This document shows, in pieces, positions 1-62,614 of a stretch of DNA of 62,614 bases. Both the position numbers and the translations under genes were made by a program. How positions within the stretch are numbered: position 1 is the first letter of the stretch; each line of letters begins with the position of its first letter. The notes beneath the pieces were generated by a model. The model did not search any database. It was not told where the DNA came from and saw only the letters and a list, made by a program, of their open reading frames with translations. The stretch lies in NCBI GenBank assembly GCA_030646955.1, contig JAUSKM010000033.1, forward strand, positions 1-62,614. Direction: 5' to 3'. The stretch is from a bacterium (lineage in GTDB: Bacteria > Patescibacteriota > Patescibacteriia > JACPHY01).

Positions 1-1056
1 GAGCGGGCGCTGACGGCGGCGCTCCTCATTATCGTGTACTTCGGCATCGTGCAGACGGCGTGGTACATTGCATTCGGCGTTCCGTTGATAGGGCGCGTCC
101 TCTGGGAGCGGCCACTGGACCTCGGATTTGTCACGATCGCCGGCATTCCATTCTATCGCCTGCATTCGTTGGCCGGGGAGCCGCGCGATCTCGGAGCGTT
201 CCTCGTTGGCGCGATCCCGTTCTACCTGTATATACGGACAGCAGCGCAGCGGTGGACGGTATTTCTTAATGCTGCGGCGATGGTCGCGATATTTTTTTTG
301 ACGATGTCTACGACCGCGTACCTCGTCGGCGCCGTCACCATCGGCATCATTATTCTCGATACGCTCGTTCGTAAGCGGAGGCCAATCCGTCCTCGGCATA
401 TCGCGTACGGGTGCGCGACCATTGCCGTGGTCAGTGCGCTGATATACGGCCAGGTGGCGCAACTCCTGATGGTACGAACGTTCGCCATGGTTGGTGCCAT
501 CCAGGCACAGATCGCACTCCGTGAGATTCAGCCCATCGCAGCAGAGCAGGCAACGAATGTGGTCGCGCTGTACTACCTTCGTTCGCTTGTCGAAATGCCA
601 CTGCATATTGTGTTCTTTGGTGGTGGATACAGCAACTTCATAACGCCGACGGCGGGATTGATGCAGCGATACTTTGGACGCTCATTTGCAGCAGGAGACA
701 TCCCCACCGCTGACGCATTTGCGGTGAAGTTGCTCATCGAGGGCGGTTTGGTAGGCATCGGCCTCTATGTGGTACTGTTCATTACGATGCTGCGATGCAA
801 TGGGAGGCTTCTCGCACACTTTCGGGTCATTGGCGACCGTGAAGGCTATCGTCGAGCGGTGTTCCTCCGGTACGCATATATCGGGTTTTTCGTCGCGGGT
901 TCCTTGCAGACCTCCTACTTCGTTTTCATCGTCATGGGACTCATGATCGGTTGGGCAAATGAGGTGCTCCACGGCACGAAGCCGCATGGCGATCGGCACA
1001 CCATGGGGCTCCCCGCGCCTCCATTGCATGACTATGCTCCTGTTTCAGCGCGGTAA
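1..1056 (+). CDS. Polytopic membrane protein, O-antigen polymerase/ligase (Wzy/WaaL)-like; 5' end probably lies outside the window
   Basis: The frame is open from nt 1 with no upstream stop (track ORF 34..1056 starts at GTG). It has many hydrophobic segments plus one large loop, and it sits in a polysaccharide locus. The family assignment comes from topology and context only. Confidence 0.5.
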   Translation, partial: ERALTAALLIIVYFGIVQTAWYIAFGVPLIGRVLWERPLDLGFVTIAGIPFYRLHSLAGEPRDLGAFLVGAIPFYLYIRTAAQRWTVFLNAAAMVAIFFLTMSTTAYLVGAVTIGIIILDTLVRKRRPIRPRHIAYGCATIAVVSALIYGQVAQLLMVRTFAMVGAIQAQIALREIQPIAAEQATNVVALYYLRSLVEMPLHIVFFGGGYSNFITPTAGLMQRYFGRSFAAGDIPTADAFAVKLLIEGGLVGIGLYVVLFITMLRCNGRLLAHFRVIGDREGYRRAVFLRYAYIGFFVAGSLQTSYFVFIVMGLMIGWANEVLHGTKPHGDRHTMGLPAPPLHDYAPVSAR

Positions 1057-1879
1057 ATCGGCCGTGCGTCGGCTCCTCCTGCACTCACGCCTCGCATGGC
1101 TCTACGGCATGTGCGGTACGGTGTATGTTTCTTTGCGACAGCGGAAGGTTATCCGCATATATTCGAAACAAGGAATTTGGGTGCATCGTTTTCGGGACGG
1201 TGCGCTCACCGATCGGCACGTGAATCATCGTCTTTCCCTCCAACGGTACCTCCACGACGCGCGGGACTACTGGTCGTGGGTGTACACCCCACGCCACGGT
1301 GACATCGTGGTGGATATCGGTGCAGGAAAGGGAGAGGACGTACCGTACTTTGCGTGTGCAGTCGGACCGAGCGGTCGGGTACTCGCAGTAGAGGCGCATC
1401 CCGCAACATTTCAATGCGCCGCGGTGCTCTGCCGCGAAAATGGCTGGACGCACGTCACGCCGATCCACGCCGCGGTGTGCGATCGTACGGGGGATGTCAT
1501 CATAGACAATCCCGCGTCCGACATCATGAGTCGTCTCACGGCGTCCAACGATGGATTGCGCATCCCGGGATACACCCTTGATCGTCTCCTCGAGAACCAT
1601 GCAATCAAGAGAATCGATTTTCTCAAGATGAACATTGAGGGCGCGGAGCGCGACGCGCTGCGTGGAATGGAGCAGTGCCTTCCCAACATCCGTCGCCTCT
1701 GTATCTCCTGCCATGATTTTCTCGCAGATCGTCCGCATGGATCCGATGCGCTCCGCACGAAGTACGAGGTGAGCACATTCCTCCGCGATCGTGGATTTCG
1801 TATTGTATCGCGTGATGCCGATCCGCGGCCGTACATTCGTGATCAGGTCAACGCCATCAATGAGCGGTTCGACTCCTAG
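1028..1879 (+). CDS. FkbM-family SAM-dependent methyltransferase
   Basis: Track ORF 959..1879. The motif VVDIGAGKGEDVPYF...VLAVEAHPATF...IDFLKMNIEGAE is typical of the FkbM family. I moved the start to an internal Met (1028 or 1034) to limit overlap with the upstream gene; the start is uncertain. Confidence 0.7.
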   Translation: MTMLLFQRGKSAVRRLLLHSRLAWLYGMCGTVYVSLRQRKVIRIYSKQGIWVHRFRDGALTDRHVNHRLSLQRYLHDARDYWSWVYTPRHGDIVVDIGAGKGEDVPYFACAVGPSGRVLAVEAHPATFQCAAVLCRENGWTHVTPIHAAVCDRTGDVIIDNPASDIMSRLTASNDGLRIPGYTLDRLLENHAIKRIDFLKMNIEGAERDALRGMEQCLPNIRRLCISCHDFLADRPHGSDALRTKYEVSTFLRDRGFRIVSRDADPRPYIRDQVNAINERFDS

Positions 1880-2044
1880 AGCAGTATGCGGCATCGTGGA
1901 CGGTCAGTGCGCGCTCTGCGCATCATGGTGTTTCGGCCTTGGTTTCCCGCGGTTGCGGCGTTTGTCGCCGCATGGGCGCATCTGTGTCAGGGCGTCGATC
2001 GTATACTCGGGATACCGCAACGAACAACGCTCCATCTTCAGCAC

Positions 2045-2899
2045 ATGAACGGTTGGTCTATTGGTATTTACGCGGGAGCAACTCCGGTGACGCTCGCACC
2101 ACATCCAATGGTACGGAATCCGGTGCTGACCGTCCGGGATGTGCGCGACGTTCGCGCGGCATTTGTTGCTGATCCCTTCATGGTGCAGCACGAAGGTGCG
2201 TGGGTTCTTTTTTTCGAGGTTTTCAACGAGGCCGTGCGGCGCGGGGAGATTGCATACGCAACGAGTCGCGATGGTGTGCAGTGGCAGTATCAGCATGTGA
2301 TACTTCGAGAGTCATTCCACTTGTCCTATCCGTACGTCTTCTGGTGGAATGATGCGTTCTACATGGTTCCGGAAACCGCTGCTGCAGGTGAGGTTCGACT
2401 CTACCGTGCGCGGCGCTTTCCGGATATGTGGAGCGTCGTCGCGACGCTCCTTCCGTACGGCTACGTTGATAGTTCACTGGTGCAGCATGACGGGCGCTGG
2501 TGGATGTTCACTGCTGAAGCTGCGCGGAAAGATACACTGCGCCTCTACCATGCCCCTGCACCCATCGGTCCGTGGCAGGAGCATCCTGCGAGTCCTATCG
2601 TGCAGGGTGACCCGGGCCGCGCGCGTCCTGCAGGACGTGCCATCGTTCACGATGGGCGCATCCTACGCTTTGCACAGGATGCGAGCGAGCGGTACGGGAG
2701 GTGCGTCCGCACATTCGCGGTGACGACGCTCACCGCATCCTCGTACGAGGAGGTTGAACTCGGTGTGATCGCGGCCGCGAGTGGTAAGGGGTGGAACCGG
2801 AGAGGTATGCACACGGTAGATGTCCATGAGCAGCGCCCCGGGCAGTGGATTGCAGCGGTGGACGGTTTTGCGCGTGACTACCTTTTTATTTCCTACTGA
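2045..2899 (+). CDS. Beta-propeller glycoside-hydrolase-like protein of unknown function, of a kind common in polysaccharide loci
   Basis: Track ORF 1886..2899. The sequence from MNGWSIGIYAG...FVADPFMV...WVLFFE...SRDGVQW...YPYVF...FYMVPE resembles GH43/GH32-like propeller blades. The start could be 1886 or 2045. Confidence 0.4.
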   Translation: MNGWSIGIYAGATPVTLAPHPMVRNPVLTVRDVRDVRAAFVADPFMVQHEGAWVLFFEVFNEAVRRGEIAYATSRDGVQWQYQHVILRESFHLSYPYVFWWNDAFYMVPETAAAGEVRLYRARRFPDMWSVVATLLPYGYVDSSLVQHDGRWWMFTAEAARKDTLRLYHAPAPIGPWQEHPASPIVQGDPGRARPAGRAIVHDGRILRFAQDASERYGRCVRTFAVTTLTASSYEEVELGVIAAASGKGWNRRGMHTVDVHEQRPGQWIAAVDGFARDYLFISY

Positions 2900-2908
2900 G
2901 GACGATGT

Positions 2909-3661
2909 ATGCCGTGTATGGAGAGTCGACTTCGGGTGCTGGTGCGACGACACCCTGCCCTGCGGGTGTTTCTGCGGCGGTATTATCCGCCACGGAAGGC
3001 GTTGCGTCGCATCATGCGCCCGGCAATTCTGTGGCCACTGTTGCGGACCGTACGGCCAATCAGTGAGAAATACGGTATTGATCGCGGCGTGCCGGTTGAT
3101 CGATATTACATTGACGCCTTCCTTGCGGCGAACGCACATCACATCCGTGGTGTATGTTTGGAGGTAAAAGATGGCACCTATACGCAGCGGTACGGCGGTG
3201 ACATGGTTGATCGCGTTGACATTGTTGATAGTGACCGGAGCAACCCGCGCGCAACGATCTATGACGACCTCCGGCATCCTACGGTCCTTCGTGATGGGAT
3301 ATACGATTGCATCATCCTGACGCAGGTGCTCCAGTTCATTGATGATGTTGATGTCGCGCTGCGGGCGAGTGCGCGCCTCTTGAAACCGGGCGGGACGATG
3401 CTCGTCACGCTACCAGCACTGAGTCGCATCGATCTTGGTGGCGGGGTGGCTGGAGATTTTTGGAGATTTACCGTCGCGGGCGCTCGACAGCTCTTCGGGC
3501 GCCATTTCACCGTTGACCGCCTCGAGATCCGTTCATGGGGGAATGTCCTCGCGGGCGCTGCATTCTGGGTGGGATGCGCGCAGGAGGATTGCTCGCGTGC
3601 GAATCTTGATTACCAGGATGACCAATTTCCGGTCATCATTTCTGTCGTGGCGCGCGCGTGA
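2909..3661 (+). CDS. Class I SAM-dependent methyltransferase
   Basis: YDCIILTQVLQFIDDVDVALRASARLLKPGGTMLVTLP matches the Methyltransf_11/23 pattern. The stop overlaps the next gene's start. Confidence 0.7.
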   Translation: MPCMESRLRVLVRRHPALRVFLRRYYPPRKALRRIMRPAILWPLLRTVRPISEKYGIDRGVPVDRYYIDAFLAANAHHIRGVCLEVKDGTYTQRYGGDMVDRVDIVDSDRSNPRATIYDDLRHPTVLRDGIYDCIILTQVLQFIDDVDVALRASARLLKPGGTMLVTLPALSRIDLGGGVAGDFWRFTVAGARQLFGRHFTVDRLEIRSWGNVLAGAAFWVGCAQEDCSRANLDYQDDQFPVIISVVARA

Positions 3662-4812
3662 CCGCACCACCGGGATATCCTATGCGTCTTGCGATCGTGA
3701 ATTGGACGGGCGGCGGCATGAGTGGCGGGTATCGCGCGTACCTCCATAACGTGTTACCGCGTCTTGCAACACACTCCGAGGTCGAGTATGTGCACTGCAT
3801 GGGACCTGCAACACTCGAACTCCCCGCACTGTTCAGCGACGAGTCGCTTCCGCGCGTCAGTTTTTCGTCGTGCCACCCCTTTCGTATCATTGGACCACGG
3901 TCGAGCCGTTCGCTCACCGCGCAGCTGCAAACATTTCGTCCGGATGTTGTCTTCGTTCCTGTTGAGCGGTGCCTGACGTACCCCGACGCGCCAGTGGTTT
4001 CGATGGTGCAGAATATGGGACCGTTGATCCCGACGCGCTGGAAGAATCCTTGGAGCGAGCGTGTCCGGTATGTTGGTCAGCGCATGGAGGCGCGACGTGC
4101 GGTACGCGCCGCAGCGCACGTCATCGCGCCGACCGCATTCGTTAAAGAATTTCTCGTGCGCGCGTGGGACATCCCGGACCATCGCGTGAGCGTCTTGCAT
4201 TACGGCGCAGCGCTCCCGGTTCACGGCGGCGTGCAGCGGCCACTCACCATTCCTGAGGCATGGCGCAACTCCTTTGTCTTTACCGCGGGGTCTATCGAAC
4301 CGTACCGTGGCCTGGAGGATGCCCTCGGTTCGGTCGCGCTGCTGCGCGAGCAAGGGATACCGACGCGTCTTGTCATCGCAGGGAGTACGCGCGAGAATAT
4401 GCGTTCCTATGAGCGACGACTGCGGCGGTGGGTTGAACGCCGCGGACTCACGGAGTGTGTCCGGTGGGTTGGGCACCTCTCGACGCAGGAAATGGCATGG
4501 TGCTACACGTCATGCAGCATATTTATCATGACAAGCCGCGTGGAAACCTTCGCCATCATCGGCGCGGAAGCACTCGTCTATGGGTGTGTGTGCGTCGTCG
4601 CGGAGAACCCGCCATTCCCGGAGGTATTTGATGGTGCGGCGACGTATTACACTCCGGGGAACAGCGCATCGCTCGTTGCGGCCATTCGGGCCGTGATGCG
4701 ATGGAGTCCTGCCGAGCGCATGCAGGCATCTGAGCGCGCGAAGCAGCGTGCAGCGTCGTTTTCTTGGGATACACACGTTCAGCGGCTCGTTCGTTGCTTC
4801 GCGATGCTTTGA
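3658..4812 (+). CDS. GT4-family (GT-B) glycosyltransferase
   Basis: The C-terminal half has the Glycos_transf_1 pattern (FVFTAGSIEPYRGLEDAL...RLVIAGS...WVGHLSTQEM...SIFIMTSRVETFAIIGAEALVYG). There is a 4-nt overlap with the upstream gene. Confidence 0.8.
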   Translation: MTAPPGYPMRLAIVNWTGGGMSGGYRAYLHNVLPRLATHSEVEYVHCMGPATLELPALFSDESLPRVSFSSCHPFRIIGPRSSRSLTAQLQTFRPDVVFVPVERCLTYPDAPVVSMVQNMGPLIPTRWKNPWSERVRYVGQRMEARRAVRAAAHVIAPTAFVKEFLVRAWDIPDHRVSVLHYGAALPVHGGVQRPLTIPEAWRNSFVFTAGSIEPYRGLEDALGSVALLREQGIPTRLVIAGSTRENMRSYERRLRRWVERRGLTECVRWVGHLSTQEMAWCYTSCSIFIMTSRVETFAIIGAEALVYGCVCVVAENPPFPEVFDGAATYYTPGNSASLVAAIRAVMRWSPAERMQASERAKQRAASFSWDTHVQRLVRCFAML

Positions 4813-5177
4813 TGACCAGTCCGGAGGTGCGCACGGTGCACGAGGAATGCACCGTAGGTCACGACATGCACTGCGATAATCGCGCCGAGGATGTGCATTG
4901 CGGTCATGCGCTCCGTGAGCTCTTCCGTGAGGAAGATGGCGAAGGTGTTTACGGCGGTGGAGAGCAGGATAGCCGCGATGATCCGTTCGGTGCGGGTGGG
5001 GAGTTGGAGGAACGCGTGGACGAGGAAGGTTCCCGGGAGCACGAAGATGAATGGGGCGCTCACCATGAGGCGTAGCACGAGAATCAACGGGAGCCACAGA
5101 GCGAGGAGTGCAGAGATGATCGCGAGCAACGCGACGCCGATGCCGATGGTCGCAGTGGTGGTGCGCGGAGATGTCAT
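4779..5177 (-). CDS. Small 4-TM membrane protein, unknown function
   Basis: Track ORF 4779..5270. I chose the internal Met at 5177, just downstream of the stop of the 5185..6945 gene. Four clear hydrophobic helices are present. Confidence 0.45.
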   Translation of the reverse strand: MTSPRTTTATIGIGVALLAIISALLALWLPLILVLRLMVSAPFIFVLPGTFLVHAFLQLPTRTERIIAAILLSTAVNTFAIFLTEELTERMTAMHILGAIIAVHVVTYGAFLVHRAHLRTGHQSIAKQRTSR

Positions 5178-5184
5178 AGTGGTA

Positions 5185-6945
5185 CTAGGGAGCGTACGCA
5201 TCAGGAATGCCGCCTCCCCACAGGTCTGCGTATTGGCTGTACTTCCAGATATGCGGGCTGAACTGCACAATGTACGGACTCGTTTCGAGGAATGTGATCA
5301 TGGGGGATCCTGTGGCCTGCTCGAGGACGTGCCTGCCGACGAAGATGTAGATTGTGCTGTCCCCGTACATGCGCAGGAGATCGAGGCGCTTCGCGTCATC
5401 TTTCGTCGTCCAGAAGGTGGTCCACTGCGGGAGGTCCCAGAGATCCCACCGGAGCCACCCCGGTGCGATGGTGCGGTCGAACCCCGTGTATGCGTACGCC
5501 CATGGGGTGTAGAGTGAGGAGGTTACCATGACGTAGTTGTGCTCGCCGTCGCGGATGTGATGCTCCGGATCGTTCCGTGGGTGCAGTTGTGCGAGTTCCG
5601 CGGCCTCGTCGGCGTAGAGCTGTGGTTTCTGGTTCCAGACGATGAAGGCGAGCGAGAATGTCATGCCGAAGAGGAGGAGGCCGATCGTGACGCGCTCGAT
5701 TTTTCCGCGGCTGCCGTACTGCTCCATGAACCACGCGAGCGACGGCGCGGCGAGGACGAGGAGGAGGACATCGAAGAGGATGAGCGAGCGGTGTTGGTGG
5801 AGGAACGGGAAGCTCACGAGGAGGAAGAGCACCGCGAACGCCGTGATGAGGAGGTCGGGTGGAGACATGGCGCGGCGTCCGTTCCGCCAGATCGGGAGCA
5901 TGCGTACGCCACGGAGGAGGCCGATGAACGCGAACGGCAGGTAATAGAGCGCAGCGATCCGCGCTACGGCGAACGGGAGGAAAAGTCCCTTGAATCGGTC
6001 GATTTCCCAGGACTGTGCGGCTGTAGCAAACCCGCGGTATTGTAGGAGTACCTCGATGTATCCTTTGATCTCATCTGGGCTGCGTATGAGCACGACGGCG
6101 ACAAGCGCGACGATGCCGCTTACGGCGAGGAGGAGCACATCGCGCGGGATGCGCTGTCGGCGCACGATGGGAGTCACGATTGCGAGGAGTACATAGAGTG
6201 CGAATCCGCCGGCGAGCGGGATGGCGGTCGGGAGGTGGATAGATGTTGCGAAGACGGCGATGGGCAGTGCGAGCCACGAGCGGCGGAAGAAGAGCGCGAG
6301 TGCGAAAAGGAAGAATGGGAGCGCTTGGGATTGCTTGTAGAAGATCCACCAGAATGCGCTAAACTGGATGGTCGAGACGGCGAAGAGGAAGACACTGCAC
6401 GCGGCGACGCGGTGGGCGATACGCCGCGGAACGATGGTGGCGAGCAGGAGGTACAGCGCGCCGGCCGTGAGAAGCTGGTGGACGAGGTGGAGGAGGGTGA
6501 TCGTTTCGATGGCGCCGAGTCCGAGCGCGGCGAGCGGGAACCATGTCGCGTATGCGAGGTGTGAGCCAACCGCCGTACCGATGGTCTGTGCCGGGACGAT
6601 GAGGTTGAAGTACTCCCAGTAGAATCCGGTATCGTAGCCGAGTGGCGTCGCTCCGTAGCGGAGGAAGGGGACGATGCGTGATCCGAGGAGGAGGAGCAGC
6701 CCAAGGATGGCGAGCGCGGTGTACCACCATTCGGGTGTGCGCGTCGGGTGTCCCTTGGTGCGGAGGAGCGGGACGCGCGGCGGGACGAGGACGAAGAAGA
6801 GAAACGATGCGTAGAATAGGAACGCGATGAGCTCGCGAGCTGCGAGGAGTTGGACCGTTGCCGCCACGAGCACCGTGAGGTAGCTCAGGAAGAGCACCAC
6901 GAAGCGAATGGTGGGGGGGGTGAGGTGGCGAAGGATGGAATTCAC
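5185..6945 (-). CDS. Large polytopic membrane protein with a soluble C-terminal domain, GT-C-like (ArnT/PMT/oligosaccharyl-transferase architecture; speculative)
   Basis: 586 aa with at least 12 hydrophobic segments followed by a Trp/Tyr-rich soluble tail of about 130 aa. It lies in the polysaccharide locus. I cannot name a family motif. Confidence 0.45.
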   Translation of the reverse strand: MNSILRHLTPPTIRFVVLFLSYLTVLVAATVQLLAARELIAFLFYASFLFFVLVPPRVPLLRTKGHPTRTPEWWYTALAILGLLLLLGSRIVPFLRYGATPLGYDTGFYWEYFNLIVPAQTIGTAVGSHLAYATWFPLAALGLGAIETITLLHLVHQLLTAGALYLLLATIVPRRIAHRVAACSVFLFAVSTIQFSAFWWIFYKQSQALPFFLFALALFFRRSWLALPIAVFATSIHLPTAIPLAGGFALYVLLAIVTPIVRRQRIPRDVLLLAVSGIVALVAVVLIRSPDEIKGYIEVLLQYRGFATAAQSWEIDRFKGLFLPFAVARIAALYYLPFAFIGLLRGVRMLPIWRNGRRAMSPPDLLITAFAVLFLLVSFPFLHQHRSLILFDVLLLVLAAPSLAWFMEQYGSRGKIERVTIGLLLFGMTFSLAFIVWNQKPQLYADEAAELAQLHPRNDPEHHIRDGEHNYVMVTSSLYTPWAYAYTGFDRTIAPGWLRWDLWDLPQWTTFWTTKDDAKRLDLLRMYGDSTIYIFVGRHVLEQATGSPMITFLETSPYIVQFSPHIWKYSQYADLWGGGIPDAYAP

Positions 6946-7010
6946 AAGAAGCTTTGCTACGAGTTTCTGGATACCAGAGGCCGGACACCAGATGCGAGGA
7001 GTTTCGTGCT

Positions 7011-8243
7011 ATGCGTGTTCTCATTGTGTCACAATATTTCTGGCCTGAGGAGTTCCGCATCAATGATTGCGCGAGGGAACTCCAGCAGCGCGGCCACACG
7101 GTCGACGTGCTCACCGGCATCCCGAACTATCCGACCGGGCGTGTGTTCGACGGGTACCGGTGGTGGCAGTGTCGCCGTGAAACCTATGGGGGTGTGCGCG
7201 TGATCCGTGTCCCCTTGCTTCCGCGCGGACGGCGGCAGCCTTGGCGCCTTGTCGTGAACTACTGCTCGTTCGTGCTCGCGGGGAGTATCGGCGGCCCGTT
7301 TCATTGCCGCGGAAATTACGATGCCATCCTCGTCTACGAGCCCTCGCCGATCACCGTCTGCATTCCCGCCATTGCGATGCGGCGCATGAGCCGCGCCCCC
7401 ATTTTCCTCTGGGTCCAGGATCTCTGGCCCGAGAGTCTCGCTGCAACGGGTGCAGTGCGATCGAAACACCTCCTCGCGTTCGTCGAGCGGCTCACGCGGT
7501 GGATCTACCGTCGGTGCGATGTCATCCTCATCCAATCAAATGGATTTCGATCCCACACGCACCGGATGGGGAAGGGGGATGATGCCATTGTCTACCTTCC
7601 GAACTGGGCTGAAGACTGCTATCGGCCGATCGTCGTTCCCGATGATGCTCCCGAGCGGTTACTGGTCCCGCGCGATGCATTCGTGGTGCTCTTCGCGGGC
7701 AACATTGGCACCGCGCAGGGATTTGATATGATAGTCCATGCAGCCACGCTCCTTTGCGATGTGGCGGACGTACACTTTGTCATTCTCGGCGACGGGCGTG
7801 ATCGCGCCCGGATCGAGGCGGACGTGGTACAGCGGGGGTTGTCGGACCGCTTCCATTTTCTCGGGAGGCACCCGATGGAGGCCATGCCGCGTTTTTTTGC
7901 ACTCGCCGACGCGCTCCTCGTGACCCTGCGGCGCGATCCTATTTTCGCCTCCACGATCCCCGGAAAGGTGCAGTCGTACCTCGCGTGCGGACGTCCCATT
8001 ATCGCAGCGATCGATGGTGAAGGGAGTCGCATCGTGACCGAGGCAGGCGCCGGGATTGTATGTCCTGCCGAGGATGCACCGGCGCTCGCGAATGCCATCC
8101 GGCAGCTCCGTGCGCTACCACCCGCAGCGCGTGCGGCCATGGGCGCGTGCGGCCGCGCGTACGCCGAGCGCGAATTCGCCCGACCCGTCCTCATTGATCG
8201 TCTCGAGCAGGTACTCGGACAGCAACGGCACCCTGCGGCGTAA
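7011..8243 (+). CDS. WcaI-like GT4 glycosyltransferase
   Basis: The N-terminus MRVLIVSQYFWPEEFRINDCARELQQRGHTVDVLTGIPNYPTG is characteristic of WcaI-type enzymes. The C-terminal half is Glycos_transf_1-like. Start moved from 6954 to Met 7011. Confidence 0.8.
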   Translation: MRVLIVSQYFWPEEFRINDCARELQQRGHTVDVLTGIPNYPTGRVFDGYRWWQCRRETYGGVRVIRVPLLPRGRRQPWRLVVNYCSFVLAGSIGGPFHCRGNYDAILVYEPSPITVCIPAIAMRRMSRAPIFLWVQDLWPESLAATGAVRSKHLLAFVERLTRWIYRRCDVILIQSNGFRSHTHRMGKGDDAIVYLPNWAEDCYRPIVVPDDAPERLLVPRDAFVVLFAGNIGTAQGFDMIVHAATLLCDVADVHFVILGDGRDRARIEADVVQRGLSDRFHFLGRHPMEAMPRFFALADALLVTLRRDPIFASTIPGKVQSYLACGRPIIAAIDGEGSRIVTEAGAGIVCPAEDAPALANAIRQLRALPPAARAAMGACGRAYAEREFARPVLIDRLEQVLGQQRHPAA

Positions 8244-8247
8244 CCCT

Positions 8248-9171
8248 ATGCGTATTGCACTCACCGCACCTACCGGCATGCTCGGGAGCATGGTCTATCG
8301 TGAGCTCGCGGAGCACCATGATCTCGTCCTCGTTTACCAGGATGCGCGGAAGCTCCATGCGCTCGATGCTGCGTACGGTGGCGTTCAGCGTCATCGGGCG
8401 ATTGCGGCAGACCTTACGACACTCGCAGATGATTACCGTGCGGGTTTCTCCGGAGATTGTGCGGGGCCGCGCACGCAGGCGCTCCTCGATGCTATCGGTT
8501 CCGTGGACCTTTTCTTTCATTGCGCAGGCGTGACGAACCGTTACGCTGCCGAGCGTCCCCTCGAGACATTTTTTCTCAACAGCGCGCTCCCGCACCTTCT
8601 GAGTCGCATCTATCGCGAGCGGCTCGTGCACATCACCACGGATTGCGTCTACAGTGGCATTGCGGGTGCACCGTACGATGAGGACGCACTGAAAACACCA
8701 ACGGATTTCTACGGGCTCACGAAGTCGATCGGAGAACCGTCCGATATGTCGCTCGTGTTCCGTACGTCGTTCATCGGGCCGGAGATTTGTGACGGAGTTG
8801 CGCTCCTGTCGTGGTTTTTCGCACAAACAGACAAGACGATTCATGGGTATACGAATCACTGGTGGAATGGTATGACGACACTTGCGCTCGCGCGAATCTA
8901 CGCGCGCATCGCAGCGGACCGGAGCGCGTTTCCGGCAACCGGCCTTTTCCACCTCTTCGGGACGGATATCACGAAGCACGACCTCCTCGTTCAGTGTAAG
9001 GAGCGGTGGGGTGTCCGTGTGACCATCGAACCGAAGGAGGCGACACCGATTGACCGTCGCCTCGCGACGCAGTTTGACCTCTGCACGCAGCTCGCCATTC
9101 CGCCGCTCGACATGATGCTCGACGCTCTCGCTGCGTTCCCCATCATGCGGGAGCTCCCCACATATGCGTGA
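8248..9171 (+). CDS. NAD(P)-dependent sugar-nucleotide reductase/epimerase (RmlD-like; positional equivalent of FnlB/WbjC/CapF)
   Basis: The true start MRIALTAPTGMLGS lies 4 nt after the preceding stop. There is an SDR-like YGLTK motif. The gene sits next to FnlA- and FnlC-type genes. Confidence 0.6.
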   Translation: MRIALTAPTGMLGSMVYRELAEHHDLVLVYQDARKLHALDAAYGGVQRHRAIAADLTTLADDYRAGFSGDCAGPRTQALLDAIGSVDLFFHCAGVTNRYAAERPLETFFLNSALPHLLSRIYRERLVHITTDCVYSGIAGAPYDEDALKTPTDFYGLTKSIGEPSDMSLVFRTSFIGPEICDGVALLSWFFAQTDKTIHGYTNHWWNGMTTLALARIYARIAADRSAFPATGLFHLFGTDITKHDLLVQCKERWGVRVTIEPKEATPIDRRLATQFDLCTQLAIPPLDMMLDALAAFPIMRELPTYA

Positions 9172-10225
9172 CCCTGCAATCTCCGGCAAGACTATCCTCA
9201 TCACCGGCGGCACCGGCTCGTTCGGGAGTACGGTGACGCGCGTACTCCTCGCGAGCGAACCGGCGAAGGTCGTCATTTTCAGCCGGGACGAGAAGAAACA
9301 GTACGACATGCGGAACGCGTACCGCGATCCGCGCCTTGAGTTCCACATCGGCGACGTGCGCGATCCCGGGAGCGTCGATCGTGCCATGCACGGCGTTGAC
9401 CTCGTCTTCCACGCCGCCGCACTGAAGCAGGTGCCGACAGGGGAATTCTTCCCGATCGAGCTCGTGCGGACGAACATCCTCGGGAGTGCGAACGTCATGG
9501 AGGCAGCGATTGACCACGAGGCGTCCCGCGTCGTCATCCTGAGCACGGACAAAGCCGTCTACCCCATCAACGTCATGGGGATGACGAAGGCGCTCATGGA
9601 GAAGACAATGATTGCCAATGCGCGGCTCGCGCGGAACGGGACCGTGCTTTGCGGCGTGCGGTATGGGAATGTGATGTACTCGCGTGGGTCAGTCATTCCG
9701 CTGTTCGTAAACCAGGTAGCAGCCGGGCAGCCGCTCACCGTGACGAACCGGAAGATGACGCGCTTCATGATGCCGCTCTCCGATTGCGTCGAGCTCGTGC
9801 GATATGCGCTCGCGCATGGCGCGCAAGGAGACCTCTTCGTACGGAAGTCACCCGCGACGACCATCGAGACGGTTGCAGAGGCGGTTCAGACGATTTTTGC
9901 GCGCCCGGGGACCATCGAGGAGATCGGTGTGCGGGGAGGTGAGAAGATGCACGAGGTGCTCGTGTCCGCAGAGGAGCTCGCGCGCGCGGAAGATCGTGGG
10001 GCGTATTTCCGCATCCTCCCGGAGAGTCGGGACATCGACTACGAGCGCTACTTCACGAAAGGGAAGCTCCGCTTGATCGAGCGCGGGGGCTACGCGTCGG
10101 ACAGCACGGAACAGCTCTCGCTCGAGCAGACCGTTGCGCTCCTCCGCGCACTCCCGGAGCTCCAGCCAGCGCTCGCTGCCAACGCGGGAGCGCACCGCGC
10201 GAGCGTCGTCCTCGCGTATGCATGA
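9164..10225 (+). CDS. UDP-GlcNAc 4,6-dehydratase/5-epimerase, FnlA/WbjB/CapE type
   Basis: Diagnostic motifs are GKTILITGGTGSFG, FHIGDVRD, HAAALKQVP and STDKAVYPINVMGMTKALMEK. Length is about 350 aa. Confidence 0.85.
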   Translation: MRDPAISGKTILITGGTGSFGSTVTRVLLASEPAKVVIFSRDEKKQYDMRNAYRDPRLEFHIGDVRDPGSVDRAMHGVDLVFHAAALKQVPTGEFFPIELVRTNILGSANVMEAAIDHEASRVVILSTDKAVYPINVMGMTKALMEKTMIANARLARNGTVLCGVRYGNVMYSRGSVIPLFVNQVAAGQPLTVTNRKMTRFMMPLSDCVELVRYALAHGAQGDLFVRKSPATTIETVAEAVQTIFARPGTIEEIGVRGGEKMHEVLVSAEELARAEDRGAYFRILPESRDIDYERYFTKGKLRLIERGGYASDSTEQLSLEQTVALLRALPELQPALAANAGAHRASVVLAYA

Positions 10226-11375
10226 CGCTATGGCGCACGCGAATGATTTCACGGTCATGACGATCGTCGGGACGCGTCCCGAGATCATCAAGCTCTCCTG
10301 CGTCATGCGGGAGCTCGATTTGCATGTTCGCCATGTGCTCGTCCACACTGGCCAGAACTACGACTACGAGCTTAACGCGATATTTTTTAAGGAACTCGCA
10401 CTGCGCCCTCCGGACCACGTGCTCAACGTGGTGGGCGCGACACTTGCGGAGACCATTGGGAGCATCATCGCGAAGGCGGATGCGGTCATGGAGCGGGAGC
10501 GTCCAGATGCGGTACTCGTGTACGGGGATACGAACAGCTGTCTTTCCGTCATTGCGGCAAAGCGACGGAAGATTCCAATTTTCCACATGGAGGCGGGGAA
10601 CCGTTCGTTTGACATGCGGGTTCCGGAAGAGGTGAACCGGAAAATCGTCGACCACACGAGCGATGTAAACATGACGAACTCGGAGCACGCGCGCCACTAC
10701 CTTCTCGCCGAGGGTTTGCGTCCCGAGCTCGTCATAAAGACCGGTTCGCCGATGCAGGAAGTCCTCATGGAGTATCGCGAGCATATTGACCGATCGGACG
10801 TCCATGCGCGCCTCCGTGTCACTCCGCGGCAGTACATCGTTGTGAGCATGCATCGCGAGGAGAACGTCGATTCCGAGAAACACTTTGCACAGCTTCTCGA
10901 GACGCTCAACGCGATCGCGGCGTGTTTTGGGTTTCCGATCATCGTGTCCACCCACCCGCGCACGCGCAAGCAGCTCGACGCGCGCGGCGTGACGGCGATG
11001 GATTCGCGCATCCAGTTCCTCAAGCCACTCGGGCTGTTCGATTATGTGAAACTTCAGCAGGAGGCGTACTGCGTCGTCTCGGATTCTGGCACCATCACCG
11101 AGGAATCATCGCTCCTTCATTTCCCCGCCATCACCATCCGGCAAGCGCACGAGCGGCCCGAGGGGATGGACGAGGGGGTGCTTATTATGTCCGGCATCGC
11201 GGCGCCAGACGTGCTCCGTGCGATCGGTGTTGTTGTTGCACAGCACCGGCAGAACCCCACAGCGTTCCGGGTGGTTTCGGACTACGACGTTGACAACGTC
11301 TCGAAGAAGGTGGTGCGCATCATACTGAGCTATACCGGGTATGTGAACCGCATCGTCTGGCGCGTGGGGGAATAG
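10218..11375 (+). CDS. UDP-N-acetylglucosamine 2-epimerase (non-hydrolysing), FnlC/WbjD/CapG type
   Basis: MTIVGTRPEIIKLSCVMREL...HTGQNYDYELN...VLVYGDTNS...HMEAGNRSFD. The start is either 10218 (overlapping the upstream stop) or 10230. Confidence 0.85.
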   Translation: MHDAMAHANDFTVMTIVGTRPEIIKLSCVMRELDLHVRHVLVHTGQNYDYELNAIFFKELALRPPDHVLNVVGATLAETIGSIIAKADAVMERERPDAVLVYGDTNSCLSVIAAKRRKIPIFHMEAGNRSFDMRVPEEVNRKIVDHTSDVNMTNSEHARHYLLAEGLRPELVIKTGSPMQEVLMEYREHIDRSDVHARLRVTPRQYIVVSMHREENVDSEKHFAQLLETLNAIAACFGFPIIVSTHPRTRKQLDARGVTAMDSRIQFLKPLGLFDYVKLQQEAYCVVSDSGTITEESSLLHFPAITIRQAHERPEGMDEGVLIMSGIAAPDVLRAIGVVVAQHRQNPTAFRVVSDYDVDNVSKKVVRIILSYTGYVNRIVWRVGE

Positions 11376-11382
11376 TGATCGT

Positions 11383-12348
11383 ATGCGCGTGCTCGTGACA
11401 GGTGCCAACGGTTTCATCGGCCAGTGGGTTTGTCGTGCGCTTGCGGATGGGGGGATCGCTGTTCGTGGCGCCGTGCGGAGCGCGGACGTGCAGTGGGATA
11501 TCCCGCACGGCGCCGCGCGCAGCGATCGCGCAGTGGTGGGAGCGCTCTCCGATCGGACGGATTGGGGCGTGGCGCTCCGCGGCGTGGATAGTGTCGTACA
11601 TCTCGCCGCGCGCGTGCATGTCATGCGCGAGCGCGCGGACGATCCCCTCGCGGCGTTCCGGGCGGTGAACGTGGACGCGACGGTGCACCTCGCACGCTCC
11701 GCAGCTGCGCGCGGAGTGCGGCGGTTTGTGTATGTGAGCTCCGTGAAGGTACTCGGCGAGCGGACGGTCACACGGCCGTTCACGGAGCAGGATGTGCCGT
11801 ACCCCCGAGATCCCTACGCGCAGTCCAAGTGGGAAGCCGAGGAAGCGCTCGCCGTGATCGCAGAGAAAACGGGTCTCGAGCTCGTCATCGTTCGCTCCCC
11901 GCTTGTCTATGGCCCGGGCGTAGGCGGGAACTTTTTCCATCTCCTGCGCCTCGTGGATCGTGGGGTGCCGTTGCCGATCGCGCACATCGCGAATGAACGG
12001 AGTATGATCGGCGTACGGAACCTCGCGGATGTCCTCCGCCAGTGCGTCATGCATCCCTGCGCGGCCGGCGAGCGTTTCCTCGTGCGCGATACGGAGTCCG
12101 TGAGTACGCCGGAGCTCATCCGTCGCCTCGCAGCCGCGCTCGGGCGGCGGCCGCGCCTGTGGCCGTGCCCGCGCACGGTCCTCATGCTGCTCGCTGCCGT
12201 GACGGGGCGGCGGGCGGCGCTTCGACGCCTGACAGAGTCCCTCGCAATTGACGGTACGCATGTGTGTGCGACACTGGGATGGGTTCCACCGGTTGCCATG
12301 GAGGAGGAACTTCGTGCGACTGTTGCCGGGTATCGTCGGTTCGTATGA
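11383..12348 (+). CDS. NAD-dependent epimerase/dehydratase (CapN/WbjF/GalE-like)
   Basis: MRVLVTGANGFIGQWV Rossmann motif and a YAQSKWEAE catalytic YxxxK motif. Confidence 0.8.
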   Translation: MRVLVTGANGFIGQWVCRALADGGIAVRGAVRSADVQWDIPHGAARSDRAVVGALSDRTDWGVALRGVDSVVHLAARVHVMRERADDPLAAFRAVNVDATVHLARSAAARGVRRFVYVSSVKVLGERTVTRPFTEQDVPYPRDPYAQSKWEAEEALAVIAEKTGLELVIVRSPLVYGPGVGGNFFHLLRLVDRGVPLPIAHIANERSMIGVRNLADVLRQCVMHPCAAGERFLVRDTESVSTPELIRRLAAALGRRPRLWPCPRTVLMLLAAVTGRRAALRRLTESLAIDGTHVCATLGWVPPVAMEEELRATVAGYRRFV

Positions 12349-12920
12349 TGCCACTCCATACCAAGCGTGCGTTCGATCTCGTCCTCGCGAGCATCCTTCT
12401 CGTGCTTTTCGCAGTGCCGATGGCCGTTATTGCCATCCTCGTTCGCAGTACGTCGCGTGGCCCCGTACTCTACTGGTCGCGTCGTGTGGGGCGGGAGAAC
12501 GCCCCGTTTTCCATGCCGAAGTTTCGCACCATGCGCGTTGGTGCTCCGGTGGTTGCAACCCACCTCCTCACGAATCCCGGTCGTCACATTACGCGCATCG
12601 GACGCATCCTTCGCGCGACGAGCATCGATGAGCTTCCACAACTCTTTTCGATCATCGAGGGTCACATGAGCTTCGTGGGTCCGCGTCCGGCGCTGTGTAA
12701 CCAGGACGACCTCATTGCACTCCGGACGCAGCAGGGAGTCCACGAGCTGACTCCGGGTCTCACGGGGTGGGCGCAGATCAATGGGAGGGACGAGCTCGTC
12801 ATCCCCAAAAAAGTGGCGTACGATGCGTTCTACCGAACCCACCAATCATTCACCTTCGACCTCCGTATCCTCTGGCGGACGTGCGTCGTGGTGTTCACTC
12901 GCCGTGGCATCCAGCACTAG
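12345..12920 (+). CDS. Small monotopic phosphoglycosyl transferase (bacterial sugar transferase; PglC/CapM type), initiating enzyme
   Basis: KRAFDLVLASILLV...PVLYWSRRVGRENAPFSMPKFRTMR...DELPQLFSIIEGHMSFVGPRPAL. An ATGA overlap links it to the upstream stop. Confidence 0.85.
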   Translation: MMPLHTKRAFDLVLASILLVLFAVPMAVIAILVRSTSRGPVLYWSRRVGRENAPFSMPKFRTMRVGAPVVATHLLTNPGRHITRIGRILRATSIDELPQLFSIIEGHMSFVGPRPALCNQDDLIALRTQQGVHELTPGLTGWAQINGRDELVIPKKVAYDAFYRTHQSFTFDLRILWRTCVVVFTRRGIQH

Positions 12921-13087
12921 CAGTCAGAGATTTCTTGAAGCATTATTCGTATGCCTGCACACCATCATCTACGGCTGCACGCTGCGTTCGGAAACTTCGA
13001 GATTGCTCTGCTATTCTTTCGGTTCCATTACACGGTGTTCGCTCGTAGCTGATGGTTTTCGGCTGTACACTTATTTCGCAAGAGGGT

Positions 13088-14086
13088 ATGGATTACGTTG
13101 CAGACGAGAAAACGCTCGCGGATTACTGGAACGTCCTCGAGCGTCGTTGGTACATTTTGTTCGCGACCGCCATCCTCGCCATGGTCGGTACGTGGATATG
13201 GGTGCGCAGGCAACCCCCGCAGCCCTTCCCCTTTATCACGACGATTGAACTCGGGGAATCTATCGATACAAATGGGGTTGCCGCGAAAATGAGAGCGGAG
13301 TATATTCCTAGTGTATTGATCGAGGAGGCGAATCGGGATCTGTACAAGAACCAGAGGTATGCGGTCAATGTTGAGGCCGTGGAGGGAGAAAGCATCATTG
13401 CGCTCCGATCAGTCGGGGGAGAGGAGCAGGCCGCGAAGATTCTCAGCATCCACCAATCTTTAGTGGACAAACTCCTCAAAGATAGTGCACAGGCTGCAGC
13501 GAGTATTCGGAACGATCTCGAACGCAAGAAGTTCGATGCGGATCTCGCTCTTGGCGTTTTGCGGGACACAATGACGCATTTTCCCCAACAGGAGCGCGAT
13601 CTTGATGAGGAGGAGCGCATCGCGAGGCGGCATCTCGTGGAGCTCAAGGCGCTTCAGGAGACCTACCGGAACAATCGGACGCAGGTCATCCTCTTGGAAG
13701 CGTCACGCGATCCGGAGAGCCCGTCGCTCGCAACTGCACTCCTCCTCATTGACGCCACGATCGAGGCGAATGGGGAGAAGGTCCAGGTGCTCGAGCAACG
13801 CTTGGCCGGCGGATTTCCGCAAGAGCGTCGCTCGATCGCGGAGCGGCGCAGCAGTGTGCAGCGGGACATCGCTGGTCTCGAGCGTGACGTTGACGACATC
13901 CAGAGCCGCATCGATACTATCAAATATACGCAGGTACTCATTCCACCCTCGCGTTTCCTTCGGGTCGACCGTTCTTTCGTGTTCCGTGGTGTGGCCATCG
14001 CTGCGTTCGCCGGGCTTTTTGTCGGGGGTGTGATCGCTTTCTTCCTCGAGTTCATTCGCAACGCGAGGAAGCTACGCACCCACTAA
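13088..14086 (+). CDS. Wzz-like polysaccharide co-polymerase (chain-length determinant topology)
   Basis: It has an N-terminal TM (WYILFATAILAMVGTWIW), a long coiled-coil-like middle and a C-terminal TM (GVAIAAFAGLFVGGVIAFFLEF). The call rests on topology and context. The start is 13052 or 13088. Confidence 0.55.
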   Translation: MDYVADEKTLADYWNVLERRWYILFATAILAMVGTWIWVRRQPPQPFPFITTIELGESIDTNGVAAKMRAEYIPSVLIEEANRDLYKNQRYAVNVEAVEGESIIALRSVGGEEQAAKILSIHQSLVDKLLKDSAQAAASIRNDLERKKFDADLALGVLRDTMTHFPQQERDLDEEERIARRHLVELKALQETYRNNRTQVILLEASRDPESPSLATALLLIDATIEANGEKVQVLEQRLAGGFPQERRSIAERRSSVQRDIAGLERDVDDIQSRIDTIKYTQVLIPPSRFLRVDRSFVFRGVAIAAFAGLFVGGVIAFFLEFIRNARKLRTH

Positions 14087-14368
14087 GCATTCCCTCGAGA
14101 TTTCCCGTGCGTCATGCGATTCGTCTCGATTGGATCGTGCGCGTTTTTTTGCGTTTCCGCATCGTCTCTCATCTTTTCTATGCTTCAGCGTGCTGACGCC
14201 ATGCTGGGCGGTAGTGCGCGAGGAAGGGCGCAGCAGACGGGAAAGTGTATCCGGTGTTTTGTGGATGATGACATGCTGCGCGTCATCGCTTGACTACTCA
14301 CTCCCTCCGCGGTGTACTGGAGAATTGATAGATGTCCTCTGGTACACGGTGATCCTTGCGGTTCACGT

Positions 14369-16351
14369 ATGATATTTGATCGCAGTATCGGACATGCATT
14401 CGTCCGCCGGGCGCTCCGCCCCACGTGGGGGAAGAAGCTCGCTTTTTTTCTTACTGCAGATGCGGTGTTGGTCCTGCTGTCTCTCGTCGCAGCATTTCTC
14501 ATCCGGTTTGACTTCGACCTCGAGTCGCCGCACATTGCACTCGTACTTTCAACGTTGCCACTCGTGCTCTTTGCGAAGATCTCGTGTTTCGCGTTCTTCG
14601 GTTGTTACTCCATGAGCTGGCGGTATGTATCGCTGCGCGATCTCGCAAATATTTGTAAGGCGGCGCTCGCGGCGGAATCCGTGCTCGCAGTGATGTTCTA
14701 CGTCGTCCGCCTCGATGCATTTGTGGGATTCCCACGTGGCGCGCTCCTTATCGATGTGATCCTCACGATGGGGCTCATAGCGGGGTTACGTATTGCGAAG
14801 CGTTTCGTGATAGAGGTTACGCGCGGTGAGCGGTTTGCCACGCACGGGAAGCGGACAGTGATCATCGGTGCGGGGAATACCGGAGAGATGGTTCTTCGTG
14901 ACATGCGGCGCACGCAGATGCATCAGTACCAGCCCGTCGCTTTTCTTGACGATGATCTGCGACTCGTCGGCACGCGGCTTCATGGTGTACGGGTTCGCGG
15001 GACCGTGCATGATCTCGCCGCGGTCATTCGCGATCTTCGTGTCGAGGCAGTGATTGTTGCCATCCAGTCGCTCGGGCACCAGCAGCTCCGGAAGATTTAC
15101 GGAGAGGCGCGGAGGTGCGGTATCTCAGAAATAAAAATTGTGCCACGTCTCTACGATACGAATCGACCGCAGGTTCGTCTTGAGGCAATCGAGGATATCA
15201 AGATTGAAGATCTCATTCGGCGACAGGCAGTTCGCGTGGATGATGTAGGGATTCGCAGCACGATCGAGGGACGATGTGTTCTTATCACTGGCGCGGCAGG
15301 ATCCATTGGATCAGAGATCGTCCGCCAAATCTGTCGGTATCATCCGCGGATCGTTGTGTGTTTCGAGATAGACGAGACCGATCTCCATCACCTTCAGCTC
15401 CAGCTCGACCGGGAATTTCGGACGGTCGCGCGCCGCGTGCGATTTGTCGTTGGCGACATTCGTGATGCTGACCGTGTCGCTGAAGTGTTTGAGCGATACC
15501 GTCCGGATATCATATACCATGCGGCAGCATACAAGCACGTGCCCATGATGGAAGAGAACGTCGCAGAGGCAGTGAAGGTGAACATTGGGGGAACGTGGAT
15601 TGTCGCGGAGGCGGCACGGCGTGTGGGAGCATCGCGGTGCATCCTCATCTCCACAGATAAGGCAGTGCGTCCGACGAGTATCATGGGTGCGACGAAGCGC
15701 ATTGCGGAGCACGTTGCGCGTGCGTGCAGCGCCGCAGGCCCTACGTCGTTTGTCGCGGTGCGATTCGGAAATGTGCTGGGGAGTCGCGGGAGCGTTCTTC
15801 CTATTTTTCTGGAGCAGCTCGCACGTGGTGGACCATTGACCATTACCCATGCGGATATGCGGCGCTACTTCATGACCATTCCCGAAGCCGTTGCGCTGGT
15901 ACTTGAAGCGGGGGTACGCGGAAACGGTGGCGATACGCTCGTTCTCGATATGGGGGACCCCATCCGCATCGTAACGCTCGCCGAGGATCTCATTCGGCTG
16001 CATCATCTTCGACCGTATGAGGATATTGCCATTGAGTACATCGGCATGCGTCCCGGCGAGAAGCTGTTTGAGGAGCTGCTCACTGCGGAGGAGGGCACCA
16101 TGGCGACTGCACATGAAAAGATTTTCGTTGCACGATCGAGCACGCAGTATGTGCGCGAGGACATTGAAATACTCGTTCGGCAATTCGCGCAGCTCGCGCG
16201 ATTCCCGGATGTGGATGGTGCAGCAATCCGCAAGCTCCTACGGGAGCGAATTGAGTGGTACGATCCGGGCCGTGAGGGCGAGCATCGGCGTACGACGGTC
16301 GACGGCGTGCTGCCGGTGACGCCGGATGTTCGTGTCCATACGGATCCGTGA
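14369..16351 (+). CDS. Membrane-bound UDP-GlcNAc 4,6-dehydratase (CapD/WbpM/PglF family)
   Basis: Four N-terminal TM helices are followed by two Rossmann-like regions (VIIGAGNTGE; VLITGAAGSIGSE) and then HAAAYKHVPMME and STDKAVRPTSIMGATKRIAE. Confidence 0.85.
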   Translation: MIFDRSIGHAFVRRALRPTWGKKLAFFLTADAVLVLLSLVAAFLIRFDFDLESPHIALVLSTLPLVLFAKISCFAFFGCYSMSWRYVSLRDLANICKAALAAESVLAVMFYVVRLDAFVGFPRGALLIDVILTMGLIAGLRIAKRFVIEVTRGERFATHGKRTVIIGAGNTGEMVLRDMRRTQMHQYQPVAFLDDDLRLVGTRLHGVRVRGTVHDLAAVIRDLRVEAVIVAIQSLGHQQLRKIYGEARRCGISEIKIVPRLYDTNRPQVRLEAIEDIKIEDLIRRQAVRVDDVGIRSTIEGRCVLITGAAGSIGSEIVRQICRYHPRIVVCFEIDETDLHHLQLQLDREFRTVARRVRFVVGDIRDADRVAEVFERYRPDIIYHAAAYKHVPMMEENVAEAVKVNIGGTWIVAEAARRVGASRCILISTDKAVRPTSIMGATKRIAEHVARACSAAGPTSFVAVRFGNVLGSRGSVLPIFLEQLARGGPLTITHADMRRYFMTIPEAVALVLEAGVRGNGGDTLVLDMGDPIRIVTLAEDLIRLHHLRPYEDIAIEYIGMRPGEKLFEELLTAEEGTMATAHEKIFVARSSTQYVREDIEILVRQFAQLARFPDVDGAAIRKLLRERIEWYDPGREGEHRRTTVDGVLPVTPDVRVHTDP

Positions 16352-16352
16352 C

Positions 16353-17129
16353 ATGTTCCTCCTTCTGAAACTCCTTAAGCCCCTTGTGCTACCGCCGACG
16401 CTCATTGCGATCGGACTCACCGTCGCGCTCGTGTTTATCATGCGGCGCCGCAGGCGGTGGGGGATCGCTATTCTCGCGTGCACGTTCGGTGTGTATTATT
16501 TCCTTGCAATCGAACCGACGGCCGCCGCACTCGCGTGGACGCTCGAACGGCCGTACGTTGCCGCCGCGACCGCGCCGGCAGAGCGCGTGGACGCGATTGT
16601 GGTCCTAGGCGGCGGTGCGCGCGCTGAACCAATTCCTGAACTCGGCGGGTCGAGTTTCCGACGTTTATGGCGCGCCATCGCATACTACGATGATCTTGGC
16701 GGGCATGTGCCCATTGTCTACAGTGGCGGCTCCGGTGACCCGTTCGCGCGTGATGCGGTGGAGGCGGACATCGCACACCGTATTGCCATGCGCGCGGGCG
16801 TGAAGCAGACACAGATCCTCTTGGAGGAGGGTTCGCGGACGACGTATGAGAATGGCATCGCAACGCGTGCGCTGCTTGAAGAGCGCCTCCCGCATGCTCC
16901 GCAGCCGCGCATTGCGCTTGTCACTTCCGCATGGCATCTGCGGCGGGCGACCGGGGTATTTACAAAACTCGGCCTGGATGTCGTTCCTGTGCCAGCGGAT
17001 TTCATGAGCGGTGGATTTTCGTTGGATCCCTTGAGTTTTTTTCCAAGTGCATCGGCATTCTCGGATTCGGTGACGAGCATCCATGAGTGGGTAGGGATGG
17101 CCGGGTATCGTGTGCAGGGACGACTATGA
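16353..17129 (+). CDS. YdcF/DUF218 (ElyC/SanA-like) envelope protein
   Basis: There are N-terminal TM helices, and DAIVVLGGG...TSAWHLRRA is typical of DUF218. The chosen start is 2 nt after the upstream stop. Confidence 0.7.
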   Translation: MFLLLKLLKPLVLPPTLIAIGLTVALVFIMRRRRRWGIAILACTFGVYYFLAIEPTAAALAWTLERPYVAAATAPAERVDAIVVLGGGARAEPIPELGGSSFRRLWRAIAYYDDLGGHVPIVYSGGSGDPFARDAVEADIAHRIAMRAGVKQTQILLEEGSRTTYENGIATRALLEERLPHAPQPRIALVTSAWHLRRATGVFTKLGLDVVPVPADFMSGGFSLDPLSFFPSASAFSDSVTSIHEWVGMAGYRVQGRL

Positions 17130-17690
17130 TGTGTCCTCATGCTCACGCTGTCCGTCGCGGAAACCGTAGCGGTATTTTTCCGTTCTTGGTGGCCGGTAGT
17201 ATCTGCATGGTGTTTGTCTATTTACGGTCATGATGGGTGGAACGAGCATCGCACTCCCTGCAGTGAGGGGGGGCGGTCCACACGGCGGCATGAGCTCCTT
17301 GCGATGTATGGCCGGCCGCCGTACATTTTTACGGACTGGAGCGTCCGGCACGCGCAGTACATGCGTTTTTTGTTGTGTGATTCATTGGTGGGGCGCGTGA
17401 GCGGGTACTCCTGGCGGTATGATTTTTTGCACATGGTGCCAAGCAATATTGTGCGCATGCGCACTGCAGAAGGGGATCTGGAATGGGTAGGATGATGATG
17501 CATTGGATGCGGTGTAGTGTTTTATGGAGTTCGGGTGGTGGTCGCTAGGGGTTCGTTTATTGGTATGTTCATGCACAGTGACTGCAGGCGGCATTGGCGA
17601 TACACTTGATACGAAGGGCGTTCTTGGTCAGAGCGCCATGTGGATAACATTCCATCAGCATCGTGCCGATTTTGTGCGCGAGCAATATCT

Positions 17691-18938
17691 ATGAGCGAGC
17701 AACTCCGTGGGCTCGGTCGGAAGGTCACCGATCGGCTCAACAGCGAGAATGCGGCAGTAAGACGGCGATGGCAGGCCATCATCGGTGTAACGTTCATGTT
17801 CGTGTTCGTGGTTGCGTCCGTGGCGGTCAACCAGACCGTCCTCGCGCTCAACCAGGCGGCGGGAAATTACGGATACGTGTCCGGGACGTATGGGTATAAC
17901 GTGAGTGCAACATCGTCGGATGCGCTGCCTTCCGCTCCCACGTCGTTGGGATCGACCCCGACAGTGTCTGGTGCGACGGTGACGTGGACTGCGCCGACCA
18001 CGACAACGGACTCGACGTCGCTCGACAACTTGTCGAGCTACCGGATCCACTACAGCACGAGCTCGCTTTCATCGTGCTCCGGGGGTACTTCAACGACCTC
18101 GAGTAGTGCGAGTGCGACGCTTTCGAGCTTGAGCTCGAATACGGCATACTACGTTGCAGTGTGTGCAATCGATGGAAACAGCAACGAGTCATCGGCGCTC
18201 ACGGGTACGTTTACGACGGTTGCCGCGAGCAGCAGTGGCGGCGGCGGTGCAGGTGCGGGTGGTGTTTTCTCGGCGACACCCGCAACGCCTGCGACTGCAG
18301 CGACACCGGGGGTGACGCCTGCAGCGCCCGCAACGCCTGCGACGCCTTCGGCAGTGGCAGCGGATGGGGCAACGCTTGTTGCGCACCTCGTCACGCAGGG
18401 TCTCCAGGCATCCCGCAACATCGCGGCGGAGACGACCAACGCCACGAAGGTGGCCGCGAGCGCGAGCGAGTTCAAGGTGACGCTCGCGGGCGATGTGAAG
18501 ACGGTTGCAGCGAACTTCGTGACATACGGCACGAACGCGACCACGGTGAAGCTTGGGTCGGGTGAGCGCCTTGCGGTGATTCGCGACGTGCTCCAGACAC
18601 TCGGATCCACCGTACAGTCTGATGCGGGCAAGCTCCTGAAGGTTGTGGAGGAAATCTCCAGCGGGAACAAGCCATCCGTGCGCAACATCGTAAAGGAGCG
18701 CGAGCAGGTGGCGGCAGCGAAGCCGATCATCGTAAAGTTCCTCAATGGCCGTGAGCCGAACTTCAAGAATACGAAGGAGGACCTCGCATGGAACACGCTC
18801 CTCTACCGTGTCCGCTTCGAGCGGGATCTCGTGAAGGAGCGCGCAGGAATTGTGAAGTTCAAGGCAGACTTCAAGCGCATCCCCAAGACGCCGCTGGACT
18901 GGGCAGCAGTCCGCGCATGGGCCTACGCACTCAAGTAA
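17691..18938 (+). CDS. Membrane-anchored surface protein with one fibronectin type III-like domain and Ala/Thr/Pro low-complexity linkers
   Basis: The N-terminal anchor is IIGVTFMFVFVVASVAV. The FN3-like segment reads PTSLGSTPTVSGATVTWTAPT...YRIHYS...YYVAVCAIDGNSNES. An ATPATPATAATPG linker follows. Confidence 0.55.
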   Translation: MSEQLRGLGRKVTDRLNSENAAVRRRWQAIIGVTFMFVFVVASVAVNQTVLALNQAAGNYGYVSGTYGYNVSATSSDALPSAPTSLGSTPTVSGATVTWTAPTTTTDSTSLDNLSSYRIHYSTSSLSSCSGGTSTTSSSASATLSSLSSNTAYYVAVCAIDGNSNESSALTGTFTTVAASSSGGGGAGAGGVFSATPATPATAATPGVTPAAPATPATPSAVAADGATLVAHLVTQGLQASRNIAAETTNATKVAASASEFKVTLAGDVKTVAANFVTYGTNATTVKLGSGERLAVIRDVLQTLGSTVQSDAGKLLKVVEEISSGNKPSVRNIVKEREQVAAAKPIIVKFLNGREPNFKNTKEDLAWNTLLYRVRFERDLVKERAGIVKFKADFKRIPKTPLDWAAVRAWAYALK

Positions 18939-18959
18939 GCCACAGAACCGCTCTGGAAG

Positions 18960-18999
18960 CAGACCCTCCCAATCGGGAGGGTCTGCGCGTTTCTTTATT
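18960..18999 (+). terminator. Rho-independent terminator after the FN3 protein gene
   Basis: The stem is cagaccctccc/gggagggtctg with loop aatc. A T-rich tract (gtttctttatt) follows. Confidence 0.7.
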
Positions 19000-19054
19000 C
19001 CCCTCCCTCTCCGCGTACTCGGGGGAGAGGGAGGGTGAGGGAGGGAGAGGTGGG
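19000..19054. repeat. Repeat family A, copy 1: poly-pyrimidine/poly-purine hairpin element
   Basis: The sequence is cccctccctctcc-gcgtactcg-ggggagagggaggg followed by tgagggagggagaggtggg. Its reverse complement matches 26664..26715 apart from one base and the loop. Confidence 0.8.
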
Positions 19055-19138
19055 TACGATTCCGCATGTGCGATGGTGCAGAGCGTTGCGAGGATGGATG
19101 AGCGTTGGGGATGAGCATCCAAGGTACACTAATCGTGT

Positions 19139-20650
19139 ATGCTCCATACCCGTACCGTGATTGCCGCTTGCGTCGGATTCCTCACGGGTGTTGGCATTGC
19201 ATCGATCGCGTTTGCGTACGTGATTGTCCCATGGATCCCGATCGCCGTAGTCTGCAGCGCAGCAGCTCTCGCTGCGGCGATCGGGATGCGCGGTGCGCAT
19301 CGTCGGTTCGCCGTCGTAGCGATGAGTGCGCTGGTCTTCGGGATTGTGCGGTTTGCAATCGCGGTGCCGGTGCCCGCGGGTGCCGATGCGGATACGGTGG
19401 AAGGACGCGTAGTGCGCGTTGTGCCCGCGGGAGATGGTCGCATGCGCGTCGCAGTGCGCGATGCCGCGTATGATGCGCCGATTGTGGTCTCTCTGACGCG
19501 CAGCGATGTGCGATACGGTGATGTGATCCGTGTGTCGTGTGCGCCGCGCCAACCGCGATACCTGCGTGATCGGCTCACTGCCGCGGGCGAGTGCTGGGTG
19601 GGTGCATACGTGACGCCGCAGCTCCTCGCGCGGGGCGGCGGGAGCCCAACGCTCCGTGCGCTCGGCGCGCTCCGAGAGCGCTTCGCGGCAACGAACGCAG
19701 CTCACCTCACCGGCAATGCGCGCGCAGTCACCGCGAGTATTGCGCTTGGCGACCGCACCGCAACTACCGGCGCGCTCCTTGAGGCGTTCCGCACGACCGG
19801 CACGGTGCACGCGCTCGTCGTTTCCGGAGGGCATATGAGCATCATCGGTATGCTCCTCCTCGGCGCGCTTCGGCACATCCCCGTGCATCGGCGCACAGCG
19901 CTTCTCGCAACAGTCGCGATTCTTGCCGCGTTCGTTGTGATGGTAGGCGCAGATCCTTCCGCAGTCCGCGGCGCGCTCATGGCCGCTGCGCTCATTGCCG
20001 TGGAACTCTGCGGGCGCATTGCGAGCCGCGTCCGCATCCTCCTCCTCGTGGCGGTCGTGATGGTGGCTGTCCACCCGTACGTCCTTGCCTACGATCTCGG
20101 GTTTCAGCTCTCCTTCGCCGCTGTTGCCGGCATCGTGCTCCTCACGACAGTATTCGAACGTGCGCTCCCTGGCCGGCACGCGTGGGGGCGCGAGGTGCGT
20201 GCGGCGATCGCGGCATCCGCAGCGGCGACGATTGCCACCGCGCCGCTCCTCATCGGCGTTTTCGGCACATTCTCGATCATCGGAGTGCTCGCGAACGTCC
20301 CAGTCCTCCTTCTCCTCACGCCGCTCCTTGTCGCTGCGTTCGCCTTCCTTGGCCTCGGAACGCTCCTCCCGCCACTCGCGCCGCTCCTTGCGTGGCCGGC
20401 CGGCGCATTTGCGCACAGCGTCGCGTGGATCGTACAGCGCGCCGCGGCAATCCCGTGGGCGCAAGCGCATTTCGCCCCATGGGATTGGTGGTTCATTATT
20501 GGTTGCTACGCGTTCCTCGGCGCGTGCGTCATCGGGAGCATGCGGGCACGCGGAGAGCGCATCCTCTCGCCGTTTCGCGTACTCTCCGCTGACGCCGCGC
20601 TCCTCTCCGGCGCACCCGTACAGTGCGAGGAGCAAAGAATGAGAAGTTGA
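19139..20650 (+). CDS. comEC: ComEC/Rec2 DNA-uptake channel, membrane (Competence) domain only
   Basis: It is polytopic and carries FRTTGTVHALVVSGGHMSIIGMLL, the Competence-domain signature. It lacks the C-terminal MBL domain, which is encoded by the next ORF. Confidence 0.8.
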   Translation: MLHTRTVIAACVGFLTGVGIASIAFAYVIVPWIPIAVVCSAAALAAAIGMRGAHRRFAVVAMSALVFGIVRFAIAVPVPAGADADTVEGRVVRVVPAGDGRMRVAVRDAAYDAPIVVSLTRSDVRYGDVIRVSCAPRQPRYLRDRLTAAGECWVGAYVTPQLLARGGGSPTLRALGALRERFAATNAAHLTGNARAVTASIALGDRTATTGALLEAFRTTGTVHALVVSGGHMSIIGMLLLGALRHIPVHRRTALLATVAILAAFVVMVGADPSAVRGALMAAALIAVELCGRIASRVRILLLVAVVMVAVHPYVLAYDLGFQLSFAAVAGIVLLTTVFERALPGRHAWGREVRAAIAASAAATIATAPLLIGVFGTFSIIGVLANVPVLLLLTPLLVAAFAFLGLGTLLPPLAPLLAWPAGAFAHSVAWIVQRAAAIPWAQAHFAPWDWWFIIGCYAFLGACVIGSMRARGERILSPFRVLSADAALLSGAPVQCEEQRMRS

Positions 20651-20705
20651 GTAGCTCTGGAGTCATCCCGATCAACTGATACACCGTTCAACGGATCACC
20701 TCTCT

Positions 20706-21620
20706 ATGCAACGCGCTCCCTGGTCGCTCAAGCTCCTCGTGCCGCTCCTCGTCCTCATCGGCGCGGCGGTTCATGGCGCAGTGCGCGACACGTTCCCGGC
20801 ACGGGGAACCGAGGTGCCGCGCGTCGTGGTCCTTGATGTTGGGCAGGGCGATGCGATCCTCCTGGATGGTCCAGGCGACGGCGCGGAGGTGCTCATTGAC
20901 GGCGGGCCGGATGGGGATCGCATTATTGAGAAACTCGAGGAGTACCTGGGGCGTGATCGCACGCTGGATCTCGTGGTGCTCACGCACGCGCACGCAGATC
21001 ACGTTGCGGGTCTTGTCGAGGTGCTCCGGCGGTACGATGTACGTCAGGTGATGCTCACGGGCGCGGTGCACACGACGCAGACGCACGAGCGATTCCTGGA
21101 TGGGATTGCGCGCGATTACACCGCAGTGGTTCGCGGTATTGCCGGCGAACGGTTGGCGATTGGCCCGTTCACGCTCGACGTCCTCGCGCCACTGACCGAT
21201 CTCCAGGGTGTTCGCGTGGAGAACCTCAATAGCTCCTCCATCGTGCTCATGCTCACCGCAGATGCGGCGGACGGTCCGCATCGCATATTGCTGACCGGTG
21301 ATATGGAGGAGGACATCGAGGGGGCGCTGCTCGCTGCGTCTTGTGCAGCCGCATCGGAGCTCCCGTGTCCCGCGCTCGCTGCCGAGGTGCTCAAAGTTGG
21401 CCATCACGGCTCCGAGACCTCCTCCACGGAAGCGTTTCTTCGCGTGGTCGCACCGCAGCACGCGATCGTCTCTGTCGGCGCGCGCAATGACTATGGCCAC
21501 CCGCATCGACGCGCCCTCAAGCGTCTGGAGCGCATCGGTGCCTCGATCTGGCGTACGGATCGCGATGGCGATGTCGCCATTTCTTTCGGTGAGGACTTGC
21601 GCGTGATCGGGCAACACTGA
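20706..21620 (+). CDS. MBL-fold metallo-hydrolase corresponding to the ComEC C-terminal domain, encoded as a separate protein
   Basis: An N-terminal signal/anchor is followed by VVVLDVGQGDAILL, VLTHAHADHVAG and KVGHHGSETSS, which are ComEC-type beta-lactamase-fold motifs. Confidence 0.8.
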   Translation: MQRAPWSLKLLVPLLVLIGAAVHGAVRDTFPARGTEVPRVVVLDVGQGDAILLDGPGDGAEVLIDGGPDGDRIIEKLEEYLGRDRTLDLVVLTHAHADHVAGLVEVLRRYDVRQVMLTGAVHTTQTHERFLDGIARDYTAVVRGIAGERLAIGPFTLDVLAPLTDLQGVRVENLNSSSIVLMLTADAADGPHRILLTGDMEEDIEGALLAASCAAASELPCPALAAEVLKVGHHGSETSSTEAFLRVVAPQHAIVSVGARNDYGHPHRRALKRLERIGASIWRTDRDGDVAISFGEDLRVIGQH

Positions 21621-21690
21621 TACGCTGATGGTCGTACTGTCGTACTCATGAAGTAGGGAATCGTGTCTCGGTACCGGGGCACGCCATCGT

Positions 21691-22152
21691 ATGGAAAAAA
21701 CTGTCGTGCTCGTCAAGCCGGATGCGGTGCAGCGTGGACTCATCGGAGAAATTCTGCATCGGTTTGAGCGTAAGGGCCTCCAGGTCATTGGCATGAAGAT
21801 GCTCCGGCTCTCCGATCTCAAGGTGGAAGAGCACTACGCACATCACAAGGACAAGCCGTTCTTCGGCGGCTTGAAAGAGTTTATGCAAGCCGCGCCCATC
21901 GTGGCGATTGCGATTGAGGGAACGGATGCGATCGAGGCGGTGCGCATCATCGTGGGCCCCACGAAGGGCCGCGTGGCACCGGCAGGGAGTATTCGTGGTG
22001 ACTTTGCGATGTCCGTCCAGGAGAACCTCGTCCACGCATCCGATGCGCCCGAAACCGCCGCGGCAGAAATCGAGCGGTTTTTTGCCCAGGATGAGATTTT
22101 CGCTTACGAGCACGCCCCGCGGCCCTGGGTCTACGCTGCCGATGAGCGCTAG
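21691..22152 (+). CDS. ndk: Nucleoside-diphosphate kinase
   Basis: MEKTVVLVKPDAVQRGLIGEILHRFERKGL...GPTKGR...SIRGDF...NLVHASD. Confidence 0.95.
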   Translation: MEKTVVLVKPDAVQRGLIGEILHRFERKGLQVIGMKMLRLSDLKVEEHYAHHKDKPFFGGLKEFMQAAPIVAIAIEGTDAIEAVRIIVGPTKGRVAPAGSIRGDFAMSVQENLVHASDAPETAAAEIERFFAQDEIFAYEHAPRPWVYAADER

Positions 22153-22246
22153 ACGTGGCGTCCGGATACCTGTCGGAGCCCCGACGTATTGTGCCGTGAA
22201 CGTGCAGCGTTGGGGGCTTGCGGCTGGCGGTGTGTGGTTCTATACT

Positions 22247-22500
22247 GAAGGTGACTCCATTGCCTGTCGGAAAGGATCCGGGACAATCTCCGCTGTACGG
22301 GTGCACAATCCCAGACCGCTGTGGCGGAATGGGGAGCACCCACGCTCCCTGCACGCGCTTCGGGTTCCTACGGTACCCGGTCGGGAACCTACCACCATTG
22401 CCAGCCGTCGGTTGGCATTCGGAGGCAGGGAAACGGCTTGCGTGCGGTGGACGAGTTATTGCAGCCGGATCCTTCCCGGCAATTGGCGTGGAGTCACACG
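22247..22500 (+). ncRNA. Structured RNA with RNase P RNA-like closing helices (possible compact rnpB); the true ends may extend further
   Basis: There are three long-range pairings: gtgactcc (22251-58) with ggagtcac (22490-97), attgcc with ggcaat, and ggaaaggatccgg with ccggatccttcc with one bulged A. The last resembles P4 (consensus GGAAAGUCCGG / CCCGGCUU). The segments gggtgcacaa..accgc and ggacgagtta..cag resemble conserved rnpB stretches. No credible CDS covers the region. It was not verified with a covariance model. Confidence 0.5.
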
Positions 22501-22605
22501 GGGAGCAGGAGCGTGCGTACGGAGCGGCGGGAGGGATGTCCTGCGCCGCGGTCGTGCGCTCTCTGTGTTCTATGAGGGGTATACGGTTTTTTTGGAGCGT
22601 TCACT

Positions 22606-22678
22606 CGGGCCGTAGCGCAGCTGGTAGCGCGCATGCATGGGGTGCATGAGGCCGCGGGTTCGAGCCCCGCCGGCCCGA
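22606..22678 (+). tRNA. tRNA-Pro (anticodon GGG)
   Basis: Hand-folded cloverleaf: acceptor CGGGCCG/CGGCCCG with C1:G72 and A73 (Pro identity features), D arm GCGC/GCGC, anticodon stem CATGC/GCATG, loop AT-GGG-GT with G37, T arm GCGGG-TTCGAGC-CCCGC. CCA is not encoded. Confidence 0.9.
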
Positions 22679-22870
22679 GTGAGGGCTTGATGGCGCACGG
22701 TGGTTGACAGCACCCAGGTGAGATGCTACTCTGTTCATAGGATTGTGGACGGCGCCCGCCGGACGGGGCGCGTTTTTTGTTCTTTTGCAGTGCAGCAATG
22801 AGAGAAGGGGTACCGCATGGTGAGAAGAAGGCGAGCAGTACCACGGCGTCAGGGTGATGACAGGAAACCC

Positions 22871-23377
22871 ATGCGCACCGGAGACTTTCTGGTGCTCGGA
22901 GACCTCACGTACCAGCGCCACTGGAACGAGCGCAGCGAGCAGGTTGAGTCCCGTGCGTACATCGTGATTCGTGTCGGGAGGGAGGAGCACGAGTACATCG
23001 GCATTGGGCGTGCGTGCGAGGGAACCGTCACGGCAATCGAGCTTGCGCTCCGTGATGCGTTGGGCAGCGCGCGCGTCGAATTGCCGGTTGCCGAGCTGCT
23101 GGCGTTCGAGATGCACGTCGCCGTCGGGAAGACCGAGGCCAACGCATCGGTCACTGCCACCGCGCACGTGCGGCTCGGCGACTGGCACGGGCGCGTGCAG
23201 GTGGACCACCCGGACGCCGCAACTGCCGGCGCATACCTCCTGTTTGACGCGTACGACCGGCTGCTCTACAAGCAATGGTTCGAGCGTCTGTCGATTGCTC
23301 GCATGCGGCCGGAGGACGTCGCGCACCTGCAGCCGCAGGAAGAGAGCCGCGAGCCGGAAGAGCAGCTCCTCGTCTGA
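22871..23377 (+). CDS. Hypothetical protein; the core weakly resembles a stand-alone LeuA-type regulatory (LeuA_dimer-like) domain
   Basis: Track ORF 22817..23377. The core is YIVIRVGREEHEYIGIGRACEGTVTAIELALRDALG and the tail is acidic. Both the start and the family are uncertain. Confidence 0.4.
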   Translation: MRTGDFLVLGDLTYQRHWNERSEQVESRAYIVIRVGREEHEYIGIGRACEGTVTAIELALRDALGSARVELPVAELLAFEMHVAVGKTEANASVTATAHVRLGDWHGRVQVDHPDAATAGAYLLFDAYDRLLYKQWFERLSIARMRPEDVAHLQPQEESREPEEQLLV

Positions 23378-23416
23378 ACGAGCGTTCGTTGTGGTGCGTG
23401 CTACGAGTCAACGCGA

Positions 23417-23443
23417 GAACCCCCGATCCAAGATCGGGGGTTC
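23417..23443. terminator. Bidirectional hairpin between convergent genes
   Basis: A perfect 12-bp stem gaacccccgatc/gatcgggggttc with loop caa lies between the 23377 stop (+) and the rpmB stop (-). Confidence 0.7.
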
Positions 23444-23463
23444 TGCTCATTCCATCGCGTCGC

Positions 23464-23646
23464 TTACACCTTCGCGAGATTCTTTTTGTGCGTACGCAGG
23501 CAGCGAGTGCAGATACGCTTTCGCAGGCCATCCAGTTTCTTTTGGATGAGGTTGATGCCGAAGGTTCGCTTCGTCTTCATGTTGGAGTGGCTCACGTTGT
23601 TGCCGCTCTTTGCTCCGCGGTGGCAGAGATCGCATCGTCTGGCCAT
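23464..23646 (-). CDS. rpmB: 50S ribosomal protein L28
   Basis: MARRCDLCHRGAKSGNNVSHSNMKTKRTFGINL matches the L28 N-terminal pattern. Length is 60 aa. Confidence 0.9.
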   Translation of the reverse strand: MARRCDLCHRGAKSGNNVSHSNMKTKRTFGINLIQKKLDGLRKRICTRCLRTHKKNLAKV

Positions 23647-23728
23647 AGTCGAGGGTTCAATAACGCATTGTCCAGGAATAATGCTACACTACCAGCAATA
23701 CGGGCGTTGTCAAATGACCTGATGTTCC

Positions 23729-24367
23729 ATGCCTATTTCGCTCATCCTCCAGCAGCCCGCCGTTGGCGCCGCATGGGTTGCGGCCATTCTTGTCGCGCTC
23801 GCAATCCACGAGTTCTCGCACGCGCTCGTGGGGACGCTGCTGGGTGATTCTACGGCCAAGCAGGAGGGTCGGTTGACCCTCAATCCGCTCGCACATGTGG
23901 ATCCGTTGGGATTCCTCATGCTCCTCTTCGTGGGGTTCGGATGGGGGCGGCCGGTACCGTTTGATCCGTCCCAGCTCCGCTACCGCACCTGGGGACCGGC
24001 GCTCGTCGCAATGGCGGGACCAGCCATGAATCTCCTTGGCGTGCTCGTGTGTGGCACGCTCCTCGCCGTTTTGGATCGGTACGCGCCCCTGCCGCCGAAT
24101 AATTTGTTTATCTTCTTCCTCGCATTCGCGTTTCAGATGAACATCGTGCTCATGCTCTTTAATCTCATTCCAATCCCGCCGCTCGACGGCTCCAAGGTGC
24201 TCCTCGCGGCACTGGATCGGCCGCAGTACGACCGCGCGCGTTTCCTCCTGGAGACCCGGGGGCCGATGATTTTGCTCGGCATCATCATCCTGGATTCCTT
24301 CGCGGGCGGTATTGTCTTCAGTCGCCTCTTCCGTGGCGCCATGGATTGGATTGTGGGCTTGTTCTAG
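23729..24367 (+). CDS. Site-2 protease family (peptidase M50) zinc metalloprotease
   Basis: An HEFSHAL (HExxH) motif sits in a TM helix. LNPLAHVDPLG and FNLIPIPPLDGSKV are M50 motifs. Confidence 0.85.
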   Translation: MPISLILQQPAVGAAWVAAILVALAIHEFSHALVGTLLGDSTAKQEGRLTLNPLAHVDPLGFLMLLFVGFGWGRPVPFDPSQLRYRTWGPALVAMAGPAMNLLGVLVCGTLLAVLDRYAPLPPNNLFIFFLAFAFQMNIVLMLFNLIPIPPLDGSKVLLAALDRPQYDRARFLLETRGPMILLGIIILDSFAGGIVFSRLFRGAMDWIVGLF

Positions 24368-24404
24368 CAAGATCGACGTATCGCGAAGCGGGGAAATTCC
24401 CCGC

Positions 24405-24432
24405 TTGACTGCGTTTCCCGTGTTGATACCGT
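24405..24432 (+). promoter_or_regulatory. Candidate sigma-70-type promoter of groES-groEL
   Basis: TTGACT-N16-TACCGT lies 15 nt upstream of the CIRCE element. Confidence 0.45.
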
Positions 24433-24446
24433 TGTGGATAGAACGT

Positions 24447-24473
24447 TTAGCACTCTTGGGTCGAGAGCGCTAA
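24447..24473 (+). promoter_or_regulatory. CIRCE operator (HrcA binding site)
   Basis: TTAGCACTC-ttgggtcga-GAGCGCTAA compared with the consensus TTAGCACTC-N9-GAGTGCTAA has one mismatch. It lies about 95 nt upstream of groES. Confidence 0.85.
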
Positions 24474-24567
24474 ACAGTTTTGTTTGGGTAATAATCGCAC
24501 AGAATACGGAACGGAGTCATGGAACCAATGTGGTTCCCTGCGCATCGTTCCCTGGTTCTTGGCTCGT

Positions 24568-26507
<1,940 letters not shown>

Positions 26508-26526
26508 GCCGCCTTTAGTCCGTACA

Positions 26527-26568
26527 ACAATGCATCGCGCATTCTTTGCGCGATGCATTGTATTTTTT
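26527..26568 (+). terminator. Rho-independent terminator of groEL
   Basis: A 15-bp perfect stem acaatgcatcgcgca/tgcgcgatgcattgt with loop ttctt is followed by attttttg. Confidence 0.85.
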
Positions 26569-26626
26569 GAGGAACTCAGCGAGCCGCGGGTGTATGTTTG
26601 CAGGCGGCTCCATATCTGTTTCCGAT

Positions 26627-26716
26627 CCTCCCCCTCTCCATGTCCATGGAGGTGGGGATCTATCCACCTCTCCCTCCCTAACCCTCCCTCTCCCCTGGAA
26701 GCGGAGAGGGAGGGGA
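26627..26716. repeat. Repeat family A, copy 2 (inverted relative to copy 1) plus an adjacent related hairpin
   Basis: 26664..26715 (ccacctctccctccctaaccctccctctcccc-tggaa-gcggagagggagggg) is nearly identical to the reverse complement of 19000..19054. Upstream of it lies the hairpin cccctctccatg-tc-catggaggtgggg. Confidence 0.8.
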
Positions 26717-26789
26717 GTTGACTGTGTATCGAACATGTAAAGCTGCAGGACGGACATCAGTATTTTTTTTGCTCGATTGAGCGAAGCAC

Positions 26790-26820
26790 TTGACAATCGC
26801 CTGAAAATAAGGTATATAAT
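26790..26820 (+). promoter_or_regulatory. Near-consensus sigma-70 promoter
   Basis: TTGACA-N17-TATATA, with TATAAT shifted by 2 nt. It lies about 65 nt upstream of an AGGAGG Shine-Dalgarno and the 26886 start. Confidence 0.6.
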
Positions 26821-26885
26821 ATAGTCAGCATGGAGATGCTGGCGTAGGACCTTCACAACCGAAAGAGAAGAAAGAGGAGGTGTGC

Positions 26886-28781
26886 GTGAGCATACTGTTC
26901 GGTATCCTGATCTGCGGACTGATCGTCATCGGCGTCGTGCTCGCGATCGTCGCCGGAGCGGTGGTGCTCGGCAAAGCGTGGGATGCGGCAACGCGTCCAC
27001 GCGACGAAGAGGAAGCGTCTGCGGATGCACACGATGTGGACTGGGAGATCCCGCTCATCCCGCGGTTCCGGCTGTGCTCGTGGTACGGACGGCTCCTGCT
27101 CGCTGCCTACGGAAGCGACCGCGGGTGGTTGCTCGCATTGCGTCTCGTCCGCATCGGACGGGAGCAGCGGGATTACTACGGTGTGGGAGCGGACCTCGAG
27201 GAGGAGGCACTGGCGTCGCGAACGTTCGCGCTCGCGCGGCAGATGGCCCTGCGGCCGCCGCAGACGGAGCCGTTCGTGGACAACGGGCGCCCCATCTCGG
27301 TCTGCCCGACGTTCTGGAAGATCATCGTCGCGAGCTACGTGTACGTGACGTGGTCGTTCCTGCGGTGGGTGGCGCGTAAGGTGCTGCAGCTGTTGCAGGT
27401 GGCAGGCGAGCACGGCATCACGCGTTGGCGTGTTGCCGCGGTGACAGCCGTCGTCGCCCTCGCTGCCTTCGCGCACGTCGCGCCGTCGTACTACTACGCG
27501 TACGCGTTGCCGCGCATCGAGCGGGAGGCGGCAGACGACGCATGGGCGCGGCAGCAGGCGCTGTGGAGCGAGCAATCGGATGCGGCGTATGCGGCCGAGA
27601 CGGCGCGCGTTCGCGCGGAAGTTCCCGCGTTCGTGGATGCGTACGTGCCGTATGTCCGGCGGCTGGCGGCCGAGATCGAGGCCGTGCGCGCCGATGCGTG
27701 CGGTGCGAACGTCTGGGAGTTCCAGGAGCGGTACCGCAGCGACAACGTGCGTCCCGCGATCGTCTGCTTCACGCGGCCGTTCGATTGGGCGCTCGATGTG
27801 TTTCTGCTCAACCAGAAGTTTGGGCGGCCCATGGAGTTCCTCGGGTACACGCACCTCCGCAATGAGTGGGGCGGGTACGAGCTCGATGCATACGACGATG
27901 CGCCGGTGTGGTGGTTCGCACTCACCGGGGATCACCATCCGCTCGCCAACGCCGATGCGGCGCACTGGAGGATGTTTCGCGAGCTGCTCCCGCAGCGCTT
28001 CATCGAGGAGCGCGTTCGTGAGGACGAGATCGTCGTCGCGTACGATTGGCTCTCGGAGATCATCGAGGAACAGGAGGAGGTGCTCGCGCGGCAAGAGCGC
28101 GAGCACAGGCAGCAGAGACACGCGCAGCGCGTGGCCGAGAGGCGCGCGGCGATGATGCTGTTCCCAGAAGTCGTCGCGGCACGCGTGCACCTCGCACGGC
28201 TCGATGGAGATCCGATGGTGATCGCGTACGCGATCACCGAACGCTACCGGTGCTTCTTGCAAAGTACGGGGTACTGGTACTTCAGCGGTCGGGCTTTGAA
28301 CGGCGATTACCCGGATGATGCCTTCTGCGCTGCGATTGGTACGGGGTACGAGGATGCATATCTCGCCGGAACCGCGGCACTCGGGGCGCTCGATGACGAG
28401 CGCAACAACGCCGGCAAGGCGTTTGCCGGTGCCATCGAAGGCGCGACGCGCATGCGATCGGCCGCGGCGTTCATTGTGCTGTGCATCCTCCTTGTGCTCC
28501 TCAACCGGACGTATGCCGGCGCGATGGTCCGCGCGTTCGCCAGCGGCATCGCCGAGGGCTTCGTGTGGCTCGTCGGCATCGCAACGGTGCCCGCTTGGGG
28601 CCTCGTGGCGTCGCTCGTCTGGCTCGTCGTCAGCTTCGCGCCTTCCGTCGCTCGCGCCGTTTCCGATTGGTGGCGCAAGCACATCGCCCCGCCCGTCGCG
28701 GACACATGGAAGCTTGCCGCCGGGTTCGCCCGCGCGAAGTGGCACGATCGCCTCTGCCCGCCCATCGAGTGGCAGCGCTAG
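26886..28781 (+). CDS. Orphan multi-pass membrane protein, unknown function
   Basis: Track ORF 26880..28781. I prefer the in-frame GTG at 26886, 5 nt after AGGAGG. It has an N-terminal TM, two further TMs near residues 150-215, a large Trp/Tyr/Arg-rich soluble region and three C-terminal TMs. No family motif was recognised. Confidence 0.55.
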   Translation: MSILFGILICGLIVIGVVLAIVAGAVVLGKAWDAATRPRDEEEASADAHDVDWEIPLIPRFRLCSWYGRLLLAAYGSDRGWLLALRLVRIGREQRDYYGVGADLEEEALASRTFALARQMALRPPQTEPFVDNGRPISVCPTFWKIIVASYVYVTWSFLRWVARKVLQLLQVAGEHGITRWRVAAVTAVVALAAFAHVAPSYYYAYALPRIEREAADDAWARQQALWSEQSDAAYAAETARVRAEVPAFVDAYVPYVRRLAAEIEAVRADACGANVWEFQERYRSDNVRPAIVCFTRPFDWALDVFLLNQKFGRPMEFLGYTHLRNEWGGYELDAYDDAPVWWFALTGDHHPLANADAAHWRMFRELLPQRFIEERVREDEIVVAYDWLSEIIEEQEEVLARQEREHRQQRHAQRVAERRAAMMLFPEVVAARVHLARLDGDPMVIAYAITERYRCFLQSTGYWYFSGRALNGDYPDDAFCAAIGTGYEDAYLAGTAALGALDDERNNAGKAFAGAIEGATRMRSAAAFIVLCILLVLLNRTYAGAMVRAFASGIAEGFVWLVGIATVPAWGLVASLVWLVVSFAPSVARAVSDWWRKHIAPPVADTWKLAAGFARAKWHDRLCPPIEWQR

Positions 28782-28795
28782 GCTGTCGTGATATC

Positions 28796-28828
28796 CAAGA
28801 CCGGTCTCCCCTCATGGGAGACCGGTCT
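28796..28828 (+). terminator. Hairpin terminator
   Basis: A 14-bp stem aagaccggtctccc/gggagaccggtctt with loop ctcat. The T tract is weak. Confidence 0.6.
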
Positions 28829-28860
28829 TCTCATTGTGCGATGTGGTACACTGTGGATGT

Positions 28861-30273
28861 ATGTCATCCACAAAGCGCACAAAGATTGTTGCGACGATTG
28901 GTCCGGCGTCGGAGCAGGTGGCGATCCTCACGCAGCTCGTTGCTGCGGGCATGAACGTGTGTCGTCTCAACATGTCACACGGAACGCACGCGTGGCATGC
29001 GGCGGCGGTTGCGCGTATTCGCAAAGTTGCCAAGCAGACCGGGGAGCCGCTGGCGATTCTGGCAGACCTTCAGGGGCCAAAGATCCGCGTGGGCGAGCTG
29101 CCGGAAGCCGGTGTCACGTTGACACAGGGAAAGCCGGTGACGTTCACCACCGGCACGACGCGTTTTGATGGGCGAAAGATTCCGTTGACGCACCGCGCGC
29201 TCCATGCGGACGTGCGACCGGGCCAGCGCATCCTCCTGGATGATGGACTGATCGAGGTACTCGTCGCAAAAGTGCGGGAACGCGATATCCTGTGCACGGT
29301 GGTGACGGGCGGCGTGCTTACGTCGCATAAGGGTATGAATCTCCCGGAGACGCGGCTGCGCGCGCCGGCGATGTCGCCGAAGGATCGGCAGGACGCCGCG
29401 TTTGCAGTGGAACATGGCGCGGATTGGATCGCACTTTCGTTTGTGCGCGAGGCAAAGGATGTACTCCAGCTGCGCCGGCTCGTTCGGCAGTTGGGCGGCA
29501 ATCAGAAGATCATCGTGAAGATTGAGAAGCCGGAAGCCATCGAGCATTTTGATGCGATCCTCGCCGCGGCAGACGGCATCATGGTAGCGCGTGGCGATCT
29601 GGGCGTGGAGCTGCCGGCGGAGGAGGTGCCCATTCATCAGAAGACCATGATTGAGGCGACGCGCGCGGCGGGAAAGCCCGTCGTCGTTGCCACGCAGATG
29701 CTGGACTCTATGATCCGCAACCCGCGTCCGACGCGTGCGGAAGTTTCAGATGTCGCGAATGCGATTTTGGATCATACAGATGCCATTATGCTCTCCGGAG
29801 AGAGTGCAACAGGGAAGTACCCGGTGGAAGCGGTTACGATGATGCGGCGCATCGCGGAGGAGGTGGAACCCACGGCGCTTGACGATATCACGCCGGCGCT
29901 CGCCCCGCGTGGGCGATGGGATCCCGCAGACGTTGTGGCAGAGTCCGCGGCGCTCCTGGCCGCGCATATCCCGCAGGTTGCGGGCATCCTCGTTGCGACA
30001 TCCACCGGCCGCACGGCGCGTCGCGTCGCACGGTTCCGTCCGCAGCTCCCCATCTTTGCCGCAGCACCAGAGGAGCAGGTGGTACGGCAGCTTAATCTTT
30101 CGTACGGCGTGATCCCGCTGCGCGTGCCAATGTGCGAAGGTGCGGTGTTCCTCCGGCACGCCCGCGCTGCACTGGTGAAACGCGCACACATCGCGGCGGA
30201 CGCGAAGCTCATCATGGTGACGGGGGAGCCCTGGGGGCAACCCGGCAGCACGAATCGCATTGCGGTGGTGTGA
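28861..30273 (+). CDS. pyk: Pyruvate kinase
   Basis: KIVATIGPAS, MNVCRLNMSHG, KIEKPEAI and MVARGDLGVE motifs. Start moved from 28834 to MSSTKRTKIV. Confidence 0.95.
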   Translation: MSSTKRTKIVATIGPASEQVAILTQLVAAGMNVCRLNMSHGTHAWHAAAVARIRKVAKQTGEPLAILADLQGPKIRVGELPEAGVTLTQGKPVTFTTGTTRFDGRKIPLTHRALHADVRPGQRILLDDGLIEVLVAKVRERDILCTVVTGGVLTSHKGMNLPETRLRAPAMSPKDRQDAAFAVEHGADWIALSFVREAKDVLQLRRLVRQLGGNQKIIVKIEKPEAIEHFDAILAAADGIMVARGDLGVELPAEEVPIHQKTMIEATRAAGKPVVVATQMLDSMIRNPRPTRAEVSDVANAILDHTDAIMLSGESATGKYPVEAVTMMRRIAEEVEPTALDDITPALAPRGRWDPADVVAESAALLAAHIPQVAGILVATSTGRTARRVARFRPQLPIFAAAPEEQVVRQLNLSYGVIPLRVPMCEGAVFLRHARAALVKRAHIAADAKLIMVTGEPWGQPGSTNRIAVV

Positions 30274-30284
30274 GTCCTCTTTCC

Positions 30285-30315
30285 GTCATTGCGAGGAGTA
30301 TTCGACGTGGCAATC
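30285..30315. repeat. Repeat family B, solitary arm
   Basis: gtcattgcgaggagtattcgacgtggcaatc matches the reverse complement of the 3' arm of the 50284..50373 element, with 2 mismatches in 31 nt. Confidence 0.75.
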
Positions 30316-30337
30316 TTACACGGCGTGAAGGCAGTGC

Positions 30338-31837
30338 ATGCGTGGTATGGCGGCACTCACGGAAAACCAAACGAAGTATCGAAGCGTTCCGATGTTGCGA
30401 TCTGTCGGCGGGAGCATACCGCGCGACGTGCTTGGGATCATTCCCGAGCTTGTTGCGCGGACGACGCGGATGGTTCCATTTGCGTGGACATCGGGCGGCG
30501 TGAAGGTTGCAATGGAGGATCCGTACGATACGGCGCTGCACCACATCATCGAAAAGCGCGTTGGCGTTCCTGTCATCCCGCATGCCGCATCCGTTGATGC
30601 GCTTGACGGTGCGCTCGCGCAGTACGGCGTTGATTCGCGTGATGACGTGCGCATGTTACTCCGTGATGCGCGTGCAGATGATGCAATTGATGCACTCGTG
30701 CGTTACGCACAAGCAAATGATGCTGCGGATATCGTGATGGTGTTCCGGCGCGATGGTGCTGCGATCTCTGCGCGTGTTGATGGTTTCCTCGTGCCAGTGC
30801 TCACGGCACCGGCGAGCGCTGGCATCCTCTTGCTCGCGGCGTTGCGGCAGCGGATAGGTCAGCCGCATCACATGCACCGCGCCGCGCACCGGGGAACGTT
30901 CCGCGTCGCGCAAGGACGTACGAAGAGCACGGATGATTCCATTGCGGTACGTTGCGCCGTGATGCCCGCACATGATGGGGAGCGCGCGGTGCTCTGCATC
31001 GCCAATGCCGCGTTGCGACAGCAGTCGATTGAGACGCTCGGGTGGCCAGCACATGTCCTCGCTATTGTTCGTCGGGCGCTCATGCGCTCCTCGGGACTCA
31101 CGGTGATTGTCGGACCGCCCGGTGCAGGTAAAACCACGGCGTTGTATGCGCTCGTTCGGCTCCTCGCGCGTGATGGAACTAGTACTGCCGCAGTGGAGGA
31201 GCGGATCGCGTGCGATCTTGAAGGCGTCCAGCAGTTGGAGGCGCAGCGCGGGGCAATGACTGAAGCGCTCCGCGCGATCCTTCGTGAGAGCCCCGCAGTT
31301 ATTGCGGTGGATGCGCTTGATGATCCTGAGGCAGTCGCGATGGCGCTGCATGCTGCGCTCGCGGGACGGCGCGTCATTGCAACAATGGATGTTCCAGATG
31401 CGGCGACGGCGCAGCAGCGACTCCGTGCGGCACATGTCAGCAGTCACGTACTTGCCGCCGTGCCGTACGTCATTGTTGTGCAGCGGCTGGTGCGTGCCGC
31501 ATGCCCCGCGTGCGTTGTCGCGCGACACCTCACGGAAACGGAGCAGCGGGTGCTCGCCGCGGATGCGGAGGCGATGACTGTCTTCGAGGCGATGGAGGGC
31601 GTTGTGATGCAAACGACCGTCGTACCCAGCGTCAGGGGTTGTGATGCATGTGGGTACACCGGGTATCGGGGTTTCGCGTGCATCGCTGAAGCGCTGGATT
31701 CGCGTGCCGTAGACCAGGGTGTGGATGCGCCGCGCGCGTCGTTGCTCGCCGCTGGCATGTCGCGTGCGCTCGCGCATGAGACGACGCTTCAGGAAGTGCT
31801 TCGTGTGTGTCGATCAGGGGATCGGTGTGCGGCGTGA
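30338..31837 (+). CDS. GspE/PilB-family secretion ATPase homologue, divergent and possibly non-catalytic
   Basis: It has an N-terminal T2SSE_N-like domain, a Walker A (GPPGAGKTT) and a tetracysteine motif (CPAC...CDACGYTGYRGF). The positions of the Asp box, Walker B and His box are degenerate (VEERIA, VIAVDALDD, VIATMDVPD). Confidence 0.65.
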   Translation: MRGMAALTENQTKYRSVPMLRSVGGSIPRDVLGIIPELVARTTRMVPFAWTSGGVKVAMEDPYDTALHHIIEKRVGVPVIPHAASVDALDGALAQYGVDSRDDVRMLLRDARADDAIDALVRYAQANDAADIVMVFRRDGAAISARVDGFLVPVLTAPASAGILLLAALRQRIGQPHHMHRAAHRGTFRVAQGRTKSTDDSIAVRCAVMPAHDGERAVLCIANAALRQQSIETLGWPAHVLAIVRRALMRSSGLTVIVGPPGAGKTTALYALVRLLARDGTSTAAVEERIACDLEGVQQLEAQRGAMTEALRAILRESPAVIAVDALDDPEAVAMALHAALAGRRVIATMDVPDAATAQQRLRAAHVSSHVLAAVPYVIVVQRLVRAACPACVVARHLTETEQRVLAADAEAMTVFEAMEGVVMQTTVVPSVRGCDACGYTGYRGFACIAEALDSRAVDQGVDAPRASLLAAGMSRALAHETTLQEVLRVCRSGDRCAA

Positions 31838-32269
31838 TCACGGGGACGGCTGCATGCGTGCAGCGCACTGCGTACACGTGCCGAAGAATTCAAGCGCGTG
31901 GCGCTCGATGCTGGCGAACTGCGTCGCGTCGGCCAGGACGCGGTGCGCGAGGCGATCCACGGTGCAGCGTGCAACGTCCGCAACGCGGCCGCAGCCCGTG
32001 CAGACGAGGTGATGGTGGTCGTCTGATGCGATCTCGTAGTGCGCGTGATCATGCTCGAGGTTCACGCGACGGATGATCCCGGCCGTCGTGAGTTGCTGGA
32101 GCGCGCGGTAGAGTGTTGCTTGGTCCAAGGCGCCCCGGAGACGCTGTGCGAGTGTGGGGACGGAGACCGGGCGCGCCGCACGCGCGAGCGCGCCGAGTAG
32201 CGCGATGCGCGCTGGTGTTGCGCGGAGACCGGCAGCGCGGAGGAGTGCGGACGTCTGTGCAGCGGTCAT
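31838..32269 (-). CDS. zur: Fur-family metalloregulator, probably Zur
   Basis: It has a winged-helix N-terminus, HHHLVCTGCG and CTQC metal sites, and is divergent from znuACB. Confidence 0.8.
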   Translation of the reverse strand: MTAAQTSALLRAAGLRATPARIALLGALARAARPVSVPTLAQRLRGALDQATLYRALQQLTTAGIIRRVNLEHDHAHYEIASDDHHHLVCTGCGRVADVARCTVDRLAHRVLADATQFASIERHALEFFGTCTQCAARMQPSP

Positions 32270-32342
32270 ATGGCTCTACTGTGCCACATGCCGCGGCGTT
32301 TTGCAACGGTGTTTGACGGTGCGTGGTAGGCGAGGGATGCTG

Positions 32343-32365
32343 TACATGCGAATTATTTGCATGTA
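32343..32365. promoter_or_regulatory. Candidate Zur/Fur-type operator in the zur-znuA divergent region
   Basis: The inverted repeat TACATGC-gaattattt-GCATGTA with an AT-rich centre is the only strong palindrome in the 109-bp intergenic region. Confidence 0.4.
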
Positions 32366-32378
32366 GATTTTTGGATCT

Positions 32379-33323
32379 ATGCGGCAATTCCGGGTATTCT
32401 TCGCGGTGTGCGTTGTGGTGCTCACGGTGGGTGCCCTGGTCATTGTTTGGCAGCGGAGTGAAACTTCGCGTATTGATGACGGGCGCGTCCACATCGCTGC
32501 AAGCTTCTATCCGCTCGCGGAATTCGCGCGGCAGGTGGGGGGTGATGCCGTGACCGTCGAGACGCTCACGCCCGCGGGCGTAGAGCCGCATGATGTTGAG
32601 CCGACGCCGCGACAGGTTGCAGGCGCGCTGGATGCCGATCTTCTGCTCGTCAATGGTGGCATTGATGCGTGGGCAGTCGGACTCATCCCTGCGGCGGAAG
32701 CTCGTGGTGCCGCGACACTTGCAATGAGCGAGGTGGTGGGCGGCTTGCTTCCTGCAATTGCGGACGAGCATGATGAAGAGGACGGGGATGCGGAGGTATT
32801 CGATCCGCATTTCTGGCTGAGTCCCGTCCATGCGCAGCGAGCAGTGACGGCGATCCTTGATACGCTTGTCGAGATTGATGAAGATCGCGCGGAGCAGTAT
32901 CGGACGAATGCGACTGCGTACCTCGGCACGCTTGCCGCGCTCGACCATGCGTACGCGGATGGGCTCGCGCAGTGCGAGCGGCGCGTCGTGGTCGCTTCGC
33001 ACGCGTCACCCGCGTACCTCGCTGCTGCGTACGATTTTGAGCTGCTCCCGATCGCGGGCCGCTCACCGGACGCGGAGCCATCTGCGGGCGCGCTCGCAAC
33101 GCTTGCACGGGTGGCGCGCTCGCGTGGCGTTCGGCATATTTTCTTTGAGACGCTCGCAAGTCCGGCGCTGGCAGAGACGCTCGCGCGTGAAATCGGTGCA
33201 CAGACGCTCGTATTCAATCCGCTTGAGGGACTCACAGACGCGGAGATCGCGGCAGGCGAGTCGTACGTTTCGATTATGCAGGAGAATCTTGCGAATCTTC
33301 GCACCGCCATGGCATGTCCGTAA
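32379..33323 (+). CDS. znuA: Zinc ABC transporter substrate-binding protein (TroA/ZnuA family)
   Basis: It has a signal/anchor and a cluster-9 SBP pattern (ASFYPLAEFA...EPHDVEPTP...DPHFWLSP). An acidic/His loop DEHDEEDGD is present. Confidence 0.85.
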   Translation: MRQFRVFFAVCVVVLTVGALVIVWQRSETSRIDDGRVHIAASFYPLAEFARQVGGDAVTVETLTPAGVEPHDVEPTPRQVAGALDADLLLVNGGIDAWAVGLIPAAEARGAATLAMSEVVGGLLPAIADEHDEEDGDAEVFDPHFWLSPVHAQRAVTAILDTLVEIDEDRAEQYRTNATAYLGTLAALDHAYADGLAQCERRVVVASHASPAYLAAAYDFELLPIAGRSPDAEPSAGALATLARVARSRGVRHIFFETLASPALAETLAREIGAQTLVFNPLEGLTDAEIAAGESYVSIMQENLANLRTAMACP

Positions 33324-34072
33324 CACAACCCGCTATTGCCGCTGAACACCTGACGCTCCAACGCGGTGGCGAAACTATCTGCGAGGACTTTTCGTTTTCC
33401 ATTACCGCGGGTGCGTACGTTGCGGTTATCGGGCCCAACGGCGGGGGCAAAACAACATTGCTCCGCGCGATCCTCGGGCTTACGGCGCCCACAATCGGCA
33501 CCGTACAGCTCTTTGGGGCGCCGGCGTCTGATGCGCGCGTTCGTCGGCGCGTCGGCTACGTTGCGCAGCGCGGGGGTTCCATTGACCCGCAATTCCCCGC
33601 GACCGTGCGAGAGATCGTCGCGGCTGGGCGCGCGCAATACGGCGGCCTGTTGCGACGGTTGACGGACGAGGATCATCGCGCGATTGCAGATGCGCTCGAT
33701 CGCATGGGTATTGCGCGGCTGCAGGAGCGGCCGCTGGGCACACTCTCCGGCGGGGAACGGCAGCGGGCGCTCCTCGCCCGCGCACTTGCGGCTCGGCCGG
33801 ACCTCTTGGCGCTGGATGAGCCGATTGATGGTTTGGATCCCGCATCGCGGGAGGAATTCTACGCGGCACTGCGCGCGATTCATGACGAAGGGACAACAAT
33901 CCTGTTCGTCACGCATGACGTGCACCGCATTGTCCAAGAGGCCGATACGGCAATTTGTTTGCGTCACGAGTTGGTCTGCCATGGCGCGCATGCGTGCCAC
34001 ATCGGCGGTACGGAATTGCGCAACATCGTGCACCGGAGTCAGGACGAGCTCGCAGAACATCACAGCGTATGA
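33314..34072 (+). CDS. znuC: Zinc ABC transporter ATP-binding protein
   Basis: Walker A GPNGGGKTT, signature LSGGERQR, Walker B LLALDEP. Confidence 0.9.
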   Translation: MSVTQPAIAAEHLTLQRGGETICEDFSFSITAGAYVAVIGPNGGGKTTLLRAILGLTAPTIGTVQLFGAPASDARVRRRVGYVAQRGGSIDPQFPATVREIVAAGRAQYGGLLRRLTDEDHRAIADALDRMGIARLQERPLGTLSGGERQRALLARALAARPDLLALDEPIDGLDPASREEFYAALRAIHDEGTTILFVTHDVHRIVQEADTAICLRHELVCHGAHACHIGGTELRNIVHRSQDELAEHHSV

Positions 34073-34899
34073 CCAATGGCATCTTTGACTTCCTGGCGTT
34101 TGACTTCATGGTCCGCGCGCTCCTGGCGGGGATCGTCCTGGCGTTTGTTGCGCCGACCATTGGCATGTTCTTCGTCGTGCGACGATACGCGGTGATGGCG
34201 GACACGCTCGCGCACATCTCGCTCGCCGGCATTGCCGGGGGACTCTACGTCGGTATCGCGCCGGTGTGGGCTGCACTCCTTGCGTGTGCGCTTGCCGCGT
34301 TGGGTATTGAGCGTCTACGCGAGCAGCGAGTTCTTGCGCCGGACGCGATCATGACGCTGTTCCTCTTTGGCGGCCTCGCGCTCGGTGTCGTGCTCCTGGG
34401 CCTGCGGCCAGCAATCGGCGTGAGCGTGGCAAGTTTTCTCTTTGGGAGCATTTTGACGGTAACCGACGGGTCGCTCACCGCAATCGCAATCATCGGTGCA
34501 TGTACATTCCTCATCACCGTGCTGCTCTGGCGTGCGCTCTTCACGGTTTCCCTCGATGAAGATGTCGCGCGCGCGGGCGGCTTGCCCGTACGGTTCATCA
34601 ACCGTACACTCGCGGTACTAGGAGCTGCGACCATTGCGATCTCCATCAACGTCGTCGGCCTCCTCCTCATCGGCGCACTCATGGTGATTCCCGTGCTCGC
34701 CGCCATGCAGTTTCGCGTTGGATTCCGCGCGACGTGGGCCATCGCACTCGCCGTCGCGGTTCTGTCCGTCGTGATTGGCCTCATGATGTCCTTCTCGCTG
34801 AACCTCGCGAGCGGCGCCACGATCGTCCTCATCACCGTTTTTGCATTCCTCGCGTCGCTCGTCCTCTCGAGATTCGCCGCGAAGGCGCTGCGTTCCTGA
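34069..34899 (+). CDS. znuB: Zinc ABC transporter permease
   Basis: MTNGIFDFLAFDFMVRALLAG is an ABC-3 family start, and the protein is polytopic. An ATGA overlap links it to znuC. Start moved from 33955. Confidence 0.85.
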   Translation: MTNGIFDFLAFDFMVRALLAGIVLAFVAPTIGMFFVVRRYAVMADTLAHISLAGIAGGLYVGIAPVWAALLACALAALGIERLREQRVLAPDAIMTLFLFGGLALGVVLLGLRPAIGVSVASFLFGSILTVTDGSLTAIAIIGACTFLITVLLWRALFTVSLDEDVARAGGLPVRFINRTLAVLGAATIAISINVVGLLLIGALMVIPVLAAMQFRVGFRATWAIALAVAVLSVVIGLMMSFSLNLASGATIVLITVFAFLASLVLSRFAAKALRS

Positions 34900-34962
34900 T
34901 CAGGAACGCGTTCATCCATTTGGAATGGGCGCTGCTCGTGTGTCGTGGTACGATGGCTCACT

Positions 34963-36063
34963 ATGATGCGACGATCCATGGCATTGTTTGCGCTTCTTGC
35001 AATTGCGTCGCTGGGTGTTGCGGGTCCGGTTGCAGCACAGGAAGGGGATACTGTTTCGGAGCAGGGGACGCTCATGGAGGAGGTGATAGACGAGTCCGTG
35101 CTCGGGGTGGTGCGTGAGGTGGCGCAGGGTGGAACGGAAGGCCAGCAGCTCGACGTGGAGGTGCTGGAAGGGTCAGCACGCGGGCGCCGGATCACGCTGG
35201 AGTTCCACGGGCCGGAGCTTGCGGCGGGCGACCAGCTGTTCGTGCGACGACTCGTCACGCTGGATGGCGAGGAGCATTTTCAGGTGGAGGAGATTGACCG
35301 TCGGGGGACATTGCTCGCGTTTGCGGCGCTGTTCGTCCTCGCGGTGCTCGCGCTCGGGCGCTGGCAGGGTGTGCGAGCGCTCGCGAGTTTGGGATTGAGT
35401 ATCGCCGCAATTGTCGGCATCCTTGTTCCGCGAATCCTCGACGGCGCATCGCCGGTCCTCTGGGGGTCGCTGGTCGCGATTGGTATCCTCCTTGTCTCTA
35501 TCGCGCTGACGCACGGTATTAACCGGGCGTCATTTGCGGCATTCCTGGGTACCGCAGGCGCCGTCGGGCTCACGACATTCCTCGCGACCATCGCGGTTGC
35601 GGCGGCCAAATTCTCCGGGCTTGCGAATGATGCGTCGTTCTACCTCGATATTGAGACCGGCGGCGCCATTGATCTACGCGGGCTGTTGCTCGCGGCGATT
35701 ATCATCGGTACCGTCGGCGTACTCGACGACGTTGCCGTGACGCAGGCGGCGGCGGTGGAGGAGCTGCACGACGCATCGCCCACGATCGCGTCGCGGGAGC
35801 TCTTCCGGCGGGCGATGCGCATCGGTCGCGAGCATGTGGGCGCGCTCGTGAACACGCTCGCGCTCGCGTACGCCGGCGCCGCGCTCCCGCTCCTGCTCCT
35901 CTTCCGCGGCGCGCTCGACCCGCTCGGCACCATCGTCAACCGCGAAATGTTCGCCGCCGAAATCATCCGCACCGTCATCGGCTCCATCGGCGTCATCACC
36001 GCCGTCCCCCTCGCCACCGGCTTTGCCGTTCTCTTCGTACACCGGAAACGGACGCGATCATAG
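34963..36063 (+). CDS. YibE/F-family membrane protein
   Basis: A signal peptide and soluble N-domain are followed by multiple TMs typical of YibE/F. The start is one of Met 34963, 34966 or 34978. Confidence 0.65.
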   Translation: MMRRSMALFALLAIASLGVAGPVAAQEGDTVSEQGTLMEEVIDESVLGVVREVAQGGTEGQQLDVEVLEGSARGRRITLEFHGPELAAGDQLFVRRLVTLDGEEHFQVEEIDRRGTLLAFAALFVLAVLALGRWQGVRALASLGLSIAAIVGILVPRILDGASPVLWGSLVAIGILLVSIALTHGINRASFAAFLGTAGAVGLTTFLATIAVAAAKFSGLANDASFYLDIETGGAIDLRGLLLAAIIIGTVGVLDDVAVTQAAAVEELHDASPTIASRELFRRAMRIGREHVGALVNTLALAYAGAALPLLLLFRGALDPLGTIVNREMFAAEIIRTVIGSIGVITAVPLATGFAVLFVHRKRTRS

Positions 36064-36071
36064 CAAGATGC

Positions 36072-36674
36072 ATGAACGTGCATCTCTCTACGTCAGGATC
36101 CTTGTTCGCCCGACACGCGCTCCTGTTCGCGTTGCGGATCGCGCGTGGGAGCATTGTTGCACCCGGCTACCTGCTCCAGGCAGCGGCCTCCATCTTTGGC
36201 ATCGTCGGGGTGCTCATGCTCGCCGGCGCATGGCGCGAGGGACTTGATGATGTCATCTTGACCGCCATCATTCGCATCTTTGGCGTGCGTGATGGCCGAT
36301 ACGCGTGGGATGCAGACGATGTCGTCGCATTCGGAGCAATAATCACCCTTGTATTCGGCATCATCGTTGCAGTCGTGCGGAGTGTACGTGCGCGCACGAT
36401 CGTGCTCCCCACTCGTCCTCGTCTTCGTACGACCGCCCGCTTCGTCTGCGTGAATACGGTCATCAGTTACACGCTCTTCACCGTCGGTGGCAACATCGCC
36501 ATGCAGGAACCCCTCGGATACACCGTGCCCATCATCATAGCCGTCTCGACGATCATCATCTCCCTTGGTGCGTTCGGAGCCGATGCGTTCCTTGGCTTCC
36601 TTCAACAGCATGTTGCCACGCCGTCGTCTACACACCACCCCCGGGATTCCGAAACCGGTACCGCGAAGCAGTAA
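36072..36674 (+). CDS. Hypothetical polytopic membrane protein
   Basis: 200 aa with 5-6 hydrophobic segments. No motif was recognised. Confidence 0.5.
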   Translation: MNVHLSTSGSLFARHALLFALRIARGSIVAPGYLLQAAASIFGIVGVLMLAGAWREGLDDVILTAIIRIFGVRDGRYAWDADDVVAFGAIITLVFGIIVAVVRSVRARTIVLPTRPRLRTTARFVCVNTVISYTLFTVGGNIAMQEPLGYTVPIIIAVSTIIISLGAFGADAFLGFLQQHVATPSSTHHPRDSETGTAKQ

Positions 36675-36740
36675 CGAGGTGCGGGTCTGCATTGAAATGG
36701 TGGTTCGATGATTGTTCTCTTTGCGACGCAGCTACCAAAC

Positions 36741-36771
36741 AAAGAACGCTTCCTTACAGGAAGCGTTCTTT
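36741..36771 (+). terminator. Rho-independent terminator
   Basis: A 13-bp stem aaagaacgcttcc/ggaagcgttcttt with loop ttaca. The 3' arm ends in ttt. Confidence 0.7.
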
Positions 36772-36775
36772 GATA

Positions 36776-36801
36776 CGGGCCGGACGGGACGGTGTTCGAA
36801 C
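36776..36801. repeat. Distal att-like direct repeat (partial copy of the tRNA-Asp 3' end)
   Basis: cgggccggacggga (36776-89) plus ttcgaac (36795-801) equals 41858..41878 except for a 5-nt insertion (cggtg). Confidence 0.65.
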
Positions 36802-37037
36802 AGGACTCCTGCAGGAAATTGCCGAATGGGCTGGAGTCGTGTGGAACGTGGAGGTGTGGGCACGGCAGGCGCAGGGATTACTCGTGGGAGTTTAGAAATC
36901 GAGCGAAAGCGGAGGCCGATACCGTTGGCGGATTCCGGAGCTTGAAATTTCAGTGTTTGATGAGTGGCGCAGAATTTTGGATTCCTCAGTTTCGGCAGAG
37001 ATCTGCAGGGTGTGATATACTTTCCACAGATAGTGTT

Positions 37038-37547
37038 ATGTCTCTCAACCAAGCAAAATACAATTCAAAGAAATTCAAAGAGCTGGTGCTTTATGTGGCC
37101 CAGCAATTTGGTGGCGAGATTAGAGGAAAGAAGCGACTGGCAAAGCTCCTCTACTTTGTTGACTTTGATTTTTTTGAGAAGTACGAGAAACCAGTGACGG
37201 GAAGCGTTTATCGTGCTCTGCCAATGGGTCCTTTTCCGGTCGAATTCCCTGAAGCTATCCGTGAACTAGAGAGTGATGGTTCGCTTTCGACACGCGCTGA
37301 CCAAGAGTGGGGTGAGGGGTACGAACCGACCGTTGTTTACCAAGCAAAACGTGAACCCGACCTCTCCGTTTTTTCGAAGGATGAGGTCGCGATGGTGGAT
37401 CGTGTCATCGGGAAGTACCGTAATCTCACCGGAACAGAGCTTGAGACGCTATCGCATTCGCAGGCCCCATTCGTCGGAACAAAGCCGGGAGAGGACATTG
37501 CCTACGAGCTCTCCTTCTACCGGGAAACCGACTTCAATGATGTTTAG
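37038..37547 (+). CDS. Panacea-domain (DUF4065, SocA-like) antitoxin candidate
   Basis: KKRLAKLLYFVDFDFFEKYEKPVTGSVYRALPMGPFP...LSHSQAPF is the DUF4065 signature. Start moved from 36792 to Met 37038. Confidence 0.8.
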   Translation: MSLNQAKYNSKKFKELVLYVAQQFGGEIRGKKRLAKLLYFVDFDFFEKYEKPVTGSVYRALPMGPFPVEFPEAIRELESDGSLSTRADQEWGEGYEPTVVYQAKREPDLSVFSKDEVAMVDRVIGKYRNLTGTELETLSHSQAPFVGTKPGEDIAYELSFYRETDFNDV

Positions 37548-37908
37548 TGTTGCTCGCCATTCAGCATTTGAGAAGGAGTTCCATGTCCTGTCAAAACGAC
37601 ACGGTCATTTTTTGGATAGGGCCATCGAATCATTCGAGCGTCTCTGTGAGAAACAGTTTGATCCCGTGAGCCCTGTACAGGTGATAGGTCCCGGGAAGTT
37701 GCACATAGTAGTGCAGTATGAGACGTATACGATTCGGAAGGTCGAACTTGCAGTTCCTACGCTGCGCAAGAATCAGTCGCCACGCGTTTGGTTTGCGCTC
37801 TGCGGAACGTCAATGTACTACCTCTGCATCGGAGTGCACGGAGACAACTACAGCGACAATGACATGGACAGAGTCGCCAAAGAGCGTGCGACAGATTTTT
37901 TTAGTTAA
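37537..37908 (+). CDS. Toxin candidate partnered with the Panacea antitoxin; RelE/ParE-like features
   Basis: Its start overlaps the antitoxin stop by 11 nt (ATGATG at 37537). Length is 123 aa. SAFEKEFHVLSKRHGHFLDRAIESFERL and RVWFAL...YYLCIGVHGD resemble the RelE/ParE/HigB layout, but the similarity is weak. Confidence 0.55.
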   Translation: MMFSVARHSAFEKEFHVLSKRHGHFLDRAIESFERLCEKQFDPVSPVQVIGPGKLHIVVQYETYTIRKVELAVPTLRKNQSPRVWFALCGTSMYYLCIGVHGDNYSDNDMDRVAKERATDFFS

Positions 37909-37920
37909 ATTTGTCGGTTG

Positions 37921-37953
37921 CACAAACTCCGCCCTACTAGGGCGGAGTTTGTG
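37921..37953. terminator. Bidirectional hairpin
   Basis: A 14-bp perfect stem cacaaactccgccc/gggcggagtttgtg with loop tacta. It lies between the toxin gene and the minus-strand remnant. Confidence 0.7.
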
Positions 37954-37964
37954 TTTGAGTTACT

Positions 37965-38202
37965 TTATTTCACCACATCGAACAACTTTTTCGGATCATC
38001 AAGCACCTTGAACTCCCAGATGCCGAAGTTGCCGTCGTTATTGACGGCTTGGATCCATTCTTCGGCGGCGGCCCATTTGGCTTTGTCCTGATCGCGGACT
38101 TGTTCCTTCACCTCTAAGAGTATGTGGCGGTCGTTCTCGAAACGGATGAGGAGGTCGGGGTAGTAGGCGTGAATCTGCCCCTGCCAGAGGTAGTAGATTT
38201 TT
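37965..38202 (-). pseudogene. Remnant of the C-terminus of a restriction-endonuclease/helicase-type protein (PD-(D/E)xK-like)
   Basis: The open frame has no start codon: KIYYLWQGQIHAYYPDLLIRFENDRHILLEVKEQVRDQDKAKWAAAEEWIQAVNNDGNFGIWEFKVLDDPKKLFDVVK*. The Y-PD(L/F)...LEVK core and the W..AVN..G.FG.W tail are typical of Res-type enzyme C-termini. A TAA stop lies immediately upstream. Confidence 0.5.
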
Positions 38203-38280
38203 TAAGACACGATCCGTCCTTTGACGTTGTTGCTCCTTTGTGCTAAGAACTACGGAAGCCCGTGATTAGCGCAAAGAAAT

Positions 38281-38712
38281 ATGTCTCGTATATCAACAAG
38301 AAGATTGGTGGTGATCCTCCTGTTTTTGTCCGTTTTTGCAGGAGCTGGTTGTCAGACGACCAGCCAAGCCGAGAATGTTGCTCCTGCGCGCAGTGCCCAA
38401 GCGGTGAGCATAGAGAGGCCCGCTGTCACCACTGTCATCAACACGGCACCATCCCAGGGGGCGCTCATTGTCCCGAGGGAGATGGCTCCGACTCCGAGTT
38501 GGCAACATGATCTTCCAGACAACAGCGTTGAGGATCTTCCCGCTCCTAGGGGGAAATACAAAAACGCTGATGGTCTCAATGTCCCGCGTCCTTACGTTGC
38601 GCCATCTGCACCCGTTGGTGCTTCAGCTCGATGTCGTGATGGAACGTACAGCTTCAGCCAGAATCGCAGAGGAACGTGCTCGCATCATGGAGGTGTTGCG
38701 GAGTGGCTTTGA
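38281..38712 (+). CDS. Lipoprotein with a C-terminal DUF3761 domain
   Basis: The lipobox is LSVFAGAGC. The C-terminus CRDGTYSFSQNRRGTCSHHGGVAEW matches the DUF3761 motif. Confidence 0.75.
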   Translation: MSRISTRRLVVILLFLSVFAGAGCQTTSQAENVAPARSAQAVSIERPAVTTVINTAPSQGALIVPREMAPTPSWQHDLPDNSVEDLPAPRGKYKNADGLNVPRPYVAPSAPVGASARCRDGTYSFSQNRRGTCSHHGGVAEWL

Positions 38713-38721
38713 TAATTGGCG

Positions 38722-41505
38722 CTACCTGAATAAGTTTGCAAACCAGCGAAATAGCCGCTTCCACCATGATGGTTTTGTCTCCGAGACCGCTTCATTGGTC
38801 TCTGTGGTGGAAGCATCTTGTATTGCGTCTTGGTGAGGATCCGCCTGCTCAGGTTCGATGACGATTGATTCCTCCGGAGCACTGTTCGGTTGTTGTTGGG
38901 TCCTTACATTTTCTGTGTCCGTGACCGGTGGCAGCTCCCTAGCTGGCGGTGGTCCAACGAGGTCCCCTGACTTGTTTGTTTTGGGGATGAATAGCTCAAG
39001 CGAATCAAGTTTGTTGAGGTCGATGTCTTCAAGGACAGATACTCTCGAGTACCTGTTGTTCATCGTGTCTCCTTGAGCGAGTGGCGCGTTGTTCGTCCAC
39101 GCATTGATCGTGTTTATTGAGAGAATGTACCCGAGCGCGTTTAGTTCACCCTTGACGACCGCTGACGGGATACCGATGTATGAGCCATCGCGAAGATACG
39201 CGCCACCTCCGGAGTTGCCGTGTTCAAGTATTGTGGTGGTTTTGAGGTATGCCCCGTCAGTACCACTGAAATCGCCACTCGTATACGTGAGCTTCGTGCC
39301 GAATTTCGCAGGAAATCCGTATGCGGCGATGTCGGAACCCAGTCGCGGGTTTTTGTTGCCCCTAGCTACATCGATGCTAGACAGCGGTCTGTTTTGTGGG
39401 TTCCTGAGCTTCAACAACGCAACATCTTGGCTCGGTGAGACTCTCACAATGTCCGCAATGTGTCTCTCTCCGAAGTACGGTTCGTCGTTGAAATCATTGA
39501 TGAACCCCACAAGACATCCGAGCGTCCCCGCTACCACATGCTTGTTCGTTAGAATCGCTCCACTCGAATCGATGACCGTCCCCGAGCCCTGACTTGCTTG
39601 ACGATAATTAACTGGGCAGAGCAATTTTACGGTTGCCTTGACGATTGTATCCTGACCAGTCACTTCTCCGTTTTGTGGAGGTTGTTGTGCGGGTCGGCTC
39701 GGTGTCTCACAGTATTGCGCAGTAGTAGGAGGTGCGGTCTCTGCGCTTGGGCAGTCGAATGACTTTAAACAGTTTCGATTTTGTATCCCCGAAAGAGAGC
39801 ATTCGCTCCAACCACCGCATGTCCACACGTCCGCATTACATGCTGGCTGCGGAGGAGTGCACGCTTGCACCGTCGCGGGTGAGGGAGTCGCGATGATTTG
39901 GCAATCAAATGTTTTGGTGCATGTTCGATTTTGAATACCGCGTCCCGAACATTCGTTCCAGTCATCACAAGACCATGTATCGACAGTGCATGTCGATTGT
40001 GGAGGTGTGCAGTTTTGCGAGGTTGCCGGTGATGGAGTTTCTGCGGTAGGACAATCAAATTTTTTGACACAACTTCTTGTTTGCGTTCCGTATGATGAGC
40101 ATTGATTCCAATCGCTACATGACCAAGTGTCAGTAGAGCATGGTGGAACGTAAGTACACGATTGAGACAACAGAGGATTGCCGCCGACGCATCCTGTCGG
40201 CGATGAAGAAATGACGCTTCTTGTTTGTTGCCCTGACGGAGAACATGCCGACCAATTGGAGTATGCCCACGCAGCGCATGTCGACACCCTAGCTCCAAGT
40301 ATCGTAATTGGAAAGGAATTACTATTGTTTTGTTCAGGGATGGAGATCACCAAGGGAACTTCCTGCCTGATCCTTGTTGAATTATCTTTGACTAGACTCG
40401 GGTCAACAATCCGTATTCGAATTTTTGTATCTGTCCAGCTGATCAAAAAACCCTTTCCTTGGGACTGACCATCAATAAAGACACCTGCCCCCGGCGATGC
40501 GACAAGACCGTCACCAATAATTGTTCTATCCCCGAATCCAGTACCAATAATATCAACCTCTTGATTAAAGTATGCGGAGGCGGGATTGATTGAATTAATT
40601 TTTGGGACTGGCGGCGTACAGCTTTGCTGTAATATTGGATTGCCGCCCGCGCATCCTTCAGGCGATGAGGAAATTATTGTTCGTGATTGCTGCCCATTCA
40701 TTGAGCAAGCATCCCAGCTTGAGTACGTCCATGAGGCGCAAATCGGCGGGGTGTAGGTACAGGATTGTGATGTCGTAGGAGCGGAAACGCCACCCTCGCA
40801 ATCAGAATTTTTACCACACGTTCTCGCCTGTGTTCCTGATGGAGCACATGCGCTCCAGTTCTCGCAAGAGTAGTCGTTTGCCGTACAGGCAGTAGTGCAC
40901 GATTGGGTGAGCACCGGCTCACCGCCAGTACAGCCGTTTGGAGAGGAAGAGAGAACTGTTCTTGTTTGCTGGTTATTGGTACACGCACTCCATTCGGAGT
41001 ACGTAAGGGTAATGCAGGTAGGAGGCGGTGGAACGTAAGTGGCTAGAGTGCCGCGTGTGCAGATTCCTTGATTGTCGGACGCAGAAGCGTACTTCCTTAA
41101 AATGACGTAGGAGCCCAAAGTGCTGCCAGACCCAGGAGCAATCTCAAATTGAATTTCGTTGTCACTCCATGAAAGGAGTCCGAATGGCGTATCATTCACG
41201 CCATCTATTGATCCGCGCCCCCGATAAACCATGAGCACCCCATTATCAGTCGGAACGTAGAGCATCTCGGGGATAGAATCGTCGATGTTCCTGTCGCCAA
41301 ATCCTGTTCCCAGGATCTTCACAACGTCGCCACGAGTAGTCAGGTTCGATGGGGTGAACTCTGATCCAGCAAGGCATCCTGTTGTTTGAAAATCGGTAGC
41401 GGAGTAGGAGCTAGTTGCCGCACGAGCGGACGTAGCACTCGCGAAGAAAATCAACAGGAAGACAACGACGGGCAAGTATTTTTTGATTCTCATATTCATG
41501 TGCAT
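38722..41505 (-). CDS. Secreted trypsin-like (S1/Trypsin_2) serine protease with two IPT/TIG-like segments and seven Cys/Trp TSR-like repeats
   Basis: The signal peptide is KKYLPVVVFLLIFFASATSARA. The triad motifs are TNKHVV (His codon 39538-40), DVALLKL (Asp 39424-26) and GNSGGG (Ser 39211-13). The repeats lie at about 39700..41020. Confidence 0.8.
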   Translation of the reverse strand: MHMNMRIKKYLPVVVFLLIFFASATSARAATSSYSATDFQTTGCLAGSEFTPSNLTTRGDVVKILGTGFGDRNIDDSIPEMLYVPTDNGVLMVYRGRGSIDGVNDTPFGLLSWSDNEIQFEIAPGSGSTLGSYVILRKYASASDNQGICTRGTLATYVPPPPTCITLTYSEWSACTNNQQTRTVLSSSPNGCTGGEPVLTQSCTTACTANDYSCENWSACAPSGTQARTCGKNSDCEGGVSAPTTSQSCTYTPPICASWTYSSWDACSMNGQQSRTIISSSPEGCAGGNPILQQSCTPPVPKINSINPASAYFNQEVDIIGTGFGDRTIIGDGLVASPGAGVFIDGQSQGKGFLISWTDTKIRIRIVDPSLVKDNSTRIRQEVPLVISIPEQNNSNSFPITILGARVSTCAAWAYSNWSACSPSGQQTRSVISSSPTGCVGGNPLLSQSCTYVPPCSTDTWSCSDWNQCSSYGTQTRSCVKKFDCPTAETPSPATSQNCTPPQSTCTVDTWSCDDWNECSGRGIQNRTCTKTFDCQIIATPSPATVQACTPPQPACNADVWTCGGWSECSLSGIQNRNCLKSFDCPSAETAPPTTAQYCETPSRPAQQPPQNGEVTGQDTIVKATVKLLCPVNYRQASQGSGTVIDSSGAILTNKHVVAGTLGCLVGFINDFNDEPYFGERHIADIVRVSPSQDVALLKLRNPQNRPLSSIDVARGNKNPRLGSDIAAYGFPAKFGTKLTYTSGDFSGTDGAYLKTTTILEHGNSGGGAYLRDGSYIGIPSAVVKGELNALGYILSINTINAWTNNAPLAQGDTMNNRYSRVSVLEDIDLNKLDSLELFIPKTNKSGDLVGPPPARELPPVTDTENVRTQQQPNSAPEESIVIEPEQADPHQDAIQDASTTETNEAVSETKPSWWKRLFRWFANLFR

Positions 41506-41825
41506 TATTACAATAATTTGCTTGTTGTAGTAAGTCCTATCTGCCTTTGACCCTCAGAAAGTCAATCTAGTCGGGGAGAGCACAAAGCCCCCCGCCAGCC
41601 AGACGACCTTTCGGTCGCCCATGCCCTTTCGGGCATGACCATCCCTGGATGGCTGAACGAGGGGTTCAGTACCAGGGATGGATTTGGATTGCCATGCCGT
41701 CCTATGAGGACGGTTTAGGCACGGGTTCAATTGGTGAACAAGGAGCAATCCCGCGCTTCGGGACTACAAACCCATCGTATCAAAAAACAGCAGCAATCAA
41801 CCAATGATGCAATGCGCACACAACG

Positions 41826-41852
41826 CAAAACGCGCCCCCTTGCGGGGACGCG
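41826..41852 (-). terminator. Hairpin with T-run downstream of tRNA-Asp
   Basis: On the minus strand, cgcgtcccc-gcaa-gggggcgcg (one mismatch) is followed by ttttgcg. Confidence 0.55.
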
Positions 41853-41857
41853 CTTTG

Positions 41858-41933
41858 CGGGCCGGACGGGATTCGAACCCGCGATCTTCGCCGTGACAGG
41901 GCGACGCGTTGAACCGGGCTACGCTACCGGCCC
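41858..41933 (-). tRNA. tRNA-Asp (anticodon GTC)
   Basis: Hand-folded: acceptor GGGCCGG/CCGGCCC, discriminator G, D arm GCGT/ACGC, anticodon stem TCGCC/GGCGA, loop CT-GTC-AC, T arm GCGGG-TTCGAAT-CCCGT. CCA is not encoded. Confidence 0.9.
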
Positions 41934-42175
41934 AGATGGGCTATACGAGGGCTGGCGCTTGGGGCGTCAACCCGTGGAATCATCGTAGTACGAAAAGGCG
42001 GGGGCTGTCCAGAGCAAGGCGTCATTGCGGGCCAAGTTCGCGAGGGCGCGGTAATCCGGATTTTCCGTTGAGTGAATGGGTGGGTATGTGAGATTGCTTC
42101 GGGTACTCGCAATGACGGGAGGCAATTGGAAAGGCGGCCCCGGGGAGGGGGCCGCCTTGCTTGTGGCCGCGGCTG

Positions 42176-42949
42176 CTAGGGGCAGCCGGGAATTCTGAGG
42201 TTTGGCATGCGCGCGCGCATGCTCGCGCAGGTGGGGTTGGCAGGTCCGGACGGCTGGCCGGCGTGGGCCTCCAGCCGATCGGCGAGGTCCATGTACCGCT
42301 GCTCCGTGTACGCGCGGGCCACTTGCCCGGTCTGCGCGATGTCGGACGTGTGCCCGTCCAGGCGCTCCCCGTGTTCGTTCAGGCGGGTCTCGTGCTCGTC
42401 CAGGCGTTCGTCCTGATCGTCCTCGTGCAGCGCGCTCGAGTCCGTCGTCGCCGTTGCGGGCTCCGACGGCTTTGTGACGACCATGGCCACGAGGCCGATG
42501 ATCCCGAGCATGCCGAGCAGCATCAGAAACACCGTGGCCAGAGGCCATACGAGGCCCGTTCCGCCACCTCCGCGCTGCGCGTGCGGGGCGAAGAAGGGGA
42601 TCTCGATCGTCGGCGGTCCGTCGAGCTGGGGCGGCGGGGGAGCTGCGACCACGACCGCGGTCGTGGATGCGTGGCCCGTCGCCGCACGCACATCGATGGC
42701 GCCGGATCGCTTCGGGCGCACCTGCGCGATGACGTATCCTGCCTGGGGGGTCCCCACGGCGCCCGTGTACCGGGTGACGCCGTTCGTCCCGTCATCGAAG
42801 ATCGCGTCCGATGCGTTGACCTCCATCCGGACGGGGACGTTTGGGACGGGGTTGCCCGTCGGGTCCGTCACCTGGAAGATGATCGGCTCGGACAGGACGC
42901 CCTCGACGGCGTCCACGCGGCCGTTTCCCTGCACCTTGATGGTCGTCAT
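42176..42949 (-). CDS. Ig-like (Big-type) domain protein with a central TM helix and a His/Glu/Asp-rich coiled C-terminal tail
   Basis: An AGGAGA Shine-Dalgarno lies upstream. The beta-rich N-domain reads IIFQVTDPTGNPVPNVPVRMEVN...GYVIAQVRP, the TM is LATVFLMLLGMLGIIGLVAMVV, and the tail has ERLDEHETRLNEHGERLDGH repeats. There is no signal peptide. Confidence 0.6.
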   Translation of the reverse strand: MTTIKVQGNGRVDAVEGVLSEPIIFQVTDPTGNPVPNVPVRMEVNASDAIFDDGTNGVTRYTGAVGTPQAGYVIAQVRPKRSGAIDVRAATGHASTTAVVVAAPPPPQLDGPPTIEIPFFAPHAQRGGGGTGLVWPLATVFLMLLGMLGIIGLVAMVVTKPSEPATATTDSSALHEDDQDERLDEHETRLNEHGERLDGHTSDIAQTGQVARAYTEQRYMDLADRLEAHAGQPSGPANPTCASMRARMPNLRIPGCP

Positions 42950-42968
42950 CGTTTCTCCTTTCTCCTTT

Positions 42969-43412
42969 CTAGTTGATGCGCCGGAAGACGAAGCGGGGGA
43001 ACTGCTGACAGGTGGCCTGCTGGGGAACGTAGACCACGGGAATCTCGACGACGTTTCCGCCGCCGCCCACCTGCGCCATCTGTCCCTCCACGGTGATGGT
43101 GAACCAGGTGTCCAGCATCGCCGTGCCGCCGCCCGCCCCCGCTCCGATGATGCGGGCGCGGATCTGGAACGTGCGACCCTCGGCCTGCTGGGTGGGGGTC
43201 ACGCTGCACCGCGCGAAACCCTCCTGCTGGGTGTAGACGACGCCGGGCTGCGTACCGCCCTGCCCGAGCACTGCCATGTCCTGCACCTGGCACTCGAACG
43301 TCGTCATGACGTTTGGCTGCGGCGCGCCGTTGTGCGTGACTTGCACCACCAGCTCTACCGCCCTGCCGACCGGGGTCGTGAAGCGATCCGCACTGTTGGG
43401 GGAGACCTGCAT
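42969..43412 (-). CDS. Small Ig-like (Big-type) domain protein
   Basis: AGGAGG lies 5 nt upstream of the ATG. VELVVQVTHNGAPQPNVMTTFECQV...FQIRARII is a beta-sandwich-like pattern. Confidence 0.55.
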   Translation of the reverse strand: MQVSPNSADRFTTPVGRAVELVVQVTHNGAPQPNVMTTFECQVQDMAVLGQGGTQPGVVYTQQEGFARCSVTPTQQAEGRTFQIRARIIGAGAGGGTAMLDTWFTITVEGQMAQVGGGGNVVEIPVVYVPQQATCQQFPRFVFRRIN

Positions 43413-43421
43413 GTGATCCTC

Positions 43422-43874
43422 CTAGAAGTCCGTGCTGCGCACGGGCCGGAAATCGGGTTCGGGTTCTTGGTTACGATCCGTGCTGCGCACGGGCCGGAAA
43501 CCGGGTTCGGGTTCCTGATGAGGGTTGGTGATGCTCACCGCCGGGGCGGCCGCGAGGGACGCCACGGAGGGGGGTGCGATCTCCTGCCTTTTGACGACGG
43601 TCGGCGGAGCGATCTCGTCCGTCTGATGATTGGGCGGCAATTCCGCCTCTTCCGGCGCGCGGGTGGCGAGATCGGGCTCGCCTTCTCCCTCGGGCGCCTC
43701 ATCCTCGTCGTACGGGTCGTTGGTTTCTTCCTCGGTCCCGTCGCCTTCGTCCAAGGAATCATCGTCATCCGCCGTTGCGCCGTCGGGGGGCGGTGTCACA
43801 TCGGTCTTCTCTTCTTTTCTGCCTCCGCCTCTCAAGATGTCGGCGAGGGGATCGGCATCGTCGTCTGTTGCCAT
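43422..43874 (-). CDS. Highly acidic, probably disordered protein with a C-terminal tandem repeat
   Basis: The start is MATDDDADPL, preceded by AGGAGG 6 nt upstream (track ORF start 43934 rejected). The protein is Asp/Glu/Pro-rich. The C-terminal QEPEPxFRPVRSTD occurs twice. Confidence 0.55.
   Translation of the reverse strand: MATDDDADPLADILRGGGRKEEKTDVTPPPDGATADDDDSLDEGDGTEEETNDPYDEDEAPEGEGEPDLATRAPEEAELPPNHQTDEIAPPTVVKRQEIAPPSVASLAAAPAVSITNPHQEPEPGFRPVRSTDRNQEPEPDFRPVRSTDF
43429..43517. repeat. Tandem direct repeat, 2 copies of 41 nt with a 48-nt period
   Basis: tccgtgctgcgcacgggccggaaa[t/c]cgggttcgggttc[t/c]tg occurs at 43429-69 and 43477-517. It encodes the repeated C-terminal peptide of the acidic protein. 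Confidence 0.85.
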
Positions 43875-44161
43875 GAGCAACCTCCTGTTGTGTGGTTCGG
43901 TTGGGAAAGGTCGGTCATTCCAGCTCCAGAGCATCTCACTTCCCGCGCGGACGTGAGGAGGAGTTTGTCCGATTGGGCAGCAAGACGCTCTGGAGCAAGA
44001 ATGTGCATTCGCTAATGCTCAAAAACATTATCATGGATGGCATGATTTGTCAAGTTTTTATGACGTTTTATTGGTTTACGTAAAGAAAATACTAGAAAAT
44101 TGGCCTAACGTAAATGAAAAATAGATATTGAATTCAGTTTTCTATATCCAGACAATCGTAC

Positions 44162-44190
44162 TTGACATTTTACGATAAAAACGCTACGCT
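44162..44190 (+). promoter_or_regulatory. Candidate promoter of the SLT/giant-protein operon
   Basis: TTGACA-N17-TACGCT sits in an AT-rich divergent intergenic region, about 60 nt upstream of the 44250 start. Confidence 0.45.
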
Positions 44191-44249
44191 GATGGGAAGC
44201 TCTTTCCATCCAAACATTGCTATGCGCCCAAATAGGGCGGGGAGGTTCC

Positions 44250-45506
44250 ATGGTTTGGCTTTTGGTGTCCGTGCTCTTGGTGCTCCTGGCGGCCGGCATC
44301 GTGGTCTACCTGGTCCTGCATCCGGGGACGTTCAGTCGGATGGGGCAGCGACGTCGAGCACGGAGGAATCTCAAGCAGATCCGGGCGCAGTTTGCGCCAA
44401 CGCAGGTGCCGGTGCGGCAATTGGTGCGCACCGGACCGCCGCGGGTGCAGCTCCACAACCTGTACGATGACCTTCATCCGCCGCGGTATCGGGGCGGAGG
44501 TGCGTCGAGCGGGATCCATCGCATCGTGGATTGGATCTTCCGCGGCTCCGTCTACGTGCTGACGACGCTCGTGGTGCTGACGGGTGCGCTCATCGTGGGG
44601 CTCGGCCTCATCTCGGCGGATCTGCCGATGGCGGTGTGGATGATGGTGTGGTCCATCCTCATCCTCATCGCAGTTGCGGTAGGTGTGCTGCTCATCCTCG
44701 GAATGCGGCTGGTGCAGTCCGGCATCGGTGATGGGTGGTGGGGAACGTTCGCGCGCCTCATTGCATCCATCGCGCTCGTCTGCATCCTTGCGCTCATCGC
44801 GCCGATCGCATGGGCGGGGATCGCCGATGCGGGTACGGGTGCGGCTGCCGCAGCAGTGGTGCTTCCACCGGCACCGGTAGGACTCTCGCCGGCAGCGGTA
44901 CAGGGGCGCACGCAGGCCATCGCAGCGGCATATGAGGGGATTCGCAACGATCCAGATACCTTCGCCATCGCGGCGGATGTATTTCGGTACCGTACGCTCG
45001 TGGACAAGTATGCGGCGGACTACGACCTCGATCCGCTGCGCGTGGCGGCGATGATTGCGCAGGAGTCGGCCGGCGATCCAGATGCGATGAGTTCGGCAGG
45101 TGCGTTGGGGCTCATGCAGCTCATGCCGAAGACCGCCCTGGAGTTCGGCTCGACATCGTGCGGCTTGACGCATCGCATGCTCCGGCGGCAGCCCCAGGCG
45201 AACATCTGCACCGGAACGGCATACTACCGGCACTGCACCGGGGTGTTCCGCGGAGATGGTGAGACCGCGCTTGCCGCATACAATGCCGGAGAACATCGCG
45301 TGCAATCCGCATTCGAAAAGCACGGTAATCCCACGGCAAGCTTCTGGACGCATCTCGATACCGGCGCGCTCCCGCAGGAGACCCGCGATTACGTGCCGCG
45401 GGTGCTCGCGTGGGAAATGGCACTGCGCTTCCTGGAGCGCAACCCCGATGCGCCGCTCCCGCCGCTCGCGCATGCGGCACCGGATGGCGCTCGCACGAGC
45501 GCGTGA
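44250..45506 (+). CDS. Membrane-anchored lytic transglycosylase (SLT/GH23 domain)
   Basis: GGAGG lies 4 nt upstream of ATG 44250. Several N-terminal TMs are present. The SLT motifs are AAMIAQESAGDPDAMSSAGALGLMQLMP...AAYNAGEHRV. Confidence 0.8.
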   Translation: MVWLLVSVLLVLLAAGIVVYLVLHPGTFSRMGQRRRARRNLKQIRAQFAPTQVPVRQLVRTGPPRVQLHNLYDDLHPPRYRGGGASSGIHRIVDWIFRGSVYVLTTLVVLTGALIVGLGLISADLPMAVWMMVWSILILIAVAVGVLLILGMRLVQSGIGDGWWGTFARLIASIALVCILALIAPIAWAGIADAGTGAAAAAVVLPPAPVGLSPAAVQGRTQAIAAAYEGIRNDPDTFAIAADVFRYRTLVDKYAADYDLDPLRVAAMIAQESAGDPDAMSSAGALGLMQLMPKTALEFGSTSCGLTHRMLRRQPQANICTGTAYYRHCTGVFRGDGETALAAYNAGEHRVQSAFEKHGNPTASFWTHLDTGALPQETRDYVPRVLAWEMALRFLERNPDAPLPPLAHAAPDGARTSA

Positions 45507-45512
45507 CATGAC

Positions 45513-45550
45513 AGACGCCCGAACCACTATGGTTCGGGCGTCTCCTTTTT
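45513..45550 (+). terminator. Rho-independent terminator or attenuator after the SLT gene
   Basis: A 13-bp stem agacgcccgaacc/ggttcgggcgtct with loop actat is followed by cctttttgg. Confidence 0.75.
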
Positions 45551-45585
45551 GGTACAGTGATGGTACAAGAGTTGTGCACAGTGCT

Positions 45586-45921
45586 ATGGCTGATACCCAG
45601 CAACCAGCTGATCCAGTGGGGCAGTACATCGCTACGCTTCTGGATGCGGCAAAACTTGACGCGTTACCGGACGGAGCGCGCGAGCAGATGGAAATTGCGT
45701 TGCGCGATCAGGTGCAGCGGCGCATCGGCGTGCTCGCCGTGCGGGAGCTGGACGCAGATGGTTTGGATGCAATGCGCGTGTTCCTGGAGCGTGAGACACC
45801 GCCGGAGCAAAAGGAGCTTGAGGAATTCTTCGCGTCGCGCATTCCGGATTTCGCGCAGAAGTTGGAGCGTGAGCTCGATATATTTGCGCAGGAGTTCGTG
45901 ACGGCCGCGCTCGCTGCGTAG
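45586..45921 (+). CDS. Small acidic helical protein, unknown function
   Basis: MADTQQPADPVGQYIATLLDAAKLDALPDGAREQMEIALRDQV... is the only plausible start in the 45256..45921 frame downstream of the terminator. Confidence 0.5.
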   Translation: MADTQQPADPVGQYIATLLDAAKLDALPDGAREQMEIALRDQVQRRIGVLAVRELDADGLDAMRVFLERETPPEQKELEEFFASRIPDFAQKLERELDIFAQEFVTAALAA

Positions 45922-45925
45922 TGCT

Positions 45926-46099
45926 ATGCCAGAAGATATTGAGCAGCGCCTCATCGCGCTCAAGCAGTTTGCGGATGCAGCGCTCGCCAACATCCAGCGG
46001 CTCTCGCATGAGCAGCAGGGTATCTTGCGTGACGCATTGGAGCGCGTACGGACGGAAGAAATCGAGGAGGTTCGTCGGAAGCTTTCTGATGCAGCATAA
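45926..46099 (+). CDS. 57-aa coiled-coil protein (below the ORF-track size cutoff)
   Basis: MPEDIEQRLIALKQFADAALANIQRLSHEQQGILRDALERVRTEEIEEVRRKLSDAA. The start is 4 nt after the upstream stop, and the stop is 3 nt before the giant ORF start. Confidence 0.5.
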   Translation: MPEDIEQRLIALKQFADAALANIQRLSHEQQGILRDALERVRTEEIEEVRRKLSDAA

Positions 46100-46102
46100 C
46101 GT

Positions 46103-49100
46103 ATGAGTACGGCACGCGATGAACGCAAACGGACGGAGGACGAAGCGCCAAGTGAGCGCTTGGCGGACGGCGTTGCGTTGGAGAAGCTGATCACACAGCT
46201 TCGCGATACCGTTGTCCTTGCGCAAACGCATGTTTTGAATATCCATGAGGCACGCGAACGCATCGAGCAATTGATTGACCAGCATCCGTACGTGTTGCCG
46301 GAAGAAGGGCGCACGAGGTTGGATCAAATCAAAGCAGAAGCGGAAGATGATCTACATACACTGCAGGCGCGCATGGATGAGGAGTTGCCTCTGCTGGAGG
46401 GCGCTGATCTGGAAGCGGTGACGGATGATGCTCCGGTGTCAAAGAGTTTCGCGGACGTGGAGCCGATGGGGGTTCCGCAATTTGCGTCTGGTGATGCTGC
46501 AATTCAGGAGCAGGGTGATGCGAGCGAATCGTACGGGCTTCCAAGTGCCATGAGTCGCGTGCTCATGGATGCACGTCATGCTATTGATCAGGCGCAGGAT
46601 GTGAAAACGGTGCTGGAATTGTGCGCGTCATACGAGAAAGAATTGCAGCAATTGGTGGAGCGAGAAGATCATGATTTTCCTGGGGCTGACGCGCCGCACT
46701 ACGCACAGCGAGCGGTGGAGCGTTTGGGGTTATATGCGACTGATCGTTTGACACGGTTGCATCCAGCCAATTCTCCAAAGCGTGCTGCAGATCGAGCGGC
46801 GGAGCGCGGCACAGGCGCGTTAGAGGAGCATGCTCCGTCGGCCCTTTTTACCGCGTTACTGCAAAAGATCCGCAAAGAAATAGCTGATGCGCGGGACGAT
46901 GTCAGTGGCGAACGTTTGGAGGAGCGCGTTGCTGATCTCATCTACGCGTTTCCGCGTGACCTCACCCCCACGGAAGCAGCGGAGCTCGATTTTATACAGA
47001 CACGAGCGTACAGCGGATCATCGGAACGCGGGAGGGATACGCATGATGTTGCGGGCGATGTCCCGGGAGATGTCGTGAGTATTGGCGCAGCGGAAGTGCG
47101 TGGGACGGATTTCGATTTTCCGTCGTTGGACGCGGCGGTGGCGGATACCGCGGGGCCGGAGGCGGTGCGATACGCGACGGCGGAGCAGATTGAGCACAAT
47201 CAAGAGCTTGTGGACGCCGTTTCGGTGCTCGCGGCTGTCGCGGCAGACGTTGCGGGTGGCCTGCGAGAGGGGAACGTACAAGATGCGCTTGCGCATATCG
47301 CGCGCGAGTTGAATATTCCGGCATCGGAGGTGGAGGCGGTGTTGGCGGAGCAGCATCTGCTCCTGGTGCAGGACGCACAACGCGATGTGTTGGCGGGACG
47401 TGCGCCGCAGCTGGACACAAAGACGGACAAGGCGAAGTTCGCAATGAAGACGCTCGCGAAAATCGGCGCGTATGCGGGCGCGGGCGTGCTCTTGGCATCG
47501 GCTGCGGCTTCCGGCGGCATGACCGTGGCGTTGGGCGGCGGAGCAATTGCGCTCACGCGTATGTTGGGTATTGCGCGCAGTGGGCGGAAGATTCAGGAAG
47601 AAGTGCAGGGGCGTCTGCAAGCGGTGGATGTGCTGCTGCGCACCGATGCGTACGAGCCGTCGCGTCTACGCATTGAGCAGGCGATTGCGGCGCACCTCGC
47701 GGAACGGAAGCGTAGGGCGCTTGGCATGCCGGAGGACCCACGCCGTACGCTCATCGAGGCAGACGCTACGCTCACCGAAGCAGAACGCGAGCAGACACTG
47801 CACGCATATGGTGCATTGCAGGGCGTTGACGCAGGCACCCGGGCGAAGGAGGATGCGCTGACCGATGCCATGCAAGAGGCCGCGGAGCAAGATGCTACAA
47901 CCGTAAAGAAGCTGAACGCATTTGCGCGGCTGGGGAAGACGACAGGCGACGTGCTCAAGCAGTTCTGGCGCGGCGGCGATACTACAGATGAGAAAATGCT
48001 CACCGCTGGCGTGTTTGGCATGGCTGGCGCAATCGCGTACGAAATACCGGTGGTGCGCAACGTCCTCGGCGCGTACGGCGGGGCGAAGGCAATGGAAGCG
48101 ATCCAGAAGATGCGCGGGAAGCGCGCGAGCGTTGTGGGTCGCATCGCAGGCGCAATTGCGGGTGCACTGGCTCCAGAGGCGATCCGCTACGTTGCGGGGA
48201 GTGGGATTGCGCACGGCGCGTCATCGGTTGAGCATGCAACGGCCGAGCAACCCGTCGCACCTGCGCCGGACGCGGAATCGGGCGCAGGGCATGCGCCAGC
48301 GGTTCATGATACAGAACCTTCTGCTAAGGATATTGCGGAGCTTGATGCAATTGCGTATCGGCGGTTGGCGATCGTGCACGCGGAACAGCCCGGGGATGGG
48401 TGGACGCACGTCCGAGCGCGAGAGATTTACGCCCAGGAGCATCCGGAAATGCGCGCGCATGAGGTGGTCGCGAAGATGGAAGATCACAAGCAGATGATCG
48501 CGGAGCTGCGCCGCGCGCATGGCGAGGCGTATGCGGCGGATCCCAAGAATTGGGATTCCGAGCGTGCGTTTGATCTTGATGCCATTCTCCAGGCAAAGCG
48601 CGATGCGGTTGAGGCGGGGAATCTTACTACTGATTGGAAGCCGGAAGGAGCGGGGGATGGCGAGGAGTATGTCACACGCCATACACCGGATGCCCTGCGT
48701 CTGCAGGGCGAGCAATTCATGCCGATGCTTGAGGCCATGCGCCAAGGAGCGGGGCCGTTGCAGGCATTTATTGATAACGACTATCAACAATTCACGGATT
48801 ATCCGGACACGCGGAGCTACGGTGTTGCACTGGTAGCTGCCGAGCAGCGCCTGACAGCGCTCGAGCGCACGATCGAATCGCTCCCCGCGGGTGAGTCCCG
48901 CAACGCGCTCGCAAAAGAGCTGCGTGGCTATCGGCCGTGGATCAATCACTACGTTGGGGTTCTGCGGGGATCGGGATGGACAGACGAAGCGTTGGGTATC
49001 AATCAGCCGGAAGTCCCGCCGTTGCCGCCTGTTGAGGATATTGTTTCGTCTCCAGCGACAGCAGGAGATGTTACTCCCGTAGCGGCTGTTGTAATTGACG

Positions 49101-50245
49101 ATACTGCTGACGCGTCGGATTTGGATGAAGAGCCGGAAACGGAAGTGGAGTCGCCTGCGGAGGTGCGCGCCGACGTACCTGATCAATTTGCGGATGTGCA
49201 GCCGATAAACGACAGCTCTCCGTTTGAGGCAGTGCAGCGTCGTGCACTGCGCGTCGGTGCATATGAAACGTATCGCGAAGGTTTGCAGGACGCGAACATA
49301 CGCTTGAGTGAGGGGGAGGCGACGTTTGGGGCAAACCGCATGCTCATATATGCGCGCAATCTGGATCAGATGCTCATGGAGCAGACGCAGAACGTTCGCG
49401 TTCTATGGGAAAATCGTATAGCGGCAGGTGATTATGCACGTGTTGTGCATGGAGCGGCGCAAACTTCCCCAGACATGTACGCGCGCAATCTGGAGGAGTT
49501 CAAAACGCAATTCCCCGGTGTCTTGCGGGAGGGTCGTATCACGCAGTACGAGAATAATATTGCGCAACTGCGAACGCTCCTCGGGCAGGCACAGGAGGCG
49601 GGCAATGGGCACGTTGCAGGTGCGGAACCAGTTCAAACCGTGCCGCTGGATGCGCTTGTTGGCGGTACTGCCCCCGTTGAGCAGCAGGTGCGTCCTTCGG
49701 CATCGCCGCCAGATGATTTACCAGTTGTCATTTTGGAAGCAGACAAGCCGGTCTCTGCGGATGGGGAGTACGCCGGAGAGCAGGATGATGATGCGAACGG
49801 ATTTGACGACGTGGTTGCAGGAGACGACGCGGAATTCAAAGCGGCAGCAGCCGCCGAGACGGCAAAGCAAGCCGAGAGCGAAGTACAGACCGTCCGCGAA
49901 GTGCAGGAGCGGTGGGGTAATACTTTTACGCCAACGAAAGGCGGACAAGGTATCCTCTATCGTATGCCAGGAAGCGAAACTTCAATCACATTGGGGGATA
50001 TTCGCGCAATGGAGGATCGTTCTGTGCGCGAAGTACTCATGGACGTAGCCAAGTCCGGTATTTCCGATGGGCGAAAGCAATTTGGAAAAATGCTCTTTGA
50101 TGGACTTGCCGCAAAGCACCCGGAATGGATTTTAGGTCCACACGCGCCGACGCTTGACGAGATTATGGACGGTCTCGGAAGAACCAAGAACGCGAGACTC
50201 GTAGCGTATCTGCAAATGAATCCGCAGCTGCTGGGCAGTCCGTGA
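46103..50245 (+). CDS. Giant (1380 aa) acidic, largely helical protein with two Gly/Ala-rich membrane-like segments; unknown function
   Basis: It is the longest ORF in the window. The hydrophobic segments are IGAYAGAGVLLASAAASGGMTVALGGGAIAL and LTAGVFGMAGAIAYEIPVV...IAGAIAGALAP. No family motif was recognised. Confidence 0.7.
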   Translation: MSTARDERKRTEDEAPSERLADGVALEKLITQLRDTVVLAQTHVLNIHEARERIEQLIDQHPYVLPEEGRTRLDQIKAEAEDDLHTLQARMDEELPLLEGADLEAVTDDAPVSKSFADVEPMGVPQFASGDAAIQEQGDASESYGLPSAMSRVLMDARHAIDQAQDVKTVLELCASYEKELQQLVEREDHDFPGADAPHYAQRAVERLGLYATDRLTRLHPANSPKRAADRAAERGTGALEEHAPSALFTALLQKIRKEIADARDDVSGERLEERVADLIYAFPRDLTPTEAAELDFIQTRAYSGSSERGRDTHDVAGDVPGDVVSIGAAEVRGTDFDFPSLDAAVADTAGPEAVRYATAEQIEHNQELVDAVSVLAAVAADVAGGLREGNVQDALAHIARELNIPASEVEAVLAEQHLLLVQDAQRDVLAGRAPQLDTKTDKAKFAMKTLAKIGAYAGAGVLLASAAASGGMTVALGGGAIALTRMLGIARSGRKIQEEVQGRLQAVDVLLRTDAYEPSRLRIEQAIAAHLAERKRRALGMPEDPRRTLIEADATLTEAEREQTLHAYGALQGVDAGTRAKEDALTDAMQEAAEQDATTVKKLNAFARLGKTTGDVLKQFWRGGDTTDEKMLTAGVFGMAGAIAYEIPVVRNVLGAYGGAKAMEAIQKMRGKRASVVGRIAGAIAGALAPEAIRYVAGSGIAHGASSVEHATAEQPVAPAPDAESGAGHAPAVHDTEPSAKDIAELDAIAYRRLAIVHAEQPGDGWTHVRAREIYAQEHPEMRAHEVVAKMEDHKQMIAELRRAHGEAYAADPKNWDSERAFDLDAILQAKRDAVEAGNLTTDWKPEGAGDGEEYVTRHTPDALRLQGEQFMPMLEAMRQGAGPLQAFIDNDYQQFTDYPDTRSYGVALVAAEQRLTALERTIESLPAGESRNALAKELRGYRPWINHYVGVLRGSGWTDEALGINQPEVPPLPPVEDIVSSPATAGDVTPVAAVVIDDTADASDLDEEPETEVESPAEVRADVPDQFADVQPINDSSPFEAVQRRALRVGAYETYREGLQDANIRLSEGEATFGANRMLIYARNLDQMLMEQTQNVRVLWENRIAAGDYARVVHGAAQTSPDMYARNLEEFKTQFPGVLREGRITQYENNIAQLRTLLGQAQEAGNGHVAGAEPVQTVPLDALVGGTAPVEQQVRPSASPPDDLPVVILEADKPVSADGEYAGEQDDDANGFDDVVAGDDAEFKAAAAAETAKQAESEVQTVREVQERWGNTFTPTKGGQGILYRMPGSETSITLGDIRAMEDRSVREVLMDVAKSGISDGRKQFGKMLFDGLAAKHPEWILGPHAPTLDEIMDGLGRTKNARLVAYLQMNPQLLGSP

Positions 50246-50283
50246 GATACAAAGCAGAGACCGTAGAAAAAGTGCGTAAGCAG

Positions 50284-50373
50284 TGTCATTGCGAGCCCGA
50301 ATCTGTGAGGGCGTGGCAATCCCGGTCACTCGGTTGAGCGGGATTGCCACGTCGAGGACTCCTCGCAATGACA
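50284..50373. repeat. Repeat family B, complete palindromic element
   Basis: Outer arms tgtcattgcgag/ctcgcaatgaca and inner arms cgtggcaatcccg/cgggattgccacg form a hairpin of about 90 nt between the giant ORF and rplT. Confidence 0.8.
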
Positions 50374-50453
50374 GCGCGTGGGTGTTTTTCTACACTCTCA
50401 AAGCAACACAACACCCCCGATTGCAATCGGGGGTGTTGTGTTTGGAGTAGCTA

Positions 50454-50792
50454 TTACGCTTTCACTACCTTCGTAAACGTCTCGGGGTGGTTAGCGGCAA
50501 GATCGGCGAGCACTTTGCGGTCCAGCTCGACGTTGCGGCGCTTGAGGTCCGCGATGAGCTTGCTGTACGTCGTGCCGTTGAGACGCGCGGCGGCGTTGAC
50601 GCGGATGTTCCAGAGGCCGCGCATGACGCGCTTCTTCTTCTTACGATCCCGGTACGCGTGCTGGCCTGCCTTCAGGACTGCGGTGGAGGCCACCCGCATC
50701 TGCGACTTACGACCCCACATGTACCCCTTGGTTTTCTTCAGGAGCGCGCGGCGCCGTTTCACGTGCAATGTTCCTCGTTTGACTCGGGGCAT
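50454..50792 (-). CDS. rplT: 50S ribosomal protein L20
   Basis: MPRVKRGTLHVKRRRALLKKTKGYMWGRK...AYRDRKKKKR. Confidence 0.95.
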   Translation of the reverse strand: MPRVKRGTLHVKRRRALLKKTKGYMWGRKSQMRVASTAVLKAGQHAYRDRKKKKRVMRGLWNIRVNAAARLNGTTYSKLIADLKRRNVELDRKVLADLAANHPETFTKVVKA

Positions 50793-50876
50793 ATATGGGT
50801 GTCAAGAAGCATGGGACATGGAACATGGAACGAGCGCGGCTCTGCGTCTCCTGTTTCTTGTCCGTTGTTCCTTGTT

Positions 50877-51071
50877 CTATGCGTACGGCATCTGCCGTCG
50901 TGCGGTTTTGGCGAGCGTGGGATCAAAGATGACATCGCGGCGCTTATTGAGGCGGGTCTTGGCGGATTCACGCGCGTTGAAGTGATCCTGGCCGGACTTG
51001 CGCTTCAGGAGTTTGTGCTTCTTCACCGTGATGCGCTTCACGGTCGCTTTGTGGGTCTTGAGCTTGGACAT
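50877..51071 (-). CDS. rpmI: 50S ribosomal protein L35
   Basis: MSKLKTHKATVKRITVKKHKLLKRKSGQDHF. Confidence 0.9.
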   Translation of the reverse strand: MSKLKTHKATVKRITVKKHKLLKRKSGQDHFNARESAKTRLNKRRDVIFDPTLAKTARRQMPYA

Positions 51072-51097
51072 AAAAGCAATCTTCGTGCAAAAACACC

Positions 51098-51748
51098 TTA
51101 CTTCGTTTGTGGTGCATTGTCCAGTTTTGGTTCCGACTCTTTCATTTCTTCCTCTTCCTCCTCTTGCGGCGATCCAGTTCCTCCCTCTTTTCGCTTGCCG
51201 CCGATGACGAGGGAGTTGCGGCCACCTTGGATGGAGAGCGGCTGGTCAATCGTGATATCGTATTCCTTCTTCATGTCCTCCACGAACGCCATGATGACCT
51301 CGCGTACCTGTGCGTGGAACCGGCGCTCGCGGCCGCGCAGGATGATGTCCACCGATACCTTGTTCCCTTGATCAAAGAAGCGTTTCGCCTGCTTCATGCG
51401 CGCTTGGCGATCATGCTCCCCAATGCGCAGCGAGAGACGAACGCCCTTCACCTCCACACGCTTCGCGTTCGCTTTTTGTGCCTTGCGCTGCTTCTCCTGC
51501 TCGTATCGGAATTGCTTGAAATCCAGGAAGCGACACACGGGCGGCTGCGCGCTTGGGTTTACCTCCACCAGATCGAACCCGCGCTCCTTTGCGGTGGCAA
51601 GCGCCTGCTCTATGGTGAGTACGCCCATGTTGCTGCCCTCCTCATCCACCACCCGTACTTCAGGCACGCGAATCCGATCGTTCGCCCGGAATGTCTGGCG
51701 CTCGATCAGTTCCTGTCGTTGAAAACGTCGGTGGCGGTGAATGCGCAC
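51098..51748 (-). CDS. infC: Translation initiation factor IF-3, with an acidic C-terminal extension
   Basis: NDRIRVPEVRVVDEEGSNMGVLTIEQALATAKERGFDLVEVNP...KEIRLSLRIGEHD-like core. The start is uncertain (GTG 51748 or ATT 51742). Confidence 0.9.
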   Translation of the reverse strand: MRIHRHRRFQRQELIERQTFRANDRIRVPEVRVVDEEGSNMGVLTIEQALATAKERGFDLVEVNPSAQPPVCRFLDFKQFRYEQEKQRKAQKANAKRVEVKGVRLSLRIGEHDRQARMKQAKRFFDQGNKVSVDIILRGRERRFHAQVREVIMAFVEDMKKEYDITIDQPLSIQGGRNSLVIGGKRKEGGTGSPQEEEEEEMKESEPKLDNAPQTK

Positions 51749-51765
51749 AGTGTAATTGCCAATTA

Positions 51766-52164
51766 TGGAGGTGGGGGGAGTTGAACCCCCGTGTGGTGCA
51801 TGCGTTGACCAATTCCTTCTCCAGGCACAGTCCTGTTCATGATGTCTCGCGTGCGCTTAAACAGGACAAAACGCGCACGTGATGAGCCCCGATGTCATCT
51901 CGATCCGCCGACGAGGCGCACAGCAGATCCAGCTCGATGATATTGCACCCGAGGTGTGCCTATCGAGCATGGGCACATCGGATGGGCAGTGCGGTTAGGC
52001 GACTGCCGAAGCGAGCGTCGGCATACGGAACGCATTGCGAACCGCATCCTTCACCCGGCTGAAAGCGTTGACACTTGCTTTCTTGTTCGCGGGATTTACG
52101 AGGCAGCGAACAACCCTCGGCCTGCTGGATTTGGAACGAATACCCATCGAATCCCGTCACCCCC
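51766..52164 (-). ncRNA. ssrA: tmRNA (SsrA)
   Basis: The 5' end GGGGGTGACGGGATTCGA pairs with the 3' end CACCTCC-A, giving a G3:U70 wobble. The T arm is GGGGG-TTCAACT-CCCCC. An internal open frame ends in ...LASAVA-TAA. It lies immediately downstream of smpB. CCA is not encoded. Confidence 0.85.
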
Positions 52165-52272
52165 GAATCGCGCCAGAACGCACGATAGCGGACATCGTAC
52201 ATCTCAAAAAGACGCGCCGGTGCGCGCTAGTTCTATTGTGGCGGAGGTTTGGCAATCCGTCAAGCATCGGCA

Positions 52273-52716
52273 TCACGCCATCCGCGCGCGGCGCATGCGG
52301 CGTTCGTCTTCGCGGCGTTTGATGGTCTCGCGTTTCTCAAACTGCCGCTTGCCGCGGGCGAGGGCAATTTCTGCTTTGACGAGGCCGCGTTTCTCGTACA
52401 GGCGCAGGGGAATGATCGTGAGGCGGTCGGATTGCTGCTTGCCAACGAGCCGCCGGAGGTCGCGGCGGTGGAGGAGGAGGCGGCGTGTACGGGTGGGATC
52501 GTAGTCCGGAAGCGCGGCCGCTTTCGCATATCGTCCGATAAACGCGTTGGTGAGCCACGCCTCACTGCTGCGGAGGTGCACGAAACTCCCCGTGAGCTTC
52601 GCATGGCCGGTTTTTGCGGCCTTCACTTCGTGGCCAAGCAACTCAATCCCCACCTCGATGGTTTCGAGGATCTCGTAGTCGTAGTGTGCCTTCTTATTGG
52701 TGGCGAGCGTTTTCAT
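52273..52716 (-). CDS. smpB: SsrA-binding protein SmpB
   Basis: NKKAHYDYEILETIEVGIELLGHEVK...LYEKRGLVKAEIALARGK. Confidence 0.95.
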   Translation of the reverse strand: MKTLATNKKAHYDYEILETIEVGIELLGHEVKAAKTGHAKLTGSFVHLRSSEAWLTNAFIGRYAKAAALPDYDPTRTRRLLLHRRDLRRLVGKQQSDRLTIIPLRLYEKRGLVKAEIALARGKRQFEKRETIKRREDERRMRRARMA

Positions 52717-52869
52717 GGGTAGCGAGTACGATGGAGATCATCGGAATACGTTGGCTTCTACTTCCCGGGGTCTTCATGGGGATGGGCGATACTGGACGGC
52801 AGCGTGCATTCTCGCAGCACGCACTGACGGCCATCACTCTATAGAGTATACTGTGGATAGTAGCTCCCT

Positions 52870-53898
52870 ATGAATGTTGGCGCAAAAACTGAGATCACCG
52901 TGCGTACGGTCACACTCGTGAAGATTGTCGCCGTGGGCTTGCTCGCGGCGGCGCTGTTCTGGCTGCGCGATATCGCCGCGCTCGTGTTGGTTGCCGTATT
53001 TTTGGCGGTACTCATCAGTCCCGTCGCGGATCTCTGTGAGCGGCACCGGCTGCCACGCGCGCTCGGTGTGGGCGCCGTGTACCTTATCTTCTTCGCGGTG
53101 CTCGGACTCCTTTTCACGATGCTCGCGCAGCCCATCATCTACGAGGCGCGCGGTCTCGCATCGTCGCTCCCCGAGGCGTGGGGGCGCGTGGTCGAGGTAG
53201 TCCGATCGCTTCAGGCGTTCTCTGTGGAGCACGGACTTGCAGAGAAGCTCACGCAGTTTGCGTCAGGACTGGAAGGGCGAGTCACGTCCGGAATTTTCGG
53301 CGTGCTCGCAGGCGCATTCGGCGGCGCGCTCTCCTTCGTCCTCGTTCTCGTCCTCACATTCTATTTTTCCATGTACGCCACTGCGGTGCGCCGGTCGCTC
53401 ATCGGGCTTGCATCAGCGCGCTGGCAGCCGTTCCTCGTTGGCGTCGTGCCACGCATTGAGCGAAAGATGGGATCCTGGCTCCGCGGCCTTCTGGCACTGG
53501 CGGTTATCATGGGCTTCTTTGTGTTCGTCGGCCTCACGATTCTCCGCGTGGAGTACGCGGTGCTCATTGCGCTCCTCACGGCGTTCGCCGAGGTGATGCC
53601 GTACGTAGGGCCGATCATCGCGCTCGTTGTGGCAGTGGGACTCACGCTCCTCCAGTCACCGGCCAAGGCGCTCGTCGTCCTCGTTTTTTTCCTTGTGCTC
53701 CAGCAGATTGAAAATAATCTCCTTGTTCCCAAGATCATGCATCGCGCGGTCGGCGTGCATCCGGTCATCTCGCTCATTGCGATCCTCATCGGCGCAAAGA
53801 TCGGCGGCGTTGCGGGCGCACTCCTTGCCATCCCCATCGCTGCAGGACTCATGACCTTTTTTGAGGAGTACGGCCGTGAGCGGCGTGCGCAGCAGTAG
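52870..53898 (+). CDS. AI-2E family transporter (PerM/UPF0118)
   Basis: It has 7-8 TMs and the typical C-terminal motif LVPKIMHRAVGVHPVISLIAILIGAKIGGVAGALLAIPIAA. Confidence 0.8.
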   Translation: MNVGAKTEITVRTVTLVKIVAVGLLAAALFWLRDIAALVLVAVFLAVLISPVADLCERHRLPRALGVGAVYLIFFAVLGLLFTMLAQPIIYEARGLASSLPEAWGRVVEVVRSLQAFSVEHGLAEKLTQFASGLEGRVTSGIFGVLAGAFGGALSFVLVLVLTFYFSMYATAVRRSLIGLASARWQPFLVGVVPRIERKMGSWLRGLLALAVIMGFFVFVGLTILRVEYAVLIALLTAFAEVMPYVGPIIALVVAVGLTLLQSPAKALVVLVFFLVLQQIENNLLVPKIMHRAVGVHPVISLIAILIGAKIGGVAGALLAIPIAAGLMTFFEEYGRERRAQQ

Positions 53899-53934
53899 GG
53901 AAGGAAGGCGCTGGAGGTCGCGCCGATATCCGGT

Positions 53935-54642
53935 GTGCATCGAACGAGGATCAGCCAGGACAACCAGCGCATGGCGGAGCTGCATACAGGACTGCGCGAT
54001 GCGGTGGTACAGGATGCGCGTCGTGGTGCATTTCGTCGGCGTGTGCGACGTGCGGCACTCTCCATGCTTGGCTGTCTTGGGGTGTCGCTCGTCGCACTCG
54101 GACTCCTTGCATTCGGCGGCGCGTACGTCGTGGCACGTTCCGGGCTGGTGGAGGTACCGGTACTCTCCGCGCGGATCACGCACGAGCGCGCACCGCGGCG
54201 GATTGTTGTGCCCATCACCGTATCCCTCGAGGCGCTTCTCTCGCACGCGGCTGGTTCCATGCGCGATGGCGTGATGGCGGTGCAGGTGGATGAGCGTGCG
54301 CTCACGGGCCTGCTCCGCGCGGCGCTTCATGGCAACAGCGGCGTGCCTGCGGGCATGGCGGAGAGCACGCAAATAACCGTGGACGGAGATCTTGAGCTGT
54401 TCGCGCGCGCGGCACTGGTTGGAGATACGCAGACAACAATCCTCGTGCGCGGCGTGCCGGAGGTGTCTGAGGGTCGTCTGCAGCTGGCCGTCCGCGAGGC
54501 AGTTGTTGGCACGATACGCATACCGCCAGCGCTTGCGCAGCGTGTGCTGAACAACCTCTTGGCGCGACAGGATCTCCCGATCGCGATCGAGGGGATCGAG
54601 GTGGGGGAGCGCGCACTCACGGTGCGCGTCCGCAGGCCGTAG
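53935..54642 (+). CDS. Hypothetical single-pass membrane protein
   Basis: An Arg-rich N-terminus is followed by the TM MLGCLGVSLVALGLLAFGGAYVV and then a beta-rich domain. The start could be 53971. Confidence 0.5.
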   Translation: MHRTRISQDNQRMAELHTGLRDAVVQDARRGAFRRRVRRAALSMLGCLGVSLVALGLLAFGGAYVVARSGLVEVPVLSARITHERAPRRIVVPITVSLEALLSHAAGSMRDGVMAVQVDERALTGLLRAALHGNSGVPAGMAESTQITVDGDLELFARAALVGDTQTTILVRGVPEVSEGRLQLAVREAVVGTIRIPPALAQRVLNNLLARQDLPIAIEGIEVGERALTVRVRRP

Positions 54643-54671
54643 CCGGGTATCGTCACAATCACGCGCATCCC

Positions 54672-55346
54672 ATGCGGTATCGCAGCACATCATGGCAACT
54701 GACGGGTGCCGGAGTCCTCCTTGCATGTGCGGGGGTACTTGGGTTACTGATGCCACGCGCGCTGCCAATCGCATGCGCGCTTGCAACAATTTCCGCCGTC
54801 GTCGGAACGCTTTGTTCACCAAATGCGCACTGGCGATCGGTGGTTCGTCACGCGCTGCTCGCAGTGACCGCATTCGCATACCCCTTCTTCTTTGGCGGAC
54901 AGTTTTTGCCATGGGTATTCACGGCGCTCCATCTGACGCTTATCGCGGCAGCGTGGGCGCGCGCGCTTGCCGGACGGCAGCACTTCGTCCTCCCGCAAGC
55001 GCTCGCCGCGGCGTTCGGCATTGCCGTGCTTGCTTCTGCGACGCAATTTTTCTTTCCCGCATCAGCGCGCATCGTCGCGTTGAGTGCGGTTGCTACATTT
55101 GCGGTGCTCCTGGTTGTCAGCATGCCGCGGTTTGGTGCCAGCGCATTTCCGTTGCCGCTGACGTGTGCCGCTGCGCTCGTGCTCTCCGAGGCGTTGGTGC
55201 TGCTGCGGTTCCTGCCGACACACTGGATGATCAATGCGGCGGTGCTGGGCGCTATCGCAGGCGCTGCGCTTGCATCGCGTCGAACTCCTCGTGCAGCATT
55301 CTCCGGCCTCATTGTCGTCCTGCTTCTCTTTGGCGTGATACAGTAG
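54672..55346 (+). CDS. Hypothetical polytopic membrane protein
   Basis: 224 aa with about 7 hydrophobic segments. Confidence 0.5.
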   Translation: MRYRSTSWQLTGAGVLLACAGVLGLLMPRALPIACALATISAVVGTLCSPNAHWRSVVRHALLAVTAFAYPFFFGGQFLPWVFTALHLTLIAAAWARALAGRQHFVLPQALAAAFGIAVLASATQFFFPASARIVALSAVATFAVLLVVSMPRFGASAFPLPLTCAAALVLSEALVLLRFLPTHWMINAAVLGAIAGAALASRRTPRAAFSGLIVVLLLFGVIQ

Positions 55347-55358
55347 CCGCAAGATTGT

Positions 55359-56555
55359 ATGTTGCAACGCACCAAGCATCCATCAACACCGTCCGATGCC
55401 ATAGCAACGCCGCTAGAGCGTTCCGCGGCGCGCGCGGGGCGATCTGGTTGGATCGCGTTCACCGGCATCGTGGCGTTGCTTGCGGGTATTGCTGGCGGAC
55501 TCATCGGGATGACCTTTCTCGTCCCGGTGCCGCAATCTGTTGGCGCACCTCCCGTTGTTGGGAGGACGCGCGGCGATAACGCGCGCATAGGATTTCCAGC
55601 AATTGCCCCGCTTGCGGCGGCGGTTGTGGAACTTTTTGATGCGCAGCAAGCGGCGACGCTTGGCGATCGTGTTGGGCGCGGTGTCACCCTGACCAGCGAT
55701 GGGTGGATCGTGACGGTTCGCGGCGCACTGCCTCCAGCAAAACGCGGGAGCGTGCCGGCGGCTGCGGGACGCGATCGGGTGCTGCACGCGGCGGTACGTG
55801 CGGCTTTTGATCCGCTTTCGGATCTCGTATTTCTCCGGACGCCCACGCTTGCAGCTTCTGTGATCCCGCTGTGTACGGATTGCGCCCTTGCGCCAGGCAC
55901 TCCGCTGTTCGCGCCCACGGAAGACGGCGGACTCACGGCACTACGTCTGCGCGCGCGGCACGTCCGTCGCGGAGCGGGGATACTGCGTTCTTCAGATCAA
56001 TGGGAGACGCTCCTTGCGTTTGACGGATCAGCGCGATTAGCTCCGGGAACGCCGATCGTGAACACAGACGGCGCGCTTGTCGGCCTGGTGCTGGCGGACG
56101 ATGTGGCGATCCCCGTGGATGCGATTGCCTCAGCGCTCCCGCAACTCTTCCGGGGCGGCACGGTGATACGCAATGGACTTGGCGTGACGTACCGCGATCG
56201 GGCAGAGTTGGTGATGCGCGGTGATGGCAGCGCCGCTGCTCCTGATGGCGCAGAGATCGCCGTACCACTCCGTGGAACCGCGTTTGCCGCCGGAAGTCCG
56301 CTTGCTGGCCGCGTTGAGATTGGAACGGTGGTGCGTGCGGTGGGCGGAGATCCGTTGACGGCACGGAGGTTTTTGGCCGAGTTACTCCAGGAGTATCCAC
56401 TTGGCGCGTCGGTATCGCTCGTCATGTCGCGTCCACGCGTTGGTGATGGAGCTGCCACAGAGACGATCGAGGTGCCGCTCATGCAGGTTACTGGAGAGAC
56501 CATGACGTACGCCGCTTCCGCGGAGCAGCCGCGCGGCAGCGCTGCGGGGGGTTGA
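55359..56555 (+). CDS. HtrA/DegP-like protein with a PDZ-like C-terminus, catalytic His and Ser apparently absent
   Basis: A TM anchor is followed by GRGVTLTSDGWIVTVRG (His position lost), DLVFLRT (Asp kept) and LAPGTPIVNTDGALVGLV in place of GNSGGPL. A PDZ-like segment follows. Confidence 0.55.
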   Translation: MLQRTKHPSTPSDAIATPLERSAARAGRSGWIAFTGIVALLAGIAGGLIGMTFLVPVPQSVGAPPVVGRTRGDNARIGFPAIAPLAAAVVELFDAQQAATLGDRVGRGVTLTSDGWIVTVRGALPPAKRGSVPAAAGRDRVLHAAVRAAFDPLSDLVFLRTPTLAASVIPLCTDCALAPGTPLFAPTEDGGLTALRLRARHVRRGAGILRSSDQWETLLAFDGSARLAPGTPIVNTDGALVGLVLADDVAIPVDAIASALPQLFRGGTVIRNGLGVTYRDRAELVMRGDGSAAAPDGAEIAVPLRGTAFAAGSPLAGRVEIGTVVRAVGGDPLTARRFLAELLQEYPLGASVSLVMSRPRVGDGAATETIEVPLMQVTGETMTYAASAEQPRGSAAGG

Positions 56556-56601
56556 CGGACATCCGAGGTTCTGCTACGGTCGTTTTGTATATCACTACCC
56601 T

Positions 56602-57204
56602 ATGTCCCACAGCATCACTCGATTCATCGCGCACAACCGGCGGTACGCGCTCGGCGTTGCGCTTGCGGGCGGCGCGATCGCGTTGGTCTTCTCGTTGGTC
56701 CAGCCGCTTGCGTACCGCGCGACGATGCGGCTCCTCATCATTCAGGCGACCTCGCCGACGCTGGATGCGTACACGGCGGTGAAATCGTCGGAGAAGGTGG
56801 GGCGCAACCTCGGGCACGTCATCGCATCGTCCTCATTCCTGGACCGCGTGCTCCAGGTAAACCCGGAGATTGATCGCGCCGCATTCCCGGAGAACGAGCG
56901 CGCGCGGCGTCGGGCATGGGGGCGAACGGTGGAGTCCTCGGTGGCTGCAGAGTCCAGCATTATGGAGGTGCGTGTGTACCACGAGCGACAGGCGCAGGCC
57001 GTGGCGATTGCGGATGGGATTGGGAGCGTACTGGTACGAGACGCAAAGGATTACACTGGCAGTCGCGATATCACCGTGCGCGTCATTGATTCGCCGCTCA
57101 TCTCGCGGTTTCCCGTCCGGCCCAACATTGCCCTCAACGTGCTCCTCGGCTTCCTCTTCGGCGCTGCGTTGGCGCTTGCCCAGCGGTACCTCTTTTCGCG
57201 GTAA
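56602..57204 (+). CDS. Short Wzz/CapA/YveK-like polysaccharide co-polymerase (PCP-2b-like)
   Basis: It has an N-terminal TM, a loop of about 130 aa, and PVRPNIALNVLLGFLFGAALALA, the conserved Pro-rich motif plus C-terminal TM. Confidence 0.6.
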   Translation: MSHSITRFIAHNRRYALGVALAGGAIALVFSLVQPLAYRATMRLLIIQATSPTLDAYTAVKSSEKVGRNLGHVIASSSFLDRVLQVNPEIDRAAFPENERARRRAWGRTVESSVAAESSIMEVRVYHERQAQAVAIADGIGSVLVRDAKDYTGSRDITVRVIDSPLISRFPVRPNIALNVLLGFLFGAALALAQRYLFSR

Positions 57205-57342
57205 CGACGGCCTCTTTGGTAGGATTCCTCCACGTCCGTACGGATGTGGGGGAATTCTGTTTCATCACCCACGCTTCATGTTGGGCGAGCATACTGATTC
57301 TATGCGCAGGAATTTCGCTTTATTGAGCGACGTTGAAAGCGC

Positions 57343-57371
57343 TTGACAGTGGAGGATGACTGTGCTACGGT
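57343..57371 (+). promoter_or_regulatory. Candidate promoter of the secreted-protein cluster
   Basis: TTGACA-N17-TACGGT, followed by a leader of about 125 nt with two 7-bp hairpins (57422-40 and 57454-75). Confidence 0.4.
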
Positions 57372-57495
57372 AATGCATCGCGACAGTGAGGCAAGATGTG
57401 CTCGCTTTCGCGGTGTGTTCCGTGAAGGGTGGTCCTTCACAACTGAAAACCATGGGACGCGTCGAAAGGCGTCCCCAAGCGCAGGAGGAAAAGTC

Positions 57496-58386
57496 ATGCG
57501 CAAGAAGGGTGTGTGGGGGAGTTACCCCCGCTTCGTCGCAGGAGTCGCCGTACTGGCGGCCTGCATGTTCACCGTTCCGGCGATCGCCAACGGCGATCCG
57601 ACGGGGGCCTACAGGGGCCCTCCGGGAGGCGGCTCGGCCGCGCTCAACAAGACGGTCACCGGGGAGTTGGTGCGGCAGGTGCCCGTGGGTGTTCGCGGGA
57701 CCGACGACATCAGGCGGGAGCTCGTCCGCGTCCTCACGGACGCGGGGACGGAGCGGGTCAAGCTGTTCCAGGTCGAGTGCGGCCTGGAGGCATTCGGAAA
57801 CGTGACCGGACCCAAGACCCAGGTGTGCCTGGGCGCCGTCGCGCAGGCCGTCGAGGACGCGCGTGCGGCGGGCGGTTCCGGCAGCGGCATCGGAAGCGGT
57901 CGTGGCGGTTCGGGCGGCGGTGGGCGGGGGCTGCCGATGGTCAGCCGCGCCACGCAGGAGCTGCTGTGCCCGCCCCTCACGCAGGGACGGGTGACGCTGA
58001 ACCCGCCCGGGCAGGACCCGGGGATGTACCTGGCGTGCGGGACCAGTGCCTACTATCGGCTGCCGGAGAACTGCGGCGAGTCCGACCTGGAGGTGGTGGT
58101 CGCGCAGGGCGTGGACGGTGGCGTGCTTCGGGACGAAGATGACAACGCGATCATCAACTGCGTGCGTGCCGGCACCGCGCTGGGTTCCTCCTGGATCGGT
58201 CTCCCGGAGTCGGACGCACCGGCTCCCCAGCCGGACTGGTGGTCGAAGAACTGGGGCTGGGTGGTCGGCGGCGGTGTGGTGACGGCGGTCGCGGCGGTGG
58301 TCGCCGTGGTGGCCTACAGCGAGTGGCAACAAGACCACACAACCTACGTGCTCCAGCAGGGAGCGCCGGCAGGAGGTGCACGATGA
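57496..58386 (+). CDS. Secreted Cys-containing protein with a Gly-rich linker and a C-terminal TM anchor
   Basis: AGGAGG lies 8 nt upstream of ATG 57496. The signal peptide is FVAGVAVLAACMFTVPAIA. The Gly-rich linker is GGSGSGIGSGRGGSGGGG. The C-terminal TM is WVVGGGVVTAVAAVVAVVAY. Confidence 0.6.
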   Translation: MRKKGVWGSYPRFVAGVAVLAACMFTVPAIANGDPTGAYRGPPGGGSAALNKTVTGELVRQVPVGVRGTDDIRRELVRVLTDAGTERVKLFQVECGLEAFGNVTGPKTQVCLGAVAQAVEDARAAGGSGSGIGSGRGGSGGGGRGLPMVSRATQELLCPPLTQGRVTLNPPGQDPGMYLACGTSAYYRLPENCGESDLEVVVAQGVDGGVLRDEDDNAIINCVRAGTALGSSWIGLPESDAPAPQPDWWSKNWGWVVGGGVVTAVAAVVAVVAYSEWQQDHTTYVLQQGAPAGGAR

Positions 58387-58964
58387 GGCTCGAGACGACG
58401 CAGTGGTTCCTGGTCTGTCTCCTCGCCGCGGCGCTGGTCGCCTGCGGACAGGACACGGTTCCGATCTGGACCGGCGACGACGATGCCGCCAGCGACGATG
58501 ACGACACCGGCAACAGCGACGACGACGCGGTGAGCGACGACGATGACGACACGGACGATGACCTGTCGTTCGACTGCGAGGACTCGGACGAGGTGGAGAT
58601 CACCTGCACGTACCCGAGCTCGTTCGAGGGCATCACGCGCGTTCGCGGGTGCCACAACTTCATCGGACAGAGCGCGAGCGACCAGACGTGGAACTGCACC
58701 TCCTGGCAGGAGGGCCGCACGTTCCGTGCCTGTGCGCACGCCGACACGGTGCGGCTCGCCAAGCGTGAGCAATGCGAGGGTGGCGTGTGCGGTCTCTGGC
58801 TCTCCGTGGAGGCCAACGAGACCAACACCAACCATCTGTGTCGAGGTGCGGCTGGCAGCCAGATGTCGGCGGCCTGCACCGTGGACGACCACATGTCCGT
58901 GGACGTGACCATGGCCGACATGAACAACGGGCAGACCGGATGCCACGGCTACCTGCGGAACTGA
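58383..58964 (+). CDS. Lipoprotein with an acidic Asp-rich linker and a Cys-rich domain
   Basis: An ATGA overlap links it to the upstream stop. The lipobox is LAAALVAC. The acidic linker is DDDAASDDDDTGNSDDDAVSDDDDDTDDD. Ten Cys residues follow. Confidence 0.6.
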   Translation: MRLETTQWFLVCLLAAALVACGQDTVPIWTGDDDAASDDDDTGNSDDDAVSDDDDDTDDDLSFDCEDSDEVEITCTYPSSFEGITRVRGCHNFIGQSASDQTWNCTSWQEGRTFRACAHADTVRLAKREQCEGGVCGLWLSVEANETNTNHLCRGAAGSQMSAACTVDDHMSVDVTMADMNNGQTGCHGYLRN

Positions 58965-59004
58965 CCGCATGACCGCATGACCGTGGTGACGAGTGTGTGA
59001 CAGA

Positions 59005-59039
59005 GAGGCGGTCCCTTCCGGGACCGCCTCCTTCTTTTT
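59005..59039 (+). terminator. Rho-independent terminator
   Basis: An 11-bp stem gaggcggtccc/gggaccgcctc with loop ttcc is followed by cttcttttt. Confidence 0.8.
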
Positions 59040-59082
59040 CACCTCACGGCGCAGGTTTGGAAGAACAACGGATTTCATGCTC

Positions 59083-59120
59083 CTCCCCCTCCCGCTGGGA
59101 GGGGGAGCTAGAGGGGGTAG
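59083..59120. repeat. Repeat family A-like element, copy 3 (divergent)
   Basis: ctccccctccc-gct-gggagggggag followed by ctagagggggtagg. It has the same architecture and the same post-terminator position as copies 1 and 2. Confidence 0.6.
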
Positions 59121-59256
59121 GCGATGCTCGGTTGAGCGATACATTTTCTTCTTATCCTCCGCGCTCTGGCGGACGCAGACGAGCGGGAGTGGAGGGGCGT
59201 GGGGGGTGCGTTCATCCACTTTTCACACTGTTTCTGCTGCAATAAACGTGAAAACC

Positions 59257-59285
59257 TTGACAGGAAGCCATTTCCGTGCTACTCT
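59257..59285 (+). promoter_or_regulatory. Candidate promoter
   Basis: TTGACA-N17-TACTCT lies about 90 nt upstream of GTG 59375. Confidence 0.45.
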
Positions 59286-59374
59286 GAAAAGTCGCATGGT
59301 TGTGGCTTGCCACGGGCGACAGCACTGGAACCTTCCCAAAAAACCCGCTGAATGTTGCGGGAGAGGAGTAAGAC

Positions 59375-61015
59375 GTGAAGCAGCAGAGCATGATCCTGGC
59401 CGCGCTGGTCGTGGCGTTCTTGGGCGCCTCCTGCAAGGAGCGTACCGTTCTGTTGGGAACGCTGGGGAGCGAGAGCTTCTCGGCGGACACCGACGACGAC
59501 AGCGCCACGGACGACGATGCCGCCTCGGCGGACGACGACGCGGGCGGTTGCACGTTCAATGCGGACTGCGACGACGGCGAGGTGTGCGACGCCGCGACGG
59601 CCGCCTGCGTGGCGGTCCCCGGTGCCTCCACCGATGACGACGCCTCGGACGACGACGCGGCCAGCGACGACGATACCGTCGCGTGTGGCGGCGAGGTGTG
59701 TCTGGACGGCGTGGACAACGACTGCGATGGCGTGGCGGACGAGGGATGCCCCGGCGACGGCACGGTGCACGCGGCCGATGCCGACGACGACAGCGCCTCG
59801 GATGACGATGCCGCCTCCGGCGACGACGATACCGCCGCGACCGACGACGACAGCGCCTCGGACGATGATGCGGCCGGCGACGACGACGCGGCTCCCGCGG
59901 GCGAGATCTGCGACGGCAGCGACAACGATGGCGATGGCGTGACGGACGAAGGATGTCCGGATGCCGGCGACGACGACACCGCGGACGCGGATGACGATGC
60001 TTCCGGCGACGATGACGCCGCATCCGACGACGACAGCGCCACGGACGACGACAGCGCCACGGACGACGACGCGGCCGGCGACGACGACGCGGCTGCTGGC
60101 TGCACGAGCAACGCCGACTGTGCGGAGGACGAGTCGTGCCTGCCGGCGGGCGATGTGCCCTTCACATGCACGCCCGACGCGGACCGCGACACCGTCGCGG
60201 ACGCGGACGACAACTGCCCGAACGCCGCCAACTTCGACCAGGCCGATGTGGACGAGGACGGCACGGGCAACATCTGCGACAGCGAGGAGTGCGACGGCGA
60301 GGACAACGACGGCGATGGCGATGCGGACGAGGGCGACCCGTGCAACTGGCCGTCCACCGGTCGCATGTGCCTGGCCGATGCCTGTACGCCCGACGCGGAC
60401 CGCGACACCGTCGCGGACGCGGACGACAACTGTCCCGCCTCGGCCAACGTCGATCAGGCGGACGCGGACGAGGACGGCACCGGTGACGAGTGCGAGACGG
60501 TGGAGCCCGCCGGGGACGACGACGCGGCAGGCGACGACGATGCCGCCTCGGACGACGATTCCACGGGTGACGACGACGCTTCCGGGGACGACGATTCCAC
60601 GGGTGACGACGATACCGCGGACGAGGATCTGGTCCTCACGTGCGCCTTCACGGTGCCGACCACCGATCCGCTGACCGGCGATTCGCTCCCGCCCCCGGAT
60701 GCCAGCGCGCGGTTCTGTGCAAGCTTCGTGGCGCCCGGCGTCCCGTGGCGGTGCGCGCTCACGCCGCTCCCCGGCGATCGCATCGTGCGCGTGACGTACA
60801 CGGTCACGCCCGACGTGCACTACGGGAACTACTGCTCGTCGTCCTGCGATAGCGCCGATGACGGTGTTTGGATGTTCGTCATGGATTCCATGGGCGTGCT
60901 CCAACAGCGCGTGACCATGACGTGCAACGTGAACGGCACGAGCGTGTCGCCCACGCTCGCGGAGAACCCGCAGCACACGGGCGGCAATGCCCGCCTGGAC
61001 CTCACGGGCCTCTAG
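59375..61015 (+). CDS. Hyper-acidic lipoprotein with DDDxxxDDD tracts, two CxDGxDNDCDGxxDEGCP motifs and two thrombospondin type-3-like Ca-binding repeats
   Basis: A GGAGAGGAG Shine-Dalgarno precedes the GTG start. The lipobox is FLGASC. The motifs are CLDGVDNDCDGVADEGCP and CDGSDNDGDGVTDEGCP, plus DADRDTVADADDNCPNAANFDQADVDEDGTGNIC and a second copy. The C-terminal domain of about 130 aa is non-repetitive and contains Cys. Confidence 0.7.
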   Translation: MKQQSMILAALVVAFLGASCKERTVLLGTLGSESFSADTDDDSATDDDAASADDDAGGCTFNADCDDGEVCDAATAACVAVPGASTDDDASDDDAASDDDTVACGGEVCLDGVDNDCDGVADEGCPGDGTVHAADADDDSASDDDAASGDDDTAATDDDSASDDDAAGDDDAAPAGEICDGSDNDGDGVTDEGCPDAGDDDTADADDDASGDDDAASDDDSATDDDSATDDDAAGDDDAAAGCTSNADCAEDESCLPAGDVPFTCTPDADRDTVADADDNCPNAANFDQADVDEDGTGNICDSEECDGEDNDGDGDADEGDPCNWPSTGRMCLADACTPDADRDTVADADDNCPASANVDQADADEDGTGDECETVEPAGDDDAAGDDDAASDDDSTGDDDASGDDDSTGDDDTADEDLVLTCAFTVPTTDPLTGDSLPPPDASARFCASFVAPGVPWRCALTPLPGDRIVRVTYTVTPDVHYGNYCSSSCDSADDGVWMFVMDSMGVLQQRVTMTCNVNGTSVSPTLAENPQHTGGNARLDLTGL

Positions 61016-61029
61016 GCCCCCGGTCTGAA

Positions 61030-61068
61030 GACCCCCGCAGCATCACGCTGCGGGGGTCACTCATTTTA
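61030..61068 (+). terminator. Rho-independent terminator
   Basis: Stem gacccccgcagc/gctgcgggggtc with loop atcac, followed by actcatttt. Confidence 0.7.
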
Positions 61069-61171
61069 CGCGCAACAAAGCGGCTGTTTGACTTCTTGGA
61101 GGTTGTATGCTACGGTTCCGTGAAGCTCATTGCAAATAAAGACTAGATGACAATGTAGGGAGGTGTCTATC

Positions 61172-62614
61172 ATGCGAACGTTCGTAGTAGGGGCAATGCT
61201 TGCGCTCTGTTGCGGTGCGCTTCCCGCGTATGCGCAGCAGAAGATTCCGGGCCGCACCGCAGGGACCGGCACACAGCGGTTCCAGCAAGCGCTCCACGAG
61301 GCCGCGCGCGAGCGTCGTCTGGTGGAGGAGATGGATCGGCGTCCTGCCGAGAACATCGCAGACAAGCAGGTGGTCACCGCGTGCCATCGTCAGTACCTCG
61401 CGCTCTGGGAGCAGTACGGCGTCCAGCAGCGCGTCGAGCACATGGCGCCGCAACAGGAGACGACGATCCGCGCATCCGCGGATGATCTTGAAGCGCTCTG
61501 GGGCATCGCGCTCTGCACCGATGCGCACGCGCGTCTCATTGAGGATAATGAGACGCGGCACGATCGCACGCTGCATGCCGCGTGGCTCTACAGTCGGTAC
61601 GACGAGCTGGAGCATCGCACCGCAGCGCAGTTTCGCAATCGCGTTGTCGCCGCACGCATCGCCGCGGAGCTGATTCCGCAAGGGAAGGACGTCGTGCAGG
61701 CAGCCCTTCCAGCCGATGCAGGTGCGTTGGACGATGATGCGGCAGCCGTGGAGCGGACAACGCAGCTTGCGGTGCTGCAGGAGCAGATGGATCGTGTGCG
61801 TGCACAGCGCGCAGCGCAGGACTACCGTGCCTGCAGTGCAACGTATGCGTCGCTCGGTAAGCGATACGGAGTAGACCGTGCCGCGGCACGTATTGCCCGC
61901 GATCGCGATGAGTTCCGTCGCCGCTACGCGTCCAACGATGCCGCGCGGGGTGCCGATTCGACGACGTACGCGATGGTGGATCCCGCGGTCGCCGCGACGT
62001 TCGATCTCGTTTGGGGCACGGCAGTGTGCGAGCACGGCGTTGCGTTGGAGCTCATCGATGCCGGCGCAGGAGGCATGTTCGATCCGAACTTTCCCGAAGC
62101 GATCGAGCGTCTGGAGCGCGCGCGTGATCGGTACGAGCAGTACGTACAGCTCGAGTTCCGTCGCGAGCAACGGCAACGTGTGGGTGCGGCGCACGCGAAG
62201 TACGAGAAGGTCTCGGTGTTGCTCGACGAGCTTCAGCACCAGTCAGATCCGTTGTTCCGTCCTCGCGGGGAAGCATTGCCGGTCGCAGACGGGCTCCGTG
62301 CTCCGGCATCCCCGGAGGATCGTCCGCCCATCGTGCCCGAGCCGGACCGAACGCCCGTATCGGCCGACGTGCAGCTTGCGACGCGTCGCTCCGATGTGGC
62401 ACTCGCGGAAGTGGTTGGGGTGGCATTGGAGGAAGCGCCAGCGCGTACGCCTGCGGCACCGTATCATCCTGCGGAGCGGAGCGGAGATCCCGATGCCGAT
62501 GGGGATCCCAGCGCCCCCGAGCTGACTCCGGAGGAGGACGCGCAGGACGAACCGCGATATCGCGTCGTGTACGAACATTCGCTCATCTGTGGTGCGTACT
62601 ACATGCTGCATGCC
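61172..62614 (+). CDS. Secreted protein with an internally duplicated Cys-containing module; 3' end lies outside the window
   Basis: It is absent from the ORF track because it has no stop in the window. GGGAGG lies 6 nt upstream of ATG 61172. The signal peptide is MRTFVVGAMLALCCGALPAYA. The frame stays open for 481 codons to the window end. Confidence 0.65.
   Translation, partial: MRTFVVGAMLALCCGALPAYAQQKIPGRTAGTGTQRFQQALHEAARERRLVEEMDRRPAENIADKQVVTACHRQYLALWEQYGVQQRVEHMAPQQETTIRASADDLEALWGIALCTDAHARLIEDNETRHDRTLHAAWLYSRYDELEHRTAAQFRNRVVAARIAAELIPQGKDVVQAALPADAGALDDDAAAVERTTQLAVLQEQMDRVRAQRAAQDYRACSATYASLGKRYGVDRAAARIARDRDEFRRRYASNDAARGADSTTYAMVDPAVAATFDLVWGTAVCEHGVALELIDAGAGGMFDPNFPEAIERLERARDRYEQYVQLEFRREQRQRVGAAHAKYEKVSVLLDELQHQSDPLFRPRGEALPVADGLRAPASPEDRPPIVPEPDRTPVSADVQLATRRSDVALAEVVGVALEEAPARTPAAPYHPAERSGDPDADGDPSAPELTPEEDAQDEPRYRVVYEHSLICGAYYMLHA

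Follow-up and report, generated by a model that had tools for sequence, protein, structure and literature searches.

How a 5.1-kb interval came to lie at the 3′ end of tRNA-Asp, and whether it can still move, is the question raised by this locus of an uncultivated, Uhrbacteria-like, high-GC Patescibacteria bacterium. Patescibacteria genomes are tiny, and to our knowledge their mobile DNA is little documented. Contig JAUSKM010000033.1 (assembly GCA_030646955.1) was analysed over its whole length of 62,614 nt, which is called the window here. Positions 36776-41857 probably represent a genomic island that entered by site-specific recombination at the tRNA-Asp 3′ end, which agrees with the preliminary description of foreign DNA with a direct repeat of the tRNA end at its borders. 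We infer the integrase mechanism as well as the roles of the cargo genes. The two borders comprise the following features:

36740..36772, no strand assigned: 15+15 hairpin without mismatches, next to the distal core on its host side (inverted repeat, 100% complementary)
36776..36789, minus strand: distal 14-nt core, attR-like (exact; the sole further copy within the window)
36790..36861, no strand assigned: conserved island-side arm, including CGGTG and a T-loop-like TTCGAAC (cross-species alignment)
41830..41856, minus strand: terminator hairpin immediately following the tRNA, island side of the core (from the sequence)
41857..41933, minus strand: tRNA-Asp(GTC), including the proximal core 41858-41871, attL-like (ARAGORN, Rfam)

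ARAGORN placed tRNA-Asp(gtc) at 41857-41933 on the minus strand and the Rfam tRNA model at 41858-41933 (67.9 bits), confirming the gene as first described. The window contains two exact copies of the 14-nt core, CGGGCCGGACGGGA, one at 36776-36789 and one at 41858-41871, and both read on the plus strand; a count over the whole genome had been suggested, and the window has no third exact copy. The first nucleotide of the repeat is the discriminator base of the tRNA; besides this base, the distal core covers the 3′ acceptor strand and some of the T stem. Within the tRNA the core is directly followed by TTCGAAC, while in the distal copy the five nucleotides CGGTG stand between the core and TTCGAAC (36795-36801). 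The repeat of the tRNA end in the same orientation with a 5-nt break is therefore as claimed, with 14 nt being exact. Beyond the distal core no tRNA-like sequence was found, since the region 36730-36900 gave no match to the tRNA model even at E ≤ 10; the same result speaks against a decayed second copy of the tRNA-Asp gene.

Between the two copies of the core the following features are located:

36960..37547, plus strand: Panacea/SocA-like antitoxin, 195 aa as called on Logan contig L033 (PF13274, 69-71 bits)
37537..37908, plus strand: toxin, 123 aa, RelE/HigB/YafQ-type fold (predicted structure)
37921..37953, no strand assigned: perfect 16+16 hairpin separating toxin gene and remnant (inverted repeat)
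37965..38204, minus strand: remnant of a BPTD_3080-family restriction endonuclease, PD-(D/E)xK part (NF046055)
38281..38712, plus strand: DUF3761 lipoprotein (PF12587, 84.7 bits)
38722..41505, minus strand: secreted trypsin-like protease, 927 aa, with seven Cys-rich repeats (PF13365)
41602..41721, minus strand: LOOT RNA (RF03000), full length (78.2 bits vs a gathering score of 46.4)

The composition of this interval differs strongly from that of its surroundings. The GC content is 0.510 in 36802-41856, with 0.614 in the left flank and 0.625 in the right one, and all 475 other 5-kb windows have at least 0.571. Fitting two change points to GC by likelihood set the borders at 36690 and 41830, at most 90 nt away from the repeats. 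The tetranucleotide distance of the island amounts to 0.443 vs 0.169 ± 0.032 with a maximum of 0.284 (z ~8). Of the five coding regions in the island, four have a GC3 of 0.49-0.56 (host-gene mean 0.71 ± 0.08), and the synonymous-codon likelihood is reduced for the protease (z = −4) and the DUF3761 gene (z = −5). Thus, the GC scan, GC3, codon likelihood and tetranucleotides all reproduce the AT-richness and the A/T-ending codons noticed at first sight. The codon shift nevertheless holds for four coding regions only; the restriction-enzyme remnant has a host-like GC3 (0.725), which makes the island a compositional mosaic.

An exact repeat of just 14 nt is a point against the island model. It might lie by chance beside an ordinary variable region, without any insertion linked to the tRNA. 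The core is short and G+C-rich, and about 1.5 chance matches per window are expected if up to two mismatches are allowed. For exact matches on the same strand, however, our own estimate from base composition is about 0.0015 per window, and the position of the repeat agrees with both compositional borders, with a contig break and with the point where similarity to a second species ends (see below). We consider a chance repeat highly improbable.

The contig break was found in the Logan assembly (k = 31) of SRR13727527, which was made independently from a natural sample. Its contigs L011 (window 33377-36789) and L033 (36760-38070) have exactly 30 nt, i.e. k−1, in common and were left unmerged, with the split at the core end (36789). 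According to this, the assembly graph branches exactly after the core, and a branch at the core/island boundary indicates a co-existing allele that lacks this junction. Judged from the graph branch, the second allele in SRR13727527 is probably the empty site. Such a molecule would join ...CTTTGATACGGGCCGGACGGGA directly to TTCGAACCCGCG..., with a predicted empty-site junction at which ...AGGAAGCGTTCTTTGATACGGGCCGGACGGGA meets TTCGAACCCGCGATCTTCGCC; in the predicted circle junction ...GGGGACGCGCTTTGCGGGCCGGACGGGA would meet CGGTGTTCGAACAGGACTCC. The element had been taken for an old one, an assessment that contigs meeting unmerged at the core boundary, and thereby indicating a co-existing allele, do not support.

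Under the island model, the crossover would have occurred within the 14-nt core common to the attachment site of the element and the tRNA. The tRNA would have been rebuilt from the host 5′ sequence and the core, while the core, together with the former downstream terminator, would have been moved 5.1 kb away, to a place beside an element-derived arm. We read the hairpin at 36740..36772, which lies directly outside the repeat and is about 60% alike to the tRNA-adjacent terminator, as this native tRNA-Asp terminator, common to a convergent gene of 200 aa. A stem nearly identical to the terminator at 41830..41856 was found 3′ of tRNA-Asp in L016, where the downstream genes look host-like. The recurrence of a terminator assigned to the element in this setting argues against the island model.

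A second species, GCA_030647005.1, allowed us to compare the site between genomes. The core and arm at 36775-36861 (87 nt) are 77% identical to positions 13717-13803 of its contig L012. The similarity ends at the host side of the core, and the adjoining host DNA cannot be aligned between the two species. The arm, ACGGGCCGGACGGGACGRTGTTMGAAC ... GAATGGGCNGNAGTCGTGNGGAA, measures about 72 nt beyond the core and about 85 nt with it; the inserted CGGTG is also present in GCA_030647005.1. With 77% identity at the equivalent place beside unalignable host DNA, the arm is conserved and not a rotting copy. The degenerate appearance of the repeat had been ascribed to decay, which does not agree with CGGTG and about 72 nt being kept in a second species. 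The differences within the alignment show no coding periodicity, and an RNA fold of the arm was unsupported on either strand. Neither the viral contigs nor any further locus fetched contained the arm; it is carried by two genomes only.

In GCA_030647005.1, which has a tRNA-Asp of its own, the flanking regions match ours on either side, and the site is likewise occupied. An AT-richer stretch (0.547 vs 0.627) follows the tRNA-Asp; at the tRNA-proximal end, which is the end covered by the cargo comparison, it encodes a MopE-motif protein unlike the cargo of our island, and the far end consists of the same core and arm. The empty tRNA-Asp site expected in relatives was not seen in the nearest one, whose site holds other cargo at one end. 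The two copies in GCA_030647005.1 share 21 exact nucleotides as well as a similar terminator beyond the tRNA end. A fixed crossover by a tyrosine recombinase does not predict this, which counts against the island model and hints at gene conversion or homologous exchange between the copies. The 3′ half of the tRNA also occurs in further Patescibacteria loci, accompanied by a serine recombinase, by a TdeIII restriction-modification system or, immediately downstream, by a second copy of this half in tandem; these loci favour the island model. A metagenome scan with the tRNA 3′ half yielded no locus from the same species. One inspected Uhrbacteria contig ends before tRNA-Asp.

The comparison bears on two further explanations. 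According to the first, which we regard as unlikely, the tRNA-Asp 3′ end and the ~85-nt arm are fixed anchors kept by the host lineage, forming a recombination hotspot at which cassettes are exchanged by a recombinase in trans or by homologous recombination of DNA that was taken up. The two species have the same anchors at the same chromosomal position, and the cargo differs at the end that was read; the arm is conserved like coding DNA next to unalignable intergenic DNA; and the within-genome copies are alike beyond the core. The mosaic composition with its host-like remnant, the lack of a detected integrase in the island and the ComEC encoded in the window at 19139-20650 would also fit. On the other hand, the arm occurs in two genomes only and is absent from viral contigs and every other fetched locus, no recombinase candidate was found, and an integrase could be encoded in the central part of the relative's island (JAUSKG010000001.1 beyond 15997). 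Going a step further, and a shade more doubtful, the core and arm may be a dedicated, lineage-conserved exchange site at which strains and species trade cassettes for Cys-rich surface proteins that are secreted. Either a recombinase from another locus or homologous recombination with imported DNA would carry out the exchange, and LOOT would be a mobile passenger and possibly a protease leader.

The second explanation, an insertion in the common ancestor that was inherited vertically and is now immobile, appears very unlikely. Here, a host function (promoter or small RNA for adjacent genes) would account for the retention of the arm, and the assembly break would have another cause. The 5-nt insert as a derived character of both species, the lack of a detected integrase, one pseudogene and a toxin-antitoxin pair that would fix the island are in line with it. 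It is at odds with a composition still far from that of the host (tetranucleotide z ~8), with tRNA-proximal cargo that is unlike between the species, with a graph break at the exact nucleotide predicted for an att junction, and with the arm having no supported RNA structure or family.

The accessory cargo, with one pseudogene in it, speaks for the preferred reading, a site-specific insertion. Matches to Panacea, DUF3761, Trypsin_2 and the endonuclease family confirm that the genes are accessory, as had been supposed. The first pair is the toxin-antitoxin module that had been recognized: the antitoxin matches SocA_Panacea (PF13274), its gene has an alternative start at 37038, and a small gene in the same direction overlaps its stop by 11 nt. 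The toxin sequence had no match in Pfam, NCBIfam, PADLOC or the PDB, and a 35-member profile had none in Pfam, NCBIfam or the PDB either; the family comprises 58 clusters in 1.84 billion representatives, and no relatives were found in viral contigs. An AlphaFold2 model with alignment reached a pLDDT of 96.5, the single-sequence model being useless (pLDDT 41). The best Foldseek matches to the model were HP0892, HigB1 and YafQ (probability 0.97-1.0), and the top five (HP0892, HigB1, YafQ, HigB, YoeB) had TMt values of 0.54-0.65, normalised by target length. As modelled, the toxin is a RelE-type fold protein of a rare, unnamed family and the partner of the Panacea antitoxin. The two may act as an addiction or defence module that penalises loss of the island. 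The hairpin at 37921..37953 is probably a terminator.

PanA/PanT are type II toxin-antitoxin systems with a Panacea domain (PMC8832971). The island resembles them in that its Panacea-domain antitoxin adjoins and overlaps a small toxin gene; it differs in that the toxin belongs to a rare family without a Pfam model and has a RelE/HigB-like fold by prediction. The locus adds this RelE-fold toxin family paired with a Panacea antitoxin.

The restriction-enzyme remnant, recognized as such from the beginning, consists of the C-terminal 78 codons and the stop, corresponding to positions 888-964 of 970 in NF046055 (E = 4.7e-20). Its frame is closed upstream, and a full-length protein would have about 970 aa; the remnant is a pseudogene. 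The DUF3761 lipoprotein and the secreted multi-repeat protease were likewise confirmed (PF12587; Trypsin_2 PF13365). Homologues of the protease are 55-63% identical over about half of its length, and all named ones are from Patescibacteria. Both inspected homologue contexts (2/2) lie among housekeeping genes, and the one that was profiled has 31-46% GC. The best explanation is that the protease is of Patescibacteria origin, from a donor of lower GC. Exact-protein look-ups of the protease, the DUF3761 protein and a 372-aa YibE/F ORF returned no identical protein. Among the matches listed, relatives of YibE/F in genome contigs were only actinobacterial (36-47% identical).

The island ORFs and the larger window ORFs were scanned for an integrase or a fragment of one, and none was found, as in the preliminary description. 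The island has no recombinase of its own, and present movement would require an integrase in trans or, alternatively, homologous recombination via the conserved tRNA and arm flanks. PHROGs gave weak, unknown or generic matches (protease, endonuclease), among them one weak head-closure match on the nuclease stump, and no coherent phage module. Comparison of the island with phages and plasmids by blastn returned nothing but a match to the DUF3761 domain; this and the lack of a detected integrase are points against the island model. The missing phage module speaks against a prophage, as does the blastn comparison with 50,697 phage records, which gave no match. We also rejected the tmRNA 3′ end as the site of a second island, because infC abuts tmRNA and a repeat is absent.

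With P4-like and pathogenicity or fitness islands linked to tRNAs, the locus shares the site at a tRNA 3′ end, the repeat at the far border, the atypical composition, and accessory cargo together with a toxin-antitoxin module. Unlike tyrosine-recombinase-type islands it has no integrase at the tRNA-proximal end, is only 5.1 kb long and resides in a host of the Patescibacteria (CPR); furthermore, its far-border arm is kept in a species whose island begins with other cargo. Integrase-less islands and satellites of the MGI and CIME types also have att sites without their own recombinase and may be moved in trans. In contrast to these, no helper, oriT, relaxase or excisionase was identified here, and mobility is deduced from one graph branch. 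The locus is of an ordinary genomic-island type and leaves prevailing views as they are; its use is as a clearly delimited example of a tRNA-linked island in Patescibacteria. There is evidence that the same site holds other cargo in a sister species, and a hint that strains within one natural sample differ in having the island.

The first reading had overlooked the LOOT RNA, which lies inside the island, 96 nt upstream of the secreted protease gene, and covers model positions 1-121 of 121. No LOOT RNA was found upstream of protease homologues in other genomes or in the relative GCA_030647005.1. Three viral contigs matching the pattern of the first LOOT hairpin were rejected, as all scored below the gathering score; two of the three matches lie 1.6-2 kb upstream of a group II intron domain V, and we read the viral matches as a shared tetraloop-receptor-like motif and not as LOOT. 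LOOT has been called a metagenomic-based RNA (PMC7779021), and the ZWD source alignments of RF03000 come from the Breaker and Weinberg groups. The island copy resembles the Rfam family in being full-length and far above the gathering score, and goes beyond LOOT as described by having a host lineage and a context, the tRNA-Asp island and the protease gene. We know of no earlier report of either for this family. The locus supplies a host lineage and a gene neighbourhood for LOOT, a structured RNA without known function.

Window positions 36776-41857 are likely occupied by a genomic island without an integrase, which would have entered by site-specific recombination at the 3′ end of a tRNA-Asp gene. 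The island would be stabilised by a toxin-antitoxin pair of Panacea/RelE-fold type, and it carries secreted-protein cargo, probably of Patescibacteria origin, together with a LOOT RNA. Elements of this kind are well known; the interest lies in the host group, in a conserved border arm without an integrase and in a signal of polymorphism. The following features were identified at the tRNA gene and within the island.

41857-41933, minus strand: tRNA-Asp(GTC) by ARAGORN (Rfam tRNA model 41858-41933, 67.9 bits)
Directly after tRNA-Asp, island side: terminator hairpin
41602-41721, minus strand: full-length LOOT RNA (RF03000; 78.2 bits, gathering score 46.4)
38722-41505, minus strand: secreted Trypsin_2 protease, 927 aa, with seven Cys-rich repeats
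Between protease and restriction-endonuclease stump: DUF3761 lipoprotein
37965-38204, minus strand: stump of a BPTD_3080-family restriction endonuclease, last 78 codons (NF046055 positions 888-964 of 970)
Between stump and toxin gene: perfect 16+16 hairpin
37537-37908, plus strand: putative toxin, 123 aa, overlapping the antitoxin stop by 11 nt
36960 or 37038 to 37547, plus strand: Panacea/SocA-like antitoxin (PF13274, 69-71 bits)

The preliminary description had reported tRNA-Asp on the minus strand and a repeat of its 3′ end at 36776, and both were confirmed. The plus strand at the tRNA end (41858-41878) reads CGGGCCGGACGGGA followed by TTCGAAC, and the distal copy (36776-36801) reads CGGGCCGGACGGGA-CGGTG-TTCGAAC; the repeat starts with the discriminator base. 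The 14-nt core has exactly two exact copies in the whole window, both on the plus strand, where by our own estimate from base composition chance would yield only about 0.0015 exact matches on the same strand in each window. A chance origin of the repeat is thus highly improbable. The AT-richness and the lack of an integrase noted in the same description were likewise borne out. GC between the copies is 0.510 versus 0.614 to the left and 0.625 to the right, with no other 5-kb window lower than 0.571, and an unconstrained two-change-point likelihood fit placed the change points at 36690 and 41830. Codon usage shifts as well: apart from the stump, island genes have a GC3 of 0.49-0.56 versus 0.71 ± 0.08 in 27 flank genes, and synonymous-codon likelihood gave z scores of -4 (protease) and -5 (DUF3761 gene). 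The tetranucleotide distance of the island is 0.443 versus 0.169 ± 0.032 in other windows (maximum 0.284). Since the stump has a host-like GC3 of 0.725, differing from the remaining island, the island is a compositional mosaic. Scanning of the larger window ORFs detected no recombinase domain.

The host is placed among the high-GC Patescibacteria by its YibE/F and IF3 homologues, the closest named IF3 matches (71-73% identity) being from Candidatus Uhrbacteria. The island is flanked by the following genes.

Left of the island: polysaccharide gene cluster, ComEC, tRNA-Pro, GroEL, pyruvate kinase, Znu/ABC-3 transporter, YibE/F and a 200-aa membrane protein
Right of tRNA-Asp: three small Ig-like proteins, SLT transglycosylase, 1380-aa protein, infC and tmRNA
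51763-52164, minus strand: tmRNA (Rfam, 120 bits; no match by ARAGORN)

A related MAG from the same sample (GCA_030647005.1; YibE/F 66% and IF3 81% identical to those of the window) carries the same flanks on two contigs. Contig 5 has the syntenic left flank, then a terminator, then ACGGGCCGGACGGGA-CGATG-TTAGAAC and about 60 nt more. Its core and arm are 77% identical to window 36775-36861, while the host side of the core is unalignable; the arm measures about 72 nt beyond the core, or about 85 nt including it. Contig 1 (L040) has the syntenic right flank (SmpB, tmRNA, infC, L35, L20, a large protein, SLT and three small proteins), followed by tRNA-Asp, a terminator and AT-richer DNA (0.547 versus 0.627), in which the first cargo is a MopE-motif Cys-rich protein instead of a protease or LOOT RNA. 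Thus, the site is occupied by an island in a second species too; its far-border arm is the same, whereas the cargo differs at the end read. The 5-nt interruption of the repeat described initially (CGGTG) is real, but its reading as decay is not supported: the insert is common to both species and thus part of the conserved arm. Differences between the two arms lack codon periodicity, as read from the alignment, and the arm conforms neither to an RNA fold nor to a tRNA model.

In the related MAG the repeat copies have 21 exact nt in common, and the terminators that lie past the tRNA end are similar as well; the two terminators of the window are about 60% alike. Such likeness beyond the core within a genome is not predicted by a fixed tyrosine-recombinase crossover, and the copies may in part have been shaped by gene conversion or by homologous exchange. 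As an explanation for the whole, a conserved site of exchange that depends on homologous recombination or on functions supplied in trans is rather unlikely, and integration at the tRNA 3′ end is preferred. The tRNA-adjacent terminator of the window recurs after tRNA-Asp in L016, a groundwater contig that is unrelated and has host-like genes downstream.

The tRNA-Asp 3′ half is common to thirteen metagenome loci. In one (L025), a 507-aa large serine recombinase (Resolvase, Recombinase and Zn_ribbon_recom) abuts tRNA-Asp, accompanied by an XRE/LexA-like gene. In another (L019), a TdeIII endonuclease and an N6_N4 methylase (restriction-modification) lie downstream with a gene that is LexA-like by sequence. 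A Hainich groundwater locus (L024, 3565-3713) carries a perfect tandem tRNA-Asp 3′ half, from the anticodon loop, 74 nt downstream, resembling an att scar. In this group, accessory DNA thus recurrently occupies the 3′ side of tRNA-Asp. An encoded CCA is absent from tRNA-Asp of the window (41857) and of L016 (3163), where CAAAG... comes next (alignment A4), and from L026, where TAG comes next; it is encoded in the other five aligned loci. In four fetched related loci tRNA-Asp and tmRNA are near neighbours (1.4-2.6 kb apart), and in the window infC is directly downstream of tmRNA.

The same strain is represented in the Logan assembly of run SRR13727527, in which one contig (L011) corresponds to window 33377-36789 with one SNP and a second (L033) to window 36760-38070 with zero differences, the two overlapping by exactly 30 nt. 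Logan builds its contigs on a de Bruijn graph (k = 31) whose 31-mers are all distinct, and the contigs carry graph links (PMC12424806). As the linked contigs were left unmerged, their node must have a further edge, which implies another molecule in the sample with the same left flank and core, diverging at the first island-specific base. This is exactly the branch that an empty tRNA-Asp site predicts. The private path of such an empty site would be about 46 nt, below the 150-nt reporting limit and therefore not retrievable from Logan. The evidence for presence/absence polymorphism, or for an alternative occupant, at the tRNA-Asp site is strong, though indirect; the population probably remains variable for the island, and an ancient fixed insertion appears quite improbable.

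The 123-aa toxin has no sequence match in Pfam, NCBIfam, PADLOC or PDB. Its relatives, proteins of about 120 aa, form 58 clusters among 1.84 billion representatives, with P82 and H101 invariant and N104 and Y105 nearly so. The AlphaFold2 model built with an alignment of these relatives (pLDDT 96.5) gave as best Foldseek matches the RelE-type toxins HP0892, M. tuberculosis HigB1, YafQ, HigB and YoeB (probability up to 1.0; TMt 0.54-0.65 for these top five). A RelE/HigB-like fold is thus confidently predicted, and with the adjacent Panacea gene the pair is read as a Panacea antitoxin and a RelE-fold toxin, the latter of a rare, unnamed family without a Pfam model.

The island DNA matched no phage records and, except for the DUF3761 domain, no plasmids. 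Upstream of the restriction-endonuclease stump the reading frame is closed. The LOOT RNA is separated by 96 nt from the start codon of the protease downstream and by 136 nt from the preceding tRNA-Asp, and has two GAAA tetraloops and a receptor-like first hairpin (CCUAA...AUGG). To our knowledge, this is the first context for the family. No LOOT RNA was found upstream of protease homologues elsewhere or in the island of the relative. Rfam's own paper terms LOOT a metagenomic-based RNA (PMC7779021). In two IMG/VR contigs (L030, L032) the first-hairpin pattern TGCCTAAACC...GGCATGGCAA is followed, 1.6-2 kb downstream, by group II intron domain V matches; the likeness was read as a common tetraloop-receptor-like motif and not as homology.

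Over about half of its length the protease shares 55-63% identity with its relatives, and all named ones are from Patescibacteria. Both contexts inspected lie among housekeeping genes, and GC in the one profiled is 31-46%. The seven Cys-rich repeats (residues about 172-610; W-S-x-C ... G-x-Q-x-R ... C) are thrombospondin type-1-like and match no Pfam model. In the right flank, two tandem 48-nt copies (88% identical, 43429-43524) lie within a 170-aa ORF beside the Ig-like genes. A second Trypsin_2 protease of host-like composition (55359-56555, plus strand) has a syntenic counterpart in each of the two relatives (L040 710-1861; L042 4649-5824) and is thus a core paralogue of the island protease domain.

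Follow-up and report, generated by a model that had tools for sequence, protein, structure and literature searches.

Toxin-antitoxin pairs built around a Panacea antitoxin (PanAT) have been delimited as two co-oriented genes lying at most 100 nt apart, in a survey that covered 20,209 genomes (Kurata et al., 2022, PNAS, PMC8832971). All PanAT pairs so far examined by pull-down form direct complexes (PMC8832971), and toxin neutralisation by stand-alone Panacea is direct (PMC10440598). RelE-like toxins make up the clusters T14, T28 and T59 in the available part of Dataset S1 of the survey, where Patescibacteria are represented by a few Saccharibacteria entries only (Kurata et al., 2022). The nearest structural counterparts of the protein described below are HigB1 of M. 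tuberculosis (Rv1955; PDB 7nbu, 7awk), a ribosome-dependent mRNase partnered by HigA and a SecB-like chaperone, as well as YafQ of the E. coli YafQ-DinJ pair and HP0892 of H. pylori (PDB 4mmg, 4lsy, 2otr). The same Panacea/SocA domain is also found in the antitoxin of the type VI system SocAB of Caulobacter, which works by protease delivery.

The window analysed here, a contig stretch of 62,614 nt, carries two overlapping, co-oriented genes of this kind, panA (37038..37547, + strand) and a downstream gene that we call ORF B (37537 or 37540 to 37908, + strand). Their overlap of 8 or 11 nt lies inside the PanAT spacing limit. The same ORF pair recurs on over 140 independent contigs, and comparison with the close relative L159 shows purifying selection on both genes (dN/dS of ~0.10 in both: 0.106 for panA, 0.103 for ORF B); the pair is therefore real and beyond chance. 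As in the RelE-type PanATs (PMC8832971), the Panacea gene comes first and is overlapped by the toxin gene (by 4, 8 or 11 nt), various species retain the module, and the toxin fold, here a predicted one, is of RelE/ParE type. The locus is thus a two-gene toxin-antitoxin cassette consisting of a Panacea antitoxin and a candidate toxin of an uncatalogued family. The novelty lies in the toxin family and not in the kind of system, since the pairing of Panacea with a RelE fold is already on record for T14, T28 and T59 (PMC8832971). With a probability of about 0.62, we read it as a type II PanAT cassette in the genome of an Uhrbacteria-like member of the ultra-small Patescibacteria, located on a decayed island of ~5.1 kb at a tRNA-Asp gene, whose toxin is, judging from its modelled structure, probably a ribosome-dependent mRNase.

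The panA gene runs from the ATG at 37038 to a TAG stop (37545-37547) and encodes 169 aa. Longer ORFs of 251 or 195 aa were considered and rejected, because the start column of 60 out of 75 PanAs in the family alignment corresponds to ATG 37038, and because a 7-nt indel relative to L159 disrupts the frame upstream of it. The preliminary description had recognised a Panacea/DUF4065 protein from sequence motifs; these motifs are present, and Pfam PF13274 (SocA_Panacea) matches residues 34-143 with an E-value of 2.6e-19 and 70.7 bits, well above the cutoff of 25.7. Beyond the Pfam domain, a tail of ~25 aa (residues 147-169) is conserved in the family, with T148, I154, Y156, L158, Y161, R162, T164 and F166 invariant. 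PanA is otherwise a stand-alone Panacea domain, with neither a DNA-binding (HTH) nor another accessory domain, which leaves autoregulation of the cassette unexplained. In this bare architecture with a conserved tail it differs from the Saccharibacteria PanAs of T14, which carry an N-terminal HTH.

Given that Panacea is the domain of SocA, PanA might act in the manner of SocAB, as an adaptor that hands the toxin to a protease and does not sequester it. PanA does match the NCBIfam model SocA_antitoxin (NF047745) weakly (E 7.7e-4), and one of the 66 scanned members of the ORF B family has a weak match to the NCBIfam model SocB_toxin (E 0.0086). Yet the score of 19.2 bits, far short of the cutoff of 190, indicates that PanA is not a SocA equivalog, similarity to SocB is missing in the other 65 of the 66 members, the toxin is predicted to fold like RelE and not like SocB, to which ORF B is unrelated, and the pull-down results on PanAT pairs (PMC8832971) show direct complexes throughout. 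Protease delivery is accordingly a very unlikely mode of action here, and PanA probably acts by binding the toxin directly.

The preliminary description had placed the start of the partner gene at an ATGATG at 37537, and this does open an ORF of 123 aa that ends at 37908 and overlaps panA by 11 nt. The choice of the first ATG did not stand, as L159 keeps only the second; a start at 37540, giving 122 aa and an overlap of 8 nt, is therefore likelier. In other family members the overlap is 4 or 8 nt. The family comprises 98 clusters among 1.84 billion representatives, nearly all of them from Patescibacteria. ORF B had been described as falling outside the named toxin families, and we reached the same result with wider means: it has no match in Pfam, NCBIfam, PADLOC, PHROGs or, by phmmer, the PDB sequences, and neither it nor PanA matches any defence model of PADLOC-DB v2 at E-values up to 1. 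When 66 family members and the family consensus were compared to Pfam and NCBIfam, no cutoff was reached and only noise appeared, such as the coiled-coil-like matches to Blr_divisome and Sipho_Gp157. None of the RelE-family models (ParE_toxin, YafQ_toxin, HigB-like and Gp49 in Pfam; RelE/StbE in NCBIfam) matched the 66 members, the best sub-threshold Pfam matches, each in a single member, being YafQ_toxin (E 0.033) and ParE-like_toxin (E 0.074). A profile search of the PDB with the family returned chance matches only (E > 0.1). Alignment by hhalign to YafQ and HigB of E. coli, each taken as one sequence, was not significant, and a 37-sequence YafQ profile, itself shallow (Neff 2.6), aligned over the b1-a1-a2 region only, with an E-value of 0.012 and a probability of 3.5%. 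In this lack of a sequence link the family differs from T14, a representative of which matches HigB-2 by HHpred with a probability of 99.7%, whereas the ORF B family matches no RelE model of Pfam or NCBIfam. T14, whose members include WP_015641600.1, WP_129619247.1 and WP_067091868.1, also contains Saccharibacteria pairs with an overlap of 11 nt, and the distinction drawn here between T14 and the ORF B family is based on the description of T14.

The predicted structure of ORF B is more informative than its sequence. The AF2 model (pLDDT 95.2, pTM 0.89) has the topology b1-a1-a2-b2-b3-b4-b5-a3, which is that of RelE/ParE proteins: a first strand, two helices, four further strands and a C-terminal helix. 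The loose RelE/ParE/HigB-like features listed in the preliminary description thus find a counterpart in the modelled fold, and the Foldseek comparison that it had proposed points in the same direction. The top meaningful matches in the PDB are HP0892, M. tuberculosis HigB1, Cami1, VcHigB2, YafQ, E. coli HigB and YoeB; the mRNase matches have probabilities of 0.9-1.0 (HP0892 0.99, YafQ 0.96) with weak E-values of 1e-2 to 1e-1 (~1e-2 for HP0892, HigB1, Cami1, HigB2, YafQ and YoeB). HigB1 on the ribosome is the best full-length structural match, with a probability of 1.00 and a TM-score of 0.59 over 122 columns; it is similar in length (121 residues versus 123), but shares 16% sequence identity and has other partners than PanA, and none of the HigB or Gp49-type families of Pfam matches ORF B. 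An independent model computed from a shallow alignment led to the same structural families. ORF B is thus predicted with high confidence to adopt a RelE/ParE fold, and its modelled structure is closest to the mRNases of the HigB/YafQ/HP0892 type.

RelE and ParE proteins share one common fold and are inseparable by fold alone (PMC10440598), so that the same cassette with the same fold could also encode a ParE-like toxin, one that poisons DNA gyrase and does not cleave mRNA. M. tuberculosis ParE2 is indeed among the Foldseek matches, and the sub-threshold match of one family member to ParE-like_toxin goes in the same direction. ParE2, however, has a probability of 0.51 and ParE appears at rank 42, whereas all matches with a probability of at least 0.9 are mRNases (HP0892, HigB1, Cami1, HigB2, YafQ, HigB), and the alignment suggests near-invariant His, Arg and Tyr residues where RelE-type RNases have their catalytic ones. 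We therefore consider a gyrase poison rather unlikely and retain the mRNase as the probable activity.

On an alignment of 123 ORF B family sequences, P82 is conserved at 100%, H101 at 99%, Q80 at 94%, Y105 at 93%, R83 at 91%, K68 at 89% and H56 at 74%. The putative active site would consist of H56, K68, R77, Q80 and R83 on the face of the sheet, together with H101-x-D-N-Y105 where the last strand ends. A motif G-x-H-x-D-x-aromatic is found at this last position both in YafQ (family consensus G85-S-H87-S-D89-L-F91, with A89 in E. coli) and in the ORF B family (G99-x-H101-x-D103-N-Y105), and both have R-x-x-[H/Q], shortly followed by P-[D/R] and then W, ahead of the penultimate strand. In a global hhalign register that is not significant, H50, H63, D67, H87 and F91 of YafQ fall on H56, Q80, R83, H101 and Y105, and a catalytic correspondence between these residues is accordingly to be read as tentative. 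The core fold predicted for ORF B is common to YafQ and HP0892, but the ORF B family is ~30 residues longer and has a helix at its C terminus (residues 107-122) as well as more extended loops; in the register above, the catalytic H63 and D67 of YafQ are replaced by Q80 and R83, the profile-profile similarity to YafQ is not significant, and the antitoxins are unrelated. The Q80/R83 pair in place of the His/Asp of YafQ, the extra C-terminal helix and the absence of a detectable sequence link to RelE could mean that the family forms a branch of the fold peculiar to Patescibacteria, differing in its chemistry or its target, and controlled by a stand-alone Panacea able to sense cues from phage or from contact with a host. 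This is an improbable scenario in our estimation; if true, it would amount to an abortive-infection or island-guarding system particular to this lineage, in organisms whose immunity has hardly been studied.

The association of the two genes is reciprocal and involves one PanA clade. Searching with an alignment of eight ORF B sequences and a narrow pattern, we retrieved loci from 69 GTDB species representatives, and in all 68 that could be assessed the gene immediately upstream, in the same orientation, is panA, with an overlap of 4, 8 or 11 nt. Starting from the other side, the toxin family is found downstream of PanA in 77 of 78 assessable metagenome loci among the closest 80 of 415 PanA relatives (the remaining loci being two at contig edges and one orphan). 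The co-variation with DUF4065 neighbours by which the preliminary description had proposed to check its reading is thus seen from both directions. No flanking gene family recurs in more than six loci and there is no other conserved neighbour, panA and ORF B forming an autonomous module across many Patescibacteria, in which it is common and mobile. The hyperpromiscuous Panacea antitoxin thereby gains a partner family that has no model in Pfam, NCBIfam or PADLOC, and the 69 species representatives from the narrow pattern search and the 415 metagenome PanA relatives widen the reach of PanAT within the Patescibacteria; toxin-antitoxin concepts as such are unchanged by this finding. The tight reciprocal pairing and the lack of accessory domains in PanA make the module a simple case of a bare Panacea domain, or its tail, facing a RelE-fold toxin.

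The module also decays in one direction. In 10 of 68 GTDB loci and 7 of 77 metagenome loci the toxin ORF is broken while the adjacent PanA is intact, and overall the toxin is broken or missing while PanA is intact in ~9-15% of loci. At one of them, L091, PanA stands without a toxin gene, and the gene 3' of it encodes 390 aa and resembles a neighbour of the toxin-bearing locus L007. One-sided loss with PanA intact throughout is the pattern expected of a toxin and its antidote. It bears on a further reading, in which ORF B would be a non-toxic partner with a RelE fold, for instance a regulator or cofactor of PanA, in a module with some other function. The toxicity of ORF B is a prediction, 10 predicted systems were not toxic in E. 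coli in the NetFlax validation (PMC10440598), and the copy in the window has I in place of R57 and R in place of W67, both well conserved in the family consensus. Against this stands the one-sided decay; moreover, the two genes resemble type II toxin-antitoxin systems in their order, their overlap and their autonomous mobility, and we consider a non-toxic ORF B quite unlikely.

Under the preferred reading of a type II cassette, ORF B would be an mRNA endonuclease that, like HigB, YafQ and HP0892, depends on the ribosome, and PanA would neutralise it by direct binding, through its Panacea core, its conserved C-terminal tail or both, while overlapping translation would couple the output of antitoxin to that of toxin. 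The toxin would be released once PanA is lost or inactivated, which could happen when the island disappears, through proteolysis, or when Panacea senses some unknown cue; it would then cleave mRNA at the A site of the ribosome and halt growth. Such a cassette might serve to stabilise the island or act in abortive defence against phage. The defence role is without direct support, as there are no PADLOC or PHROG matches and a scan of IMG/VR viral contigs found no copies of the cassette family. A phage-borne origin of the cassette was likewise considered and is unsupported, since no relatives occur on these viral contigs.

A promoter-like site precedes panA at 36992..37021 (+ strand), where a consensus scan found TCGGCA and TATACT separated by 18 nt, with an upstream TG (extended -10). 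The TG-n-TATACT element is kept in the alignment with L159, and the site may serve as the panA promoter. At the other end, the strong hairpin that had been noted as closing the pair is indeed there, as a perfect inverted repeat of 16 bp (37921..37953; arms 37921-37936 and 37938-37953) with a folding energy of -30.1 kcal/mol (z = -6.6; none of 200 shuffles folds as well). It closes the operon, with the toxin gene on one side and the remnant of a convergent gene on the other, and is 91% identical in L159, where the substitutions fall in the left arm. The hairpin has no U-run behind it and was not called by the consensus terminator scan, so that it can be proposed as a terminator by inference only. 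The convergent remnant (37965..38200, - strand) corresponds to the C-terminal ~77 codons of a PD-(D/E)xK-type nuclease-like gene, of which L159 holds at least 250 codons; the remainder has been deleted in the window, with a breakpoint at ~38212. The nuclease-like protein of L159 shows a weak match to TnsA-like_N.

The cassette is carried by a decayed low-GC island of ~5.1 kb at the 3' end of a tRNA-Asp gene. Its left edge is marked by a direct repeat of 14 nt (CGGGCCGGACGGGA, 36776..36789), exactly where the homology to L159 starts and where the GC content falls from 0.60-0.67 to ~0.49. The right copy of this repeat (41858-41871) is formed by the 3'-terminal 14 nt of the tRNA-Asp(GTC) gene (41857..41933, - strand; found by ARAGORN and Rfam), which designates this tRNA as the integration site of the island. 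The L159 sequence is suggestive of a circular junction. At 15 other loci, no att-like repeat of at least 11 nt was found beside a tRNA gene; this serves as a negative control for coincidence, and the repeat is accordingly specific to the island of the window. We also considered that the island might have crossed phyla into a high-GC host outside the Patescibacteria; this was rejected based on the GroEL of the window, which has no exact-sequence match and whose taxon-named relatives at 81-85% identity are Ca. Uhrbacteria or generic Patescibacteria and thus argue for a host within this group.

The upstream gene of the pair, panA (ORF A), runs on the forward strand from an ATG at 37038 to a TAG at 37545-37547 and encodes a protein of 169 aa, in which residues 34-143 correspond to Pfam PF13274 (SocA_Panacea, formerly DUF4065; E 2.6e-19, 70.7 bits versus a cutoff of 25.7), as the SocA-like assignment made from the sequence had anticipated. 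The protein also matches PHROG 1281 (function not known), and scores far below threshold against the NCBIfam SocA_antitoxin model (19 bits versus a cutoff of 190). Longer versions of panA (251 aa from a GTG at 36792, or 195 aa in one public gene call) are unsupported, since the column of ATG 37038 is the start in 60 of 75 aligned family PanAs, and since a 7-nt indel relative to L159, the close relative locus used for alignment with the cassette, disrupts the reading frame upstream of this ATG. Just 5' of panA, a consensus scan picked out a promoter-like sequence that ends at 37021 and has an extended -10 (TG-n-TATACT); the -10 part is conserved in L159. The candidate toxin gene, ORF B, lies downstream on the same strand, from ATGATG at 37537 (123 aa) or from the second ATG at 37540 (122 aa) to 37908. 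The preliminary description was right about this ORF, but its start is likelier at 37540, with an overlap of 8 rather than 11 nt, because only the second ATG is present in L159. The hairpin said to close the pair (37921-37953) is a perfect 16-bp stem located 13 bases past the ORF B stop codon, with a folding energy of -30.1 kcal/mol (z = -6.6) that none of 200 shuffles equalled; lacking a U-run behind it, it was passed over by a consensus terminator scan.

ORF B could not be placed in any named toxin family from its sequence, and searches of Pfam, NCBIfam, PADLOC, PHROGs and PDB sequences gave no match for it. Among 5.8 billion proteins, a word-indexed search returned seven relatives (44-91% identity), all without annotation; a complete profile search, run against 1.84 billion cluster representatives, brought the family to 98 clusters (E up to 1e-3). 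Cutoffs in Pfam and NCBIfam are reached neither by the family consensus nor by any of the 66 members aligned. ORF B is a genuine gene whose family is uncatalogued, and the dN/dS values obtained against L159 (0.103 for ORF B, 0.106 for panA) indicate purifying selection on both genes. In the same comparison, dS over 37038-37908 is threefold higher in panA (1.46) than in the adjoining toxin gene (0.45), with the excess concentrated in mid-panA, which suggests recombination within the pair.

With one genome scanned per GTDB species, a pattern search recovered the ORF B family in 69 loci, nearly all from Patescibacteria MAGs (including Moran-, Parcu-, Sacchari-, Nomura-, Vogel-, Uhr-, Kaiser-, Magasanik- and Falkowbacteria), the exceptions by label being one KSB1 and a few placeholder 'Gammaproteobacteria'. 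In 68 of the 68 loci where upstream DNA is present, the ORF B homologue is immediately preceded by a co-oriented PanA ORF from the same clade, with an overlap of 4, 8 or 11 nt in most, and the arrangement is repeated on the contigs of two family members, P0003 and P0007. The gene-neighbourhood comparison suggested in the preliminary description gives the same picture from the PanA side: among the closest 80 of 415 PanA relatives that a PanA alignment retrieved from metagenome contigs, 77 have the toxin downstream, two reach a contig edge and one is an orphan. Clustering of flanking ORFs revealed no other family in more than six loci, and no copy was found in IMG/VR viral contigs. By the criteria of Kurata et al. 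for PanAT pairs (Panacea-domain antitoxin plus toxin), namely distance, conservation, absence of a longer operon and reciprocity (PMC8832971), panA and ORF B qualify as such a pair, and they form an autonomous, reciprocally linked two-gene module.

Two further observations concern the surroundings of these loci. The KSB1-labelled contig (L028) carries a second PanAT at 2239-3627, 1.6 kb from the studied module, in which, by sequence reading, the toxin appears to come first and to be MqsR-like, and the antitoxin to be a ZBD-HTH-Panacea protein of 339 aa. In 9 of 60 GTDB loci (L012, L015, L020, L024, L035, L036, L047, L063 and L065), the module has a tRNA gene (Gly, Ser, Glu, Leu or Arg) no more than 250 nt away with its 3' end towards it, far more commonly than tRNA density would predict; no att-like repeats turned up in the 4-kb flanks.

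Decay of the module is one-sided. Truncations or frameshifts of the ORF B homologue beside an intact PanA occur in 10 of the 68 GTDB loci and in 7 of the 77 metagenome loci, and the broken partner was never PanA. The orphan PanA (L091, 2492-4217) is followed, with no toxin gene, by a 390-aa gene resembling the one that adjoins a toxin-bearing module in another locus (L007). One would expect such a pattern from a toxin-antidote pair, and it suggests that ORF B is the candidate toxic partner.

An AlphaFold2 model of ORF B built from a 66-sequence alignment (pLDDT 95.2, pTM 0.89) comprises b1 (4-7), a1 (9-22), a2 (24-40), b2 (55-60), b3 (65-70), b4 (83-89), b5 (92-99) and a3 (107-122). The preliminary description had seen loose RelE/ParE/HigB-like features in this protein, a reading supported by the Foldseek comparison it proposed: all high-probability matches in the PDB are RelE/ParE-superfamily toxins, with weak E values (1e-2 to 1e-1). 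These include M. tuberculosis HigB1 on the ribosome (probability 1.00, TM 0.59 over 122 columns), H. pylori HP0892 (0.99), Cami1 (0.97), YafQ (0.96), V. cholerae HigB2 (0.91), E. coli and S. pneumoniae HigB (0.90 each) and YoeB (up to 0.84), M. tuberculosis ParE2 following at 0.51. An earlier model from an eight-sequence alignment retrieved the same toxin families, and the top BFVD match is an unnamed viral protein of 98 aa (probability 1.00, TM 0.55/0.66). Profile comparison with the YafQ family by hhalign aligned only b1-a1-a2 (E 0.012, probability 3.5%); the link between ORF B and RelE/ParE is not demonstrable by sequence and rests on the predicted fold.

A forced, non-significant global alignment to YafQ places the invariant YafQ residues H50, W55, R60 and H63 on family positions H56, W67, R77 and Q80, and P66-D67, W68, H87, D89 and F91 on P82-R83, W85, H101, D103 and Y105. 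The positions so aligned are the most conserved of the 123-sequence family alignment (P82 100%, H101 99%, Q80 94%, Y105 93%, R83 91%, K68 and N104 89%, W67 80%, H56 74%). Catalysis by YafQ, YoeB and RelE involves His, Arg or Lys on the sheet together with a C-terminal His and an aromatic residue, and ParE-type gyrase poisons are not known to have such a residue set. We therefore favour a ribosome-dependent mRNase over a ParE-type activity for ORF B. The toxin of the window and its two closest relatives carry I or V at position 57, where 73% of the family have R, and R at position 67 in place of the usual W (codons 37705-37707 and 37735-37737); the activity of the window's toxin may be altered.

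The PanA of this module is a bare Panacea domain, without HTH, ZBD, PAD1 or Phd-C. Its tail of about 25 residues (147-169) lies outside the Pfam domain and is among the best-conserved parts of the protein, with T148, I154, Y156, L158, Y161, R162, T164 and F166 invariant in 12 diverse members. Stand-alone Panacea domains neutralise directly, and appended elements act in multidomain PanAs (PMC10440598); PanA proteins co-purify with their toxins in pull-downs (PMC8832971). From these data and the bare domain we infer that PanA would neutralise the toxin in type II fashion through direct binding, possibly via the conserved tail.

In architecture and in predicted function, the module is best read as a PanAT system. 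Pairing of Panacea with RelE-fold toxins is already recorded in Dataset S1 of Kurata et al. (toxin clusters T14, T28 and T59); T14 is listed there with Saccharibacteria pairs overlapping by 11 nt (-11), HTH-bearing PanAs, and a representative toxin with an HHpred probability of 99.7% to HigB-2 (PMC8832971). The ORF B family differs from known systems in being undetectable with any curated RelE model, in its longer toxin, which has a C-terminal helix, and in its PanA, where the Panacea domain stands alone with a conserved tail, unlike the HTH-bearing Saccharibacteria PanAs; as far as seen, the family is confined to Patescibacteria. The suspicion of a divergent or new PanT toxin is supported. 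As a prediction the family is solid and well supported; it closes a gap in the catalogues and leaves the understanding of TA systems unchanged.

In the window, the cassette occupies the left end of a stretch of about 5.1 kb (36776-41871) with a GC content of 0.47-0.54 against a background of 0.60-0.68. This island is bounded by a 14-nt exact direct repeat, CGGGCCGGACGGGA (36776-36789 and 41858-41871), whose right copy is the 3' end of a tRNA-Asp(GTC) gene and at whose left copy the homology with L159 begins exactly; 15 other loci with nearby tRNA genes, taken as a control, contain no repeat of at least 11 nt. The island lacks an integrase and appears to be an integrated element in decay, a setting typical of TA pairs. 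Left of the repeat, L159 (90-139) carries the hairpin of the window's tRNA-Asp end (41824-41871; 92% over 50 nt), directly abutting the left end of the island (window 36776 onward); this could be a circular junction of attP type, or else the flank of tRNA-Asp in another host.

Convergent with the toxin gene lies the remnant, about 77 last codons, of a PD-(D/E)xK-like, nuclease-like gene (37965-38200, reverse strand); L159 retains at least 250 codons of this gene (1306-2058, reverse strand), the rest being deleted in the window with a breakpoint at about 38212. The gene has a YYPD(L/F)LIRF...LLEVK motif, and its conserved EVKG reads EVKE in the window. Downstream of the cassette follows a DUF3761 lipoprotein gene (38281-38712, forward strand; PF12587, E 6e-24); on the P0003 contigs (L002-L004), too, the toxin gene is directly followed by a DUF3761 gene, of 63 aa, and some of the loci may share DUF3761 as a recurring neighbour. 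The island cargo further includes a 927-aa protein (38722-41505, reverse strand): its N-terminus resembles a signal peptide, Cys-rich repeats of about 45 aa (TxQSCT...C motifs) recur many times along it, and a trypsin-like peptidase domain (PF13365, E 7e-17) lies at its C-terminal end. Between the start of its gene and tRNA-Asp lies an Rfam match to LOOT RNA (RF03000; 41602-41721, reverse strand; 78 bits versus a gathering score of 46), for which the papers searched gave no description of function. Outside the island, the window carries a one-piece tmRNA (51763-52164, reverse strand; 120 bits) and a GroEL gene (24885-26507, forward strand). The GroEL is 91% identical to that of one MAG and 81-85% identical to relatives that, where a taxon is named, are labelled as Ca. 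Uhrbacteria or as generic Patescibacteria, and the host is accordingly a member of the Patescibacteria; with a GC content of about 64%, it is unusually GC-rich for this group.

Follow-up and report, generated by a model that had tools for sequence, protein, structure and literature searches.

Bacterial Cys/Trp repeats resembling thrombospondin type-1 repeats in a predicted secreted serine protease of an Uhrbacteria-like Patescibacterium

The thrombospondin type-1 repeat (TSR) is regarded as a signature of extracellular and parasite-adhesion proteins in eukaryotes. TSRs are defined by an elongated three-stranded fold built from a rippled strand A and a B-C hairpin, a WxxWxxW motif on strand A, an RxRxR ladder on strand B that stacks on these tryptophans, and six cysteines paired C1-C5, C2-C6 and C3-C4 (group 1) or in a group-2 variant. 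The pleiotrophin/midkine (PTN/MK) C-terminal domain (Pfam PTN_MK_C) has been described as a TSR-like heparin-binding fold. Eukaryotic TSR-like and TIG modules typically serve in binding, and the ancillary TSRs of the animal ADAMTS proteases are thought to set localisation and substrate targeting. In CPR bacteria, large Cys-rich extracellular proteins have been proposed to serve in attachment, and a dependence on external peptides has been described (PMC4736985). The Cys-rich proteins of Peribacteria resemble the protein presented here in having a signal peptide, a high Cys content, an extracellular location, a proposed role in attachment and variability between strains; however, they are weakly similar to Myxococcus Cys-rich repeats and pappalysin, and neither a repeat of the present type nor its fusion to a protease was described there (PMC4736985).

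The window analysed here is a stretch of 62,614 nucleotides. Its GroEL is 84-85% identical to that of Ca. Uhrbacteria, and by this measure the organism is a Candidatus Uhrbacteria-like member of the Patescibacteria (CPR), an ultra-small bacterium. The gene under study (positions 38722-41505, minus strand, as are all protein features below) encodes 927 amino acids and, from the ORF list, its Trypsin_2 match and 274 homologues, is read as a secreted multidomain serine protease. We consider it moderately probable that the product is an exported, disulfide-rich enzyme of a CPR-typical kind, directed by a targeting array, anchored through its tail and brought in on a genomic islet. Dozens of protein clusters have the same architecture; where such clusters could be placed in a named genome, it almost always belonged to the Patescibacteria, and relatives with the full architecture are known from Gribaldo-, Magasanik-, Falkow-, Buchanan- and Parcubacteria. 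The protein itself is an unremarkable representative of a family typical of its lineage, with a putative function, and the original prediction that such repeats are unusual in bacteria and not normally fused to Trypsin_2 domains is not supported. No conserved gene neighbourhood hinting at a partner or substrate was found among the neighbourhoods compared.

The gene lies in a low-GC islet of about 5.07 kb (36790-41857), delimited by GC profile and gene content: from about 36.8 to 41.8 kb the GC content falls to 0.45-0.55, whereas the DNA on either side has 0.60-0.70. The islet adjoins a tRNA-Asp(GTC) gene (41857-41933, minus strand; ARAGORN), and on both sides it is bounded by directly repeated copies of the tRNA 3′ end. 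This exact 14-nt repeat, CGGGCCGGACGGGA, occurs at 36776-36789 (plus strand), as a displaced tRNA 3′ end with a hairpin before it, and at 41858-41871 within the tRNA itself; 0.06 such matches per window would be expected by chance. The islet carries a DUF3761 protein and an antitoxin pair of Panacea type along with the protease; its ORFs code for the protease, the DUF3761 protein, a SocA_Panacea protein and one product without assignment, with no integrase or recombinase among them. Because of the low GC content, the location at tRNA-Asp and the 14-nt repeat, the gene appears to be horizontally acquired. It would have entered a high-GC Uhrbacteria-like genome on the ~5-kb islet by insertion at the tRNA-Asp 3′ end, and the donor was probably another Patescibacterium.

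The N-terminus is signal-peptide-like (aa 1-28, 41422-41505): inspection of the sequence reveals K8/K9, a hydrophobic core from L11 to A22 and an ARA/A boundary, in agreement with the signal peptide originally predicted. The pattern is kept in orthologues, with K9 nearly invariant in their alignment, and would direct Sec-type export from the cell. Two IPT/TIG-like segments were likewise found as predicted, at aa ~45-160 (41026-41373; motif GDVVKILGTGFGDR...LLSWSDNEI at aa 59-118) and aa 301-409 (40279-40605; motif NQEVDIIGTGFGDR...LISWTDTKI at aa 313-358), and BLASTP shows the two to be homologous (E=2e-6). The window protein does not reach the gathering score of PF01833 (TIG), with 17.9 against 20.9 bits (E=0.003) for its best stretch, aa 301-347. 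Several orthologues carry precomputed PF01833 matches, and segment 2 aligns (E=7.5e-4) with residues 446-500 of the S8 subtilase P0058, a region called TIG by Pfam at E=1.9e-17. The relationship to P0058 extends to its N-terminus, which is 75% identical to aa 30-163 of the window protein.

Seven Cys/Trp repeats in two flavours, holding 36 of the protein's 40 cysteines, flank the second TIG-like segment. All seven, in the three and four copies originally noticed, were detected by HMMs derived from homologues' units alone, with domain E-values far beyond chance (2e-20 to 3e-23 for flavour 1, 3e-19 to 2e-21 for flavour 2). Flavour 1, with four cysteines, comprises repeat 1 (aa 164-206, 40888-41016, E=1.9e-20), repeat 3 (aa 256-300, 40606-40740, E=3.3e-22) and repeat 4 (aa 410-455, 40141-40278, E=2.8e-23). 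Flavour 2, with six, comprises repeat 2 (aa 207-255, 40741-40887, E=3.8e-20), repeat 5 (aa 456-505, 39991-40140, E=5.6e-20), repeat 6 (aa 506-555, 39841-39990, E=1.6e-21) and repeat 7 (aa 556-602, 39700-39840, E=3.2e-19). The six cysteines per repeat first assumed are therefore a property of four of the seven units only, and among homologues 297 of 338 flavour-1 units have exactly four.

Conservation was assessed in 586 units (338 of flavour 1 and 248 of flavour 2) from 120 homologues. Cysteines are 99-100% conserved in both flavours, as is a single Arg (98-99%) with Gln at -2 (88-93%). Flavour 1 further conserves Tyr and Pro (99% each), with Phe or Trp two residues before the Tyr, and Trp (96%), its Arg standing at 99%; in flavour 2 the conserved aromatics are two Trp (85% and 98%) with a Cys between them. 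The Cys and Trp positions are thus conserved across homologues, so that neither outcome named in advance as counting against the original prediction (loss of these positions, or a match to a described bacterial domain of non-TSR fold) was observed. Alignment of the flavours by hhalign (98%, E=3e-13) shows them to be homologous, and by these sequence comparisons they constitute one real repeat family. The cysteines missing from flavour 1 are exactly Cys2 and Cys4 of flavour 2, and two flavour-2 units have lost this same pair jointly; such correlated loss would imply C2-C4 pairing, and the map proposed for the flavour-2 disulfides is C1-C5, C2-C4, C3-C6.

The family is large. Its profile matches 1,980 representative protein clusters, and every cluster found with a source name is labelled 'hypothetical protein'; named owners include members of CPR, Myxococcota, Nitrospirota, Methylomirabilota and Bdellovibrionota. 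Repeats per homologue vary widely, from 1 to 13 or more, and are also joined to S8, cytochrome c, beta-helix/GH141, FG-GAP and SH3 domains. No Pfam or NCBIfam model covers them in scans of the window protein and homologue units, which bears out the suggestion of a bacterial family without an earlier model. A new Pfam/InterPro entry would be justified, and would annotate about 2,000 clusters.

The closest described system is the TSR (Pfam TSP_1/TSP1_ADAMTS), represented for example by TSP-1 TSR2-3 (1LSL), Toxoplasma MIC2 TSR6 (8J64_B), UNC5A (4V2A) and properdin. AF2 models of repeat 5 (flavour 2, pLDDT 94.4) and repeat 4 (flavour 1, pLDDT 91.6) are confident and predict a three-stranded topology with strands at matching positions, that is, a TSR-like layer and not the Cys-knot once proposed. 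Like TSRs, the repeats measure ~45-50 aa, have a predicted elongated three-stranded fold, carry first-strand aromatics followed by W-x-x-C, a second-strand G-x-(Q)-x-R and a conserved Pro after strand B, and occur in tandem in secreted proteins beside proteases, as in ADAMTS; two of their cysteines align with TSR C4 and C5. In Foldseek searches of the PDB, the best five matches of flavour 2 were all TSR-bearing (MIC2 TSR6, UNC5A, properdin and a complement sMAC chain), headed by MIC2 TSR6 with 33% identity and TM 0.55, and three matches ranked below them were unrelated proteins. The list for flavour 1 was almost entirely TSR-bearing or TSR-like, including complement C6-C9, UNC5A, MIC2 (proMIC2 chain) and ELAPOR1. 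The leading matches of both flavours had TM 0.47-0.55, but all matches were non-significant (E>=0.45).

Profile-profile comparison of flavour 1 points the same way. Against 123 genuine TSRs, this flavour reached hhalign probabilities of 84% (P=8e-6) and 72% (P=3e-5); the alignment spans 45 columns and keeps W, C, G, Q/R, P and another two Cys in register. The real score was matched by none of 210 column shuffles, and the reversed control also fell below it. Flavour 2 reached 65% (P=6e-5), dropping to 19% (P=1e-3), and was borderline against shuffles (18.4 against 18.1 for the best shuffle, with insert columns removed). With a seven-sequence TSR reference the values were 27% and 5.5%. No unit reaches the gathering score of the curated TSP1 models (PF00090, PF19030, PF19028), the best window unit scoring 14.3 bits against TSP1_ADAMTS (cut-off 23.8, E=0.05), so the proposed Pfam TSP_1 scan left the window units under every curated threshold. 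Sub-threshold Pfam matches among 120 units were to TSP1_ADAMTS (10), TSP_1 (6) and PTN_MK_C (2), with a best TSP1-type E=0.0026, and HMM searches of PDB sequences with both repeat profiles gave no match even at E<=10. PTN_MK_C is likewise a small disulfide-rich three-stranded module; two single homologue units match it below threshold, and the homologue P0100 passes its gathering score by summed repeats (46.7 against 25.3 bits). However, no individual stretch passes, the window's own units do not match, and no obvious counterpart of the basic heparin-binding clusters in PTN/MK is seen.

The repeats also depart from the TSR pattern. In the hhalign register, a three-residue deletion removes TSR Cys2, Cys6 is missing too, and one (flavour 1) or two (flavour 2) cysteines are added N-terminally, so that the TSR six-Cys pattern is absent from the four-Cys flavour 1 and from flavour 2 alike; the map suggested for flavour 2 also differs from the TSR pairing C1-C5, C2-C6, C3-C4. 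The WxxWxxW ladder is absent, two aromatic positions being conserved where TSRs have three Trp and a Cys taking the place of the middle Trp in flavour 2. In place of the RxRxR ladder on strand B there is one invariant Arg with its Gln. The W-x-x-W-x-x-C...G-x-Q-x-R core seen at the outset as the TSP1 hallmark is therefore a motif resemblance, yet a non-canonical one that lacks the second Cys of CSxTCG and has Q-x-R for R-x-R. With no Pfam match, a single Arg and different Cys positions, the repeats fall outside the TSR definition, and because they conserve one Arg in place of the TSR ladder, they cannot be assumed to form a groove for heparin or other ligands of the kind seen in TSRs. The resemblance itself appears real in the predicted fold and the profiles, and the repeats are probably distant, simplified relatives of TSRs, which, if true, would move the origin of the fold back into bacteria.

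Two other origins have to be weighed against this distant relationship. An independent bacterial disulfide-stabilised mini-beta fold could have arrived by convergence at both its three strands and a motif of the W..C...G.Q.R type, as would fit the failure to reach curated TSP1 thresholds, the empty PDB sequence searches, the non-significant Foldseek E-values, the borderline result for flavour 2 and the divergent cysteine positions, suggested pairing and single Arg. We nevertheless regard convergence as somewhat unlikely: three independent weak signals agree on the TSR superfamily and not on other Cys-rich folds, namely the leading Foldseek matches of both flavours, the concentration of sub-threshold Pfam matches on TSP1 and PTN_MK, and the flavour-1 alignment, which exceeds all its controls over 45 columns in register. 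Far less credible is the reading first put forward, that genuine TSP1 repeats of eukaryotic origin became joined to a bacterial protease so as to bind host extracellular matrix. The motif, the TSR-bearing eukaryotic proteins among the structural matches and the location in a horizontally acquired islet speak for it, but the closest relatives are bacterial, their named owners being free-living or groundwater Patescibacteria and other bacteria; the family spans 1,980 clusters with two sub-types of its own; no unit passes the TSP_1 models, and TSR Cys2, Cys6 and the Arg ladder are all missing; and the window comes from a CPR bacterium, the cultivated relatives of which, according to descriptions, live on other microbes. 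Of the earlier proposal, horizontal acquisition is supported, whereas a eukaryotic source is very improbable.

The protease domain (aa ~621-840, 38986-39645) matches Trypsin_2 (PF13365) at aa 640-779 over the full-length profile (1-144; 62.9 bits against a gathering score of 27.6, E=7e-17). Its His (TNKHV), Asp (DVALLKL) and Ser (GNSGGG) occur in the order foreseen, as H656, D694 and S765, and are invariant in an alignment of 29 orthologues, as are Cys630 and Cys664. HtrA/DegP (MEROPS S1C) is the nearest described group, sharing the Trypsin_2 domain, the putative His-Asp-Ser triad and a predicted export, and providing the best NCBIfam matches (partial, to HtrA/DegP/MarP) and PDB sequence matches (HtrA family, E~1e-9). 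In contrast to HtrA/DegP, no PDZ domain was found in the Pfam scan of the 927-aa protein, equivalog cut-offs are far from reached (TIGR02037, 46.5 against 416.2 bits, over the protease core only), and a large N-terminal TIG/Cys-repeat array and a C-terminal amphipathic tail are present. By analogy, ADAMTS also couples a secreted protease to tandem TSR-like repeats, but it is a zinc metalloprotease of animals, whereas the window protein is bacterial, has a serine S1 fold and carries its repeats on the N-terminal side of the protease; what the two share is a design, not common descent.

On our preferred interpretation, the N-terminal two thirds of the exported protein would form an elongated array of an Ig-like TIG segment, three Cys repeats, the second TIG segment and four Cys repeats, the repeats being small three-stranded modules with two (flavour 1) or three (flavour 2) disulfides and an aromatic/Arg core, from one unnamed bacterial family that is most likely a distant, simplified TSR relative. 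The array may act as a rigid reach-and-bind module through which the protease finds a surface or polymer; the most plausible target would be a host or partner cell's envelope, or extracellular protein. There the HtrA-like S1 domain (His656-Asp694-Ser765, no PDZ) would cleave proteins, yielding peptides for an organism of low biosynthetic capacity or remodelling the contact site. The identity with the S8 subtilase N-terminus and the varied domain fusions suggest that the array is a swappable targeting module. Alternatively, it could be only a rigid, protease-resistant spacer that keeps the catalytic domain off the cell surface and binds no ligand. The wide variation in repeat number, the structural nature of the conserved positions (Cys, aromatic, Pro and Gly, not surface residues) and the joining of repeats to many unrelated catalytic domains would all suit a spacer. 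We find this account rather doubtful, as the entire N-terminal module is kept at 75% identity between proteases of different catalytic folds, which suggests selection beyond length, and the related eukaryotic modules typically bind; the two roles are also compatible with each other. A broader and still more doubtful proposal is that the TSR fold did not originate in eukaryotes, the two-flavour bacterial family being a deep prokaryotic branch or ancestor of TSRs that serves CPR episymbionts as the recognition arm of mobile, swappable S1/S8 'targeted protease' cassettes, held at the membrane by the Trp/Arg tail, for attachment to or attack on partner cells. The family would offer a concrete handle on surface-interaction proteins of CPR/Patescibacteria, whose cell-cell recognition is poorly understood, and the S1/S8 module swapping and conserved amphipathic tail suggest an experimentally testable modular design.

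As predicted originally, the protein ends in a Pro/Gln/Glu-rich, low-complexity acidic linker (aa 841-910, 38776-38985) and a cationic amphipathic Trp/Arg/Phe peptide, KPSWWKRLFRWFANLFR (aa 911-927, 38725-38775). The helical hydrophobic moment of aa 913-927 (0.86) is the highest in the protein, the peptide has a charge of +5 and abundant Trp and Phe, and it matched none of the known sorting-signal models. Low-molecular-weight PBPs are exported enzymes anchored by an amphipathic C-terminal helix, and the flexible linker and tail helix of the window protein may keep the enzyme at a membrane interface. The same cationic, aromatic and strongly amphipathic character, its conservation in orthologues, the position past a long flexible linker adjoining the protease domain and the lack of a matching sorting signal could also fit a membrane-active effector that the protease would release or present in order to make a partner cell's membrane permeable. 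This is quite improbable: it is drawn from composition alone, amphipathic C-terminal helices are known to anchor exported enzymes on the producer's own membrane, and a second tail variant among orthologues, KGFSLFGWMFRLFAK, is less cationic. The tail motif recurs in many orthologues, where it is preceded by comparable acidic or Gln-rich linkers.

The gene under study occupies 38722–41505 on the minus strand and encodes a protein of 927 aa. Its N-terminus is signal-peptide-like, with K8/K9, a hydrophobic core and ARA|A (judged by eye), and is joined to two segments carrying the motif GTGFGDR...SW(S/T)D, seven Cys/Trp repeats, a Trypsin_2 domain at aa 640–779 (Pfam, E=7e-17) and a Pro/Gln/Glu-rich linker. 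ORF reading, Pfam and HMM searches therefore bear out the original prediction of a secreted S1 protease with seven such repeats and two GTGFGDR-type segments. The repeats contain 36 of the 40 cysteines of the protein and come in two flavours. Six cysteines per unit, as envisaged for all seven, are present in the four flavour 2 units (aa 207–255, 456–505, 506–555 and 556–602), but the three flavour 1 units (aa 164–206, 256–300 and 410–455) have four each. HMMs made solely from the repeat units of homologues found all seven units, with domain E-values of 2e-20 to 3e-23 for flavour 1 and 3e-19 to 2e-21 for flavour 2, and found no repeats in the remaining ORFs of the window. The two GTGFGDR-type segments, proposed to be IPT/TIG-like, fall slightly short of the Pfam cut-off (17.9 versus 20.9 bits); they are homologous to one another (E=2e-6), and the second aligns with a region of the homologue P0058 annotated as TIG by Pfam (E=2e-17).

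The nearest NCBIfam and PDB relatives of the protease domain are S1 proteases of the HtrA/DegP/HhoA/MarP type, matched over the catalytic core alone; unlike HtrA/DegP-type proteases, the window protease has no PDZ domain. Since H656, D694 and S765, as well as C630 and C664, are invariant among 29 orthologues, the enzyme is expected to be active. The protein ends in the tail KPSWWKRLFRWFANLFR, and nowhere in the protein is the helical hydrophobic moment larger than in the 15-mer at aa 913–927 (0.86). Many orthologues carry the tail motif, (S/P)WWKR(L/F)FxW(L/F)xNLF, after acidic or Gln-rich linkers, and a second variant, KGFSLFGWMFRLFAK, also occurs among them. The tail matched none of the curated sorting-signal models.

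Whole-protein searches returned 274 homologues, the best matches including 'trypsin-like peptidase domain-containing proteins' of Patescibacteria, Parcubacteria and Wolfebacteria; none had precomputed Pfam annotation over the repeat region. Repeat units were taken from 120 homologues among the matches listed. Conservation of the Cys and Trp positions, suggested at the outset as a check on the family, was confirmed, at 99–100% for Cys and 85–98% for Trp. Among 338 unique flavour 1 units, the four Cys are conserved at 99–100%, with Tyr at 99%, Trp at 96%, Arg and Pro at 99% each and Gly-Gly at 91/96%; among 248 unique flavour 2 units, the six Cys are likewise conserved at 99–100%, with Trp at 85% and 98%, Gly at 87%, Gln at 93%, Arg at 98%, Lys at 85% and Pro at 94%. 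Flavours 1 and 2 are homologous to each other by hhalign (98%, E=3e-13), Cys2 and Cys4 of flavour 2 aligning to Tyr and Val of flavour 1. Internal cysteines are lost in just two flavour 2 units, and in both Cys2 and Cys4 are missing jointly. Given this joint loss and the lack of both residues in flavour 1, the most economical reading of the alignments is that flavour 2 would be bridged C1–C5, C2–C4 and C3–C6, and that flavour 1 would be the same fold without the C2–C4 bridge, leaving C1–C3 and C2–C4 as the predicted pairs in its own numbering.

The repeat extends well beyond the protease family. Searched against 1.84 billion representative proteins, the flavour 1 profile matched 1,980 clusters at E<=1e-3; of these, 1,299 also pass E<=1e-10 and 342 pass E<=1e-30. 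Named owners outside the protease family include Candidatus Methylomirabilis, Dojkabacteria, Pseudobdellovibrio, Anaeromyxobacteraceae and Nitrospirota, in which the proteins are annotated as hypothetical or solely via other domains. Fusion partners comprise S8 subtilases, cytochrome c, beta-helix/GH141, FG-GAP, SH3 and LamG domains. Outside the Patescibacteria (CPR), P0100 (Anaeromyxobacteraceae), P0088 and P0091 join the repeats to mono- or di-haem cytochrome c domains, which suggests that the module serves to position redox proteins besides hydrolases. Scans of the whole protein and of each repeat found no family for the repeats in Pfam or NCBIfam, and a Myxococcus Cys-rich repeat was rejected as their identity, having no NCBIfam match. 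A literature search found no description of bacterial or CPR repeats resembling thrombospondin type-1 repeats (TSRs), although absence is not proven thereby. The suggestion of a bacterial repeat family not yet described is supported to this extent: the module is bacterial, well conserved in both of its flavours and present in about 2,000 clusters, and neither Pfam nor NCBIfam has a model for it. The accompanying view that such repeats are unusual in bacteria and not normally fused to Trypsin_2 did not survive these counts. Relatives with the full architecture occur in reference genomes of Gribaldobacteria, Magasanikbacteria, Falkowbacteria, Buchananbacteria and Parcubacteria (identity <=59%), so the architecture is typical of the lineage rather than unusual; a few matches sit on 2–5 kb contigs binned to other phyla and may be mis-binned. 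Within its uncharacterised protease family, which is typical of the lineage, the protein is unexceptional; its noteworthy part is the repeat.

The proposed likeness to TSRs finds weak fold and profile signals, but misses every curated TSP1 threshold. All window units, like all of 120 diverse units, scored below the gathering scores of the TSP1 models; neither repeat profile matched PDB sequences even at E<=10, and the window repeat block gave chance-level PDB matches alone (E>=0.1; phmmer/hmmsearch). Such results would be consistent with convergence on a TSR-like appearance rather than homology, as would the Foldseek searches against the PDB, in which neither flavour obtained a significant E-value (best 0.45). 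Against convergence, the weak, independent signals from sub-threshold Pfam matches, Foldseek and profile–profile comparison all point to TSRs. The Pfam matches were to TSP1_ADAMTS (10 units), TSP_1 (6), ELAPOR1_C (3) and PTN_MK_C (2), and the summed repeats of P0100 exceed the PTN_MK_C gathering score (46.7 versus 25.3 bits); the pleiotrophin/midkine domain has been described as TSR-like. AlphaFold2 models of single units, built with family alignments, reached a pLDDT of 94.4 for flavour 2 and 91.6 for flavour 1 and show three strand regions each, on which grounds a Cys-knot repeat, as originally considered, was rejected. The top five Foldseek matches of flavour 2 were TSR-bearing proteins, including Toxoplasma MIC2 TSR6 (33% identity, TM 0.54–0.55, probability 0.91), with UNC5A, properdin and a complement sMAC chain making up the rest; three matches ranked beneath them were unrelated. 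Flavour 1 matched complement C6–C9 chains, UNC5A, MIC2 and ELAPOR1.

For profile–profile comparison, a TSP-1 TSR2 sequence was confirmed against 1LSL, 3R6B and 7YYK, and seven TSRs were gathered from alignments. This thin reference gave hhalign probabilities of 27% for flavour 1 and 5.5% for flavour 2 and was too weak to decide, so a 123-unit profile was made after collecting 120 TSP_1-annotated sequences. Flavour 1 then scored 27.9 over all columns (84%, P=8e-6; best of 60 shuffles 15.4, reversed 12.3) and 24.6 over match columns only (72%, P=3e-5; best of 150 shuffles 18.0). Flavour 2 scored 24.1 over all columns (65%, P=6e-5) and 18.4 over match columns only (19%, P=1e-3), against a best of 18.1 in 150 shuffles; by itself it is therefore borderline, and its link to TSRs would pass through flavour 1. 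One column shuffle gave an anomalous score of 128.9, taken to be an artefact that scattered insert columns had produced, because nothing similar recurred in 300 further match-column shuffles. Over 45 columns of the flavour 1–TSR alignment, the Tyr and Trp of flavour 1 are in register with the second and third TSR Trp, W-x-x-C with Cys1, G-x-Q-x-R with G-x-x-x-R, the invariant Pro with the TSR Pro and the last two Cys with Cys4 and Cys5; TSR Cys2 is removed by a 3-residue deletion. The predicted fold and the profile signal would together tie the repeat to TSRs, and we regard the repeats as probable relatives of the TSR superfamily, distant and simplified. By the curated definition they fall outside TSP_1, as the Arg ladder, third Trp and canonical Cys pattern are missing.

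The N-terminal arm of the protease (aa 30–163; window 41016–41418) shares 75% identity with the N-terminus of P0058 and 53% with the N-terminus of P0074, two S8 subtilases that also bear the repeats (locus for comparison, L084 4651–8388). On these alignments one arm appears to be carried on different catalytic domains, S1 and S8, which argues that it would be an independent targeting module, and suggests that a single such arm was recently exchanged between the two protease classes.

The window also encodes GroEL, pyruvate kinase, ComEC and a type IV pilus ATPase. Its GroEL shares 84–85% identity with GroELs of Candidatus Uhrbacteria and 91% with the GroEL of a MAG, so the source organism is a high-GC Patescibacterium. 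This GroEL (24885–26507) is present in the protein collection searched; the protease is absent there and in the gene-position index. The protease gene lies in a patch of GC 0.45–0.55 (~36.8–41.8 kb) within DNA of 0.60–0.70, directly downstream of a tRNA-Asp(GTC) at 41857–41933 on the minus strand (ARAGORN). The 14 nt at the tRNA 3' end (41858–41871) are exactly repeated at 36776–36789, where GC falls (0.06 such matches expected by chance), and a terminator-like hairpin precedes each copy. This low-GC islet of ~5.07 kb (36790–41857), bounded by a direct repeat, bears the signature of an element inserted at the tRNA-Asp 3' end. Its ORFs include no integrase, and it has the look of an integrative islet that has decayed or is mobilised in trans. 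A SocA/Panacea antitoxin-domain ORF (36792–37547, plus strand; Pfam E=7e-19) and an overlapping downstream ORF with no family match (37273–37908, plus strand) may form a toxin–antitoxin pair stabilising it. The islet also includes a gene for a small DUF3761 protein that looks exported or lipoprotein-like (38281–38712, plus strand; E=6e-24), convergent with the protease gene with 10 nt between them. A third copy of the 14-mer, with one mismatch (TGGGCCGGACGGGA), lies at 57111–57124 on the minus strand, where ARAGORN finds no tRNA; it may be what is left of a tRNA end, or a coincidence.

No conserved gene neighbourhood was found around the homologues. P0005 (L083 8478–13282), the longest-coverage homologue among the matches listed, shares the C-terminal tail and sits on a 13.6-kb contig beside a Prim-Pol/PriCT_1 primase, a large serine recombinase and a collagen-like protein, a mobile-element-like setting; P0006 is located amid housekeeping genes. 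As to carriage by phages or viruses, viral collections yielded just distant relatives of the protease domain. The low-GC patch and the tRNA-end repeat support the horizontal acquisition originally suggested, within bacteria and most likely from another Patescibacterium; transfer of the repeats from a eukaryote was rejected.

We propose that the protease would be exported through Sec, and that its 36 repeat cysteines would oxidise to give a stiff arm of TIG and TSR-like units. The arm would recognise a surface or polymer, the HtrA-like domain would cleave proteins where it binds, and the enzyme would be kept at a membrane interface by its acidic linker and its cationic, amphipathic tail. Alternatively, the repeat array could act as a spacer only, or the tail could be effector-like. 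The proposed mechanism as a whole fits accounts of CPR genomes, in which large, Cys-rich extracellular proteins with a proposed role in attachment are reported, along with a need for external peptides (PMC4736985). Cultivated Patescibacteria are described as episymbionts that recognise their hosts by largely unknown mechanisms (PMC12206443).

Two further ORFs lie elsewhere in the window. One of 546 aa (59375–61015, plus strand) weakly matches an Omp28-related selenoprotein domain (NCBIfam, E=3e-8) and a thrombospondin type-3-like MtsC MYXO-CTERM protein (E=7e-6), and has no relation to the type-1-like repeats of the protease. The other, of 1,380 aa (46103–50245, plus strand), has no Pfam match at E<=0.01; it lies just downstream of an SLT lytic transglycosylase (44217–45506) and may be another large surface protein.
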